From Octopus vulgaris (taxonomy: Eukaryota), in NCBI GenBank assembly GCA_951406725.2, contig OX597842.1, positions 19,902,001-19,966,000 on the forward strand: a stretch of 64,000 nucleotides of DNA. Reading direction: 5' to 3'. Of the stretch, positions 1-64,000 are shown one piece after another. Within the stretch, counting starts at the first letter, position 1, and the number at the start of each line of letters is the position of its first letter. A program made the position numbers and the translations under genes. The notes under the pieces are model-generated. The model saw only the letters and a list, made by a program, of their open reading frames with translations. It had not been told where the DNA came from and ran no database searches.

Positions 1-110
1 AGCCCGGGGCTATAGCAGAAGACACTTGCCCAAGATGCCACGCAGTGGGACTGAACCCGGAACCATGTGGTTGGTAAGCAAGCTACTTACCACACAGCCA
101 CTCCTGCGCC
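1..110 (-). mobile_element. tRNA-derived CORE-type SINE (family A), 5' head, cut by window edge
   Basis: Reverse complement reads GGCGCAGGAGTGGCTGTGTGGTAAG (A box)...GGGTTCAGTCCC (B box)...CTTGGGCAAGT (CORE-like motif); more than 20 related copies in the window. Confidence 0.85.
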
Positions 111-1137
111 TTCTTGTATAGTTTTTCTGAAAATCCAACAGTTACAGATCATGTCAGGTTCCCTGAAACTCCATGGTATTTCCTCGCATTTACAAACTTT
201 TATTTTTTTTCTTGGACTGTTGAATGACAACCCACGTTCTAGTTCAATGCACTCAAGCACCATAACTCATGTTGCATTCAAAAATCATGCGTCCCCAAAG
301 TCCATCCCCTTCTCACCGTGGTGGGGACACTGGCAACGGGTAGTGTCAGAGCTATGCTGTCGGGAACTTCGGTTCCTTGTAGGGCCACCCAAGGCAGTTT
401 GGTCTGACACCGAGTGGTATTAGGCCCACAACCCGGCAGACGGGGCTCTGGTGAAAATCCTCGGAGTGTCTGTTTCAGCAACTGGTGGCTCCTCGGTCTT
501 TGGGTTGTCTCTCTCTCTCTCTCCACATCTCCTAATGAGTTTGCAGTAAGCTTCAGATATTGATAGAGTCTTGAATTTACATTTTTAATGCTTAAAATAA
601 GGAATTAGTTTTCACATTTTGTTTGTTCTTTAATCTATGTCTACATGTAATTCTGTGAAAGGTACACAGTGTCTGTGTGATATGCAAGACACAACAGCTA
701 AATCTCCCTCATATCACCCATCTTTTCATGTGAAAATCACACATCCTTTCATTTCACCAAGAAAAAATAAAAAAAACAGTAGAAATTACATTTAAATATT
801 TTCAAAAATTCATGGTGACACCTATTTCAGGTGGTACCCTCTAAATTAAAACTACATACAAAAAAAGATAATATAACGATTTTTATTGAGGAAAATTTTT
901 GGAAAGAAATCTTTTTGGAATGGTGGGTTTATGGTCGAGTGTGCACATTGGAGACCTCTGGCACCCTAGGGCCCTCAGCTGTATCCCTGCTCACAGCTAT
1001 CGGGCAGAAATGGCTACCTGCATGTGCAAGCCCTGTGGGTCTCCATTGCCCTCCTCTAGGGCAACTCCTTTTCTATTTTGTCTGCTGGGACCATGAGGTG
1101 GTCTGAATTACAACAAATTTTACGTTCCATTCCTTAA

Positions 1138-1359
1138 CCCTTTCATTACCATATTTCTGTTGAGATGCTCTGTGTTTCTTTCAATTAATTTTAAATATAA
1201 CAAAGAATTTAGAAAAATAACTTAGTTATCATTAAGCTTGTGTTAGGAACATAAATTGTGACTAAGGTTTGGTGGAAGATTTGAATTCAAAACTTAAGAA
1301 AACAAGACATTTGTACTACAGAACTAGAGAAGGTTTCGGTCAGGTTGGTAACAAAAGGG
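1138..1359. mobile_element. piggyBac-type MITE (222 bp)
   Basis: TTAA|CCCTTTCATTACC ... GGTAACAAAAGGG|TTAA: 13-bp imperfect TIRs with CCC/GGG termini and TTAA on both sides; related tandem copies at ~59290-59731. Confidence 0.75.
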
Positions 1360-2390
1360 TTAATGTAAAATTTGAAGAGACAGATTTAAACTTTGCACTG
1401 TTTCCGCCTCCTCCCCCTTTTTTTTTTAGTTTTATCAATTACTATACAACACTAAAGCAACTGCATTTTTTGTCTCTTTCTTTCTTCTTGCTGAATGAAA
1501 ACAAATACCGAATTACAGGTATTTGTATAATTGTGGCCTTCCAGGTAGAATCCTGGTTTAAACAGTCCTTATAATTTCAGAAAATTTTTGCAACACACAC
1601 AAATTAATATAATTATTGAAAAGACAGCATGGTGTTTCACTTTCTGGATCATAAAATGAAATATCATCTTAATTATTAATTTAAGAGAATCAGTATCAGA
1701 AAATAGCATATCGATATATTACTGATGTTCACCTTAATTTTACGAAATAATCTTTAATATATATCTTGTGTTTTTATTACAATACAATCCAATATTTACA
1801 ACAGAATCTCTTCTATTTGGACAAACCTTATAGTTGTGGCTTGATGCAATGGGAAGTTTCAAAAACCAACTGGGAAATACAAACAACGAAAAGAACTTAG
1901 TTTCTGAAAGAAAAAAATAAAAGATATTATTTTTTAGAATTTTACTGAAAATGTACTGAATTTTTAAAAAATTCAAAAAGTAAAAAGGTTATGAGTGGTC
2001 ATATGGGGTACTTAAACGAGAATTCCACCAAAAATCAAATTTTCAAACCAGTTTTTTTTAATAGCATAAATGCTTTAATGTGGATAAAAATATTGAAAAA
2101 CATGAATACATGTTAGAATGAGGAAGAAACAAGAAAGGTGGTTGTGGGATGTGTTAGAAACAACAGGCAGATCTCCCTTAAATCACACACCTTTCTTTAC
2201 TCATAACTTTCTGACAAATGGATATTAATGGATATATCGGAATTTGATGTGAAAAAGTTTTCCGAGGGTGGAGTGAAAAGTTTTGGAAAATTCACATCAG
2301 TTGGCTTTATTTCCTCATAACTTTTGGAAAAATGGATATTTCTTTAGTGGAATTTTCTACAAATATCATTCGGATTGTGAAGGTGATGAT
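1150..2390 (+). repeat. Segmental duplicate of ~59520-60750
   Basis: Long colinear high-similarity match by eye (e.g. GAATCCTGGTTTAAACAGTCCTTATAATTTCAG in both); the continuation of the match lies at 6930-7400. Confidence 0.85.
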
Positions 2391-3253
2391 TGAAAAACCA
2401 TACATGTTAGAACCAACTGGGAAATACAAGCAAGAAAAGGAAATTAGTTTCTGTACATAAGCTGAAATATAAAATTTAAAAAACTATATTTTTGAATATT
2501 TCACTTGAAATGTACTGAATTTATTTTTAAATTCCAAAAAGTTAAAAAAGGTTATGAGGGGTCATATGGGGTTCTTAAACCAGAATTCTACCAAAAATCA
2601 AATTTTCAAACCAATTTGTTTTAATAGCATAAATGCTTTTATGGGGATAAAAATATTGAAATACAAGCAACAAAAGGAACTTAGTTTCTGTACATAAGCT
2701 GAAATATGAAATTTAAAAACTATATTTTTGAATATTTTACTGAAAATGTGCTGAATTTATTTTTAAATTCCAAAAAGTTAAAAAAGGTTATGAGGGGTCA
2801 TATGGGGTACTTAAACCAGAATTCTACCAAAAATCAAATTTTCAAACCAATTTTTTTAATGGTAGAAATTGATCAGGCATGCAATATTATGATGTGTCGA
2901 TCGTCAGTAGTTCTGACGATAAAAATTTGTTGTTATAATTGCATAATGCAGGATGTGAAAGAGGAAAAATGCATGAAGTTTTAAGGAGATATTTATTTCC
3001 CGTTAGAGAGAAAGGCATGTGTAGAGCATGAATGTGGCAGAGATAGCATGTGTGTGTGTATGAATCAAGTGTGTAGATGCATGCGCAAGGCTGTGAAGAA
3101 AGGTGCATGCGTGTGTCTATGCAACAATACAAACATTTTCAAAGTAAACAAAAAAAAATGTACATTCAAAATATGAATAATAATAATAAAGAACATTCAA
3201 AAAGATATGCACATGAATTTAGCTGTTTTAGTGAAACGAATCGTCGAATAATT

Positions 3254-4150
3254 TGTGCAACGTGGAATGTGCTTCGTGGAATGTGTGCATCGCGGAATAT
3301 GTGCAACACAGAATGTGCTTTGTGGAATGTGCTTCGTGGAATATGTGTAACGCGGAATATGTGCATCGTAGGATGTGCTTCATGGAAGATGTGCAACGTG
3401 GAATATATGTATTGCGGAATATGTACATCAGGGAATATGTGCATCGCGGAATATGTGCAACGTGGAATATATGTATTGTGGAATATGTGCATCAGGGAAT
3501 GTGCTTTGTGGAATATGTGCATCATGGAATATATGTATTGCGGAATATGTGCATCGGGGAATGTGCTTTGTGGAATATATGCATCGCAGAATGTGCTTTG
3601 TGGAATATATGTATTGTGGAATATGTGCATCGGGGAATGTGCTTTGTGGAATAGGTGCATTGTGGAATGCACTTCGTGGAATATATGTATTGTGGAATAT
3701 ATGCATCGCAGAATGTGCTTCGTGGAATATGTGCAACGTGGAATATATGTATTGTGGAATATATGTATTGTGGAATATGTGCATAATGGAATGTGCTTTG
3801 TGGAATATATGTATTGTGAAATATGTGCATCGGGGGAATGTGCTTTGTGGAATATGTGCATCGTGGAATATGTGCATCGCAGAATGTGCTTCGTGGAATA
3901 TGTGCATTCCGCAATGCACTTGTGGAATATATGCATCGCAGAATGTGCTTCGTGGAATATGTGCATCAGGGGAATGTGCTTTGTGGAATATGTGCATTGT
4001 GGAATATATGCATCGCAGAATGTGCTTCGTGGAATATGTGCATTGCGGAATGCGCTTCGTGGAATATATGTATTGCGGAATATGTGCATCGCAGAATGTG
4101 CTTCGTGGAATATGTGCATATCGGAATGTGTGCATCGTGGAATATGTGTA
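3254..4150. repeat. Complex minisatellite of 12-18 bp GGAAT(AT)GTG variants
   Basis: Repeated GTGGAATATGTGCATC / GTGGAATATATGTATT / GGAATGTGCTTT units; explains the many Cys/His-rich ORFs in several frames. Confidence 0.9.
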
Positions 4151-4720
4151 ACTCGTAAACAAATGAAAGTGTGCAGTGCAAACAGAACAATAATAAAATA
4201 AGCAAAAATAACAAACTTAGCTGAAAATAGTGTCCTTTGTCTACAGCTGAAAGTGAATAGATGTGCATGCAAATGAAAAGAGTTGCTGAAAGTCTATGTG
4301 AGAGACTTACGTCCATGCAAAAGTTCACAAACCATGCAGGGTTTGTACATCAGGATGAGACGAAAAGCGTGTGTGTGCTGAAAAGGTTGCATGTGCGGGC
4401 TTCCATATTTTCTTCCAGTTAGTTTCTTGGCATGTAAGCGAATACCTTGTGCGTCGGCTGTGTTGCATTGCAGCGAAGTGCATCGTAGATTGCATTGCAG
4501 AATAGTGCTTCCTGTAGCAGATCGATGGACGGTGCATCATGGTGGTGTCGAAGGTTGTCATTCATTTTCCTTTGGGTTAGCGACTGTAGATGGTCCAGTT
4601 CTTTAATTCGAATCAGCATCTAGCATGAAAAGGTATTATTTCTCTTTACACGGGTTCACCAAATTGTTGGTAACATAGATTCAGAAGGCAGCCAATCTTT
4701 TTCCACGGGCTCGCCAGTTT

Positions 4721-5015
4721 CATCATCATCATCATCATCATCATCATCGTTTAACGTCTGTTTTCCATGCTAGCATGGGTTGGACGGTTCGACGGGGGAT
4801 CTGGGAAGCCAGAAGGCTGCACCAGGCTCCAGTCTTATCTGGCAATGTTTCTACAGCTGGATGCCCTTCCTAACGCCAACCACTCCGTGAGTGTAGTGGG
4901 TGCTTTTTACGTGCCACCTGCACAGGTGCCAGGCGAGGCTGGCAACGGCCACGGTCGGAATGGTGTATTTTACGTGCCACCGGCACGGAAGCCAGTCGAG
5001 GCGGCGCTGGCTTGC
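4721..5015 (-). mobile_element. Non-autonomous retroposon with (GAT)n tail (RTE-associated SINE-like); other copies at 9225-9690, 42590-42795, 47622-47880, 50148-50520
   Basis: Minus strand ends ...CCAACCCATGCTAGCATGGAAAACAGACGTTAAACGATGATGATG; shared GGCGTTAGGAAGGGCATCCAGC motif; internal ~55-bp subrepeats. Confidence 0.7.
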
Positions 5016-6174
5016 AGTTAATCTTTGTGAAGGCTACAATGCTCTTGTTCGGGGCCACAAGTTGTAACGGGTATATTTTTATTAGACTATTTGTAACGAT
5101 GAAGTTTTAGTTGAAGTTGAGGGTCAGTAATTGTAACGGTAGAAATTGATTAGTAAACAATATTACGATGTGTCGATTGTCAGCATTTGTGACGATGAAA
5201 ATTTGTTATAATTGCATACTGTAGGATGTGAAAGAGGAACAATGCATGAAGTTTTAAGGAAATATTTATTTATTGTTACATTACCAATAACTTGCATCGA
5301 CGGGCAGGTTTTGAAAAATCCAAAAGCATGCAAAGTAAAGTTTGTGTTTGTGTCCTCTTCAGTGTTTAGTAGTAAATACAGAGAGAGATAGAATGATGTT
5401 GTAAGAGGACAGAATTAGAGCTAGAGAGAGTTGTAGGGTGTGGGACGTTGTCTCACAGTTGCTGACAATAAACTTCATTTATCCCTCTGAACAAGGTTCT
5501 AGCTGGTCAGCCAGACTTTGTTCTCACTGTAGTGGCTAACTTGTTGAGTTATCACCGAAGTGACTGAACTTGTTGAGTCATCACAGGAGTTGACTTACTG
5601 ATTTTTGCTTGGGGTGTTCTTGCTTTTATAACTATCCAGAAGGATAGATATATCATAGATTTAGTTGGTGGTTTTGTTATCTCTATTCTAGCTTTTGGTG
5701 AAGTAGAAGAGGTTAGAAAGGGTCAAGTAGTGAAGACATTATTTCGGCCTAGCTAAAGGCATCTGGAAAATGTAAACCTGCTGTCAGAGAAAAAAAACCA
5801 TTGTTCCACCATGGGAAAAGTTTTGTTGCAGTGTTAATTTAAATTCGGCTATGGTGGATCGAATCCACTTCATGCTAGCAAGATCCACTACAAACATTTA
5901 CAGCAAAATCTCTTTTATTTCAACATACCTTGTACTTATGGCTTGATGCAATGGAAATTTTCAAGAATCAACTGGAAAATACAAGCAACAAAAGGAACTT
6001 AGTTTCTCTACATAAGCTGAAATATAAAATTAAAAAACTTTAGTTTTGAATATTTTACTGAAAATGTACTGAATTTTTTTTTAATTCTAAAAAGTTAAAA
6101 AAGGTTATGAGGGGTTATATGGGGTTCTTAAACCAGAATTCCACCAAAAATCAAATTTTCAAACCAATTTTTTT

Positions 6175-6925
6175 GGATCTTTTCCTTTTGAATGGCAGAT
6201 CTCAACACAATTTCTAGTTAACTAAACACTTTTAAACTTCGTATACTGGTAGAATGTGTCAAAATAAAACATTTTTTTCTCTTGGCTTTCTTGAGAAAAT
6301 TGTAATTTGTTGGTTTAACGTAGTTTAATTTTTCGAATTTTAACCAATCCTATGCTCTCTAGATTCGAAAATCATTTGCTGCGTCTAAAACTGAGACAAC
6401 ATCATACACACGGAAAGCGTGTGTATAAAATTATAAAATTATTTTGTTTGTTAATTGTTTAAATCACTTTCCATTGCTTTCGGGGTTTTTTACACGCGTA
6501 ACAATTAAGAAAAAAAAAATTAGGGTTAGGGTTAGTTACAGGATGTTGTCTCAGTTTTAGACGCAGCAAAAGATTTTAGTTGAATGGAGGTAATCGATTG
6601 GTTAAAATTGCCGAAATGCTCGGATTTTCAGACGAAATATCTTACAAACTATAGAATTTTCTCAATAAAGCCAAGAAAAAATGATGTTTTATAAACACAT
6701 TCTACCAGTATACGAAGTTTAAAAGTGTTTAGTTACGTGGAAATTATTTTAAAAAACTGCCGTTCAAACCGAAAAGATCCCAAATATCTTACAAACTATA
6801 GAATTTTCTCAATAAAGCCAAGAGAAAAGATGTTTTATAAACACATTCTACCAGTATACGAAGTTTAAAAGTGTTTAGTTAACTAGAAATTGTGTTGACA
6901 TCCACAGTTCATAAGGAAAAGATCC
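6175..6925. mobile_element. Fold-back DNA transposon/MITE with GGATCTTTTC termini and 8-bp TSD
   Basis: GGATCTTTTCC...GGAAAAGATCC with long subterminal inverted repeats; ATTTTTTT at 6167-6174 and 6926-6933; empty-site equivalent visible in the duplicated copy at ~2045-2065; internal TAGGGTTAGGGTTAG. Confidence 0.8.
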
Positions 6926-7402
6926 ATTTTTTTTAATAGCATAAATGCTTTTATGGGGACAAAAATATTGAAAAACATGAATACATGTTAGAGTGAGGAA
7001 GAAACAAGAAAGGTGGTTGTGGGATGTGTTAGAAACAACAGGCAGATCTCCCTTAAATCACACACCTTCCTTTACTCATAACTTTCTGACAAATGGATAT
7101 TAAAGGATATATTGGAATTTGTTGTGAAAAAGTTTTCCGAGGGTGGGGTGAAAAGTTTTGGAAAATTCACATCAGTTGGTTTTATTTCCTCGTAACTTTT
7201 GGAAAAATGGATATTTCTTTAGTGGAATTTTCTACAAATATCATTCGGATTGTGAAGGTGACGATTATCTCAGAATTTAATATGTAAACAAAATTTGTGG
7301 GCTCACACACATACATAATTACATACACATCGTGAATTGAAACTTGAAATTTTGATAGAAAAATGTTATCTGTCAGTATGTGTGTGTGTGTGCAAACCCA
7401 TC

Positions 7403-7790
7403 TCTTTTTACTCTTTTACTTGTTTCAGTCATTTGACTGCGGCCATGCTGGAGCACCGCCTTTAATCAAGCAAATCGACCCCAGGACTTATTCTTTGTAA
7501 GCCCAGTACTTATTCTATCGGTCTCTTTTGCAGAACTGCTAAGTGATGGGAACGTAAACACACCAGCATCGGTTGTCAAGCAATGCTAGGGGGACAAACA
7601 CAGACACACAAACACACACATATATACGACAGGCTTCTTTCAGTTTCCGTCTACCAAATCCACTCACAAGGCATTGGTCGGCCCGAGGCTATAGCAGAAG
7701 ACACTTACCCAAGATGCCATGCAGTGGGACTGAACCCGGAACCATGTGGTTGGTTAGCAAGCTACTTACCACACAGCCACTCCTGCGCTC
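7403..7790 (-). mobile_element. Full-length family A SINE
   Basis: tRNA head at 7790-7700, CORE-like motif, central (CA)/(TA) tract, 3' part ending CAAATGACTGAAACAAGTAAAAGAGTAAAAAGAG. Confidence 0.85.
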
Positions 7791-8278
7791 ATCAATTATT
7801 TTTTAATTTTTTTAGAATAGATTTCAATATAATTGTAATCTACAACATCTGAAGCATATTTGTTGCAAATTTCGTTTAAAAGAATATTCATTTTTCTGGA
7901 CGATATGAGGAAAGAAAGGTGTATGGACGTGGGGGAGGGGGCACTTAAATATAATGAAATTATTGTATACAGTGCTCAGGTGCACCACAACTTGTGTAGA
8001 TATGCCTTTACTTCTTTCAGCAATTTGACTGTGGCCATGCTGGAGCGTCATCTCAAAGCGATTTAGTCAAACAAATTGACCCCAGGACTTATTTTTAAGC
8101 CTAGAACTAATTGTATTGATATCTTTTTGCCGAAACACTAAATTAGAGGGACCTTATCACATCAACACCTGCTGACAAGTGGGGACAGGATGATTAAAAA
8201 GAGACCAAAGATAAACACACACACACATAGAAACTGAAAAGAGCCTATCGTGTAAATATATATATATATATATATATA

Positions 8279-8566
8279 CTAGCAGTATCGCCTGGCGTTG
8301 CTCGGGTTTGTAAGGGAAATAACTATATAAGCATTTTTAGAGAGTTATAGCCAAAAAAATAGCCAAAAAATGCATTAAAATGGAAAAAAATGATGGTAAA
8401 TTTTTTTTTAAATCATAGACGCGCGCTAATACCCAGAAGGGCTTGATATGAATCATGACTATAAGATACCCGGTTTTGGTTAAACTGCACCGCAAAATGT
8501 GGGAGTAGTTAGGAATCTAAATCATAGGAGACAGACAGCACACAACCTCTCTTTTATATATAAAGA
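8279..8566 (-). mobile_element. Non-autonomous Helitron
   Basis: Minus strand A|TCTTTATATATAAAAG ... CCCGAGCAACGCCAGGCGATACTGCTAG|T: 5' TC, subterminal GC-rich hairpin, 3' CTAG, between A and T with no TSD. Confidence 0.7.
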
Positions 8567-8756
8567 TATAGTACAAAGTGAGATAGGGGTTATGAGTGTA
8601 ACCCACTATGGGATATCATTTATCCAATATACTGCCAGTAAAGTACCCAGAAAGGCTAATACATAAATGCTAAGAATTGCAATGCAATTCATTTATTGTA
8701 TTATATGGGCGAAGGTAAAATGTTTTACCTCAAACTCATAATACAAAATAAGAAAA

Positions 8757-9222
8757 TGGAGGAATAGATTTCTTTCAATCATCAACTTTCAGATAATACC
8801 AATTCATATAATTTATTAACTAATTTATTAAATAGGACCATCCAAATCCAACAGAATAAGACAGAATAAAACAATATACATCTATAAGTAAGATAATACC
8901 ATAAAAATAATACACATAAAATGGATCTTAAAGCTGTTTCAGCCTAGGCCTTGAGATATATATATATAAGTAACTCATTTTTAACTGCATATTACCTCAA
9001 TACATCTGACTAATATGGGCATAATGAGATACCCTTATCTATAGGCTGAAACAGCTGTAAGATCCATTTTATATGTATTATTTTTATGGTATTATCTTAT
9101 TGATGTATATTGTTTCATTCTGTTTTACTCTGTTGGATTTGGATGTTCCTATTTAATTAGTTAATAAATTATATGAATTGGTATTATCTGTAAGATGATG
9201 ATTCTAAGGAATCTATTCCTCC
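8757..9222. mobile_element. Penelope-like inverted-repeat remnant with degenerate hammerhead
   Basis: ~185-bp inverted arms (8757-8946 / 9042-9222); GAAAC-AGCT-GTA palindromic stem III at ~9048-9059. Confidence 0.5.
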
Positions 9223-10142
9223 TCCTCATCATCATTTAGTGTCCGCTTTCCATGCTGGCATGGGTTGGACGGTGCAACTGGGGTCTGGGAAGCCAGAAGG
9301 CTGCACCAGGCCCAGTCTGATCTGGCAATGTTTCTACAGCTGGATGCCCTTCCTAACACCAACCACTCCATGAGTGTAGTGGGTGCTTTTTACGTGCCAC
9401 CGACACGGAGGCCAGGTGAGACTGGCAACGGCCACGATCAGATGGTGCTTTTTACGTGCCACCAGCATGGAGGCCAGGCGAGGCTGGCAACGATCGGATG
9501 GTGCTTTTTACGTGCCACCAGCATGGAGGCCAGGCGAGGCTGGCAAACGGCCACGATCGGATGGTGCTTTTTACGTGCCACCAGCACGGAGGCCAGTCGG
9601 GACGGCGCTGGCAACAGCCACATTCGGATGGTTCTCTTATGTGCCACCGGCACTGGTATCACATCTACAATTTCCATTCATGTTGATCGATTTTGATTTT
9701 TGATTTTGATTTTTCTTATTTTGTATATATCTATATATATATGTATATACACACATATACTCGTGACAGGCTTCTTTCATTTTCTTTCTACCAAATCCAC
9801 TCACAAGGCTTTGAGTGCCCCATGGTTTTAGTAGCAAACACCTGATCTAAGAGCCACGCAGTGTGACCGAACCAATGTGGCTGGAATGCAAACTTCTTAC
9901 CACACAGCCATCCTAAATCGCTTAAAGAAATAAGCTGCAAAATAAACCTAATTAACAATCTTATTCTTAATTATTTCAAGCTGTTAAAATTAATGATGAT
10001 GACTGATTGAAATAACGATAATGAAATACCATAAATATCTTTTATAAAACGTTTACATTACTTAATTGAAATAAGCTAATTAACAGTCTTATTCTTAATT
10101 ATTTCAAGCGATCCATTCTAAATTAAAACTACATACACGAAT

Positions 10143-10464
10143 AGGCACAGGGGTGGCTGTGTGGTAAGTAGCTTGTTTACCAACCACATGGTTCCAGGTT
10201 CATTCCCACTGTGTGGCATCTTGGGCAAGTGTCTTCTACTATAGCCTCGGGCCAACCAAAGCTTTGTGAGTGGATTTGGTAGACGGAAACTGAAAGAAGC
10301 CTGTCGTATATATGTAGGTGTAGGAGTGGCTGTGTGGTAAGTAGCTTGTTTACCAACCACATGGTTCCGGGTTCAGTCCCACTGTGTGACACCTTGGGCA
10401 AGTGGCCCCATGTTGACCAAAGCCTTGTGAGTGGATTTGGTAGACGGAAACTGAAAGAAGCCCG

Positions 10465-10504
<40 letters not shown>

Positions 10505-10712
10505 TTGTGTGTCTGTGTTTGTCCCCCCAACATAGCTTGACAACCAATGCTGGTGTGTTTATGTTCCTGTAACTTAGTGGTTCAGCAAAAGAGACCGATA
10601 GAATAAGTACTGGGCTTACAAAGAATAAGTCCTGGGGTCGATTTGCTCAACTGAAGGCGGTGCTCCAGCATGGCCTCAGTCAAATGACTGAAAGAAGTAA
10701 AAGAGTAAAAGA
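10143..10712 (+). mobile_element. Family A SINE with duplicated 5' half
   Basis: Two tRNA heads (10143, 10317) followed by one 3' half. Confidence 0.85.
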
Positions 10713-11046
10713 GAATAGATAACATAATAATATTTGGCCACAAGAATTTTTAGAAGGAAATCTTAGTGGAAAGTTAGCCTTAAGGTTGAGCGTACACAAT
10801 GTGTGTATGTGTGTGTGTGTGCATGCATACATACATAAAAGCATGCGTATGTGAATTCTACACTCTATATTAAGTAGGTACAGTTCAAATGTCAAGTGGT
10901 ATTATTTAGTTCTGGGAAATTTATGATGCTGAAGTGTTTAGACTTCTGACCTTCTTTTATGTCGAACAAAGTAAATAATCTTTTGGCGACTAGCTAGCAC
11001 GGATGCGCGTGTGCGCCCGCACCGGGTCCAGTCTCCACGACTAGTG

Positions 11047-11181
11047 CCTGCCTTTCATCCTTTCGGGGTCGATAAATTAAGTACCAGTCACGCACTGGGG
11101 TCGATGTAATCGACTTAATACCTATGTCTGTTCTTGTTTGTCCCCTCTATGTTTAGCCCCTTGTGGGTAATAAAGAAATAG
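11047..11181 (+). mobile_element. 5'-truncated SINE (family C) with Meta-like central domain and Tx1-like tail; further copy at 37605-37750
   Basis: GCCTTTCATCCTTTCGGGGTCGATAAATTAAGTACCAG resembles the Meta SINE domain; ends TTTAGCCCCTTGTGGGTAATAAAGAAAT. Confidence 0.65.
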
Positions 11182-11356
11182 ATATCATCTTAATTATAGA
11201 CTAAATAGGTATCATCTTAATTATAGACTCAGCCGACAGCTGTACTCGTCCCAGATGCGATAACACGTATTCTGCGTAACTTATGAAGTCTGACAGCTGC
11301 CGACAATGTACAAAAGCGTGCTGGACGGTTTCATCGTCCAAGTAAGTAGTCGATCC

Positions 11357-11881
11357 ATTTCAGAGCGCAAAAGGAGAAAGAGGAAAAAAAGAAAAGACAC
11401 GGAGTATGATGTGGCACCCCAGTCCAACCCCCATCGCACCCAAGACTACTCAGACCCACCCTCCCCATACAGACACCAAACCCACCCGCCCCATTTCCCC
11501 TCAAGAAAAAAAGAAAAAGAAAGAACAGACACCACAAAATTTAGAAGACCCCGCTCCCGGTGAAAAAGGTTATGTATGCATGACGGAGAGAATGTTATCA
11601 TTAGGTGACAGTGAAAAGGGAAAAAAGGATTGGACGAGAAGAGAAAAAGGACTCAGGACCCAGAGACAGCGAGTTGTGTTACTCAGTGTGGGGTGAGTAG
11701 CACACTCTTCATAATATCATTTTCAGATATCATTCATATTATCATATTTTAATTTGTTCTTCATGTGCATTTTCATCCATTATATCATATTTTATTTTTT
11801 AATTGTTATATGTCCCCACATGTGTTGTAGTGTCCCCTCTGTGTATTTATTGCCTTTATGGCAAATTTAATAAAATAAAGG
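11357..11881 (+). mobile_element. 5'-truncated non-LTR retroposon insertion with 13-bp TSD
   Basis: AAGTAGTCGATCC at 11344-11356 and 11882-11894; A-rich end AATAAAATAAAG; T-rich 3' UTR with TGTCCCCTCTGTGT. Confidence 0.7.
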
Positions 11882-12249
11882 AAGTAGTCGATCCTACATC
11901 GACCTGCGCGTATGCAAATGAGTTGATTTTACAAAATAAAATAAAAGAACTTTTTAAAGTAAGTAAATAAATTATTTCTTAGAACAATGAATATAATTTT
12001 TTTACACAAATCAAATAAAATGTGTGTGATATATTCTTTTAATTTTCATATTCTTCAGTTTTTAATCATGTGTGGTGTGTGTATACGCACCCATACAAAT
12101 AGATATTTTATATGTGTTTATGTGTGATATATTCTTTTACTAGTTTTTAGTTTTTGGACAGCATCCATAGTAGATACATCATTCAGGTATATATATATAT
12201 ATATATATATAAATAATGAGGGAGATAAATTAATATATATATATATATA

Positions 12250-12548
12250 CACTGCAACATAATTTCTTTTCCTCAACAGACCCTGCCCTATTTAATATTG
12301 TCCCGAGGGAGATCAAAGAGGAAAAGGATCCCATCAACTTTAAACGGAGTCTGGATAGATTCCTTCAAAGAATACCAGATAAGCCACCCATAATTGGATA
12401 CAACTCACCCAGCAAGAACTTACTACTTGAACAAAACTTGACTCAAACAGGATTTAGATAATCCTATCAGGTGGTGCTATTAAGTTAGACATGGCCTGGA
12501 CCAATCCTTGGTCGAAACATATCTAAGTTTTATCTAAGTTCTAAGTTT
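12250..12548 (+). mobile_element. LINE 3' fragment (CR1/L2-group)
   Basis: Translates HNFFSSTDPALFNIVPREIKEEKDPINFKRSLDRFLQRIPDKP (FN.lP...FK..LD pattern of LINE ORF2 C-termini); (TCTAAGT)-like tail. Confidence 0.6.
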
Positions 12549-12700
12549 TATATATATATATAATTGCAAACATATAAGGCATGGCCATGATAGGACATCC
12601 GACTCACTAGAAAGAGCAGTTAAACTCCAAACCACTAATAGTTGTAATTCTGAAATGGAAAGAGAGATAAAAGGGTAAACGTTTTGGCGATCTTTCGTCT

Positions 12701-13140
12701 CTAGTAGACATTTCCGTCGATTTCCGTAAAAAATTTTTTTTTTTTTACATATGGGCTTGCGGGAACTTTTGAAGTAATGAGAGCGAAAGAGACTAAGAGA
12801 AAGCGATTGTATGACGAGGGAAGTTCTTTTGAAGTTACCGTGCATGACAAGCATTGATGTACATGTGTGTGTGTGTTTGATGGGTGGGTGGGAGACAGAC
12901 AGTATGTTGTGTAAGTGAAGTGCTTCTGTTAGCGTGTGCGAAGAGACAGAGAGAGTAATGTGTGAAAGAGAGATAACTGAATTTTTTTACTCGGTGGTAT
13001 GTGTATATGTATGTATGCATGTATGTGTGTGTATGTATCTATGTATGTGTGTGTGTATGTATATTACTTCAAAAGTTCCCGCAAGCCCATATGTAAAAAA
13101 AAAGAAGTTTTTTACGGAAATCGACGGAAAGGTCTACTAG
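12701..13140. mobile_element. MITE with ~78-bp inverted repeats
   Basis: CTAGTAGACATTTCCGTCGATTTCCGTAAAAA...GAACTTTTGAAGTAAT (12701-12778) mirrored at 13063-13140; related end at ~22894. Confidence 0.7.
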
Positions 13141-13276
13141 GCGATCTTACCCAAATCTTTTAAGAGCTTAGGGCCTCGACGGCCCTGCCCAACATTGGAA
13201 TTAAAAAACACTTACCCGAGAACAAGTATTCCAGTAACGACGACGTGGCATCTGCTGTCGAAGACTAAAAAGAGTG

Positions 13277-13492
13277 TGTGGTGTGGTGATGAGGGAGTGT
13301 GACAGAGAGTGAGGGAGCGGAAGTGGGTCTTGCAGGTCTCATGCGCCGGCGGAAGAGACACGACGCCAAGACGACAAGACGCTAGCAAGTTGGCTCAAGG
13401 CGAATCCGGCTTCATCTCTACAGGTAAGACCAAATTACACTTCTAATTCTTTTCCTTGTTCTGTTACGCTCCTTTTCACCACATCTATCACA
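13277..13492 (+). repeat. 5' LTR (216 bp)
   Basis: Starts TGTGGTGTGGTGATGAG, ends CACATCTATCACA; last ~130 bp identical to the 3' LTR. Confidence 0.93.
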
Positions 13493-13504
13493 AGCTATTT
13501 CGGC
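13493..13504 (+). promoter_or_regulatory. Atypical primer-binding site complementary to tRNA-Phe nt 1-12
   Basis: AGCTATTTCGGC directly abuts the LTR; reverse complement GCCGAAATAGCT equals the recalled 5' end of metazoan tRNA-Phe(GAA). Confidence 0.75.
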
Positions 13505-13545
13505 AAAATAATCACTCGGTTTCGTGAAAATAAAAAATAAAAATT

Positions 13546-14301
13546 ATGCAGACTGCTATGATTTCACGCGACCCTATAACACCGTTTTGCGGCGACACCG
13601 ACGTGGTCGCTTGGTTGAGGAGGGTGAAGTTGGTGGCGAAGCTACACGGCATAGCTGACCTGGCTAGTTTTATGCCGTTGTATTTGGATGGCCCGGCGTT
13701 GGCGTTATATCTGGAGATGGAGGAAGCGGACCAACGCAGCGCGGACAAGGTGGAGATCCGACTTATGGAGGCCTTCGCGGAAGGAATGTTCGAAGCGTAC
13801 ACTCGACTGGGTAGGATGAGGTGGACAGGACAGCAGGTGGACGTGTTCGCCGGCGAGCTTAGAAGGTTGGCAAAACTTGCGGGATATGAGGGAGAGTCGC
13901 TAGAACGCACGGTCAGGTTAGCGTTCGTGACCGGCTTTCCCGACATCATGTCGGTCGAGCTACAGAAGCTCCCGAACGTGCGGTCGATGCCGATGGCCGA
14001 GATTATATCGCGGGCACGTGTACTGGTGTCGTGCAGCAGGTCGACGTCGGTAGCAGCGACTGCAACGTCGAAAAGTGGCCCAGCTAGGAGCAACGGAGAG
14101 GGGCTGGGGAAAGAACGTGTGCGGTCGTTTAAGGGACAGTGTTTCCGGTGCCAGGGCCCACACATGGTCCGTGACTGCGCGTCGCCCAAGCCCGAGGTGA
14201 TTTGCTACCGGTGCCGAGAGCCGGGGCATGTGGCCAGCGAGTGTCTGCGGGGAAACGGACCGCGGGAGACTACTGCGCCGGTAGTTGTCCCTTTGGATTA
14301 G
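13546..14301 (+). CDS. gag: Gag with two CCHC zinc knuckles
   Basis: 251-aa open ORF; CFRCQGPHMVRDC and CYRCREPGHVASEC. Confidence 0.92.
   Translation: MQTAMISRDPITPFCGDTDVVAWLRRVKLVAKLHGIADLASFMPLYLDGPALALYLEMEEADQRSADKVEIRLMEAFAEGMFEAYTRLGRMRWTGQQVDVFAGELRRLAKLAGYEGESLERTVRLAFVTGFPDIMSVELQKLPNVRSMPMAEIISRARVLVSCSRSTSVAATATSKSGPARSNGEGLGKERVRSFKGQCFRCQGPHMVRDCASPKPEVICYRCREPGHVASECLRGNGPRETTAPVVVPLD
14250..14291 (+). promoter_or_regulatory. -1 programmed ribosomal frameshift signal (gag to pro-pol)
   Basis: G GGA AAC slippery heptamer in gag phase, 7-nt spacer, hairpin GGGAGACTACTG-CGC-CGGTAGTTGTCCC; the protease ORF is in the -1 frame. Confidence 0.8.
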
Positions 14302-14789
14302 TAGCGGCGCGTTTCTCATCGTTACCTGTGGTCGACATTCTGGTGAAGGGGAAGATGTCGCGAGCCCTGGTGGACACGGGCTGTACGACGACCCTGATGA
14401 CCACAGAAGTGGCAGAGACGTGGAGTGGAGGAAGCAGTGTCAGGGCAGTCGACGGAAGAGAAGTGCACTGCGAAGGGGTTACGGATGCGCAGATCGTGGT
14501 GCAGGGACTGCAGCTGACGTTGCGAGCGATTGTGGTCGGTCACTTGGTGGACGAGATCGACGTGGTGATGGGGATGGATGCGATCACCCGTCTGGGAGGT
14601 GTTACCGTCAACGAGGCTGGCGTAACGTTTGGGCTAGCAGGGAAGCCGTGTAGGGCGACACCACGCACCGACGACGACCGTGAGGAAATGGATGCGGCGC
14701 ACACCATTGAAGACCAGGATTTTCGGGCTGTCTTTGATGGCGAGAGGTGGACAGTGGAGTGGCACTGGAAGGGAGAGCCCCGATGTTAA
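14256..14789 (+). CDS. Retroviral-type aspartic protease region (reached by frameshift)
   Basis: ALVDTGC catalytic motif and VVMGMD motif in ORF 14202-14789. Confidence 0.88.
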   Translation, partial: RTAGDYCAGSCPFGLVAARFSSLPVVDILVKGKMSRALVDTGCTTTLMTTEVAETWSGGSSVRAVDGREVHCEGVTDAQIVVQGLQLTLRAIVVGHLVDEIDVVMGMDAITRLGGVTVNEAGVTFGLAGKPCRATPRTDDDREEMDAAHTIEDQDFRAVFDGERWTVEWHWKGEPRC

Positions 14790-17161
14790 AGAACAAAGTG
14801 GGCTGCTATCAGCATACTCTAAAAGGAGATGCCAGAAGTGAGTTCGAGGGGGAGGTGGAGCGGTGGATTAAGGAGGGCATACTGATCCCCTGGGAAAAAG
14901 AAGAGAGCGGAGTCCTGCCACTGATGGCGGTGATACAGCCCACAAAGCGTAAGGTCAGGCCAGTGCTCGACTTCCGAGAGCTGAATGACCACGTGTCGTG
15001 TCATACAGGCGGCGAGGCCACGGATGTCTGCGGAGACACCTTGCGAGAGTGGAGGCAGACGGCGGGGGCCTCCACGATTGTCGATTTGAAGTCGGCATAC
15101 CTTCAGGTTCATGTGGCTGAGAAACTATGGAGGTACCAGCTCGTCAGGTATAGGGGCCGGACGTACTGTCTGACCAGGTTGGGATTCGGGCTGAATTCAG
15201 ATCCGAAGATTATGGCAACAATTCTCAAGGCCGTCCTGGGGAAGGTGGACAGAGTAAAAAGGGCCACCAATTCATACATCGACGACATTCTGGTGGATGA
15301 AACCGTGATACCAGCAACGGAGGTCATAGGCCACCTGAAGAGTTTTGGACTGATCGCCAAGCCGCCAGAGGCTATGGAGGGAGGTGCTGCACTGGGCCTC
15401 AAGCTATGGAGAGACAAAGCCGGCGCCTTGGTGTTCCGGCGAGGGAATGAGATCCCTGAACTGGGCGCCAGCATGAGTAGACGGGAGCTGTTCTCTGTGT
15501 GTGGGAAGCTGGTGGGACACTACCCGATTGCAGGCTGGCTCCGGACAGCATGCAGCTTCATCAAGAGACGAGCCGAAGGAGTGAAGTGGAATGACAAAGT
15601 GGGGGAGAGGACGATCGACATGATGCAGGAAGTCCTGGTCAGAGTAAGAGCAGAGGACCCGGTGAGGGGCAGCTGGTACGTTCCCAAATCAAAGAGCGGG
15701 ATCGTATGGTGTGACGCCAGTAGCATCGCAATAGGGATTGTCTTGGAAGTGGGAGGTGTCACGGTGGAAGATGCAGCCTGGCTCAGGAAGATGGATGACT
15801 GCAGTCACATCAACGTGGCGGAGTTGGAAGCCGTGCTGAAGGGGGTGAACCTAGCCTTGAAGTGGGGGTTGCACACCATAGAAATCAGGACTGATTCAGC
15901 CACTGTACTTGGTTGGGCGATGGCAGTCATCACCGATGAGCGGAGGGTGCGGACCAAAGGGGCTGCAGAGATGCTGGTAAAGCGTCGATTGGGGATACTG
16001 CGTGAACTGACCACTGAGTTCAATCTGAAGCTGAGCGTGATCTTTGTGCCTTCCGAGAAGAACAGGGCAGACGTCCTGACCAGGGTTAAGCGAGCCTGGT
16101 TGCAAGTGCCAGAGGACGCGAAGCAGGATCTAGCTGCAGTATGCCGTCTGAGCGACTCGGAGTTACGGAGACTACACACCATGCATCACATGGGTGTGGA
16201 CAGGACGTTGTTCCTGGCCAGAAAAGTCGACTCCGACGTAACAAGACAGAGCGTGCGGAGAGTGGTTAGCAGTTGCGACAGGTGCCAGTCCATCGACCCT
16301 GCTCCGGTCATGCATGAAGCGGGAAGTATTCCAGTGGACCAGGAATGGAGACGACTGGCGGTGGACATAACACACTACCGGCAGGGGACATACCTCTCAA
16401 TGGTTGACTGCGGACCGGGGCGGTTCGCCATATGGAGGGAGATGAGGTCAGGAACCGCAGAAGAAATTGCGAAAGTGCTGAACGAGATATTCCTGGAACG
16501 AGGCCCCGTGGATGAACTGCTTCTGGACAACGGCACTGCATTTCGCTCGGAGGCGCTGAGAGAAATGCTTGATGAGTGGAAGGTCAACCGCTTCTTCAGG
16601 GCGGCATACCGGCCAAGTGGAAACGGGGTGGTGGAAAGGCATCATCGTACCATCAAGGCCATGGCTGAGAGGGGTCACATTTCACCAGTCGAGGCCGTGT
16701 TTTGGTACAACATGTCGCCCAGATCAGGACACGCCGAGGAGTCGGTGCCACACAGGGCAATATTCAGGTACGAGTGGAGACATCCGTGTACTACATCAAT
16801 GCGACCCGGGGCAGAGGAAGAGCACGCCTTCGTGCAGGTCGGGGAGGAAGTCTGGGTGAAACCCCCGAACGCACGGTGTACATCGCAATGGGGAAAGGGG
16901 ACAATAACCTCCGTAAATTCAAAGAACAACATCTCGGTAGATGGTATGCCACGCCACGTTTTGGACATACGGAGGATTGTCCATGCCCCGGAGGATGGGA
17001 CAAGCAACAGTGGGCAAGACGATAACAACAGACAGGATGACGAGGTCGGCAGCAACACGCCAGAAACAAGTCCTAGGGTCGCACTGCGACTACAGAGGGA
17101 GCGGCACCCTCCTCCCTGGTTGGCTGACTACGAAACCAGTTTCAGGTGCGGGAGCGAGTGA
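14780..17161 (+). CDS. pol: Pol: reverse transcriptase, RNase H, integrase
   Basis: RPVLDFRELN, VDLKSAYLQ, LGFGLN, YIDDI; WCDAS/AELEA/TDS/NRAD; H..HMG..CDRC, LDNGTAF, NGVVERHHRTIK; out of frame with the protease by 1 nt at ~14778-14781. Confidence 0.93.
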   Translation, partial: PMLKNKVGCYQHTLKGDARSEFEGEVERWIKEGILIPWEKEESGVLPLMAVIQPTKRKVRPVLDFRELNDHVSCHTGGEATDVCGDTLREWRQTAGASTIVDLKSAYLQVHVAEKLWRYQLVRYRGRTYCLTRLGFGLNSDPKIMATILKAVLGKVDRVKRATNSYIDDILVDETVIPATEVIGHLKSFGLIAKPPEAMEGGAALGLKLWRDKAGALVFRRGNEIPELGASMSRRELFSVCGKLVGHYPIAGWLRTACSFIKRRAEGVKWNDKVGERTIDMMQEVLVRVRAEDPVRGSWYVPKSKSGIVWCDASSIAIGIVLEVGGVTVEDAAWLRKMDDCSHINVAELEAVLKGVNLALKWGLHTIEIRTDSATVLGWAMAVITDERRVRTKGAAEMLVKRRLGILRELTTEFNLKLSVIFVPSEKNRADVLTRVKRAWLQVPEDAKQDLAAVCRLSDSELRRLHTMHHMGVDRTLFLARKVDSDVTRQSVRRVVSSCDRCQSIDPAPVMHEAGSIPVDQEWRRLAVDITHYRQGTYLSMVDCGPGRFAIWREMRSGTAEEIAKVLNEIFLERGPVDELLLDNGTAFRSEALREMLDEWKVNRFFRAAYRPSGNGVVERHHRTIKAMAERGHISPVEAVFWYNMSPRSGHAEESVPHRAIFRYEWRHPCTTSMRPGAEEEHAFVQVGEEVWVKPPNARCTSQWGKGTITSVNSKNNISVDGMPRHVLDIRRIVHAPEDGTSNSGQDDNNRQDDEVGSNTPETSPRVALRLQRERHPPPWLADYETSFRCGSE

Positions 17162-17197
17162 GGAAGCCGGTTCAGTGATCTATAGATCATGGGGGCG

Positions 17198-17458
17198 TGT
17201 GGTGTGGTGATGAGGGAGGGAGCGGAAGTGGGTCTTGCAGGTCTCGCAGGGTGCATGCGCCGGCGGAAGCGGAAGTCAGCGACAGAACGCACGTGCGGCA
17301 TCGACGAGGGCAGTCAGACTCGAGAACGACGCCAAGACGACAAGACGCTAGCAAGTTGGCTCAAGGCGAATCCGGCTTCATCTCTACAGGTAAGACCAAA
17401 TTACACTTCTAATTCTTTTCCTTGTTCTGTTACGCTCCTTTTCACCACATCTATCACA
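17198..17458 (+). repeat. 3' LTR (261 bp)
   Basis: Same termini as the 5' LTR; longer 5' (U3-like) part. Confidence 0.93.
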
Positions 17459-18003
17459 GAGTGCAAAGTTCTCCACCAATAGAATTAACCACTGCAGCTT
17501 CGACAGTCGGGATGTGTGGGCGAGAGGGTACTATGTTCAAAAATAAACATCATTTGGTCTATTACCGTCTCAATTGATTCTCGTATACATACGTATTATA
17601 CATACGGACCCAAACAAGCCTATATATATATACAGAGGTGGGCAGAGTTAATCTAAAAGTTAACTTCGTTAATTCTTTGGAAAATCAACGGAAGTTACCG
17701 TTAAGGTTTATTGAACAAGAGGCATACCTACAGTTTAATACCCCACCGACTTTGTTGCCTCAAAACTTCCAAGAAGTTCATACCTTTTAACGAAACTTTC
17801 ACCAAAGGCGCATGAGTGGCTGTGTGGTAAGTAGCTTGCTTACCAATCACATGGTTCCGGGTTCATTCCCACTGCTTGACACATTGGGCAAGTGTCTTCC
17901 ACGGGTCGACCAAAGCATTGTGAGTGGATTTGGTAGATAAAAACAGAACAGGCACACACACACACGAACAAGCACGCACACACTATGGAAATTACACGGA
18001 ATC

Positions 18004-19707
18004 GGATCTTTTCCTTTTGAACGGCAGTTTGTAACATAATTTCTAGGTAACTAAAAAGTTTTAAACTTCCTGTACTGGTAGAATGTGTTTATAAAACATC
18101 TTTTTCTCTTGGCTTTATTGAGAAAATTCTATAGTTTGTAAGATATTTGGGATCTTTTCGGTTTGAACGGCAGTTTTTTAAAATAATTTCCACGTAACTA
18201 AACACTTTTAAACTTCGTATACTGGTAGAATGTGTTTATAAAACATCTTTTTCTCTTGGCTTTATTGAGAAAATTCTATACTTTGTAAGATATTTGGGAT
18301 CTTTTCCGTTTGACCGGCAGTTTTTAAAAAATTTCCACGTAATAAACACTTTTAAACTTCGTATACTGGTAGAATGTGTTTATAAAACATCTTTTCTCTT
18401 GGCTTTATTGAGAAAATTTATACTTTGTAAGATATTTGGGATCTTTTTGACCGCAAAAAATAATTTCCACGTAACTAAACACTTTTAAACTTCGTATACT
18501 GGTAGAATGTGTTTATAAAACATCTTTTTCTCTTGGCTTTATTGAGAAAATTCTATAGGTTGTAAGATATTTCGTCTTTAATTTCTTGCATTTCGGCAAT
18601 TTTAACCAATCACTGGCGTCCATTTAGGTAAATAACATTCTGTACATTATGAATATGTCCCTTCTTTATGAAACAGATTGGGTTTATTTACATTTGTGAA
18701 GAAAAAAGATACCCTTCCCCCCACCCCTAACCCTAAATCTAAAATAGATTGAAATGCTAAGTTTTTTATAGCAGTGTCGTATGAAGTTGTCACCCATAAT
18801 TATAACCCTAGTATCGATCTATTGCATTTCAATCTATTTTAGATTTAGAGTTAGGGTTAGGGTTTGGGGTGGAGGAAGGGTATCTTTTTTCTTCACAAAT
18901 GTAAATAAACCCAATCTGTTTCTTAAACGAGGGACATATTCATTATGCACAGAATGTTGTTTACGTCAATGGAGGTAATTGATTGGTTAAAATTGCCGAA
19001 ATGCAGGAAATTTTAGACGAAATATGTTACAATATTTATTACGAAATATGTTACAATGTTTCTTACCTCAATAGACGTCCATTGATTGGTTGAAATTGCG
19101 GAAATTGAAGAAAGAAAAACAACAAATGTCTTACAAACTATAGAATTTTCTCAATAAAGCCAAGAGAAAAAGATGTTTTATAAACACATTCTACCAGTAT
19201 ACGAAGTTTAAAAGTTTTTAGTTACGTGGAAATTATTTTAAAAAACTGCCGGTCAAACGGAAAAGATCCCAAATATCTTACAAACTATAGAATTTTCTCA
19301 ATAAAGCCAAGGGAAAAGATGTTTTATAAACACATTCTACCAGTATACGAAGTTTAAAAGTGTTTAGTTAGTTGGAAATTATTTTAAAAAACTGCCGGTC
19401 AAACAGAAAAGACCCAAATATCTTACAAATCATAGAATTTTCTCAATAAAGCCAAGAGAAAAAGATGTTTTATAAACACATTCTACCAGTATACGAAGTT
19501 TAAAAGTGTTTAGTTACGTGGAAATTATTTTAAAAACTGCCGGTCAAACGGAAAAGATCCCAAATATCTTACAAATCATAGAATTTTCTCAATAAAGCCA
19601 AGAGAAAAAGATGTTTTATAAACACATTCTACCAGTATACGAAGTTTAAAAGTGTTTAGTTACGTGGAAATTATTTTAAAAAGCTGCCGGTCAAACGGAA
19701 AAGATCC
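18004..19707. mobile_element. GGATCTTTTC fold-back element with tandemly amplified ~147-bp termini
   Basis: Four forward terminal units (~18004, 18150, 18297, 18439) and four inverted units (ending ~19269, 19414, 19560, 19707) around an inverted core with CCCTAA/TTAGGG motifs. Confidence 0.8.
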
Positions 19708-20049
19708 CCCCATTTTCCTAAAAGTTGATGGAAAAACTCGGATCTTGTGAATTTTCCCAAGTCCTCTCCCCACCCTCCCGTTGCGTAGCACGCATTTTGT
19801 TCCCTATTCGTTGCCTACACATTGTTTTACATCCATTTGAATATTTTTTTCTTTTTCTTTTTTTTTTTTTTTTGATTTTCTGTTCCGGGTCAACCTATAA
19901 ACATTAACCAACTCCTTTTTAAAAGTTTGATTGTCGAATGTTTTGTCATAAATAGGCAATCTTTTGTAATTACATTCCCAGTTACAAAATTATGCTCCAC
20001 CCACCAAATTTATCTGTTCTAATTTCTGAAAAACAAAACGAAAATAAAA

Positions 20050-20555
20050 AGCCTTCTTCTATCATACTCTCAATTTTGGTCAACTTGCGTCGCAGGGTCT
20101 CGGAGGAGATAGTATTAGTTGAAGCCTACCAAACCTGCCACGCGCAGACAACTTCAGCTTTATATATATACTAGCAGTATCGCCCGGGTTTGTTTCGACC
20201 CTTTAGAATTGGAATTTTTGAAAAGTAAAAAGTTTGCATTATGTAGCTTGTTATTCTCTTTAAGTGAACATTTTTCTGGTTGAAATACACCGAAAAGTGG
20301 CGACACAGCAGTGAAAAAATCGTAAAAAAATAGGGATTTTCATAGAAAAAAAGCACCTTTTTGATGTAAATAATTTTTGGTGTTAACATGGTCCGATTTG
20401 AATTTTTTGAATTTCTGCGGAATGAAGAGCGAGCCTTCTTCTATCATACTCTCAATTTTGGTCAACTTGCGCCGCAGGGTCTCGGAGGAGATGGTGTTAG
20501 TTGAAGCCTACCAAACCTGCCACACACAGAGACAACTTCGGCTTTTTGTATATAG
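20050..20555 (-). mobile_element. Tandem non-autonomous Helitron pieces
   Basis: CTAGCAGTATCGCCCGGG at 20171 matches the Helitron 3' end at 8279; duplicated 5' segments (20050-20170, 20432-20555). Confidence 0.6.
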
Positions 20556-20839
20556 TTGGACTTTTAAACACAACGGCACAAGGGAGACCACTCTGAATCT
20601 TAGCTGCCCTCGCTCTGTGATTTCTTTCATAAGCTAAGAATAGGAACTCGAACCCGCGGCTCTTACCTCGATCACTAAACGGTAAAACAAAGATATTTGT
20701 TCGTTATTTAAAGGAAAATTGCTTTAGATTGATCTTTTGTCTCCTGTCTGAGTAACTATTGAAGAGGCTAGAACATGCGTCTCGACCGAAATCAAAAGGA
20801 ATTGAGAATGAAGTAAAATGCCACAATCAAATACACTTT

Positions 20840-21059
20840 GGTACTACTAGCGAACAGTGAGCCCGGGGCGCGCACTCATGCTAGCTAGTCGATCCTACGA
20901 CTTTTTAAACCTAACCCTAACCTTAGTTTTGTTTATAAAAATCATTTATTTACTCAGTTTGAAGAATTATTTACTTTGTTCGAAAAATATTATTTAATTT
21001 CCTTTGATATGTATTCAGCCTTGAAATACAAACATACGCGCAAGTTCGCTAGTAGTACC
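20840..21059. mobile_element. MITE with GGTACTACTAGCGAAC TIRs (Merlin-like termini)
   Basis: Perfect 16-bp inverted termini; internal CTAGCTAGTCGATCC and CCTAACCCTAACC; no clean TSD. Confidence 0.65.
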
Positions 21060-22039
21060 ATCTTTCTGAACACTTTGTAAATATGTTTGAGTTGACAAAC
21101 TAGGGATTCGTGTAGAACAGTAAACCATTGGTCGAAACATACCACCACTGATACACCTCATTCCCTTTTTATGTTCGAATTTGGCTGCCCTTTCTAATAC
21201 ACCGATCGACCACAGACACTTTGATCTCGCATGGGCCGTAGCAGATACTGTTTACTACAAGAACACTCGTGGGAGAAGGAACGTATGGCTCATGGAAGTG
21301 AGGTAAGGTTTTAGTGATAGCGACTGTACGACATGCAATGGGTTTTGAAGATTTTCCCTGCTTCATTGTAAAAACTTAATTTCTGAGCATCTAACTAGCT
21401 ATTACCTCCTTTCTGTAACTCTGGATAGGGGCCATACCGGGTACTGTCAGCCGGAGCTAGCTGAGCCCGGGACTCGTGTCAGGCAGGGTCGTCACTGCCT
21501 GAAGTAGTGAAGAAAATCGCTACCATAGGCGGTTTAGTGTTTGACTCGGCACTCTTCCGGCAGCTCCTGCAACCAAGCTGGTGCCAAACGTAATGCTCTG
21601 CACTCCTTTGGACTACGTCAGCAAGGTCGAGAGAGGAATCCTGACGATTGGGCTACCCAGGATTTTCTTACATCTAGCCCAGGCCTGCGCAAAACTGGAG
21701 AGGACATGAAATGTAAAAAACCAGACTGGATTAGTTTATGCTCAACTCCCATTGTCTCCCGAGACAAAAGGATGCCAACAACTTCTTCAAGGCATTCCTT
21801 CGATATAACTCGACAAAATCAAAACGTTTCCCTTCGGGTATTTCCGTGGGTTGTGGAGTATAGATATAACGATGGAAGGATGTGATGAGAAAGGTGGGTG
21901 TCAGTAACCCAGCTTAATCATTGACGAAAGGAAAAGATCGTTGCCGGGCCTTATAGGGTGCCGGGTTCGATCCTTTAATCTTTTTATTCGTTTTCTTATG
22001 TGTTTTTGTTTTTAAGTTTTAGTCTAAGGTTAAATTAAT

Positions 22040-22168
22040 TACTTTTTTACTTGTTTCAGTTATTTGACTGCGGCCATGCTGGAGCACCGCCTTTAATCGA
22101 GCAAATCGACTCCTGGACTTATTCGTTTGTAAGCCCAGTACTTATTCTATCTATATATATATATATAA

Positions 22169-22216
<48 letters not shown>

Positions 22217-23517
22217 ATATTAGGGAATAAATCCAAACTTACAGGGAAAAATTAGATTTAGGATTAAATCCAATTTTATAGTATAAATATATACGACGGG
22301 CTTCTTTCAGTTTCCGTCTACCAAATCCACTCACAAGGCTTTGGTCGGCTAGGGGCTATAGTAGAAGACACTTGCCGAAGATGCCACGCAGTGGGACTGA
22401 ACCCGGAACCATGTGGTTGGTAAATAAGCTACTTACCACACAGCCACTCCTGCACCTATGGTGCATAAAATATATTTTAGTAAATTTTTAAATGATATCA
22501 TACGAACTCATATAACACATTTGTTTGTCCTGTGTTGTCGCATTCTGTATAAGATCGTTCTGATCATAATAAAGATTCCATTTTAAACCTGAAGAAAAAA
22601 AAGCTTTGCATATTTCTTCTTAACCTATTTCGTTTGTGTCTGTAAAATCCGCAAATTTCCAAGAAGAAAACAGAATCGAACTGTCGTTTGCTTCCACGGA
22701 AATACCCGAAGTGAAATGTTTTGATTCTGTCGAGTTATATTGAAAGAATGCCAGAAATGCCTTGTGGTATTCTTTCCGGCTCTTTCGGAATTCAACCCTT
22801 GCGTTCCCCCGGGGGCTAATAAAATATCTGCCAAGTACTGGCAGACAAACGTAGTCATGTGCTTACAAATTAAGGAAACGGAGCCCCAATTTTGGCGATC
22901 TTTCGTTTTCAGTACAGTTTACATCACTTCTAAACCACGTAGGTTTGTTTATGTTTCTCCTGAACATGATCGGTGCTTTCCGTAAAAACTTTATTCTTTA
23001 CGTACGTGGGAGGACAGGGGACTTTTCTTTTGAAGTCGGCGTAAAGCGAAAGAGAGAGAGGAATTGATGTGTGGGCGTGTGTTGATGGGGTGCACGAGGC
23101 AGAAAGTGTGGTGCGTATATGAAATTTGCACGTATGTTTATGCAACGAACGGTATACTCTCTCTTTTACTTGTTTCAGTTATTTTGATGGCGGCCATGCT
23201 GGAGCAACGCCTTTAATCGAGCAACTCGACCCCGGGACTTATTTTTTTGTAAGTCCAGTACTTATTCTATCGGTCTCTTTTGCCGAACCAAAGTGACGGG
23301 GACATAAACACACCAGCATCGGTTGTCAAGCAATGCTAGGGGGACAAACACACATATATAGATACGGCAGGCTTCTTTCAGTTCCCGTCTACCAAATCCA
23401 CTCAGAAGGCATTGGTCGGCCCGGGGCTATAGCAGAAGACACCTGCCCAAGGTGCCACGCAGTGGGACCGAACCCGGAACCCTGAGGTTGGTTAGCAAGC
23501 TACTTACCACACAGCCC
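22040..23517 (-). mobile_element. Two family A SINE copies (22040-22460, 23157-23517)
   Basis: Same head and tail motifs as other family A copies. Confidence 0.8.
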
Positions 23518-23780
23518 TGGAGCAACTTTTAAAAAGTTCTAAAAGCTAACCCCACCACCGCCCTCCCCTATCCGAACTGATTTTCGTGGGGACTTACGCA
23601 CTGGAGAAGCTTTCCGGTAAAAGAAAAAAGGAAATTCAAGCGAAAAGGTAGGATTTAAGGGCTGTTATTTGTAGGAAAAACCAGTACATTTAAAACTCTC
23701 CTTGAAGTCTACTCACAATAAGAAAAAGAAACATCGCAAATCGCCAAAAAAGCGGAATTAACCTTCATGAGAATGTGGGT

Positions 23781-23796
23781 GGCCCTGAAAAGGACG
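23781..23796 (-). terminator. Histone 3' stem-loop of H2B (degenerate)
   Basis: Minus strand CGTCCTTTTCAGGGCC followed by ACCCA; first base pair broken relative to GGCCCTTTTCAGGGCC. Confidence 0.8.
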
Positions 23797-23828
23797 GTTA
23801 TTCTTCGATGAAGAGAAACGAAGCAGGT

Positions 23829-24206
23829 TTATTTGCTGCTAGTGTATTTGGTGACGGCCTTGGTACCCTCAGAGACGGCGTGTTTGGCCAACTCACCAGG
23901 AAGGAGAAGACGGACAGCAGTCTGCACCTCACGGCTACTGATGGTCGAACGTTTGTTGTAGTGAGCCAAGCGGCTGGATTCAGAAGCTATTCTTTCGAAC
24001 AGATCGTTGACAAAACTGTTCATGATGGACATAGCTTTGCTGGAGATGCCAGTGTCCGGGTGGACTTGCTTCATCACTTTGTAGATGTAGATGGAGTAAC
24101 TTTCCTTCCTCTTCTTCTTACGTTTCTTGTCCCCGTCAGGGCGAGAGGTCTTGGCCTTGGAGGCCTTCTTGGCTCCTTTCGAAGCAGTTGCTGGTGCTGG
24201 TGGCAT
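23829..24206 (-). CDS. H2B: Histone H2B (125 aa, intact ORF, native promoter apparently lost)
   Basis: [14 protein letters not shown]...[26 protein letters not shown]...[21 protein letters not shown]; intronless with stem-loop. Confidence 0.96.
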
Positions 24207-24226
24207 AATGTCACTTGCGAAAGCTA

Positions 24227-25181
24227 TTTCTTTATTATCCATAAGGATTAACACAGATGGGGACAATACAATGGTTTGGGGTCAAAACATGGAACTTTTT
24301 ACAATGAAACCGGATGAGTTATGTACAGTGGTGTTATAATGAAATCGAAAAACAAACAACAAGAAAGGACAATGAAGATAAAAGAACAGGGTAGCCGACC
24401 CCACGAGCCCTGTTATTTCAGCAGAGACTTTTGGTAAGTGATCATGCAGGGCCTTTCACACCCAGCATTCGTGCTACATGCGTCCATCTTTTTTTGAATA
24501 CAGACTTAGTCAGACACCTTTTCTCCAGCTCCACTTTTTACTTCAGATGGAATTTGAAGAAGTTTGTTAGGTCGGTGCCAGAGATCATGGTGTCTGACAT
24601 TAAACCTTTCACTCTTGTCTTCCATATAACCTCTTTCGCAACTGCTACTGTCACGAGAAAGCAATGCTTACCTTCGTTCGTCATGAAACCAGGTGGGTCA
24701 ATTTTAAGGATTGACTCAGACGACAGCTGTACTCTTCCCTCGTCCGACAACAGGTGTTCGGCATAAACCCACACTTCCGAAATCTCCGGACATTGAACGA
24801 TGGCGTGCAGGACTGTTTCCACGTCCTGTCCGGCATTGCCCGAGTTGCGGAAGCGTACGAGAGCCTTTCGGCACTCCGAATACCACATATTTGATTTCAG
24901 TCTGCGACGAAACCAGGTTTCTCTACCACCAAAACTGGCAAAGCTGGGGAATGTTTGTCTTGCGAGCGGAGACCACACCCGTTCACCTTCCAGGTAGAGC
25001 CAAAGATGCCTGAGCCTCAGCGCATGTCTGCGCATCAACAGCCAAGGCATCCCTAACCCACCCTTTAACGGTTGTTGACAACAGATAGAACGTCTCACAA
25101 GAGGTTTGGAGCCTTTCCACAAAAAGCGGAAGATTTGCCTCTCCAACTTGTTTACCCACGAATCCGGACAGGGGACGACGT
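24227..25181 (-). mobile_element. 5'-truncated Tx1/L1-clade non-LTR retrotransposon
   Basis: IFRFLWKG...PLKGGLGMP and ETVLHAIVQCP..VW motifs of L1/Tx1 ORF2; internal deletion before the HxxxxC motif; premature stop at 24538; 3' UTR ends AATAAAGAAA at 24236-24227. Confidence 0.85.
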
Positions 25182-25454
25182 AAGGGAAATTATGCCCAAC
25201 GTGTCGGTGCCGGAGCCCCAGTCTACTTGGCCGCTGTAATGGAATATTTGGCTGCTGAGGTGTTGGAATTGGCAGGAAATGCTGCCAGAGATAACAAGAA
25301 ATCGAGAATCATTCCCCGTCACTTGCAGTTGGCCATCCGTAACGACGAAGAATTGAACAAACTTTTGTCCGGAGTGACCATCGCCCAGGGTGGTGTTCTT
25401 CCCAACATTCAGGCTGTTCTTCTGCCCAAGAAAACCCAGAAGGCTTCTAAGTAA
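25179..25454 (+). pseudogene. H2A: Histone H2A, N-terminal ~34 codons missing
   Basis: [63 protein letters not shown]...; upstream sequence is retrotransposon. Confidence 0.93.
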
Positions 25455-25492
25455 ATTAATTCGGTGGCATTTTTTACTTTATCCGTATCAAC

Positions 25493-25508
25493 GGCCCTTT
25501 TCAGGGCC
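25493..25508 (+). terminator. Histone 3' stem-loop of H2A
   Basis: GGCCCTTTTCAGGGCC, 38 nt after the stop codon. Confidence 0.92.
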
Positions 25509-25704
25509 TCTCACACTCTGCGTATTCGTCTTCTCTCGACTTAATATTTGCGATTTATAATCTGTCAAAAGTATGTCATTTGGCATTGGAGCCGAATGAA
25601 TGTTTTATTATTTAGTATTCTTTCACCCTCACAATATTCATTAAGACGAAGAATACTCTGATTTTTTTTGTATGGGGTCAGGAACCGCTGACCTCAAGGT
25701 GTGT

Positions 25705-26575
25705 GGTACTATTCAAGCAGAGTGGTCCCGGTGTGTTTGAGAATGTTTTTATGAGACACGGTTTTTTTTTTTTTACTTATATTCCATACTTTATTTAAAA
25801 GCAGCAGAGGTTTAACAAAAGCTGTTACTCGGGGTTCCACGTTCCCGTTTGTCGGACAGTTTTGTTTGAAAAGAGGAGAGACTGTCCGGTGAGCGGAAGC
25901 GTAAAACTCCGAGTAACAGCTTTTAAATAAAACATATTACTCTATTTCTGGTATTTGAGTACTCTTTTCCACCTTGTTTCGCATTTATGTTTACTCCGGT
26001 GTATATATATGTATGTGGAGGCGCAATGGCCCAGTGGTTAAGGCAGCGGAGTCGCGGTCGGTCGTAGGATCGTGGTTTCGATTCCCAGACCGGGCGTTGT
26101 GAGTGTTTATTGAGTGAAAACACCAAAATGCTCAACGATGCTCCGGCAGGGTGTGGTGGTCCCGGCTGTACTCTTTCTTCTGTTGGCCTGCTCGCTTAGC
26201 CAGCGGGGTGGCGTCGTTCGAAGGGTAAAACAATGGGAAGCGTATTGTAACCAGCGATGTGTGGCACCATCTTATAGCCTGGTCGGTCACGTGATATATA
26301 TTTGTGTATATATATATATATATATAGGCATTGTTTTGCACCTATTACACTTTTTTGTTTTTGTGCCAGGGTCAGACCCGAAAGATTCACGATGTGGATT
26401 TTCCGACTCCTCTCCCCCACCCCTCTTTCGCGAGCGCGCCTTTTTTTGCCATATTCGTTTAGAGGAAGTCGTTTTACACTATTTTTATATTTTGTTTTTC
26501 TGACCGGATCGAGCGCTTTGGTTTGGCTAGCTAGTGTGTGTGCACGCACCGGGACCACTCTTCATAAATAGTACC
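25705..26575. mobile_element. GGTACTAT-TIR DNA element (Merlin-like) with nested Penelope-like piece and family B SINE
   Basis: GGTACTATTCAAGCAGAGTGGTCCCGGTG versus inverted GGTACTATTTATGAAGAGTGGTCCCGGTG; flanks AAGGTGTGT / ATGGTGTGC (7/9, decayed TSD). Confidence 0.65.
26016..26295 (+). mobile_element. tRNA-derived SINE family B (GTGGAGGCGCAATGG head); copies at 27532-27800, 34830-35416, 48530-48907, 57286-57672
   Basis: TGGCCCAGTGGTTAAG A box, GGTTTCGATTCC B box; variable 3' parts. Confidence 0.8.
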
Positions 26576-26639
26576 ATGGTGTGCTGCAAGCCCCTTATTT
26601 TTGTTCGGGGAGAAAAGGGGTGGATGGGAAACTGGACTC

Positions 26640-27010
26640 ACCACCAACATGGGATTTTCCTATTTATATACATTTGGTGGTCAATGTGGAAACTAGGGAT
26701 AAAAAGTGGTAGATGAGAGCTGTAGGGGCCATGCACAGGGATGCTGTCGGTGAGGTGAGGGTTGGCAACGAGTATAGTGGAGAATTCCAGGTAGAAGTAG
26801 GCTGTTCACCAAGGTTCAGTCCTCAGCCCACTCTTATTCATCATAGTCCTCTGGGCAATAGCAGGAATTCATGACAAGCTGACCCTAGGGGCTCCTCTGT
26901 GTTGGTGACCTTCGCTTATAGCTGGGTCACTACCAAAGCTGAAGGAGAAATTTCAGGTGTGGTAGGCAAGGCTAGAATTGAAGGGCCTTTGGGAAAAGAC
27001 CAAAGTCTTT
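26640..27010 (+). mobile_element. Decayed RTE-clade RT fragment
   Basis: VRVGNEYSGEFQVEVG / VHQGSVLSPLLFIIVL readable across a frameshift. Confidence 0.65.
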
Positions 27011-27115
27011 ATGTATACATATATATATATATATTATATGTACATGTAGAGGTAGGTACGTACATATGTTTTATTTTATTTATTAATATATTATATATAT
27101 ATGTATATATACATA

Positions 27116-27525
27116 AGTTCAGCAAAAATTTAGATTCAAATGAATATGGTACTTATGCACCAGAATTTTGTATGGTGTTATCCATAAAAATTTGCGGGGT
27201 GATTATAATCAAAAATAAGCAACAAGAATGACTCTGGTAATTTGGTACAATTGTTTCGCACTACAACATTCTATTAAAAGTGGTTGGACTTCACCACCTC
27301 ATATGTTCTTAAAATTTAAATCCACATCTTTGTATATCTACCTTCGCTATAATGTTGCCACTTGATTTGAAAGCTTTTGTATTAATGGAAAACCTATATA
27401 ATTGGCTGATGAGCACTCAGCATCTTAAATCTGTTGAAATACTTACAGCATTTAATAAAATGATGTAGTGCAAAGCACTTGTACCACATTACCGGAGTCA
27501 TTCTTGTTGCTTATTTTGATTATAT
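27116..27525. mobile_element. Penelope-like inverted-repeat remnant with hammerhead motifs (paralog of 55248-55735)
   Basis: Inverted arms 27200-27280 / 27450-27525; CTGATGA at 27406; GAAAC-AATT-GTA on the minus strand at ~27246-27257. Confidence 0.65.
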
Positions 27526-28592
27526 ATATATGTGGAGGCGCAATGGCTTAGTGGACTCGCAGGATCGCGGTTTCGATTCCCAGACCGGGCGTTGTGAGTG
27601 TTTATTGAGCAAAAACACCTAAAAGCTCCACGAGGCTCTTGCAGGGGTGGGGGGTGATCCCTGCTGTACTCTTTCTCCCACTCTTCTGTCGGCCTGCTCG
27701 CTTAGCCAGCGGGGTGGCGTCCTTCGAAGGCTAAAACAATGCGAACACATTGTGACCAGCGATATGTAACTACATCTGATGGTTTGGTCGGTCACGTGAT
27801 CACATATACACATATATATCTATATATATAGAGAGAGAGTTTACGAAAATAACCAAAAGACGAAGACAGGTGGTGTACAAAACAAACAGTTGTATTAGTA
27901 TAATGCTTAGGAATAGAAAAAGTCTTTTACGTTTCGAGCCTACGCTCTTCTACAGAAAAAACAAGGAGGGAAAAAGATGTGTGTAGTGGCTAACGATCTA
28001 TCATGGGGACGGCCATATATATATACATACATACATACTTTTATTAAAGCTGCAAATTTATCACAAAACTGTTAATCTGAGTGTCAGGTTTGCATTCAAG
28101 AGACAGGTGTGATGGAAACATTTCATTCCAACTGTCCAACAGACAAGAACATGAAACTCTGAGAAACAGTTTTGTAATAATTGGACAAACATTAATAGAA
28201 TTTTTTATTCATTCAGAAATTATCTTAAATGGAATATATATATGAATATTATGAAAGAACAGCTTTTATTAAAAATATCAGAATTGATGAGGATATATAA
28301 AAATATAGTGTTAGTAAGTTGTTATAACATGCTGTTATATCTTCTTTATCATCTGGATATATTTATTGTTATATAAGATATTCCTTTCAACAAATGACTT
28401 TTGATATTGATACAGTCACTCTTCTCTATGATGATAAAGATATCTGTAGTTAATTGTCTTTTTTCAGAGAAGGATATACCACAGAATCAGTTACATGGTT
28501 TCTCTTCCATATCAATGTGTGTCTGTGTTTATCTAAGAGATTTATTTGAGAGAACCATTCACCACAAATATCACAATGACATGGTTTCTCTC

Positions 28593-29279
28593 CTAATGAA
28601 TGAGTCTGTGAGTGGTCAAGTGATCTATTTCAGAGAATGATTCACCACAGGTGTCACAATGATGTGACTTCACCCCTGAATGAACACCTTTGTGTCTACT
28701 TAAATGTCCCTTTTGAGTGAATGATTTACTGCAGATATCACAGTGGTAAGGTTTCTCACCTGTATGGATAAATCTGTGAGTGGATAAGTCACCACTTTGA
28801 GAGAATGATTTATCACAGATATCACATTGATATGGCTTTTCACCTGTATGAGTACGTTTATGTACAATTACACCACTTTTGTGAGTGAATGATTTACCAC
28901 AGATATCACACTGAAATGGTTTCTCTCCTGTATGGATAACCTTGTGAGCAGCTAAGTTACCATCTCGAGAGAATGATTTACCACAGATATCACACTGAAA
29001 TGGTTTCTCTCCTGTATGAATACGTTTATGTACAGTTACAGCACTTCTTCGAGCAAATGTTTTACTGCAGATATCACACTGATATGGTTTCTCCCCTGTG
29101 TGAGTAAGTCTGTGTGTATCCAAGTTAAATTTCATGGAGAATGATTTACCACAGATATCACAGTGATATGGTTTCTCTCCTGTATGAGTAAGTTTGTGAG
29201 TAGCTATGTAACTCTTTAGAGAGAATGATTTACCACAGATATCACAGTCGTATACAGATTTTCCTCTTTCTTTTGGCAT
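28593..29279 (-). CDS. C2H2 zinc-finger protein, 8 fingers (228 aa)
   Basis: MPKERGKSVYD then 8 CxxC...HxxxH units with TGEKPY linkers; candidate splice acceptor TTTCAG at 29697-29692. Confidence 0.9.
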   Translation of the reverse strand: MPKERGKSVYDCDICGKSFSLKSYIATHKLTHTGEKPYHCDICGKSFSMKFNLDTHRLTHTGEKPYQCDICSKTFARRSAVTVHKRIHTGEKPFQCDICGKSFSRDGNLAAHKVIHTGEKPFQCDICGKSFTHKSGVIVHKRTHTGEKPYQCDICDKSFSQSGDLSTHRFIHTGEKPYHCDICSKSFTQKGHLSRHKGVHSGVKSHHCDTCGESFSEIDHLTTHRLIH

Positions 29280-31354
29280 CTCTGCAGCTAAAACTAACAA
29301 AACTCCAAGATTCTCACACAATTCCTCTTTCTGTAATTTTTTTCTTCAACAAAATGGTCTGGAAATTTCATTTCTTCTTGTTTCTATATTTTATTCCTAA
29401 CAAATGTTACAACTGCCATATTTTTATCAAATATAAGCTTTGCTGATATCTTAAGATGTTGCAAATGTCTTTGTAAATTTATCCAAGTTTATTCAGAATC
29501 CAAATTTAGGTTTTACCCATTTCAGAGTGAATCCAAGAAATTTCACCAATAATGTCACTCAGAAGAAATATTTTACTGAAATTCACAGTTAATTTACATA
29601 AACAGGGTTCTTATATCCAGTTCTGTGTAACATCGTCTTCAAAATATGATAAATATTGATGACGCTTCTGCAGTAAATTTCCTCTGATATTCTGAAATAA
29701 GAGAGAAACAACAGTTTAACACAGAGTGTAGCTTTGGTTATGACAAAGGCTTGGTGTTCATTTATATACGACATTTACTGCTACAATGATAAATCTCATT
29801 TAAGAAACAGATTGGGTTTATTTACATTTCTGAAGAGAAAAAGGGATCTTTTCGGTTTGACCGGCAGTTTTTTCTAGTGGTGTCATATGAAATTGTCACC
29901 CATAATTATGACCCTAGTATCAATCTATTGCATTTCAATCTGTTTTAGGGTTAGGAGTGGGGGGAAGGGTAATTTTCTTTTTTTTTCCACAAATGTAAAT
30001 AAACCCAATCTATTTCTTAAACGAGGGACATATTCATACTGCCTTTAGGCAGTACAAAAACAACAAAAAAGTGGAAGGTGCAGTTATGACAAAAGAAAAG
30101 CAGGACAAAAACGATGCATGCAAATGGGTTGGCTGGAGGTAAATCTAGATGGAAAAGCATGATAAATTTATGAGAACCCGCTGGGACATTAATATATATA
30201 TAATTATAATAAAGGGTTATTTGCAACAAGTTGCTTAAACCACATACCGAAAATATTAGAAATAGCAGCCAAATAGGCTACTATTACTATTACTACAAAA
30301 ATAAGTCTCCACAAACAACAGTATTTGCAACCCAAACAACAGTATTTGCAACCCGTATATGGTAAAAGGAATGAAGACAACGAAATCACACAGTCTACTT
30401 TATATATATATATATACACATGAGCAAAATACCCCTCCTCCCGGCCGTCCAATGGAATGTGCTGAGTTGTCAAACATTTAAACCAAATTTTCTCAAGATA
30501 ACTTGTCCGACCGCTCCATAGGCCTCCCCTTTGAGAAACACTGATTTAACCTAAATTAGGGACACCAGCAAAAGAAGAAATAAAGATAGACTTTTTTTCT
30601 ATTCCAAAGAAAAACGATTTTATTCACAAAAATATGCAACCGAAGAGTTTAAAGTACCAGTAATTATAAGGCTGTTGACTGGGAGAACACAAACATGGTT
30701 TAAACAGTAAGCTTGGCAGGAAAGAAACGTGCCTTTAAGCAGGACAAAAACAACAAAAAATGGAAGGTGCAGTTATGTACAGGTTGACGGAAGAAAACCA
30801 GGACAAAAACGGCTTTATTGATCGCATTCTCACCTGGAATATATTATTGTAATTTTTTCTCACCTGGAAACGATTTTTGTAATTTTTTCAAAGACTAATA
30901 CACGCCCTGATACAGTCGGTATCTACAAATCAAATTTAAGTGCAATCGGATGGAGGATGCCTGAAATCCAAGAAGACACACAGACAGAACGGATTTTATA
31001 TAAGAGATTATGAAAAACAGCTTTTATTAAAAATATCAGAATGGTAGATATTGATGAGTATAAATAAAAAATATAGTGTTTTGTTATAACATGCTGTTAT
31101 ATCTCCTTTATCAGCTGGATATATTTATTGTTATATAAGATATTCCTTTCAACAAATGACTTTTGATATTGATACAGTCACTCTTCTCTATGATGAGAAA
31201 TATATCTGTAGTTAATTGTCTTTTTTCAGAGAAGGATATACCACAGAATCAGTTAGATGGTTTCTCTTCTATATCAATGTGTGTCTGTGTTTATCTAAGA
31301 GATTTATTTGAGAGAACCATTCACCACAGATATCACAATGACATGGTTTCTCTC

Positions 31355-33157
31355 CTAATGAATGAGTCTGTGAGTGGTCCAGTGATCTATTTCAGAGAAT
31401 GATTCACCACAGATATCACAGTGATAAGGCTTTTCACCTGTATGAGTAGGTTTGTGATTAGTTAATTTAGCTTTTACAGAGAATGATTCACCACAGGTGT
31501 CACAATGATGTGATTTCATTCCTGAATGAACACCTTTGTGTCTACTTAAATGTCCCTTTTGAATGAATGATTTACTGCAGATATCACAGTGATATGGCTT
31601 TTCACCTGTATGAGTACGTTTGTGATTAGTTAATTTAGCTTTTACAGAGAATGATTCACCACAGGTGTCACAATGATGTGATTTCATTCCTGAATGAACA
31701 CCTTTGTGTCTACTTAAATGTCCCTTTTGAATGAATGATTTACTGCAGATATCACAGTGATATGGCTTTTCACCTGTATGAGTACGTTTGTGATTAGTTA
31801 ATTTAGCTTTTACAGAGAATGATTCACCACAGGTGTCACAATGATGTGACTTCACCCCTGAATGAATACCTTTGTGTCTACTTAATTGTCCCTTTTGAAT
31901 GAATGATTTACTGCAGATATCACAGTGATATGGTTTCTCACCTGTATGAGTACGTTTGTGTTTAGTTAAGACAACCTTTAGAGTGAATGATTTCCCACAG
32001 ATATCACAGTGGTAAGGTTTCTCACCTGTATGGATAAACCTGTGAGTGGATAAGTCACCACTTTGAGAGAATGATTTATCACAGATATCACATTGATATG
32101 GTTTCTCACCTGTATGAGTACGTTTGTGTACAGTTACAGCACTTCTGTGAGTGAATGATTTACCACAGATATCACAGGAATATGGCTTTTCTCCTGTATG
32201 AGTAAATTTGTGAGTAGCTAAGTCACTATTTCGAGAGAAGGATTTACCACAGATATCACACTGGTAAGGTTTCTCCCCTGTATGAGTAAGTCTGTGCTTA
32301 CTTAAATTACATTGCAAGGAGAATGATTTACCACAGATATCACACTGATGGGGTTTCTCGCCAGTGTGAGTATGTTTGTGTTTAGCTAAGTCACCATTTC
32401 GAGAGAATGATTTACCACAGATATCACACTGGTAAGGTTTGTCGCCTGTATGAGTAAGTTTGTGCGTAACTAAGTAACCGCATCGAGAGAATGATTTACT
32501 ACAGATATCACAGTGATATGGTTTTTCTCCTGTATGAATACGTTTATGTATAGTTACAGTACTTCTTTGAGTGAATGATTTACCACAGATATCACACTGA
32601 TAAGGTTTCTCCCCTGTATGAATAACTTTGTGTGTCACTAAGTTAACTCTCACAGAGAATGATTTACCACAGATATCACACTGATAAGGTTTCTCACCTG
32701 TATGAATAAGTTTGTGTGTAGTTAAGTTACCTTTCAAAGAAAATAATTTACCACAGATATCACACTGATAAGGTTTCTTGCCTGTATGAGTATGTCTGTG
32801 TTTAGCTAAGGCACCATTTCGAGAGAATGATTTACCGCAGATATCACACTGATATGGTTTCTCCCCAGTGTGAGTAAGTTTGTGTGTATCCAAGTTAAAT
32901 TTCATGGAGAATGATTTACCACAGATATCACAGTGATATGGTTTCTCTCCTGTATGAATACGTCTGTGACATGTTAAACCACTACAATTAGAAAATGATT
33001 TACCACAAATATCACAATGATATGGTTTATCGCCTGTATGAATACGTTTATGTACAGTTACAGCACTTCTTCGAGCGAATGATTTATCACAAATATCACA
33101 CTGATAAGGTTTCTCACCTGTATGAGTAAGTTTGTGTTTAGCTAAGTTAACTCTCAT
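31355..33157 (-). CDS. C2H2 zinc-finger ORF, 21 intact fingers (600 aa)
   Basis: 21 x 28-aa units; paralog of 28593-29279 with matching UTRs; open only from an internal Met. Confidence 0.8.
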
Positions 33158-33634
33158 GGAGAATGATTTACCACAGATATCACAATGATATGGTTTCTCT
33201 CCTGTGTGAGTAAGTGTCTAGTCAAAAGACCACTTTGAGAGAATGATTTACCACAGATATCACACTGATATGGTTTCTCACCTGTATGAATATGTTTATG
33301 TACAGTTACAGCACTTCTGCGAATTAATGATTTACTGCAGATATCACAATGATATGGTTTCTCTCGTGTATGAGTAAGTTTGTGTTTAGTTATGTGACAG
33401 TTTTGAGAGAATGATTTACCACAGATATCATACTGATATAGTTTTTGCTCTGTGTGAATATTTCTGTTAATAGTTAGATTAAGTTTATTTTTAATATGAT
33501 TTACCACAGATATCACAATGATGTGGCTTCTCTCCTGTATGAGTAAATTTGTGAGTAGCTAAGTTAACTTTCACAGAGAATGATTTACCACAGATATCAC
33601 AGTCATATACAGATTTTCCTCTTTCTTTTGGCAT
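33154..33634 (-). pseudogene. Disrupted 5' part of the long zinc-finger gene
   Basis: Same MPKERGKSVYD start, stop at 33491 in finger 2, further frameshift near 33205-33215. Confidence 0.8.
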
Positions 33635-34155
33635 CTCTGCAGCTAAAACTAACAAAACTCCAAGATTCTCACACAATTCCTCTTTCTGTAATTTTTTTCT
33701 TCAACAAAATGGTCTGGAAATGTCCTTTCTTCTTGTTTCTATATTTTATTCCTAACAAATGTTACAACTGCCATATTTTTATCAAATATAAGCTTTGCTG
33801 ATATCTTCAGATGTTGCAAATGCCTTTGTAAATTCATCCAAGTTTATTCGGAATACAAATTTAGATTTTACCCATTTCAGAGTGAATCCAAGAAATTTCA
33901 CCAATAATGTCACCCAGAAGAAATATTTTACTGTAATTCACAGTTAATTTACATAAACAGGGTTCTTATATCCAGTTCTGTGTAACATCATCTTCAAAAT
34001 ATGATAAACATTGATGACGCTTCTGCAGTAAAATTCCTCTAATGCCAATGTCCTCTGATATTCTGAAATAATAGAGAAACAACAGTTTAAGACAGAGTGT
34101 AGCTTTGGTTATGACAAAGGCTTGGGGTTCATTTATATACAACATTTATTGCCAC

Positions 34156-34513
34156 TGTTGTATTTAGGAATGGTCATTTTGCCAGTTTAGCCAATAAAAA
34201 CACACGCACTATATATTTGGTGTTATTTTGCTTCAGTGTTATTTATTTTTTACATTAATCTTAATCTTATTTCGGCCAGAGTTCTTTCGTCACACTCATC
34301 AGCTGACGGTTAGTAAGGAGAGACACACAAATAAGAAAGAAGAAAGCAAAGGACCACTGATGCGGTCACAGGAGTGTGATGAAAGAACTCTGGCCGAAAA
34401 AAGATTAGGATTAATGTAAAAAATAAATAACGTTGAAGCAAAGTAACACCAAATATATAGTGCGTGTGTTTTTATTGGCTAAACTGGCAAAATGACCATT
34501 CCGAAATACAACA
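34156..34513. repeat. Inverted-repeat remnant, Penelope-like
   Basis: ~140-bp arms; CTGATGC-GGTCA...TGGCC-GAAA degenerate hammerhead core at ~34357-34400. Confidence 0.5.
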
Positions 34514-35574
34514 ATGTCTGTTTCAACACACAATTTCACATCAAAAATCTGGCAAAAGGCTTCAGAAAATACAGACTCAATCTTATATGAACATTGTATT
34601 TGAGAGGAGTACAAGGCCTTAAACAGATAACATTGTGTAACAAGATTTTGGGCCTTGGGTAGCAATTGTTATTTCCTACATGCTTACCCCTAGAAAGTGG
34701 AGGCGCAATGGCCCAGTGGAGTCAACAGATGATCAAGCAGCTTTGTATCGCCTTGAAAAGAGTCTAAAAACGGCCAGAGTTGGAAGAATCTCTCAATCAT
34801 TTCGTAAGTACTGGACCAACAGGATTTATTTCTTTGTATAAGGTTTGTTTGTTCCTTCTCGAGCCATGCCTGGCTCATAAGGGCCGGTTTCCCAGCTTCC
34901 TTGGCGAATAGGTTCCCCACCTGGACGGGACACCGGTCCGTCGCAGGTGAGCGGGTGAGAGAAAGATGTGGCGAAAGAGTGAGTAGAAGTTTCACCATTA
35001 CCTTCTGCTGGAGCCGCGTGGAGCTTAGGTGTTTCGCTCATAAATACACACATCGCCCAGACTGATATTTGAACCCATGATCCCTCGACCGCGAGTCCAC
35101 TACTCTAACCATGTGCCTCCACATATATATTTATATATATTCTTTGTCCCTTCTCGAGCCATGCCTGGCTCATAAGGGCCGGTTTCCTAGGCGTATAGGT
35201 TCCCCACCTGGAACCTATACGCAGGTGAGCTGCAAGATGCAGGAGGAAAGAATAAGAGAAAGTTGTGGCGAAAGAGTCAGCAGAAGTTCGCCATTACCTT
35301 CTGCCGGAGCTTAGGTGTTTCGCTCATAAACACACACATCGGCCAGTCTGAGATTTGAACCCGCGATCCCTCAACTGCAAGTCTGCTGCTCTAACCACCA
35401 GGCCATGTGCCTCCACTTTTGTATAAGGTGTAAAGGTGTTTTTTCCCCAAAGTTTACCCACAAGTTTTAATGATTTTAGCTTGTCCATCAATATATTAAT
35501 TTTATCAAGCAGAACTTTCTGCCTGTCGAGATGAGCAGAAACAGCTAGATTGAATTAATGAGAGGCACATCCAA

Positions 35575-36391
35575 TCAATGTTATTGATTGGTTGAAATTG
35601 CCAAAAATTAACAAATTAAACGACAAATATCTTACAAATTATAGAATTTTCTCAATAAAGCCAAGAGAAAAAGATGTTTTATAAACACATTCTACCAGTA
35701 TACGAAGTTTAAAAGTGTTTAGTTACGTGGAAATTATTTTAAAAAACTGCCGGTCAAACCGAAAAGATCCCAAATATCTTACAAACTATAGAATTTTCTC
35801 AATAAAGCCAAGAGAAAAAGATGTTTTATAAACACATTCTACCAGTATACGAAGTTTAAAAGTGTTTAGTTACGTGGAAATTATTTTAAAAAACTGCCGG
35901 TCAAACGGAAAAGATCCAGACATGTATTCCCTTACGGCTGATGTAGTTTAACTCTCTTTTTTTTCAAGGCTTGAGCACCAATTGAAGAATTCAAATTTGA
36001 TGGCAAAGAATCCAAATTAAATTGAAAACGTCTGTGGCTGTGTGGTAAGTAGCTTGTTTACCAACAACATGGTTCCGGGTTCAGTCTCTTGGTTTTATTG
36101 AGAAAATTCTAGAGTTTGTAAGATATTTGTTGTTTTTTTCTTCAATTTCTGCAATTTCAACCAATCAATGACGTCTATTGAGGTGAAACCATTCTGTGCC
36201 GTATGAATATGTCCCTCGTTTAAGAAACAGATTGGGTTTATTTACATTTCTAAAGAAAAAAAGATGCCCTTTCCCCCAACCCTAACCCTAAATTAGATTG
36301 AAATGCAATAGATCGATACTAGGGTCTATATTATGGGTGACAATTTCATATGACACCGTTAGAAAAAACTGCCGTTCAAACCGAAAGATCC
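35575..36391. mobile_element. Further GGATCTTTTC-family pieces (two tandem termini ending 35770 and 35917; one copy ending 36391); also 29845 and 38193
   Basis: Same terminal units as 18004-19707. Confidence 0.75.
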
Positions 36392-36744
36392 AACAGATTA
36401 AATAAGAACAACACACAGTACCTGTTTTTGGTAAACCCCCCCCCCATCATACACTTAAAACATCGTTTTACGTTCTTCTAAAAACTTTCAACCGAATTTT
36501 TATGAACATTTGTTATAGGATAGGTAGTCGTTTTAGGATCGACTAGTCACGACTAACTTGTGCGAGTGCGCGCACCGGGACCACTCTTCTTAAATAGTAC
36601 CAACATCTTAGTTATTCCAATTTTTAAATTCGCATTTACATTGTGCGAGACCCTTCCGTGTATGGATTAAAACAATTATTTTCCTCCTTCAGTTTCTTTC
36701 CGATAATTTACTGAACACACACAAAAAAAGTTCAAGTGAATAAT

Positions 36745-36952
36745 ACTCTCTCTTTACCCTTTTACTTGTTTCAGTCATTTGACTGCGGCCACGCAGGAGC
36801 ACAGCCTTTAATCGAGCAACTCGACCCCGGGACTTATTGTTTTTGTAAGCCCAGTACTTATTCTATCGGTCACTTATGCCGAACCGCTAAGTAACGGGGA
36901 CATAAACACACCAGCAATTCTCAAGCAATGTTAGGGGGACAAACACACACGC

Positions 36953-37007
<55 letters not shown>

Positions 37008-37390
37008 TACGACGGGCTTCTTTTCAGTTTCTGTCTACCAAATCCACTGACAAGGCTATAGTAGAAGACACTTGCTCAAGGTGCCACGCAGTGGGACTGA
37101 ACCCGAAACCATGTGGTTTGGTGGGGACAAACAGACACACAAACACATATATATACACCAGCATCGGTTGTCAAGCAATGCTAGAGGGACAAACACAGTC
37201 ACACACATATATATATACACATCTATACGACAGGCTTCTTTCAGTTTCCGTCTACCAAATCCACTCACAAGGATTTGGTTGGCTCGAGGCTATAGTAGAA
37301 GACACTTGCCCAAGGTGCCACGCAGTGGGACTGAACCCGGAACCATGTGGTTGGTAAGCAAGCTACTTACCACACGGCCACTCCTGCGCA
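36745..37390 (-). mobile_element. Nested or rearranged family A SINEs
   Basis: Two partial copies sharing one head. Confidence 0.8.
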
Positions 37391-38384
37391 ATACTGACAC
37401 ATTAATGATAAATCTAAAGAGAGATGCCCAGCCAAGGTAGACAATGACAGAATAAATATAACACTTACGTATTATATAATAGACCCAGTGTAGAGGAGGA
37501 AGATATCACACTAAATCCAAGGTGGACAATGACAGTAAGCAGGTAACATAGAGATCCAGCAAGGAACAAGTCGCAGTACGTTCAAGCAAGTCAGAAATTA
37601 AACCGAGGTCGACTTTGCATTTCGTCCTTTCGGGGTCGATTAAATAAGTACCAGTTACGTACTGGTGTCGATATAATCGACTTAATCTGTCTGTCTGTCC
37701 TTGTTTGTCCCCTCTGTGTTTAGTCCCTGGTGGGTAGCAAAGAAATAGGTATATAGGATCCGGCAACGAAGTCGCAGAACGTTGAGGCAGTCAGAACTTT
37801 AGCCAAGGAAGCGAATGATGGCTTCGTAAGAAATTCTAGGTTTTACCATGAATGCTGATTTATATTTTTAAGATCAACGTAGTAAAGAATGCAGGAGATA
37901 AATGATTGATATTGTTAATTAGCAATCACGTCTATTAAATTAAATGTTGGCTAATTATCTGTTAAACGAACGAGACAAGTAATAATGTAGGCGAGGGTCC
38001 ATCAACGGCAGGGAGTGAAAAATATTGCGGGAAAACGTACAATGGGGAAGTAACTCTGCATTTAGAGAATTCTTTAATTCACACCTGGGGTTATTTCGAA
38101 CTCAGTTAAAATATCCGTTACACGTGGTAGTCCTGGGACTTTTTTTTTTGGGGGGGGGGGTATTGCCCACAAGGGGCTAAATATAGAGGTTCGGATCTTT
38201 TCGGTTTGAACGGCAGTTTTTTCCTAGCGGTGTCATATGAAATTGTCACCCACAATTATGAGCCTAGTATCGATGTAATGCATTTCACTTTTTTGTTAGG
38301 GTTAGGGTTAGGGGTGGGGGAAGGGTATCTTTTTTTTTTCTTCAGAAATGTAAATAAACCCAATCTGTTTCTTAAACGAGGGAC

Positions 38385-38543
38385 ATATGTATATATACAT
38401 ATACATATATATATACATATATACTGGGATAATTGCTTAGTATACATATATATATATACATGTACATACACACACACACACATATATATATATACACACA
38501 TATATATATACACATATATATACATGTACATATATATACTCAC

Positions 38544-38578
<35 letters not shown>

Positions 38579-38687
38579 TATATATACACACACACACATA
38601 TATATATATACATGTATATATATATACATATATATATATACACACATATATATATATATATATTTACATATACACATATATATATAC

Positions 38688-38718
<31 letters not shown>

Positions 38719-38929
38719 CATATATGCATACATATATATATATATATATACGTACATATATGTATACATATATATATATACATATACTTATATATGTATA
38801 CATATATGCATACATATATATATATGTACATATATGTATACATATATATATATACATATACATATACTTACATATATATGTATACATATATATATATACA
38901 TATATATATACATACATATATATGTATAC

Positions 38930-38966
<37 letters not shown>

Positions 38967-39078
38967 CATACATATATATATACATACATATATATGTATA
39001 CATATACATATATATATATATACATATACATACATATATATATATACATACATATGTATACATACATATGTTTACATG

Positions 39079-39134
<56 letters not shown>

Positions 39135-40331
39135 CATATATATGTATACATGTATATATATACATATATTATATATATATATATATATATATGTAGGTCC
39201 CGGGTTGATTCGGGGTTAACCACAGTAAGTAAGGTACTCAATACATAGCAGAGTAAAATTAATTTATTATATAGAAGGAGCTTCTACAGGACTAGTACTG
39301 TTTCATTCAAGAGAAATCTTCAGGAAGCTATTTAACAAGAATTGTATTAGCATTTATACATTTAGGCAGGTTTAAAGGAGTGGTGGTGGGGGACTTTTTG
39401 GGGGTAGGCATAGCGCAAAATATCATACTTGGGGAGTGGTCAAGGAGTCAGTGGTAAGTTAGATGAAGGAATAGATAAATAAAAAAATAAAAAAATAATA
39501 AAATAATAAAATAATAAAAAAATATAAAAAATAAAAAGTAAAAAATAAAAAAATATAAAATAAAATAAAATAAAAAAAAATAAAAAAATAAAAAAAATAA
39601 AAAAAAAATATAAAAAATATATATAAAATATATATAAAAAAAATATATATATAAAAATATATATATACATACAAAAATATATATATAAAAAAAGGGGGGA
39701 TAGAGTTATAGGTAAATAAGGAGATTCTCACTTATACCTATACACACATGTATACGTATCTACACACACATACATACATTCACATATATATACACACACA
39801 TATACACACACACACATATATATACATACATATACATACCTACACATACACACATACATACATACAAATATACATATACATACATATATATATATACAAT
39901 CCAATACAGGCCCATTCCCTAATTTTAATTTTATTATCTTCATTTATTACTTTTGTTATCTTTGATCGCTAGGGCTAAGAATCCTGGCAATGGCTGCAGT
40001 CCATTTGTCTGTCTACTAGAAGGCAAGTACTCATTCCCGCACGCACACTCATTAGCACGTACATTCACCCATTCGTACACTCATACACATACACGTACGC
40101 ACGCGTTATATTCATACATACAAACATCTACATACGTTCACGTATATACACATACGTACTCGTACCTACAGATTCGTGTCTACACTTTAGGAGGCTAGAC
40201 TATACATATACACCAATAAATATACAAATATATATATATATACCCGCATATACATACACACACACACATATATACTCCTACATACAGATACATACCTATA
40301 TATATATACATACATATATATATACATGCAT

Positions 40332-40382
<51 letters not shown>

Positions 40383-40887
40383 CACATACATACACACACA
40401 CACAAACATATACACACACATACATACACATATATATACATACACAAACATATATACACACATATATATATACATACACACATACACACATACATACGTA
40501 TACATACATACATACATCCATACATCCATACTTACATGCATTTATACGCATACACACACCCATCTATATATATGCATATATATATATACATATATATATA
40601 TACACACTCACACATACATATACAAATCCACGCACACACATACATACATACACGTATACGCATACACGCACATACACATATACATGCGTACCCATACACG
40701 TGCACACACGCACGCGCATCCATATATATACACACACACACATATATATACACGTGTGCAAGCATACATGCATACTCATACGCGCACACATACTTACAAA
40801 TACATATATGCACACACTTACACACATATATATACATACACATATACATGCATACATACATATATGCATACATACACACACGCACTC

Positions 40888-40922
<35 letters not shown>

Positions 40923-41560
40923 TATATGTATATATATATACATATATATATACATACATAGATACACATACGCATACATACACATACACATACATACACA
41001 CATATATACACATATATACATATATATATATATGTATATATACACATATACACATACATATATACACACATACATACATATACATACACACACACATACA
41101 TATATACATATACACTGATACACATACCCATACATACACATGCATATACTTATATCACTACATACTCACATATATAAACATATATACATACACACACATA
41201 CATATATACATGTACATACACATACGTATGCATATACATACATATACATATATATACACATATACATATATATATATATATATACATACATACACACACA
41301 CATATACATGTATACATACGCAAAAATGATACACATATATACACATACACACACACAGACAGATGCATATACATACATATACATACATATATATATACAA
41401 ACTACATATCTATATAAATACATACTACACATATACACACACATATATATATACATTCATGCATATACATATACAAGTATACACATACATACACACACAC
41501 GCGCACACATACATATACACACACACATATATATACAAATACATACATACATACACACAT

Positions 41561-41593
<33 letters not shown>

Positions 41594-41974
41594 CATACAC
41601 ACACATACACGTACACATATACATATGTATATATATATATCAACAAGGGAGGGTAAAGTTAATTAGTTATTAATCAATTTCATCAAGTGTTCAGTATGTA
41701 AAGGGACCATTATTATTTTGAGTAAACAATGTTAGAGGGAAAAAAATTCTCTAAGTAGTGGAAGAGGCTAAAAAACTTTATTGGCTGCTATTTCTAGAAA
41801 GTTTAGTATGTGGCAAAGTAATTTATTTTATTTTCCTAATCCCTAATTATATAATATTTTATACATACATACACATACATAAGCACATACATTTACACAT
41901 ACATATGCACATACATATATACACATATACATACAAACACATATACACATATACACACACACACACATACAAGC

Positions 41975-42019
<45 letters not shown>

Positions 42020-42170
42020 AATATATATACATATATATTTTTTTACATGCATACATACACACACACACACATAATACATGCGTATATTCCTACTGTACCC
42101 ATGCATTTCTATACAAATATACATACATACATACGATACACATATACAAGCGTGCACATATAATATGTGA
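38385..42170. repeat. Giant compound (TA)/(CA)/(TACA) microsatellite tract
   Basis: About 3 kb of low-complexity repeats with short unique islands; source of all Y/I/H/T-rich ORFs. Confidence 0.97.
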
Positions 42171-42528
42171 AAGGTCTTAGGAGAAAAGGTAATCGGGGGT
42201 GCTAGGGGAACAGTGGGGTTGGGGGGGGTTTTTACTTTTTATTTTTTATTTTTTATATTTTTTTATTATTTTATTATTTTATTATTTTATTATTTTTTTA
42301 TTTTTTTATTTTTTTATTTATCTATTCCTTCATCTAACTTACCACTGACTCCTTGACCACTCCCCAAGTATGATATTTTGCGCTATGCCTACCCCCAAAA
42401 AGTCCCCCACCACCACTCCTTTAAACCTGCCTAAATGTATAAATGCTAATACAATTCTTGTTAAATAGCTTCCTGAAGATTTCTCTTGAATGAAACAGTA
42501 CTAGTCCTGTAGAAGCTCCTTCTATATA

Positions 42529-42534
<6 letters not shown>
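39262..42534. mobile_element. Element bounded by ~225-bp apparently perfect inverted repeats carrying a hammerhead-like core (Penelope-like)
   Basis: 39262-39490 is the reverse complement of ~42310-42534; AGCTTC-CTGAAGA...GAAAC-AGTACTA-GTC...GAAGCT at 42467-42517; (TA)n on both flanks. Confidence 0.7.
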
Positions 42535-42591
<57 letters not shown>

Positions 42592-43358
42592 CGTTTGCCA
42601 GCGTCGTGTGGCACGTAAAAAGCACCCACTACACTCATGGAGTGGTTGGCGTTAGGAAGGGCATCCAGCCATAGAAACAGTGCCAAATCAGACTGGGCCT
42701 GGTGCAGCCTTCTGGCTTCCCAGACCCCAGTTGCACCATCCAACCCATGCTAGCATGGAAAGCGGACGCTAAATGATGATGATGATGATGATGATATATA
42801 TATATATATATATATATGTAATAAATGTATATCTGAACCACACTGTTCCAACATGGCCTGGCAGAGGTGTTCAGGTTTTTTACTTTTACCCAGGAGCAGA
42901 TAGGTCAATTACATCAGACACCATTGTTCAATTAGTAATTATTTCATTGATCCCCGAAAGATGGAAGGCAAAGTCGACCTTGGCAGGATATGAACCCAGA
43001 ATGTAAAGACAGATGAAATTCTGATATTTGATGAGATATCCGACCTCGGCGAATTTCTTAAGATCCCCCCCACCCTCCACACAAATGCACGCAAACACAT
43101 ATTTTCTACATTGTGGTTTTGAGACTTTTTTAATACTGATTAGAGATCAATAACTGTTTTATGTTGTCGAGTAAATCAGAATTTGTTGTCTGAAGACATA
43201 GAAATAAAATCGAACAAAATATTCAGCAAAAACAAAATCCTGGTGTCTGAAATCGAATGAGATATTTCTGTTTCTGAAAGTGAAAGTAATTCAGACAATA
43301 ACTCAGTGACAAAGAAAACGAACTTGTATCTGACTGTAACAAATGTTTGAATACTGTT

Positions 43359-45397
43359 TAGGAGCGGCTGTGTGGTAAGTAGCTTGTTTACCAAACACAT
43401 GGTTCCAGGTTCAGTCCCACTGCATGGCACCTTGGGCAAGTGTCTTATACTATAGCCTCGGGCCAACCAAAGCCTTGTGAGTGGATTTGGTAGACGGAAA
43501 CTGAAAGAAGCCCATCGTATGTATATATATATATATAGGTGTAGGAGCGGCTGTGTGGTAAGTAGCTTGGTTACCAACCACATGGTTCCGGGTTCAGTCC
43601 CACTGCGTGGCACCTTGGACAAATATCTTCTACTATAGCCTCGGGCCGACCAAATCCTTGTGAGTGGATTTGGTAGACGGAAACTGAAAGAAGCCCATCG
43701 TATGTATATATATATATAGGTGTAGGAGCGGCTGTGTGGTAAGTAGCTTGGTTACCAACCACATGGTTCCGGGTTCAGTCCCACTGCATGGCACCTTGGG
43801 CAAGTGTCTTCTACTATAGCCTCGGGACGACCAAAGCCTTGTGAGTTGATTTGGTAGACGGAAACTGAAAGAAGCCCATCGTATGTATATATATATATAG
43901 GTGTAGGAGCGGCTGTGTGGTAAGTAGCTTGGTTACCAACCACATGGTTCCGGGTTCAGTCCCACTGCATGGCACCTTGGGCAAGTGTCTTCTACTATAG
44001 CCTCGGGACGACCAAAGCCTTGTGAGTGGATTTGGTAGACGGAAACTGAAAGAAGCCCATCGTATGTATATATATATATAGGTGTAGGAGCGGCTGTGTG
44101 GTAAGTAGCTTGGTTACCAACCACATGGTTCCGGGTTCAGTCCCACTGCATGGCACCTTGGGCAAGTGTCTTCTACTATAGCCTCGGGACGACCAAAGCC
44201 TTGTGAGTGGATTTGGTAGACGGAAACTGAAAGAAGCCCATCGTATGTATATATATATATATAGGTGTTGGAGCGGCTGTGTGGTAAGTAGCTTGTTTAC
44301 CAACCACATGGTTCCGGGTTCAGTCCCACTGCATGGCACCTTGGGCAAGTGTCTTCTAGTATAGCCTCGGGACGACCAAAGCCTTGTGAGTGGATTTGGT
44401 AGACGGAAACTGAAAGAAGCCCATCATATGTATATATATATATAGGTGTAGGAGCGGCTGTGTGGTAAGTAGCTTGGTTACCAACCACATGGTTCCGGGT
44501 TCAGTCCCACTGCGTGGCACCTTGGGCAAGTGTCTTCTGCTATAGCCTCGGGACGACCAAAGCCTTGTGAGTGGATTTGGTAGACGGAAACTGAAAGAAG
44601 CCCATCGTATGTATATATATATATATATAGGTGTAGGAGCGGCTGTGTGGTAAGTAGCTTGTTTACCAACCACATGGTTCCGGGTTCAGTCCCACTGCAT
44701 GGCACCTTGGGCAAGTGTCTTCTAGTATAGCCTCGGGACGACCAAAGCCTTGTGAGTGGATTTGGTAGACGGAAACTGAAAGAAGCCCATCGTATGTATA
44801 TATATATATATATAGGTGTAGGAGTGGCTGTGTGGTAAGTAGCTTGGTTACCAACCACATGGTTCCGGGTTCAGTCCCACTGCATGGCTCCTTGGGCAAG
44901 TGTCTTCTACTATAGCCTCGGGACGACCAAAGCCTTGTGAGTGGATTTGGTAGACGGAAACTGAAAGAAGCCCATCGTATGTATATATATATATATAGGT
45001 GTAGGAGAGGCTGTGTGGTAAGTAGCTTGGTTACCAACCACATGGTTCCGGGTTCAGTCCCACTGCATGGCACCTTGGGCAAGTGTCTTATACTATAGCC
45101 TCGGGACGACCAAAGCCTTGTGTGTGCATTTGGTAGACGGAAACTGAAAGAAGCCTGTTGTATATATGTATATATATATATATGTATGTGTGTGTTTGTG
45201 TTTATCCCCCTAGCATTGCTTGACAACCGATGCTGGTGTGTTTATGTCCCCGTGACTTAGCGGTTCGGTAAAAGAGACCGATAGAATAAGTACTGGGCTT
45301 ACAAAGAATAAGTCCCAGGGTCGAGTTGCTCGATTAAAGGCAGTGCTCCAGCATGGCCGCAGTCAAATGACTGAAACAAGTAAAAAGAGAAAAGAGA
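43359..45397 (+). repeat. Tandem array of ten ~181-185 bp SINE 5' halves ending in one complete family A SINE
   Basis: Unit starts near 43361, 43544, 43725, 43906, 44087, 44270, 44451, 44636, 44821, 45004, separated by (TA)n. Confidence 0.92.
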
Positions 45398-48300
45398 TTG
45401 GACCTAGTCACAGCGATTTCCAGGAGACAAAACCATTTGACATTCTTTTATTTTTTCCCTCCTAGTTTGTTGGAAGCGATTACTGTGCAGAACCATTGCT
45501 ACACAGAATATAAGCAATGTGGTAGAAAGGGCCATTTCTGACCTCCCACATGCTTAGATGAAATCTGAGCATTTTCTGCTATAAATATAATAATGAGAAT
45601 AAGCAAGTTACCCAGAATAGCAAACGATTGGAGCAGCAAAGAAGCTTTTGGAGACCTGCATGTTTCCAGTATCAAGATAGAGACAGGATTTTTAAAACTG
45701 TCACAATACCTACACTGAAGACACTAGTAGTGGGCCAGTAGGTGGAGAACCAAACTGGTCCCTTATTTAAAATAAGACCTTCATCATAATGCTTATAAAT
45801 GAGTCTCTAACCATAAGATACTTTTATCTTGTTTCACTTTCATTTTCAAAGAGTACTCATTTGTTTTTGTTTATATGTTAATATAATAGTTTTAGCCATT
45901 ATTTTCTATACTTTTTATGTGTTCTTAAGCAATACTATTACCAAAAACCATATTCTGATATTCCCTCATAAATGCCTATCCATCTATGAGGGTAGGGTGA
46001 GGTACAAAGGCAGAGTATGTTTCCCACAGTACATGCTTGGCAAAATAGCAAATGGGGGATCAAAGTTTGCAAGATCTGTGAAGTCAATGCTGTATACTGC
46101 TGTGGGTTCAAATTCTAAAGAGGGAAAAGGGGACACTACTGTAAGCTAAATGGCCCTTAAAACATGCACCAATTTTGTTTCTTTACTTGTATAATCACAA
46201 TCGTTCGATTATGCAAAAAAAAATATTCCTAAAAATATAGAAGTTACGAGAAGTTATATGCTGAGCTTAAAGCAAACTTTTGCCATATTTTCTCTGCAAA
46301 ACTACTTAAAAATGTCTTCCAATGGCTTTATGATAAAATATTAACCCACTGGTGGGGTAGTTCTGTATTTTTTCATGATTAATGCAGTGGGGTATGGAGA
46401 ACCCCATCAATAGTTTTAGCCATTTTTTTTAGTACTTTTTATGACTTTAGATGTGTTCCTAAGCAATAATATTACCAAAAACTGTATTCTAGAAGCAATG
46501 TTATAAATCCTAATTCATTCCCAGAAAAATATTTTACCTCTAAAATTTATAAAACTTGTAAATAAATGACATCACAGTGTCTCTTAGGAGATAGTGTTAG
46601 TTGAAGGCTGCAAAACCTGCATCACACACACGGACAACTTCAGCTTTATATATATAGATATATCGTGCAATGCCACTCCCTGTAAGAAGCATTTGTGCCA
46701 GTTCATGTAAAAAGCACACATGCTGATCCATGTGGTTATTCAACTTACTCCTTCCCCTGAAATTGCTGGCCTTGTGCCAAAATAATGTCAGATACAATAA
46801 TGCCTTGATATATGAGTTAATTTCTTCCTGGAGATTGCTCCTGAAGGGAAAACTCATAAAGCAAAGCAATAATTTCCCATAGAAGCAATGTTATAAATTG
46901 TAATTCATTCCCAGAAAAATATTTTACCAATAAAATTTATAATACTTGTAAATAAATGACAATAAAACAACAGTAGAATGTAAAGAATATTTTATGTAAA
47001 GTCAAAAACAATGTCAAGATCATTTAGAATAGACAAAAAATATATAATTGTTTTCTGAATTACTTTGAAAAGACTCAGGGACACCATCATTTGTAGACGT
47101 GACCACTGATTCACAAGCAAAGAAACTTGCAAAGTTCTCTGCAAAACTATTTAAAAATGTCTTCCAATGGCTTTATGATGAACCATCTTAACCCACTGGT
47201 GGGGTAGTTCTGTATTTTTTATCATTGGTGTGGTTGGGGTATGGAGAACCCCATTAATAGTTTTAGCTTGTTTTTTAGTATTTTCTATGACTTTAGATGT
47301 GTTCCTAAGCAATAATATTACCAAAAACCATATTCTGATATAATGTGTTTAACATGTAAACAAAAACAAGCGAGTACTCTTTGAAAATGAAAGTGAAACT
47401 AGATAAAAGTATCTTATGGTGAGGAGAGTGGTCCTTTCATATTCACTGTTTACTCATTGTTTGCACTCTCATCCTCATCACTCTGAGCAAAGCAGTCGAT
47501 GCAGATGTGCATCGCATGTTGCAAGCAGATTGGCTTGGAGAACTTTTGGAAGCAATTTCTTGTTTTGTGATCTTTTGACCTGGAGCATAATGACCATCTT
47601 TGTATGAAATCTTCATGATAACATCATCATCATCATCGTTTAGCATCCGCTTTCCATGCTAGCATGGGTTGGACGGTTCAACTGGGGTCTGGGAAGCCAG
47701 AAGGCTGCGCTAGAAGGCTGTGCCAGGCCCAGTCTTATCTGGCAGTGTTTCTATGGCTGGATGCCCTTCCTAACGACAACCACTCCATGAGTGTAGTGGG
47801 TGCTTTTTACGTGTCACCGGCACAGGTGCCAGGGGAGGCTGGTAACGGCCACGATCGGATGGTGCTTTTTACATGTCATCTTGGAGGTAATTCTTTAGAT
47901 GCTGAGAAATGTCGAATCTTATTTTCCATGTCTTTCCTCAAATATGGATGGGTTTTGTCTTGCAATGATGAATTTGGTCCTCCACCAACTTCAGTCCCGA
48001 TTCCCTCAGAAACTTTCAGACCCTGATAGCTGTTTGAGGGTTTGCCATGAACATATTATATGCATTTATTCCTGCAACATTGAGTATGGTGAAGAAAACT
48101 GTAAGTGGCCAACATCGAGTATTTCTGGAAACATCGTACATGGAACACAATTGATCCACCACGGGGCCTACCCCTCCTTTAGTAATGTTGTAGAAGGTTC
48201 TAATCTCTGGTTTTCTTTTTTCTTTCGTACTTACATCAATTGCAGCATCATGATGCATTGTACTCCATAGGACGACATTTTTACCTTTCGTGGGAACATA

Positions 48301-49369
48301 TGGGGTCAGTGTAACATCCTTCTGGAAACCAAACAAGCTTGTATATTCAGTTCTGCCTCTTGTGGCAACAAACTGAGGGGAAAGTTCTATCTTGTTCTTT
48401 CTGAAAGGGTCAACAAATGTTAATCTATAATTCTCCAAGAGATTAACTCTAAATCCATAACTTGTAAACCAATTATCCATGGTAATATTTCTTCCAGACC
48501 CTTTTATATGAGACCCCAACCATTTTACCACTGCTGCTGTTGCTGTTGAGTGTAGCGATCTTCGTCCTTGTGGGAGAAGTCCGAAACGTGGTCCTTTGCT
48601 ATTCGTAAGACCCGCAGGAGAGAAAGCAGGTCAACCCCCGACACCGAGAGCATCGACGGATGGATGAATGCGCATCCAGGCTCAGTGGTTGCGTAGGAAG
48701 TCGAGGACAAGAAACAGGAAGAAAAAGTGAGAGAAAGTTGGGGCGAAAGAGTACAACAGGGGTCGCCACTACCCCTTGCTGGAGCCTCATGGAGCTTTAG
48801 GTGTTTTTCGCTCAATAAACACATACAACGCCTGGTCTGGAAATCAAAACCGCGATCCTCTGACCACGAGTCCGCTGCCCTAACCATTGGACCATTGCGC
48901 CTCCACTAGCACTGCTGCTCCTGAATTACCTATAGAAGGGCCTTCTGCTTGTTTCCCCAAGTAGACCTCCATATATGATGCATAGAAAGTTTTAGCATCG
49001 GCCAAAAGAAAAAATTTTTATGCCATATTTTGCTGGTTTAAAATGGATAGTTCTCTGTAAAGGCAGCCAACATTTCATCTACTGTCGCATACACTGAGAC
49101 ATTATAATTCAAGATACACTTAGCCATAAATTTCTCAAAGGACTTTCTAAAAGGTGCAATCTTATCCTCTCGCCTCCTTTCAGCTCAGGTGTGGATGTCA
49201 TCAAACCTCAGAGACCCCAGCGAGAAATGAAACTTCTGCAAATATATAGTTGCTGGAAAAATTTTAATTCCTGTACCGTCCATTGCCCAAACATCTTCCA
49301 TATTCGTTCGGTTGCCTGTAAAACTCCCAACAGATAAAGAAGTCCTATTGTAGCTTTCATCTCCCTTTC

Positions 49370-49925
49370 ATTACTCTTTTACTTGTTTCAGTCATTTGAC
49401 TGCGGCCATGCTGGAGCACCGCCTTTTAGTCGAGCAAATCGACCCCCAAGACTTATTCTTTGTAAGCCTCGTACTTATTCTATCGGTCTCTTTTGCCGAA
49501 CCGCTAAGTTACGAGGACGTAATCACACCAGCATCGGTTGTCAAGTGATGTTGGGGGCACAAACACACACGTTTATATACATATATACGACGGGCTTCTT
49601 TCAGTTTCCGTCTACCAAATCCACTCACAAGGCTTTGGTTGGCCCGAGGCTATAGTAGAAGACACTTGCCCGAGATGCTACGCAGCGGGACTGAACCCAG
49701 AACTATGTGGTTGGTAAGCAAGCTACTTACCACACAGCCATTCCTACGCCTACATATATACGACGGGCTTCTTTCAGTTTCCGTCTACCAAATCCACTCA
49801 CAAGGCTTTGGTTGGCCCGAGGCTATAGTAGAAGACACTTGCCAAAGATGCCACGCAGTGGGACTGAACCCAGAACCATGTGGTTGGTAAGCAAGCTACT
49901 TACCACACAGCCACTCCTACGCCTA
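49370..49925 (-). mobile_element. Family A SINE with duplicated head, inside piggyBac
   Basis: Two heads (ending 49752 and 49925), one tail. Confidence 0.85.
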
Positions 49926-50857
49926 AGTGTCTCTTTTCACCTATCTTCATATTTTCGTTGTTCATTTTCAATGTAGATATTACTGCAAGCTTCGAATTCA
50001 TTCAGAAGTTCTTGTCTGAGAAACAAAGACCTTTACAGCAGACACAGGTTTTGCTGCTCCTCTTGGGTCCTGGGGAATCCTGGTAATTGTTCTATGCACG
50101 TGTATGCCGTGGAAGGCATGGGGGAATTCCTTTCCAGAAAGTTCCATTATCATCATCATCATCGTTTAACGTCTGTTTTCCATGCTAGCATGGGTTGGAC
50201 GGTTCAACTGGGGTCTGGGAAGCCAGGAGGCTGCACCAGGCTCCAGTCTGATCTGGAAGTGTTCCTACAGCTGGATGCCCTTCCTAATGCCAACCACTCC
50301 GTGAGTGTAGTAGGTGCTTTTAATGTGTCACCGGCACAGAAGCCAGTCAAGGCAGCGCTAGCAAAGGCCACGATCGGATGGTGCTTTTTACATGCCACCG
50401 CCACGGAGGCCAGTCAGGGCGGCGCTGGCTACGGCCACGTTCGGATGGTTCCCTTACATGCCACCGGCACTGGTATCACAGCTACAAATTCCATTGATAA
50501 TTGATTGCGATTTTGATTTTGATATGCCTAAAAAAAGGTTTTTCTCTGTTCCTGGTAGTCTGCTGTTCATCTTCATCATCAGCTTCTTCCCTTCCTTCTA
50601 AAGAATCATCTGGTGAAGTCTGCAACATGCCATCTGCTTCAGTTCCTCCCTCATCATCTCTTATTTCTTCCTCAGCTTTACTCTCTTCTTTTGGAAGCAA
50701 TTTCTTGTCTTACGATCTTTTGACCTGGGGCACAACGAGCATCTTTTTATGGAATCTTCATGATAACATCTTGGAGGTACCAGGTTCAATTCTCTTCAGA
50801 TTCCTCTTCATTTGGTTCTTCGTCAAGAAATGATTCTCATTCTTCTATGTCTAATTC

Positions 50858-51466
50858 AACTCTTCAAGTTTTCTACTATATGGCTCAGAAACCTGGACGT
50901 TATCAAAGAAGCTGGAGAGGCAATTGGTTGGAACTTCATCATCTGAATAAGATTTTCTAACTATAAAGGGTATGGCCTGGTCAGCCTGTAATGATATGCA
51001 TAAGATCTGGTCATCAAATCTAAGTAGAGACTTCAAACTTCAAAGCCACAGTCAAACCAATTCTACTATATGGCTCAGAAACCTGGAAGTTATCAAAGAA
51101 GCTTGAGAGGTGGTTGGATGGAACCTACACTCGCCTCCTTATGAGAGCTCAAAATCTCAAGTGGAAGCACCAACAAACCAAAGTACAAATATATGGGAAA
51201 CTACCACCTGTATAATCTCTTGTAAAAGGTAGAAGAGTCCAGTTTGCTGGACATTGTTGTAGAGCTGAAAAAGAGGTAATTTCTACTCTTCTCTGGAAGC
51301 CATCTACTCGCAATACCAGAGGGTGCACACTATCCTACCCTGATGTAATCTCCAGGGATACAGGCATCCAGCAACAGGACCTCCGTAATGCTATGATGGA
51401 CCGTGAAGTCTGGCGTAGCATGGTAAATTCCATTGTCTTGACCACGGTCAAACAATGATGATGATG
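50858..51466 (+). mobile_element. RTE/RTEX-like LINE 3' fragment with 11-bp TSD
   Basis: ILLYGSETW..KKLERWLDGTYTRLLMRA, RRVQFAGHC, MMDREVWR; (TGA)n tail; ATGTCTAATTC at 50847-50857 and 51467-51477. Confidence 0.85.
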
Positions 51467-52875
51467 ATGTCTAATTCTCTCCCAATTTTGCCATTTGTCT
51501 GTCGTAGTTCACTGTGAACCTGAAAGGAAAGATTTCTCAACTTTTATGGCGTTCACAACCATCCAATAACACAAAAAAACGTTGGACACTTGATAATAAT
51601 TTATAATTTTATGCAAGAAATAATCAGCGTTTCAGATATAAAAATAAATAAACAATTATACAGAAAAGGAAATAAAATCGCAAAAGGCCCTTGACTTGCT
51701 TACAGAAAACAACTTCCAGGACAGATTCCTGAAGCAGTAGGAATTCTGGGGCCAGTGTATTACTGTGAAAGGTGAGTATTTCACAGGAGATTTTGTTAAA
51801 ACTTTGGTAAATTAGTAATTTTTATGAAACATAGCTTGTCCGAGAACTTTTTGATACCATCTCGTATTTTTCTTGGAAATTCTGTAAAGAGTTTTTATTT
51901 TTTTTAATAAATAAATATTTTGATTTTGTTTGCTTATTTTTCTGTTGTTTTTATCTTATATAACATGTCTTTACATGATACACGTATAATACAATACCAC
52001 ATTAAAATACAAATCCTAAACCAAAAGAAACACAAACAGGAGGTGCAGCAAGTACCCTTATAGGGATCACCGAACCCATTCTGTAAGGCGAGGCGCCAAC
52101 AATGGTAAGAACTTCACTGTGGCAAATGTCACAGGTGGAAGAAATGGGTCACACTTCATTTCCTATGCTTAAGGATTTTGTTCTCGTTGGCTACGGAAGC
52201 AGTGACCCTTTGATTATAATTGAAGATATTTATGCTAAAGCAATGGGTATACATATGCAAATGTACCCCACCGACTTTGTTTCTTCATAACTTCTGGAAA
52301 AATGGGTATTTTTAAATGAAAATTTTGAGAAATACCTTTAAGAAAGTGTAGATTGCAATTATATTGGAATAGTACATGTTGGTGGGACACCACACACACA
52401 CATACACATCACATTCTTTTGCATTCTAAGATTCAGTCAAAATTTTCAAATTTGGAATATTCATGTAATTTTCCAAGCTGAATCTGCTACCGCTCACTTT
52501 TTCTGGACATAATTTTTTAAAAAGTGGACCTTTTCTGTTTGTGTTTTTCCCTTCAGCTCCTTCGGTTTCAAATTTATTGATTTCGAGTTTAGTGTATTGA
52601 TGTAGTTTTGTCTGTTAATTATATAAATGAAATTAGTTGTTGTCCTAAATTGATAAATATACAGTTAATAGCTTTTAAGATTTTTAAATTCCCAGTAAAA
52701 GACGGAGCAGAGTTTTGGAAAAAATATTGCTAAAATATGGATATAATTTATTTAAAAAACCAACTATGCCAATGCAGTCAGTGAAAGTCTTAATCTGATA
52801 AATAGAATTGTTTTTTCCTTTTAGAGGATAAATATAGATAAAAAAACACAAATTGTAGCGTTCTTATACAAATGT

Positions 52876-53009
52876 TTATTTCTTAAAATATTTGCAGCAG
52901 AAGAAAGAGAGTCAGACAAGGATTGCAGCAAGGATGAGTATGCCAAGAATGATTCCGACAATCTCGAGTGTTCTGAGGGGTCTTGATCCATTAGGTTCAG
53001 GTTTCGGAT
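52876..53009 (-). CDS. Candidate last exon: stalk plus hydrophobic (TM/GPI-like) segment
   Basis: TTGCAG acceptor, phase 1, PKPEPNGSRPLRTLEIVGIILGILILAAILV*LSFFCCKYFKK*; TGA at 52914-52912. Confidence 0.6.
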
Positions 53010-53574
53010 CTGCAATTGACAAACAATAAAATATATACCTTTTGTTTTTAATAAAAAATAGTAATATCTCCCAAGTTTGACCATTTTCATACTAAACTAT
53101 TAAAAAATACTTTTGTTTCTGTTATACAAATTCCATTTCAAAGTGATCTAAAGGAAAAGTCCCCATCAAAATTTCCAGTAACACTATGTTGCACACATAA
53201 GCTTGGTTATATAAAGCCTTGTGAGTGGATTTGGTAGAAGGAAACTGAAAGAAGCCCGTCGTATATATGATTATATATGTGTGTGTTTGTGTGTCTGTTT
53301 GTCCTCCCAGTATCGCTTGATAACCGATGCTGGTGTGTCTACGTCCACGTTACTTAGCGGTTCGGCAAAAGAGAACCGATAGAATAAGTACTAGGCTTAC
53401 AAAGAATAAATCCTGGGGTCGATTTGCTTGACTTAAGGCGGTGCTCCAGCATGGCCACAGTCAAATGACTGAAACAAGTAAAAAGAGAAAGTGAAAGAGA
53501 ATATAACCCCCCACCCCACACACCTTGGTATTGACCCCCTCATCCTTTGCCCTTGTGGCAAATAAAAGAAACCC

Positions 53575-54112
53575 TTATTATATACAACTATCAGCTGAGT
53601 CCATTGTGAAGATGGCCCCTCTACTTTCCCTCAACCAGGAAGGGCAACCAGTTTTTATCTGCTCGGGCCCCATGGCAAAGGGGATCATACAGTGGACATG
53701 TCTGAAAGGGCTGAAGACCAGCAACTGCCATTTTGTCAAAACCCTAATAAACTTTTTCAGGTTTCACTTGAAGAGGAAAATCAGGGTGGAGAGGTAAGTG
53801 CTGGCTACCAAGCAGTTTGTTGAAAGGTGGGTGAGAGGGGTGAGCATTACCTGAGTGAATGGGCCTTCTCTTAGAGCGTACCTGTATATTGGAGAGGAAA
53901 GACTGGGAGAGGGCATCAACCCTGGTGGCCAGGGAGACCTTGGATTTTGTGGGCTTTCTTTATGTGTGGCCCTTCAAAGTCCCCCTTCTATCAGGGGTTT
54001 TACTTTGAATTTCTTTTATTCTTTGTATGACTATTTACATGCTAAAACCCACACTGGACCCTCCCGAATGTTTTCCTTTGTGTTAGCCCTCTGTGGTTAA
54101 TAAAGAAATTAT
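53575..54112 (+). mobile_element. Older Tx1/L1-clade 3' fragment homologous to 24227-25181
   Basis: IQLSAESIVKMAP...LINFFRFHLKRKIRVER aligns with VQLSSESILKIDP...LTNFFKFHLK*KVELEK; ends AATAAAGAAAT. Confidence 0.75.
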
Positions 54113-54129
54113 TATAAATCATTTCCTAC

Positions 54130-54378
54130 TCTTTATCTTCAAATTAATGTCTGCAGCATTAAGGTTGTAATCATCAAATCTCCAAGTCGAACATTCCTTA
54201 GTTACGTTTCTGATCCAAAGTGTGGAGGTATCTCTACTATGTGTTACTTTATAGTCAGTGCCGTTAGCGCATGTCCTGTCACATTCATATTTATAATTCT
54301 GGCACTTCCAAACCACCGGTCGTTTCATATCAGGTATTGTTATCGAAAGGGTGAGGTTTCCATTGAGCTCAGCAGGTC
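54130..54378 (-). CDS. Candidate exon encoding a divergent immunoglobulin-like domain
   Basis: GPAELNGNLTLSITIPDMKRPVVWKCQNYKYECDRTCANGTDYKVTHSRDTSTLWIRNVTKECSTWRF; TTTCAG acceptor and GTAGGA donor give a 249-nt phase 1-1 exon. Confidence 0.62.
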
Positions 54379-54652
54379 CTGAAATAACGAAATCAGTTAA
54401 GAAGTTTGCTTCCAAATCACATGGTCCTGGGTTCAGTCCCACTACACAGCACCTCGGGAAAGTGTCTTCTACTACAGCATCAGCCTTGTGAGTGGATTTT
54501 CTAGATGGAAATTGAAAGAAGCCCATTGTATGTATATGTGTGTGTATGTATATACATACACACTTGTGTGTTTCAAAGCCTTGTGAGTGGATTTGATAGA
54601 TGGAAACTGAAAGAAGCCCATTGTTTATATATATGTATATATATATATATGT

Positions 54653-55031
54653 AAATAGAAAATTATTATTTCTAAGTCCCTGAATGAGAAACATTCAGTA
54701 ACATTAATCGAGAGTAAAGATTATTTGCCAGCATAATATGGCAGTCCTAGTTAGGATGATTGTTACTGTTATCTAGCCCTAGGAAACACTGCCTCCAGCT
54801 GGGTATATGACACGCTATCTATGTCCTATGGGATGCTAAACTCCCTTGTTTGAAAATATAAGGATGCAGCAAGTGTGTCATATAGCCTGCTGGAGACGAT
54901 ATTTCCTAGGGCTAAGGAACAGTAACAATCGTCCTAACCAGGACTGCCACATTATGTTGGCAAATAATCTCTACCCTAGAGTACTGTTACTCAATGTCTT
55001 TTGTTCAGAGATTTAGAAATAATTTTCTATT
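54653..55031. repeat. Old fold-back (MITE-like) inverted repeat
   Basis: Degenerate ~165-bp arms (TTTGCCAGCATAATATGGCAGTCCTAG / CCAGGACTGCCACATTATGTTGGCAAA). Confidence 0.6.
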
Positions 55032-55381
55032 TGTTAGATCAGAGACTTTGTGTCACTTTGGAAAGTATATATTTTGGACAAGAGTTTAGTGGAGTCATCT
55101 GTAGCCGAGAAGTTATTCTGTGCTGATGAAGGGAAATAACCCAGAGACCATTGGTATGCAGATAGATGATGTTTCCTAAGACTAAATTTACAGTATCATT
55201 CGTCCTAACCAAGACTGCCACATTATGTTGGCAAATATATATATATATAAGTTCAGCAAAAATTTAGATTCAAATGAATATGGTACTTAATTTAGATGCA
55301 CCAGAATTTTGTATGGTGTTATCCATAGAAATCCGTGGGGTGATTATAATGAAAATAAGCAATAAGAATGACTCCGGTAAT

Positions 55382-55467
55382 TTGGTACGATCGTTTCGTA
55401 CTACATCATTTTATTAAATTTTGTAAGTATTACAACAGTTTTAAAATACTGAGCACTCATCAGCCAA
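55382..55467 (-). ncRNA. Type I hammerhead ribozyme motif (Penelope-type)
   Basis: TTGG-CTGATGA-GTGCT-[49 nt]-AGTAC-GAAAC-GATC-GTA-CCAA: complete core, stem I TTGG/CCAA, stem II, palindromic stem III. Confidence 0.75.
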
Positions 55468-55849
55468 TTATAGAGGTTTTCTGTTAATACAAACATTTTC
55501 ATATCACGTGGCAACATTATAGAGAAGGTAGATATATAGACAAAGATGTGGATTTAAATTTTAAGAACGTATGATGTAGTGGAACAACCAAATCTTAGTA
55601 CCTCATATGTTCTTAAAATTTAAATCCACATCTTTGTCTATATATCTACCTTCTCTATAATGTTGCCACTTGATTTGATAACTTTTTTATTAATGGAAAG
55701 CCTCTATAATTGGCTGATGAGTACTCAGCATCTTATAGAGGGATTAGGCTATTATCAGCTCCCGGAAAAGATTTTAACAGGATACTTTTAGAGATGATGA
55801 GGACAGCAGTAAAGAAGAAGCTGGATTTAGGAAGAACCGTTCATGTGGA

Positions 55850-56153
55850 GATCAAACCGCCACTCTTGGTATCATTGTAGAGCAAAGCGCAGAGTGGAAT
55901 GCACTCTATCTGCGACAATTTCATCTCAATTGAAGGAGAGGGGCCTTCTCCGTCCGGGTTGCGGATCCGTGGAATAAGCTGCCGGACGAGATAGTGAAGA
56001 TGCCGACGACCGCTCGATTCAAAGTCTCCCTTGACCACAAATGGCCTGAACTCTTTGCATGAACACCACCCTGTACATAACTCCATGTCCCCCTAAATGG
56101 CCTTGCTTTTTTGCTCTTTGAGCCAAAAAAATTAACTTAACTTAGCTTAACTT
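55850..56153 (+). mobile_element. CR1-like LINE 3' fragment
   Basis: RRRAFSVRVADPWNKLPDEIVKMPTTARFKVSLDHKW; (CTTAA)n tail. Confidence 0.75.
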
Positions 56154-56360
56154 GGATATAGAAAGAAAGGTAGGCCTAAGAACTCGTGGCAGAGATCAAC
56201 AAAAAACGAACTAGAGAAAGGGGGACATTCATGGCAGAGTATAAGTACAGAGGCGAAAAATTATGCAACATGGAATTCAATTATGAGTGGCCTATACTCC
56301 GCGTTGGAGGGTCAAAGGCAGGAAAGAAGAATATATTTACCACTTTGGGTGATCTTATAC

Positions 56361-56379
56361 TTTTGTGCCCTTGACAAAT
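56361..56379 (-). CDS. Candidate 19-nt micro-exon completing the signal peptide
   Basis: Strong acceptor TTTTGTTTTCGTCTTTTACAG, encodes (Y)LSRAQ, followed by GT. Confidence 0.4.
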
Positions 56380-56929
56380 CTGTAAAAGACGAAAACAAAA
56401 ATTTTTGATTTTAAGATGAAGTAATTCAAAATAATGTGAATAAATGAACATTACATTTCACAGTAATTTGATTGCTAAAGGATTAAACCAGCCATATCTG
56501 TTTTATGTTCTAAGTGGCTGGGTCCAGCCCCTCACACCTACCCTACAATGTCAGTCTAAAAATAAACAATCACATCATCAAAATGTCAAAACTACAAGAT
56601 AACGAATGATTAATTCAAAAACCAAGTCTAAATGAGCATTACATTAAACGGAATAAACTGATTGCTAACGAGTTAAAGTAGCCATACCTGGCACAAAGAT
56701 TCTACCTGTTTCGTGTTTAAACTGGTAATGGGTCATCCTTTTACACCTGTCTTACAATGTCATTCTAAAAATGAACAGACAAGGACTGCTATGTAAAGAA
56801 GTGCTGATCTTTAACTGCGGAGGCAATCTGTGGAAGAGGTGGACCCTGAAAGGTGCAGGACAAAACGGTGGAACATGAGGGCTTTGGATGTTGAGGCTGA
56901 CATGTATTGATAAGTGACTGCGACTGCCA

Positions 56930-57105
56930 AAAAAAAACTCATATTTCTCAGAAACTGAAAAAATTTGTTCTGAAGGAGTGTAAAATGTTTGGGTTCTCCC
57001 CAGGAAATATTGGAAACATAAATGAAATTCCCACGTATTTCGATAAACCAGGAAACACTACAGCAGACACAGAGGGAAACGAAGCTGTTAAAGTAAAAAC
57101 ATCTG
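56930..57105 (+). pseudogene. pogo/Tigger-like transposase fragment
   Basis: IGNINEIPTYFDKPGNTTADTEGNEAVKVKTS resembles the N.DET..FD.P...T....G...V.VKT motif. Confidence 0.55.
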
Positions 57106-57129
57106 AGAATTTATTAAATAATGACGGGT

Positions 57130-58197
57130 TGTGGTTAAGAAAACGAAGATCATGTCAACAGCAGCCACAACAAACATCAGCATCAAGATCGATAACGAAG
57201 AGATCGAAGTGGTTGATCATTTCATCTTCCTTGGCTCCAAAATAAATCGAGATGGTGACTGCACTCCAGAAAAAAGATGGCGGATGGATGGAAGCACTCC
57301 GTCGGTTACGACGACGAGGGTTCCGGTTGATCTGATCGACGGAACAGCCTGCTCGTGAAATTAACGTGCAAGTGGCTGAGCACTCCACAGACACGTGTAC
57401 CCTTAACGTAGTTCTCGGGGATATTCAGCGTGACACAGAGAGTGACAAGGCCGGCCCTTTGAAATACAGGTACAACAGAAACAGGAAGTAAGAGTGAGAG
57501 AAAGTTGTGGTGAAAGAGTACAGCAGGGATCACCACCATCCCCTGCCGGAGCCTCGTGGAGCTTTAGGTGTTTTCGCTCAATAAACACTCACAACGCCCG
57601 GTCTGGGAATCGAAACCGCGATCCTATGACCGCGAGTCCACTGCCCTTACCACTGGGCCATTGCGCCTCCACAAGACGGCGGATAGTACTAGGCAGAGAG
57701 GCAATGGTCAGCATGAGCAGGGCCTGGAAGAGTAGAGACATCAGACTCGCTACCAAATGCAGATTGGTGAATGCAATTGTCTTCCCAATAGCAACATATG
57801 GATGCGAGACCTGGACACTAAAGAAAGCTGACCAGAAGAGAATTAATGCATTCGAGCTTTGGTGTTGGAGAAGACTTTTACGGATTCCATGGATAACGAG
57901 GCTCACCAATGGAGAAGTTCTTAAGCAGATCAGGCCAAAAATGTCACTAGAAGCTAGGATCACCAAGCATAGATTGGCATATTTCAGTCATATTATGCGG
58001 AGAAAATCCCTGGAGAAGGACATCATGCTTGGAATGGTCAGTGGCAAGAGAGGAAGAGGCCGACCAAGAACCCACTGGCTTGACACCATCAAGAGTGATA
58101 CTGGAATGAACATAGCCAATCTGAAAAAAGCGACCCAGGATAGAACTGACTGGAGGACACTGATCCATCGAGTGACCGAGAGTCGACTTTGACTGAG

Positions 58198-58234
<37 letters not shown>

Positions 58235-58458
58235 TTTGGTCATATGATGCGGAGAAAATCCCTGGAGAAGGACATCATGCTCGGAATGGTCAGTGGCAAG
58301 AGAGGAAGAGGCCGACCAAGAACCCACTGGCTTGACACCATCAGGAGTGATACCGGAATGGACATAGCCAGTCTGAAAGAAGCGGCCCAGGATAGAACTG
58401 ACTGGAGGACACTGATCCATCGAGTGACCGAGAGTCGACTTTGACTGACCGGATAGAT
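57130..58458 (+). mobile_element. RTE (BovB-like) LINE 3' fragment, interrupted by a family B SINE and followed by a second copy of its last ~220 bp
   Basis: KTKIM, FIFLGS, TYGCETWT, AFELWCWRRLLRIPW, GKRGRGRPR, DRTDWR; SINE flanked by AAGATGGCGGAT/AAGACGGCGGAT. Confidence 0.9.
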
Positions 58459-59008
58459 AGACAGTGGTTTTGAAAGATAGTGGGTGATTCTCAAAGACAG
58501 TACCAAGATTAGTGTTGTATGGGGTGGGTGATGGGTATGAGGACTCACTGTTAATTAACCAGGGTGGGATATAGGGAATGTTTTGGGACCTGAGGTTCTG
58601 TAAATAAGTTGTTAATGAGGCAGATAATTTATAAAGTTAATCCAAACATGAAAGCACAAAAAAAAACACAACACGAGGACATGGAACAAATATAGTATTA
58701 TTGGACGCTCAGGAAAGAAGGAGGGTTTAATGTTTCGAGTGGAGCTCTTCATCGGAAACAAATGAGAAGGAAAGATCAAGAGAAGGGAAGACAGAGAATT
58801 TATAAGTGGGATTGTGGTGGAAAATCATGAATTTTGGAAATTTTCTTGCATAAGATGCATCAACAAAATTGGGAAAATCCCTACCAAAACAAAGAAAATC
58901 CTCCTTATGTGAGGTGACCCCATTCCAGACCCCTGTGCACCTGAGTAAGTTTGCCTTAACAAAAATTAGTTATGGAAAAAAATTAAATAAAATATAAATA
59001 ATACTTAC

Positions 59009-59054
59009 AGACAAATGTTACAAACAAACAGTAGAACAAGTTCCATTTAGCCAT
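59009..59054 (-). CDS. Candidate first coding exon (signal peptide)
   Basis: TTTTTTCAG|ATC ATG GCT AAA TGG...: MAKWNLFYCLFVTFV then phase-1 GTAAGT donor. Confidence 0.6.
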
Positions 59055-59519
59055 GATCTGAAAAAATAATTTTCAAAAGCTGCAAAATAACAAAGTTTAT
59101 AGCCCAGGGTCCGAGGCTGGTCAGGCTGAGAAAAACAAACAGTCAAAATGTCATCAGTCACTCTTTAATAGATTTATGGTCAAGCCTGTGGCATTGGAGA
59201 TCTTATTCTTAACTATTTCGAATACTACAGAACGCTGTACAGTAGAGACAAGTGCAGTTTGAACCAGGTTGGTATCAAAAGGCTTAAGAATTGTTTCTCT
59301 ATTATATATTTGTCGAGATGTTCTGTGTTTCTTTCAATTAATTCTAAATATAACAAAGATCTTAGAAAAATAACTTAGTTACCATTTAGCTAGTGTAAGT
59401 AACATAAATTGCGACTAAGGTTTGGCGGAAGATTTTAATTCAAAACTTATGAAAACAAGACATTTGTACTACAGAGCCAGAGCTGGTTTTAGTCAGGTTG
59501 GTAATGAAAGGGTTAAGAA

Positions 59520-60890
59520 TTGTTTCTGTCGAGATGCTCTGTGTTTCTTTCAATTATTTTAAATATAACAAAGACTTTAGAAAAAATAACTTAGTTATCA
59601 TTAAGCTAGTGTTAGGAACATAAATTGTGACTAATGTTTGGTGGAAGATTTTAATGCAAAACTTAAGAAAACAAGACATTTGTACTACAGGGTCAGAGGT
59701 GGTTTCGGTCGGGTTGGTAACAAAAGGGTTAATGTAAAATTTGAAGAGAGACAGATTTAAACTTTGCACTGTTTCTGCCCCCCCCTTTTAGTTTTATCAA
59801 TTACTATACAACACTAAAGCAACTGCATTTTTTGTCTCATTCTTTCTTCTTGATGAGTGAAAACAAATACCAAATTACAGGTATTTGTATAATTGTGGCT
59901 TTCCAGGTAGAATCCTGGTTTAAACAGTCCTTATAATTTCAGAAAATTTTTGCAACACACACAAATGAATATGATTATTGAAAAGACAGCATGGTGTTTC
60001 ACTTTCTGGATCATAAAATGAAATATCATCTTAATCATTAATTCAAGCGAATCAATGTCAGAAAATAGCATATCGATATATTACTGATGTTCACCTTAAT
60101 TTTACGAAATAATCTTTAATATATATCTTGTGTTTTTATTACAATAAAAACCAATATTTACAACAGAATCTCTTCTTTTTGGACAAACCTTATAGTTGTG
60201 GCTGGATGCAATTGGAAGTTTCAAAAACCAACTGGGAAATACAAACAACGAAAAGAACTTAGTTTCTGAAAGAAAAAAAGAAAAGATATTATTTCAAAAA
60301 GTTTTACTGAAAAGGTACTGATTTTTAAAAAATTCAAAAAGTAAAAAGGTTATGAGGGGTTATATGGGGTACTTAAACGAAAATTCCACCAAAAATCAAA
60401 TTTTAAAACCAGTTTTTTTTAACAGCATAAATGCTTTGATGGGGATAAAAATATTGAAAAACATTGAATACAGGTTAGAGCGAGGAAGAAACAAGAAAGG
60501 TGGTTGTGGGATGTGTTAGAAACAACAGGCAGATCTCCCTTAAATGACACACCTTTCTTTACTCATAACTTTCTGACAAATGGATATTAATGGATATATT
60601 GGAATTTGTTGTGAAAAAGTTTTCCGAGGGTGGGGCGAAAAGTTTTGGAAAATTCACATCAGTCGGCTTTATTTCCTCATAACTTTTGGAAAAATGGATA
60701 TTTCTTTAGTGGAATTTTCAACAAATATCATTCGGATTGTGAAGGTGACGATTATATCAGAATTTAATATGTAAACAAAATTTGTGGGCTCACACACATA
60801 CATAATTACATACACATCGTGAATTGAAACTTGAAATTTTGATAGAACAATGTTATATCTGTCAGTATGTGTGTGTGTGTGCAAACCTAT
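59520..60890 (+). repeat. Segmental duplicate of 1150-2390 plus 6930-7400
   Basis: Colinear match including the piggyBac MITE and its unique flank. Confidence 0.85.
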
Positions 60891-61289
60891 CATATTTTTT
60901 TTTCATAATAGACTTCAATATTACTCTTTACTCTTTTACTTATTTCAGTCATTTGGCTGCGGCCATGCTGGAGCACCGCCTTTAGCCGAGGAAATCGACC
61001 CCCAGGACTTATTCTTTGTAAGCCCAGTACTTATTGTATCGGTCTATTACGTACATGTATATGAAAGATAAGGAGTGTAGATGTGTGTTTGGGTGTGATT
61101 AACTAGAAGTAGATACAGCTGAATAGGGCGTGATGGCGCGTACATCCGTTATCTTTCATAAACAGGGACACACATCTTTTACTTTCTCCTCCTCTCACTC
61201 AGAAGCAAATATCGCCTTCCACTCATCATCAAAATAAAAGAAAATAAAATAATTTTTTACGGGAATTAACGAACAATCCGCTGATCAAA

Positions 61290-63854
61290 TTCGACGCTTC
61301 TGCAGCCAAAGCCGAAAGATTTCCAGACGTAATTCTTCAGTTTGGGTAAACAACGTCAGTCACTGACACAAACTTCTCTTATGGCACCGACGAAGAGGCG
61401 GTACTACTTGAGTATAGACGTCGCGCATCCGCACAAGCTAGTCATGACTAGTTGATCCATACTTTGAGTTTTATTGACTTTGATTTTAAAAAATTCACTA
61501 ACACTAACCCTGACCCTACTTTTAGCCTTTCGTCATTTTTTCTTCATTGATAAATTAATTTAATTGTTACGCGTGTGTCTAAAATTAATCGTTTTGTTTT
61601 GAGACTCACGTGTATTGTTTAAACTATTTTCCATTGCTTAAGAAAGAAAAAAACCCAAAGCAATGGAAAATAATTTGGTTAATATAGGGCGTTACGATTA
61701 TCAGAAAATCAAAAAAAAAATGTGTGTAATAGGTGTAAAACAACTTCCTATGAACGAATAGGAAAAAAAAAATTCGCGCACACGAAAGGGGGGTGGGGGA
61801 GAGGCCTCGGAAAATTCACATCGGGAAGTTCCGAAAGTGTCTGAGGAGCTGACCCGGGCACCAAAACAAAAAAAAAATAGTGTAATATGTGTAAAACAAC
61901 TTGCTCTAAACGAATATGAAAAAAAAAATGCGCGCTCGCGAAAGGGGGTGGGGGAGAGGCTTCGGAAATTTCACATCTTCAGTCCACGGCCTTTAAACTA
62001 AGAAAAAATAGTGTAATTGGTGTAAAACTACTTGTTCTAAACGAGTATCAAGAACACACACTCACACATGAATCATAAACTCCGTATTTCGCAAAAAAAA
62101 AAAATAAAGAGAAGAAATTCTGGAAAAAGTGAAGAAATGTTGGATCTCATTCCTTGGTTAAAGCTATTTTAAACATTAAATTTATGCTTTTCTTTGAAAT
62201 AGTTCAGATATATGCAATTCTTCTCACTTATTAAGATGCATTTATCAGAAAAAAAGAGACAGAAAAAATTATTATTTTGTGTCAATCCTTCCCTAATTAT
62301 CCTTTATTAATTAGTTTTGGCGTGTATTTTTTTCCCAAATTTATTTTTTCACCTTTACAACACTGTTTAGTAAAGCAATTAATTATCTTTATAATTTGCA
62401 TATTTGACTTATTAATCAAAATTCTCTAGATGTAATATATACTAAGTAATGCATCCTTCATTTATGTGTTCCGTTCTGTATTATGCATGCGTGACTGTTT
62501 GTATGTAAGTGTGTTTAACTGTGCACATGAATGTGAATATTAAAGAACATATTTATTTACTATGATTGTTATTTTCAGAACAAATAAATCTTTTGGCTGT
62601 TATGTTATTGATGTTATTATTATTGCTAGTTAAAGGGCGGTGACTTGGCTGAATATTTTGAGTCTTGTAGTATGTAGTTGTGTTAGTCAATATTCTGAGT
62701 TCAAATCCAACTCATTTCTTTATCATCATTATCGATGGACCACTCAAAGAGGTATGTATACATTATCATTTTCGTAACATAATTTCTGTAGTATTTCAAG
62801 ATGTTTCTGACACGTATTTTGATTCACATGGCGGAGATCCAACATTTCTTCACTTTTTCCAGAATTTCTTCTCTTTATTTTATTTTTTTTTTGCGAAATA
62901 TGATTTTATGATTCATGTGTGAGTGTGTGTTCTTGATACTCGTTTAGAACAAGTAGTTTTACACCAATTACACTATTTTGTTCTTAGTTTAAAACTAAAG
63001 ATGTGAAATTTCCGAAAGATGTGAAATTTCCGAAGCCTCTCCCCCACCCCCTATCGCGAGCGCGCATTTTTTTCATGATAGTCGTTTAGAGCAAGTTGTT
63101 TTACACCTATTACGCTGTTTTTGTTTTTGTTTTTGTGCCCGGTTCAGACGCTTTCGGAAATTCCCGATATAAATTTTCCGAGGCCTCTCCCCCACCCCCC
63201 TTTCGCGAGCGCGCATTTTTTTTTTTCATATTCGTTTAGAGCAAGTTGTTTTACACATATTACACTATTTTTTTTTTGTTTTGGTGCCCGGGTCAGCTCC
63301 TCAGACACTTTCGGAACTTCCCGATGTGAATTTTCCGAGGCCTCTCCCCCACCCCCTTTCGCGTGCGCGAATTTTTTTTTTCATATTCGTTCATAGGAAG
63401 TTGTTTTACACCTATTACACACATTTTTTTTTTGATTTTCTGATAATCGTAACGCCCTATATTAACCAAATTATTTTCCATTGCTTTGGGTTTTTTTCTT
63501 TCTTAAGCAATGGAAAATAGTTTAAACAATACACGTGAGTCTCAAAACAAACCGAATAATTTTAGACACACGCGTAACAATTAAATTAATTTATCAATGA
63601 AGAAAAAATGACGAAAGGCTAAAAGTAGGGTCAGGGTTAGTGTTAGTGAATTTTTTAAAATCAAAGTAAATAAAACTCAAAGTATGGATCGACTAGTCAT
63701 GACTAGCTTGTGCGGATGCGCGACGTCTATACTCAAGTAGTACCGCCTCTTCGTCGGTGCCATAAGAGAAGTTTGTGTCAGTGAATGAGGTCGTTTACCA
63801 AATCTGAAGAATTACGTCTGGAAATCTTTCGGCTTTGGCTGCAGAAGCGTCGAA
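61290..63854. repeat. Large inverted duplication (arms 61290-62148 and 62834-63854, ~685-bp spacer) containing a GGTACTAC-family element
   Basis: TTCGACGCTTCTGCAGCC...TGTTGGATCTC mirrored almost base for base; the right arm has one extra internal unit. Confidence 0.9.
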
Positions 63855-64000
63855 CACTTTTAAACTTCGTATACTGGTAGAATGTGACAAAATAAAACAT
63901 TTTTATACCCAAATCTTTTAAGAGCCTCGTCTGCCCTGCCCAACATTGGAATTTAAAAACACTTACCCGAGAACAAGTATTCCAGTAACGACGACGTAGC

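Follow-up and report, generated by a model that had tools for sequence, protein, structure and literature searches.

How does an LTR retrotransposon start its minus strand when the sequence beside its 5' LTR is complementary to the first nucleotides of a tRNA rather than to its 3' CCA end? An element in the 64-kb stretch of Octopus vulgaris DNA analysed here (the window) raises this question. An initial annotation, made from the letters of the window, had proposed that a 5' fragment of tRNA-Phe primes its minus-strand synthesis.

The element and its match to host tRNA-Phe

The element is an LTR retrotransposon of 4,182 bp (~4.2 kb) at window positions 13277-17458 with TG..CA ends and a 5-bp target duplication, and it carries the general attributes of its class (direct LTRs, target duplication, gag, RT, RNase H, DDE integrase and polypurine tract). 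Its features are as follows:

13272..13276, + strand: left target-site duplication GAGTG (5 bp), identical to the 5 bases after the 3' LTR
13277..13492, + strand: 5' LTR, 216 bp, TG..CA, ending ...ATCACA, from comparison with the 3' LTR
13425..13430, + strand: splice-donor-like GTAAGA within the 5' LTR; probable RNA contigs stop at 13424
13493..13504, + strand: predicted primer-binding site, exact complement of tRNA-Phe(GAA) nt 1-12
13534..14301, + strand: reading frame of gag, with the first ATG at 13549 and one or more zinc knuckles at the end (zf-CCHC, E 1.2e-6)
14175..14789, + strand: aspartic protease frame (Pfam gag-asp_proteas)
14250..14256, + strand: slippery heptamer GGGAAAC where gag and protease overlap, a predicted site of -1 frameshifting
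14738..17161, + strand: RT - DUF7047 - RNase H - integrase (HHCC, DDE) frame (Pfam; predicted structure)
17189..17197, + strand: polypurine tract, a G run plus 2 bases, then the 3' LTR
17198..17458, + strand: 3' LTR, 261 bp, ending at the same CA as the 5' LTR
17459..17463, + strand: right target-site duplication GAGTG, directly after the 3' LTR

All 200 aligned bases of the two LTRs are identical and indels are their only differences, so the element is young. Because both LTRs stop at the same CA and the target duplication comes directly after the 3' one, the 5' LTR boundary is exact, and the annotated placement of the 12-mer stands: AGCTATTTCGGC at 13493-13504 adjoins the CA of the 5' LTR with no spacer and no TGG. 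It occurs once in the whole window.

The protease frame is -1 relative to gag, and the GGGAAAC heptamer in their overlap is followed by a predicted hairpin of -29.3 kcal/mol (window 14250-14330). Of 71 loci, 62 have a slippery heptamer, mostly GGGAAAC, at the corresponding position (a count without a shuffled control), and we predict that heptamer and hairpin form the -1 frameshift signal of the lineage; in some homologues (rows of 1,150-1,240 aa) gag and pol are fused in a single frame. The window copy has a pol broken by a frameshift between protease and RT, many sister copies have open frames of 988-995 codons, and the catalytic residues of the pol enzymes, RNase H included, are kept in 64-65 of 65 homologues. 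A G run like that of the window polypurine tract is present in 25 of the relatives listed, and the spacer between the G run and TG is 2 bases and variable.

The initial annotation had given a 12/12 match to tRNA-Phe nt 1-12, and the host genes agree with it: a 15-nt pattern for the start of host tRNA-Phe(GAA) has 94 genome matches versus 0 for its reversed control, and for each of the 20 loci fetched ARAGORN identified the matching gene as tRNA-Phe(gaa). The difference at nt 1-12 of host tRNA-Phe that the annotation had named as fatal to its reading is thus absent. Pairing between the site and tRNA-Phe is perfect over nt 1-12 and ends at nt 13, and AGCTATTTCGGC is the longest complement to tRNA-Phe anywhere in the element. 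The only other complement of at least 8 nt is an 8-mer in gag (14210-14217) facing nt 68-75, and no complement of the 3' end of this tRNA was found near the LTR. By simple arithmetic, the chance that a uniform 12-mer matches one of ~60 tRNA 5' ends is ~4e-6. A further point of the annotation, the identity of TTTCGGCA with the acceptor 3' strand of the tRNA itself, is correct but uninformative, since 7 of its 8 bases follow from acceptor-stem pairing; the eighth (A), directly after the site, is not conserved, with no more than 16 of 33 relatives and 18 of 30 own-genome loci having it.

Several other features were noted. About 45 units with a 200-bp period, each with a tRNA-Phe start, form a tandem array at G000:C18:30147732-30157146. 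To the left of the element, an inverted pair of ~75 bases (window 12660-12790 and 13070-13150) surrounds a microsatellite-rich core and looks like a small DNA-transposon derivative. Elsewhere the window holds C2H2 zinc-finger arrays on the - strand (28593-29345, 8 fingers; 31355-33217, 22 fingers) and a tandem array of ~10 units of 181-185 bp of a tRNA-like SINE (43354-45206), which is also dispersed in the window.

Conservation of the site and its changes among tRNAs

Sister copies with a normal TGG site were the second observation that the annotation had named against itself. The exact site is present in 29 of 30 fetched sister loci and the remaining one differs by C>T; since the sister loci share it, the window copy has not lost a normal site. 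Genome-wide, the 15-mer made of ACA plus the site has 279 matches versus 3 for the reversed control, and downstream of it gag or protease was found in 26 of the 30 loci fetched and pol in one more. The site was also surveyed in 20 own-genome regions fetched around RT hits of 69-98% identity: 13 have it intact or with the final C>T, three carry 1-2 substitutions (L057, L058, L060), one (L068) has a deletion that leaves half of it, three are without a 5' end, and none of the 20 has a TGG site. It is kept in families of 69-79% pol identity despite a different LTR and leader, and it adjoins the LTR-end CA in every copy with both LTR ends comparable (13 own-genome loci and L088). Control copies from the same genome behaved differently: 18 of 18 conventional gypsy copies (PF17917) with LTR pairs, which represent about five families and are therefore not independent, have TGG 0-3 bases from the LTR, so normal sites are easy to see by the same method. 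Both of the two BEL controls were fragments without an LTR pair. Three internally deleted copies (L243, L257, L258; G000) keep the site with a second LTR or LTR end nearby, in L243 a 3' LTR 330 bases after the site, and are possible non-autonomous derivatives.

Distant relatives were found with a query alignment of the window pol and 64 homologues, which yielded 76 metagenome loci and 2 genome-bin loci; a metagenome scan with the single window protein returned no relative, and none was found in viral contigs. The site could be assessed in the 36 of 78 loci that have at least 1,150 bases upstream of RT, whose pol identity is 37-59%. A strict pattern (YA, then N-GCTA-NNNN-GGC), composed like our other search patterns after the data had been inspected, is present in 28 of these 36 relatives versus 5 of 296 same-size control windows inside pol, so that the conservation in related elements on which the annotation had staked its reading extends to distant ones. 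Among the eight that miss the pattern, six fit with deviations, in the LTR end only (L107) or at the far end of the site facing tRNA nt 1-3 (L114, L119, L137, L144, L148), and two are without the region: L129 begins only past the site and L109 lacks an upstream gag. Pieces of the lineage also lie on short contigs in two bacterial genome bins (L147, L148), which is probably contamination.

In a comparison of 33 relatives, the bases opposite tRNA nt 8-12 never change (33/33) and those opposite nt 1-3 are retained in 29-32; there is free variation opposite nt 5-6, and past nt 1 nothing is conserved. The 5' ends of tRNAs combine a constant U8-A9-G10-C11-U12 with a variable acceptor stem. As judged from sequence, the conservation profile of the site is the pattern of tRNA 5' ends.

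The annotation had also suggested looking for covariation of the site with the tRNA, and among the relatives the site does switch between tRNAs. Seven environmental loci match the tRNA-Phe of the window genome 12/12, whereas the site of L118 is a 12/12 complement of nt 1-12 of tRNA-Lys(CTT) and that of L128 a 12/12 complement of nt 1-12 of an intron-bearing tRNA-Met(CAT), matches of one locus each for which the tRNAs of the window genome serve as stand-ins for those of the hosts. The tRNA-Met(CAT) start is present in 44 of 45 pattern matches, and 9 of 12 loci are called Met when ARAGORN allows introns; the multicopy host tRNA-Met(CAT) genes (L379-L390, G000) have introns of ~21-22 bases and variable sequence. 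Phe, Lys and Met pairings all end at nt 12, in one register. In L128 the base beside the LTR changes from A to C where tRNA nt 12 changes from U to G, and this compensating change indicates that the register is fixed and argues against the AG as a mere integrase or splice signal. In the own genome the Lys-type site has 0 matches versus 2 for its control. Host tRNA-Lys(TTT) genes (L152, L157, L160 and others, G000) begin GCCCGCATAGCT, so that the Lys-like site found in L096 and L121 (complement of GCCCGGATAGCT) would pair imperfectly in this host. The commonest other variants are complements of GCCGCGATAGCT (8 loci, L139 among them) and of GCCGTGATAGCT (7 loci). Scans of viral contigs showed three of the variant 12-mers to be genuine starts of tRNAs (mostly Thr, one Phe), in tRNAs of phage or bacterial type that are uninformative on eukaryotic hosts. 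The variants are dispersed across the RT tree, and even close relatives may carry different ones (L088 versus L092; L135 versus L139), which would fit replacement of the site by copying of a new host's primer.

These observations bear on the possibility that the motif is not a primer site at all, having arisen by chance or serving as an integrase or translation signal, as a splice acceptor or as the remnant of a damaged normal site. The splice-acceptor version is suggested by the pyrimidine-rich LTR end followed by AG and by an upstream donor-like site that is used in probable RNA contigs: AG/GTAAG lies at 13424/13425 and 17389/17390, in both LTRs, with 50-70 bases between it and the LTR end. 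Contigs of runs X1, X3 and X4, whose status as RNA is a guess, leave the element after 13424 into the same foreign sequence, which is absent from the window, and are likely to represent an LTR-driven transcript spliced into a host exon. The donor-like motif is kept across most own-genome families; in distant relatives it is found within 150 bases in 8 of 28, at no fixed distance, and is not conserved. No joint from the LTR donor to the AG of the site was found in the probable RNA contigs of 8 runs, and contigs cross the site unspliced. The excess of genome matches over the control, the exact pairing with three tRNAs and the loss of the AG in L128 speak against any non-primer role, and the TGG of all 18 gypsy controls against a damaged site. 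We regard these explanations as largely refuted and, taken together, as hardly credible.

Predicted priming from tRNA nucleotides 1-12

The comparative evidence supports the reading of the initial annotation that a 5' tRNA fragment primes the minus strand, with both the primer and the cutting enzyme being what we infer from sequence. Priming from tRNA nt 1-12 is very likely. We also think it probable, with rather less assurance, that the 12-base site is a primer-binding site and that nt 1-12 of the tRNA are cut off, most plausibly by the RNase H of the element, to prime reverse transcription. In the particle, Gag with its zinc knuckles would bring about pairing between the site and tRNA nt 1-12, with both the acceptor stem and the D stem being opened; cleavage where the 12-bp RNA duplex ends would leave a 3' OH on nt 12, as in Tf1; RT would extend from nt 12 straight into the terminal CA of the LTR; and plus-strand synthesis would copy the primer to its natural 5' end. 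Under this proposal, such copying would account for the abrupt end of conservation at tRNA base 1 and would allow the site to follow the tRNA of a new host. As RT needs a paired 3' OH at the LTR end and the LTR end faces nt 12, nt 13-76 would have to be removed. The predicted duplex of site and tRNA has an energy of -18.7 kcal/mol versus ~-14.7 for the two tRNA stems opened, a small margin computed for unmodified RNA with tertiary structure ignored.

The template itself does not appear to supply the primer. Self-priming was rejected as a candidate, there being no complement of the site of 6 or more bases in either window LTR and, in the flanks of 33 relatives (several with part of the LTR only), complements of at most 7 bases.

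A tRNA might instead be bound by its 5' end and left uncut, for packaging, dimerisation or RT loading, with priming by its freed 3' CCA, a protein or another RNA. Binding of nt 1-12 would free the acceptor 3' strand, and the gag 8-mer at 14210-14217 is complementary to nt 68-75. Yet synthesis must start at the LTR end, which faces nt 12 on the far side from the CCA; the 8-mer is 700 bases off and would not yield the observed LTR boundary; and no TGG site lies beside the LTR. Nor were complements of the site found that exceed 7 bases in the flanks of 33 relatives or 5 bases in 8 own loci. We judge an uncut tRNA to be very improbable.

Where exactly the primer ends is a separate matter. The polypurine tract has a 2-base spacer and the primer site has none, so the true primer end could be 2 bases away. 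The 12-base pairing might then include one or two bases that are not primed from, the primer ending at nt 10 or 11 and the first 1-2 bases being an overhang trimmed by integrase as in retroviruses, and the variable 2-base spacer between the G run and TG does suggest integrase 3' processing. A mere overhang would be expected to vary freely, however, whereas the two bases are an invariant AG in 33 of 33 relatives, and the AG becomes CG exactly where tRNA nt 12 changes (L128). This shorter primer is improbable, and nt 12 remains the preferred primer end.

The most serious question concerns the enzyme that cuts. The same 12-base primer could be made by a host nuclease, through capture of ready-made 5' tRNA fragments or through cutting of the annealed tRNA, and all comparative evidence on the site fits this equally well. 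Host enzymes may take part in the cutting of copia-type half-tRNAs. Such half-tRNA primers are cut in the anticodon stem (PMC6317226, in the portion available). A fixed cut after nt 12 in three tRNAs and many hosts would be explained more simply by an element enzyme that measures from the duplex edge. Common 5' tRNA fragments are longer, at about 14-30 nt, which also counts against a host nuclease, and we consider its involvement unlikely though deserving of attention. The one pointer to RNase H rather than a host nuclease is the analogy with Tf1, whose RNase H cuts its own RNA between bases 11 and 12 according to the available parts of PMC7175516 and PMC4600332; in our estimate, the element RNase H would be about two to three times as probable a cutter as a host enzyme.

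Lineage, relation to known priming systems and meaning

Homologue searches returned 787 and 544 hits among ~8,000 candidates each. The named homologues listed belong to Argonauta, Aplysia, Oratosquilla, Petrolisthes, Macrosteles and Hydra and carry no annotation beyond 'uncharacterised' or 'hypothetical', and the nearest among the matches listed is from Argonauta. For the DUF7047-RNase H part there are 255 clusters (50% identity) with E up to 1e-30 and 975 with E up to 1e-10. In a quick RT tree of 76 rows, 71 lineage rows stand ~10 changes per site apart from 5 own-genome gypsy rows, these being 5 of 8 intended gypsy RTs and the sole outgroup, with no named references.

The pol order PR-RT-RH-IN is that of Ty3/gypsy (Metaviridae), and gag preceding it, TG..CA ends, a 5-bp duplication and a predicted -1 frameshift are likewise shared. 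Unlike Ty3/gypsy, the element has an RT far from the host gypsy RTs, lacks PF17917/PF17919 and carries DUF7047. The gypsy-type RNase H profiles PF17917/PF17919 had no hit in the window protein nor in the 120 + 120 homologue rows listed, and the window RNase H matches RVT_3/RNase_H profiles. A predicted structure (pLDDT 80.8) has retroviral and caulimoviral RTs as its best matches, at only 10-19% identity, and the best solved-structure hits by sequence are retroviral integrases. The predicted RNase H fold comes directly after the RT region and is followed by integrase (secondary structure only).

Other divergent groups were compared. Troyka and Kuafuorterviruses are likewise a deeply divergent animal LTR lineage long filed under gypsy, but in the available text of PMC12440569 and PMC11673190 they have CG..CG ends, a 3-bp duplication and IADD/VADD/LADD, versus TG..CA, 5 bp and YIDD here. 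The main texts of both papers, as far as available, contain no treatment of primer sites, and no close relative of the window element is among the passages of the Kuafuortervirus supplement (PMC11673190) that were available. Odin/lokiretroviruses have a dual RNase H (PMC9040795, in the part available) and were rejected because the predicted structure shows one RNase H fold, at ~residues 300-435. DIRS elements have a tyrosine recombinase, whereas the window element has a DDE integrase with rve and Integrase_H2C2 hits, and were rejected as well. By the features tested, the lineage is not Troyka/Kuafu, Odin or DIRS.

Known LTR elements use three types of primer, namely a whole tRNA, a half tRNA cut in the anticodon stem, or a self-primer (PMC6317226, available portion), and their sites match tRNA 3' ends or anticodon loops, the truncated type occurring in Copia only (PMC10886601, available portion). 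Canonical priming from the tRNA 3' end, in retroviruses and most Ty3/gypsy, BEL and copia elements, shares with the window element the position of the site after the 5' LTR. Sites of 8-18 bases and switching of tRNA identity between lineages are described for it in the accessible part of PMC13524379; switching occurs here too. The canonical site has TGG and pairs with the 3' CCA end, whereas here the opposite tRNA end is matched, TGG is absent and a cut is needed. Half-tRNA priming (copia, Ty5, Osser, Bryco, Bianca, fungal Copia/Helenus) has in common with our proposal a tRNA primer truncated at its 3' side. Its cut and pairing lie in the anticodon stem/loop and it is reported from Ty1/copia only, going by the parts of PMC6317226 and PMC10886601 available, whereas here the pairing involves nt 1-12 and the predicted cut is in the D-stem; Ty1/copia elements also place IN before RT, in contrast to the gypsy-like domain order seen here. 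The closest parallel in geometry is Tf1/sushi (S. pombe Tf1, Tf2 and Tj1; Tcn1 and TAR lineages), with a pairing of 11-12 bases at a 5'-terminal RNA end beside the LTR and a cut at the duplex edge (PMC7175516, PMC4600332, in the portions available). There the primer comes from the element's own RNA, whereas here we predict a primer supplied in trans by a host tRNA, the LTRs having no complement of the site, and the proteins of Tf1/sushi are unrelated to those of the window element beyond fold level.

We found no description of a primer from tRNA 5' nt 1-12 in the literature judged by title and start of abstract, outside Repbase and subscription journals. No such primer appears in the available portions of PMC6317226, PMC10886601, PMC13524379, PMC7472051, PMC3587641, PMC12859917, PMC4600332 and PMC3601003, and those of PMC9040795 and PMC7947760 contain no text on primers. 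The site is real, lineage-wide and apparently undescribed, and it would constitute a variant of cut-tRNA priming whose geometry mirrors Tf1 self-priming. A broader interpretation, which we offer tentatively and at somewhat less than even confidence, is that an unnamed, widespread and deeply divergent DUF7047 lineage, spread through molluscs, crustaceans, insects and cnidarians as well as many unidentified eukaryotes, employs its own RNase H to release the first 12 bases of a host tRNA as a primer, which would make it a fourth mode of LTR priming and a superfamily of its own.

If true, this would be a trans-acting counterpart of Tf1 self-priming and a bridge between self-priming and tRNA priming. 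Pipelines that seek tRNA 3' ends only, such as the method in the available text of PMC13524379, would score the lineage as having no primer site. Hairpin priming has been proposed to have come first (PMC3601003, portion available); cutting by the element RNase H would link self-priming to tRNA priming, bear on how tRNA priming arose and amount to a programmable, 12-base RNA-guided cleavage of tRNA. A further prediction of the proposal is that competition with elements of this lineage, or their silencing, would come from 5' tRNA fragments and not from 3' ones.

Follow-up and report, generated by a model that had tools for sequence, protein, structure and literature searches.

Human L1 elements end in a poly(A) tail and insert at a TT/AAAA target motif, R2 elements encode a restriction-like endonuclease and occupy one fixed site in the rDNA, and LINEs of the Tx1 clade encode an ORF1 protein with RNA-binding domains and a CCHC knuckle. 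Among Tx1-clade LINEs, the main text of PMC4494074 lists several target-preferring families, i.e. Tx1L (Tx1D), Keno (U2 snRNA genes), Kibi and Koshi (microsatellites) as well as Tx1-Mar, Tx1-8_Crp and Tx1-4_AMi (LTR retrotransposons). The targets given there comprise transposons, U2, U5 and 5S genes, satellites and microsatellites; a family counts as target-specific when one sequence type makes up more than 20% of its flanks, and the choice of site is credited to the endonuclease (PMC4494074). For R2 and SINEU, cotranscription from the promoter of the target is described (PMC4494074). In the case of the Ty3 element of S. cerevisiae the position of insertion is set by host transcription factors (PMC6673722). 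Short ERV- or Gypsy-like pieces are present in histone amplicons of fish (PMC10651099, PMC6136364). The word "histone" does not occur in the main text of PMC4494074, and the portions considered of PMC13282606, PMC10294476, PMC13525598, PMC10651099 and PMC6136364 contain no histone-targeting LINE; target tables in the supplements of PMC4494074 or PMC13282606 may hold information relevant to novelty. A full-text literature search, with Repbase, subscription journals and supplements outside its reach, retrieved no histone-preferring LINE. A report of histone-targeting Tx1 elements in octopus, which an earlier sequence-only reading of the locus described below had mentioned, was not found in the full text of the open literature and may exist in Repbase or in subscription journals.

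The histone unit of the window

The window analyzed here is a stretch of 64,000 nucleotides of the Octopus vulgaris genome (C29:19902001-19966000; genome size 2.8 Gb). It contains a divergent H2B/H2A gene pair, between which a LINE remnant is located. The unit consists of the following features (positions within the window):

23781..23796, minus strand: H2B 3' stem-loop; in each of the three inserted copies, a G-to-C change of the first stem base disrupts the bottom pair (L031, L032 and L040 compared to uninserted C29 units)
23829..24206, minus strand: H2B coding sequence, open, 125 aa, promoter now gone
24207..24226, minus strand: H2B 5' UTR remnant; in the corresponding empty allele (C29:20367803), its first base lies 29 nt downstream of where the TATA box begins
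24227..25180, minus strand: L1/Tx1-like LINE remnant of 954 bp; end of ORF2 and 3' UTR, without poly(A) tail
24830..24832, no strand: junction of a secondary, internal 246-bp deletion, with 3-bp microhomology
25179..25180, no strand: junction of the secondary 882-bp deletion, with CG microhomology
25181..25454, plus strand: 5'-truncated H2A pseudogene, codon 35 to stop
25493..25508, plus strand: H2A 3' stem-loop, intact

The sequence-only reading holds on these coordinates with regard to the divergent gene order, the position of the LINE 3' end 20 nt upstream of the H2B ATG and in H2B sense, the loss of the intergenic promoter and of the start of H2A (the first 102-104 nt, with the junction at codon 35), and the lack of a target site duplication (TSD) in the window. 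Its proposed CGT microhomology at the junction is reduced to CG, i.e. 2 bp, by alignment. Judged by the TATA spacing, the element-H2B junction would coincide with the predicted transcription start. The remnant is 91-95% identical to an intact copy of the family (L103, see below), has a premature ORF2 stop at 24538-24540, and its own ORF2 remnant gives no match to Pfam. The H2B coding sequence shows one residue change (A to D, nt 71), which is otherwise seen only in a duplicate at C29:20.12 Mb. At 24207-24242, an ATG located within the 3' end of the element and in frame with H2B would add 12 residues (137-aa frame) if a read-through RNA were made. In sequencing run X1, which may be the assembly's own sample, one contig crosses the element-H2B junction with zero differences, and contigs of run X7 contain the empty H2B allele. 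The contigs of X1, X3, X7 and X11 are fragments only, and among those listed for X3, X7 and X11 none bridges the junction, which is uninformative either way.

Promoter loss as a later deletion

According to the sequence-only reading, the insertion itself had deleted the promoter. Three C29 copies have the H2B junction in common. One of these, at C29:20057756-20059485, contains 1,730 bp of the element, behind which the promoter is complete and H2A has its full length of 125 aa. It shows the same 3' junction as the window, with a flank identity of 98-99%. Compared to this sister copy, the window lacks 882 bp at the CG microhomology and a further 246 bp inside the element. Both deletions are also carried by the copy at C29:20.12 Mb, which does not differ from the window in 604 bases of the element or in the H2B coding sequence. 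Because the sister copy with the same 3' junction keeps both the promoter and an intact H2A, the promoter was not removed by the inserting element, and the 882-bp loss is secondary. By coordinate arithmetic, the 882 bp divide into 519 bp of element, 259 bp of promoter and UTRs and 104 nt of H2A.

A perfect TSD was not found in the parent copy (C29:20057756-20059485). Its 5' flank corresponds to the common H2B allele up to TATA+35, while its 3' flank corresponds to a rarer allele from TATA+29. These mismatched flanks would fit a short target duplication altered by conversion. For the locus as a whole we infer insertion at the H2B start, the stem-loop change, duplication, the deletions and renewed duplication, in this order. 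A chimeric retrocopy, in which a histone mRNA is copied before a jump to the LINE RNA, is ruled out, since the flanks beyond both stem-loops are those of genomic histone units and the parent keeps its promoter. The locus in the window is itself only a derived pseudogene unit, which illustrates one route of histone gene death in clusters, from insertion at the start via decay to deletion.

The element family

A near-complete, intact copy (L103, C4:97.26 Mb), whose TSD is LTR-derived, encodes an ORF1 of 476 aa and an ORF2 of 1130 aa (stop to stop). ORF2 contains an APE endonuclease (PF03372), a reverse transcriptase (PF00078) and a zf-RVT domain (PF13966). ORF1 matches the CCHC profile PF00098 with an E-value of 0.005, which is below the cut-off of that profile, and its Atlas neighbours belong to CCHC and ZCCHC3-RBD clusters (0.90-0.93). 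The best match of ORF2 among solved structures is human L1 ORF2p (PDB 8sxt and others, E 1e-66); a further match carries the transferred label "Transposon TX1 uncharacterized 149 kDa protein" (34% identity over 423 aa), and the closest named invertebrate protein relative is from Argonauta (60%). With these ORFs and the marks of target-primed insertion, the element is a non-LTR retrotransposon of the L1 group, APE type. We tentatively refer to it as L1/Tx1-like.

The copies of the family share one common 3' end, show no poly(A) at any 3' junction and are mostly 5'-truncated. An exact TSD of at least 9 nt is present at 22 of the 57 sites examined; two of these, located in simple repeats, were dropped, and the 20 retained TSDs measure 9-18 bp. 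Directly before the TSD (position -1) a C is found in 14 of these 20 sites (p 1e-4 vs 0.275), which is the sole motif and a weak one. Across the TSDs of the copies no shared target sequence that the endonuclease could read is seen, and a tethering domain could be recognized neither in ORF1 nor in ORF2. The family thus resembles human L1 in its best ORF2 structure match, its 9-18-bp TSDs and its frequent 5' truncation, but differs in that it lacks a poly(A) tail and a TT/AAAA motif and shows an approximately 1,000-fold regional bias. With the targeted Tx1 LINEs, as the main text of PMC4494074 presents them, it shares an ORF1 with one putative CCHC knuckle, an ORF2 with APE, RT and zf-RVT, short TSDs and a leaning to multicopy genes and LTR elements. 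Unlike these, it has neither a shared target sequence nor a single site, and goes to protein-coding histone genes and spacers (PMC4494074).

Sister families, whose endonuclease is 70-79% identical to that of the family, likewise have no poly(A) and show no histone bias. Six full-length sister LINEs of two families form a head-to-tail array with a spacing of ~5.3 kb at C10:76.648-76.680 Mb (L199-L203); their ORF2 is ~71% and ~79% identical to that of L103, and pairs occur on C3 and C12 (also L204-L207). The array suggests repeated insertion at one site. Another sister family (70% ORF2 identity, L213-L215) occupies the same position inside an abundant SINE in all three copies examined, with TSDs of 12-16 bp.

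Genomic distribution and orientation

Copies were counted genome-wide by a 24-nt pattern of the 3' end, which diverged copies escape. The pattern gives 64 matches, compared to 0 for the reversed control; after 12 copies were dropped as duplicates of shared junctions, 52 events remain. The sequence-only reading had proposed a family specific for the H2B 5' UTR that deletes the promoter upon insertion. H2B does directly follow four of the 64 copies, corresponding to two events, and H2B or H3 flanks five copies (three events, one of them at H3). The flank differs from H2B in 50 of 52 events, and apart from an LTR the remaining flanks are unrelated, as are the TSDs of the other copies. Moreover, the two H2B junctions are at different distances upstream of the ATG (20 vs 10 nt), and promoter and H2A are still present in the parent copy. 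We therefore consider an H2B-specific family refuted. Neither H2B nor any other single histone gene makes up more than 20% of the flanks, the share by which target specificity is defined in the main text of PMC4494074. A histone gene of whatever type lies no more than ~1 kb from the 3' end in 16 of 64 copies (25%) but in nine of 52 events (17%), a hand count that straddles this 20% value.

The same reading held that diverse non-histone 3' flanks would mark a chance insertion. The flanks are indeed diverse, yet the distribution is not that of chance. The reference set of 125 histone-fold matches is a lower bound, with pseudogenes included and H4 and H1 absent. Within 2 kb of these genes, i.e. 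in 0.014% of the genome, 19 of 64 copies and 11 of 52 events are located (expected 0.007 events, p 2e-32), which corresponds to an excess of ~1,500-fold. Among the 11 events is one in an LTR that is itself inserted into another copy at H2B; leaving it out gives 10 of 52. Of the 12 events within 20 kb, 11 fall within 2 kb, although this zone has an area share of only 19% (p 1e-7). Three variants of the family's 3' end each have a match at a histone start region. The other 40 events, all at distances above 20 kb from the listed histone genes, have no special features, and the CpG content of their flanks shows no pattern. Zinc-finger repeats occur in the fetched stretch at four of the 40 dispersed events, but a preference for zinc-finger clusters instead of histone genes was rejected, as events concentrate within 2 kb of histone genes. 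The family hence shows a strong regional preference for histone genes, which is neither H2B-specific nor due to chance.

The sister families behave differently. None of 145 matches to their endonuclease lies within 10 kb of a histone gene (nearest 114.7 kb), a control made up of long copies that selection against long insertions could lower, given that the histone-proximal copies of the family are mostly short. Likewise, none of 11 family-B 3' ends is found near histone genes, a number too small to be conclusive alone (Fisher p 0.19). As a separate observation, six of the 64 census copies cluster in 0.7 Mb at C28:5.24-5.90 Mb (L093-L095, L021, L235, L236); four of them are 250-650 kb away from the listed histone genes, and of these four, three have zinc-finger repeats nearby.

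In histone-proximal DNA (332 kb), 15 of 17 events are oriented in the sense of the nearest gene. Inclusion of one antisense copy missed by that scan gives 15 of 18 (p 0.004), and merging of two look-alike pairs by hand 13 of 16 (p about 0.01). SINEs, used as control, are in sense orientation in four of 13 cases (Fisher p 0.008 vs the family). Most histone-proximal events are located not at the start but 0.2-2 kb downstream of the histone stop codon, behind the stem-loop, and the sense orientation holds at both places.

Start sites and possible promoter capture

Six of the 52 events lie at or near TATA-driven starts (H2B, H3 and an LTR). The H3 insertion is found 32 nt before the ATG, which is roughly TATA+20 to +25 in paralogues, and the second H2B insertion 10 nt before the ATG; both junctions are near rather than at TATA+30, and their 5' sides are rearranged. 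In one LTR family, a Tx1-like LINE follows the TATA box at a distance of ~30 nt at four of 30 loci examined (three of the family, one of a sister family), three of the four positive loci having been known beforehand and the query taken from one of those. Two full-length family-B copies are located at TATA+30/31 of other promoters. Among the 20 TSD-defined sites, an exact TATA at -26 to -34 occurs in two, both in the LTR; start-site targeting as a rule for all copies is thus not supported, and most copies show no fixed distance from a promoter of the Ty3 kind. The family partly resembles Ty3, in its insertion at the starts of a multicopy gene class and in the C at the strand-transfer site (PMC6673722). 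Ty3 itself is an LTR element with an integrase and inserts at RNA polymerase III genes (PMC6673722). The family studied here is unrelated to it; as a non-LTR element it inserts at TATA promoters of polymerase II, with much lower precision, and downstream of genes as well.

If a full-length copy is transcribed from a host promoter, its daughters should begin with the first bases of the host. We compared six full-length 5' extensions with 63 histone 5'-UTR sequences, using 150 shuffles as control. The 5' end of a family member at C2:36.12 Mb matches 17 of 18 nt of an H3 5' UTR from TATA+30, and that of a more diverged relative at C6:91.46 Mb (71% over its 5' 514 nt) matches 21 of 23 nt of an H4 5' UTR from TATA+34, each beating 150 of 150 shuffles. 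The other four extensions score no better than shuffles. In 1.25 Mb of other fetched DNA, no non-self match of equal score to the two pieces was found. Neither copy is now located at a histone gene, and the pieces are likely a record of ancestors that were. They suggest transcription from captured histone promoters. Such expression borrowed from the flanking target, together with 5' extensions from earlier sites, would be similar to R2 and SINEU as described in the main text of PMC4494074. In contrast to R2 with its one fixed rDNA site, the borrowed promoters would vary, comprising those of H3, H4 and an LTR.

Possible basis of the histone preference

The reading we favor, with a probability of roughly 0.6, is a regional histone preference that arises because the insertion machinery is attracted by RNA polymerase II at highly transcribed genes with a TATA box, with the window as a later-deleted duplicate of one such insertion. 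Hereby, a low-copy L1/Tx1-like LINE would be recruited to the polymerase at strong TATA promoters, and the first nick would hit the template strand at sites of polymerase opening or pausing, i.e. in the zones of initiation and of read-through or termination. A full-length copy landing at a start could then be transcribed from the host promoter, and its daughters would inherit the initial ~18 nt of the host UTR, which the insertion had duplicated. At the locus studied here, H2B would have been severed from its promoter by the insertion, with decay and duplication of the unit to follow. A more specific version is put forward tentatively and may well prove wrong. According to this version, the LINE would travel with RNA polymerase II along histone genes and nick the template strand both at the start site and in the zone of read-through behind the stem-loop; it would possess no promoter of its own and cycle through captured histone and LTR promoters. 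Were this version true, expression would be tied to S phase, and stacked pieces of host 5' UTRs would form a record of past hosts.

The preference could also be passive, with a relaxed endonuclease that recognizes little more than the C before the TSD and cuts nucleosome-poor or early-replicating germ-line DNA in the absence of any polymerase tether, histone genes and LTR promoters merely being highly accessible. The C at -1 in 14 of 20 sites, the dispersed location of most events and the lack of a tethering domain among the features found are in line with this. Openness alone, however, does not predict a sense bias of 15 of 18, leaves the four insertions at one LTR position unexplained and does not account for why sister families are missing and SINEs less dense at these loci, so that we regard a passive preference as rather unlikely, if worth serious attention. 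Retention offers a different account, in which insertions are random but survive in histone clusters owing to the redundancy of these, and increase in number when clusters duplicate. Duplication is real, as the reduction from 64 copies to 52 events and the presence of the H2B insertion in three copies illustrate. Yet the ~1,500-fold excess at 2 kb is what persists after this collapse, and tails of SINEs and sister elements are rarer rather than commoner near histone genes, with 0.67 per 10 kb compared to 1.42 in far stretches, which had been selected for the insertions they contain and so do not sample the genome at random. In addition, individual TSDs or empty paralogous sites are present for several spacer copies, empty sites for four of the 10 tested. 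This account is therefore largely refuted and improbable.

Guidance by RNA or by a nuclear body would imply that a poly(A)-less RNA-protein particle gathers in histone locus bodies, or that it pairs with its targets through captured 5' UTR pieces. It would agree with the 3' junctions devoid of poly(A), with the histone UTR pieces at two 5' ends and with a strong histone bias that is absent in sisters with a 70-79% identical endonuclease; against it, by inspection, spacer targets and 5' ends have no sequence in common, and the sisters lack poly(A) too, which makes it quite improbable.

A preference for protein-coding histone genes by region and strand, without a target sequence, points to targeting via the host transcription machinery, as known for LTR elements such as Ty3. 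As L103 is intact and has close sisters with other targets (endonuclease 70-79% identical), domain swaps could directly test what sets LINE targeting.

Further observations at histone loci

In all histone clusters fetched, the genes are arranged as divergent H2A/H2B and H3/H4 pairs, and no H1 gene was found in them with H1 motifs. Two SINEs with a tail like that of the family's LINE are located at H2B promoters, one in antisense orientation at an H2B TATA box (C23:44.84 Mb, L058) and the other in place of the H2A side of an H2A/H2B promoter (C29:20.006 Mb, L039). In the window, C2H2 zinc-finger arrays of an 84-bp repeat at 28545-29345 and 31257-33608 (minus strand; 8 and 27 copies) adjoin the histone unit and were duplicated with it. 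A G+C-rich segment at 13534-17158 (plus strand) contains long open frames that by eye resemble gag and pol of an LTR retrotransposon, which makes it a candidate for such an element, and at 43359-45180 a SINE-like unit of 181 bp is repeated in tandem, with ten copies that are 96% alike. Tandem units of 146/147 bp occupy 18004-19708 and 35624-35917, and similar sequence begins an insert in the H2B promoter at C10:99.36 Mb. The latter locus (C10:99362746-99366510, L109) contains a nested set, in which a family copy before H2B harbors a solo LTR (TG...CA ends, 4-bp TSD) with a second family copy ~30 nt after the TATA box of that LTR. An unrelated insert of ~800 bp is located there at TATA+22 of the H2B promoter, and an inverted second H2A lies behind H2B.
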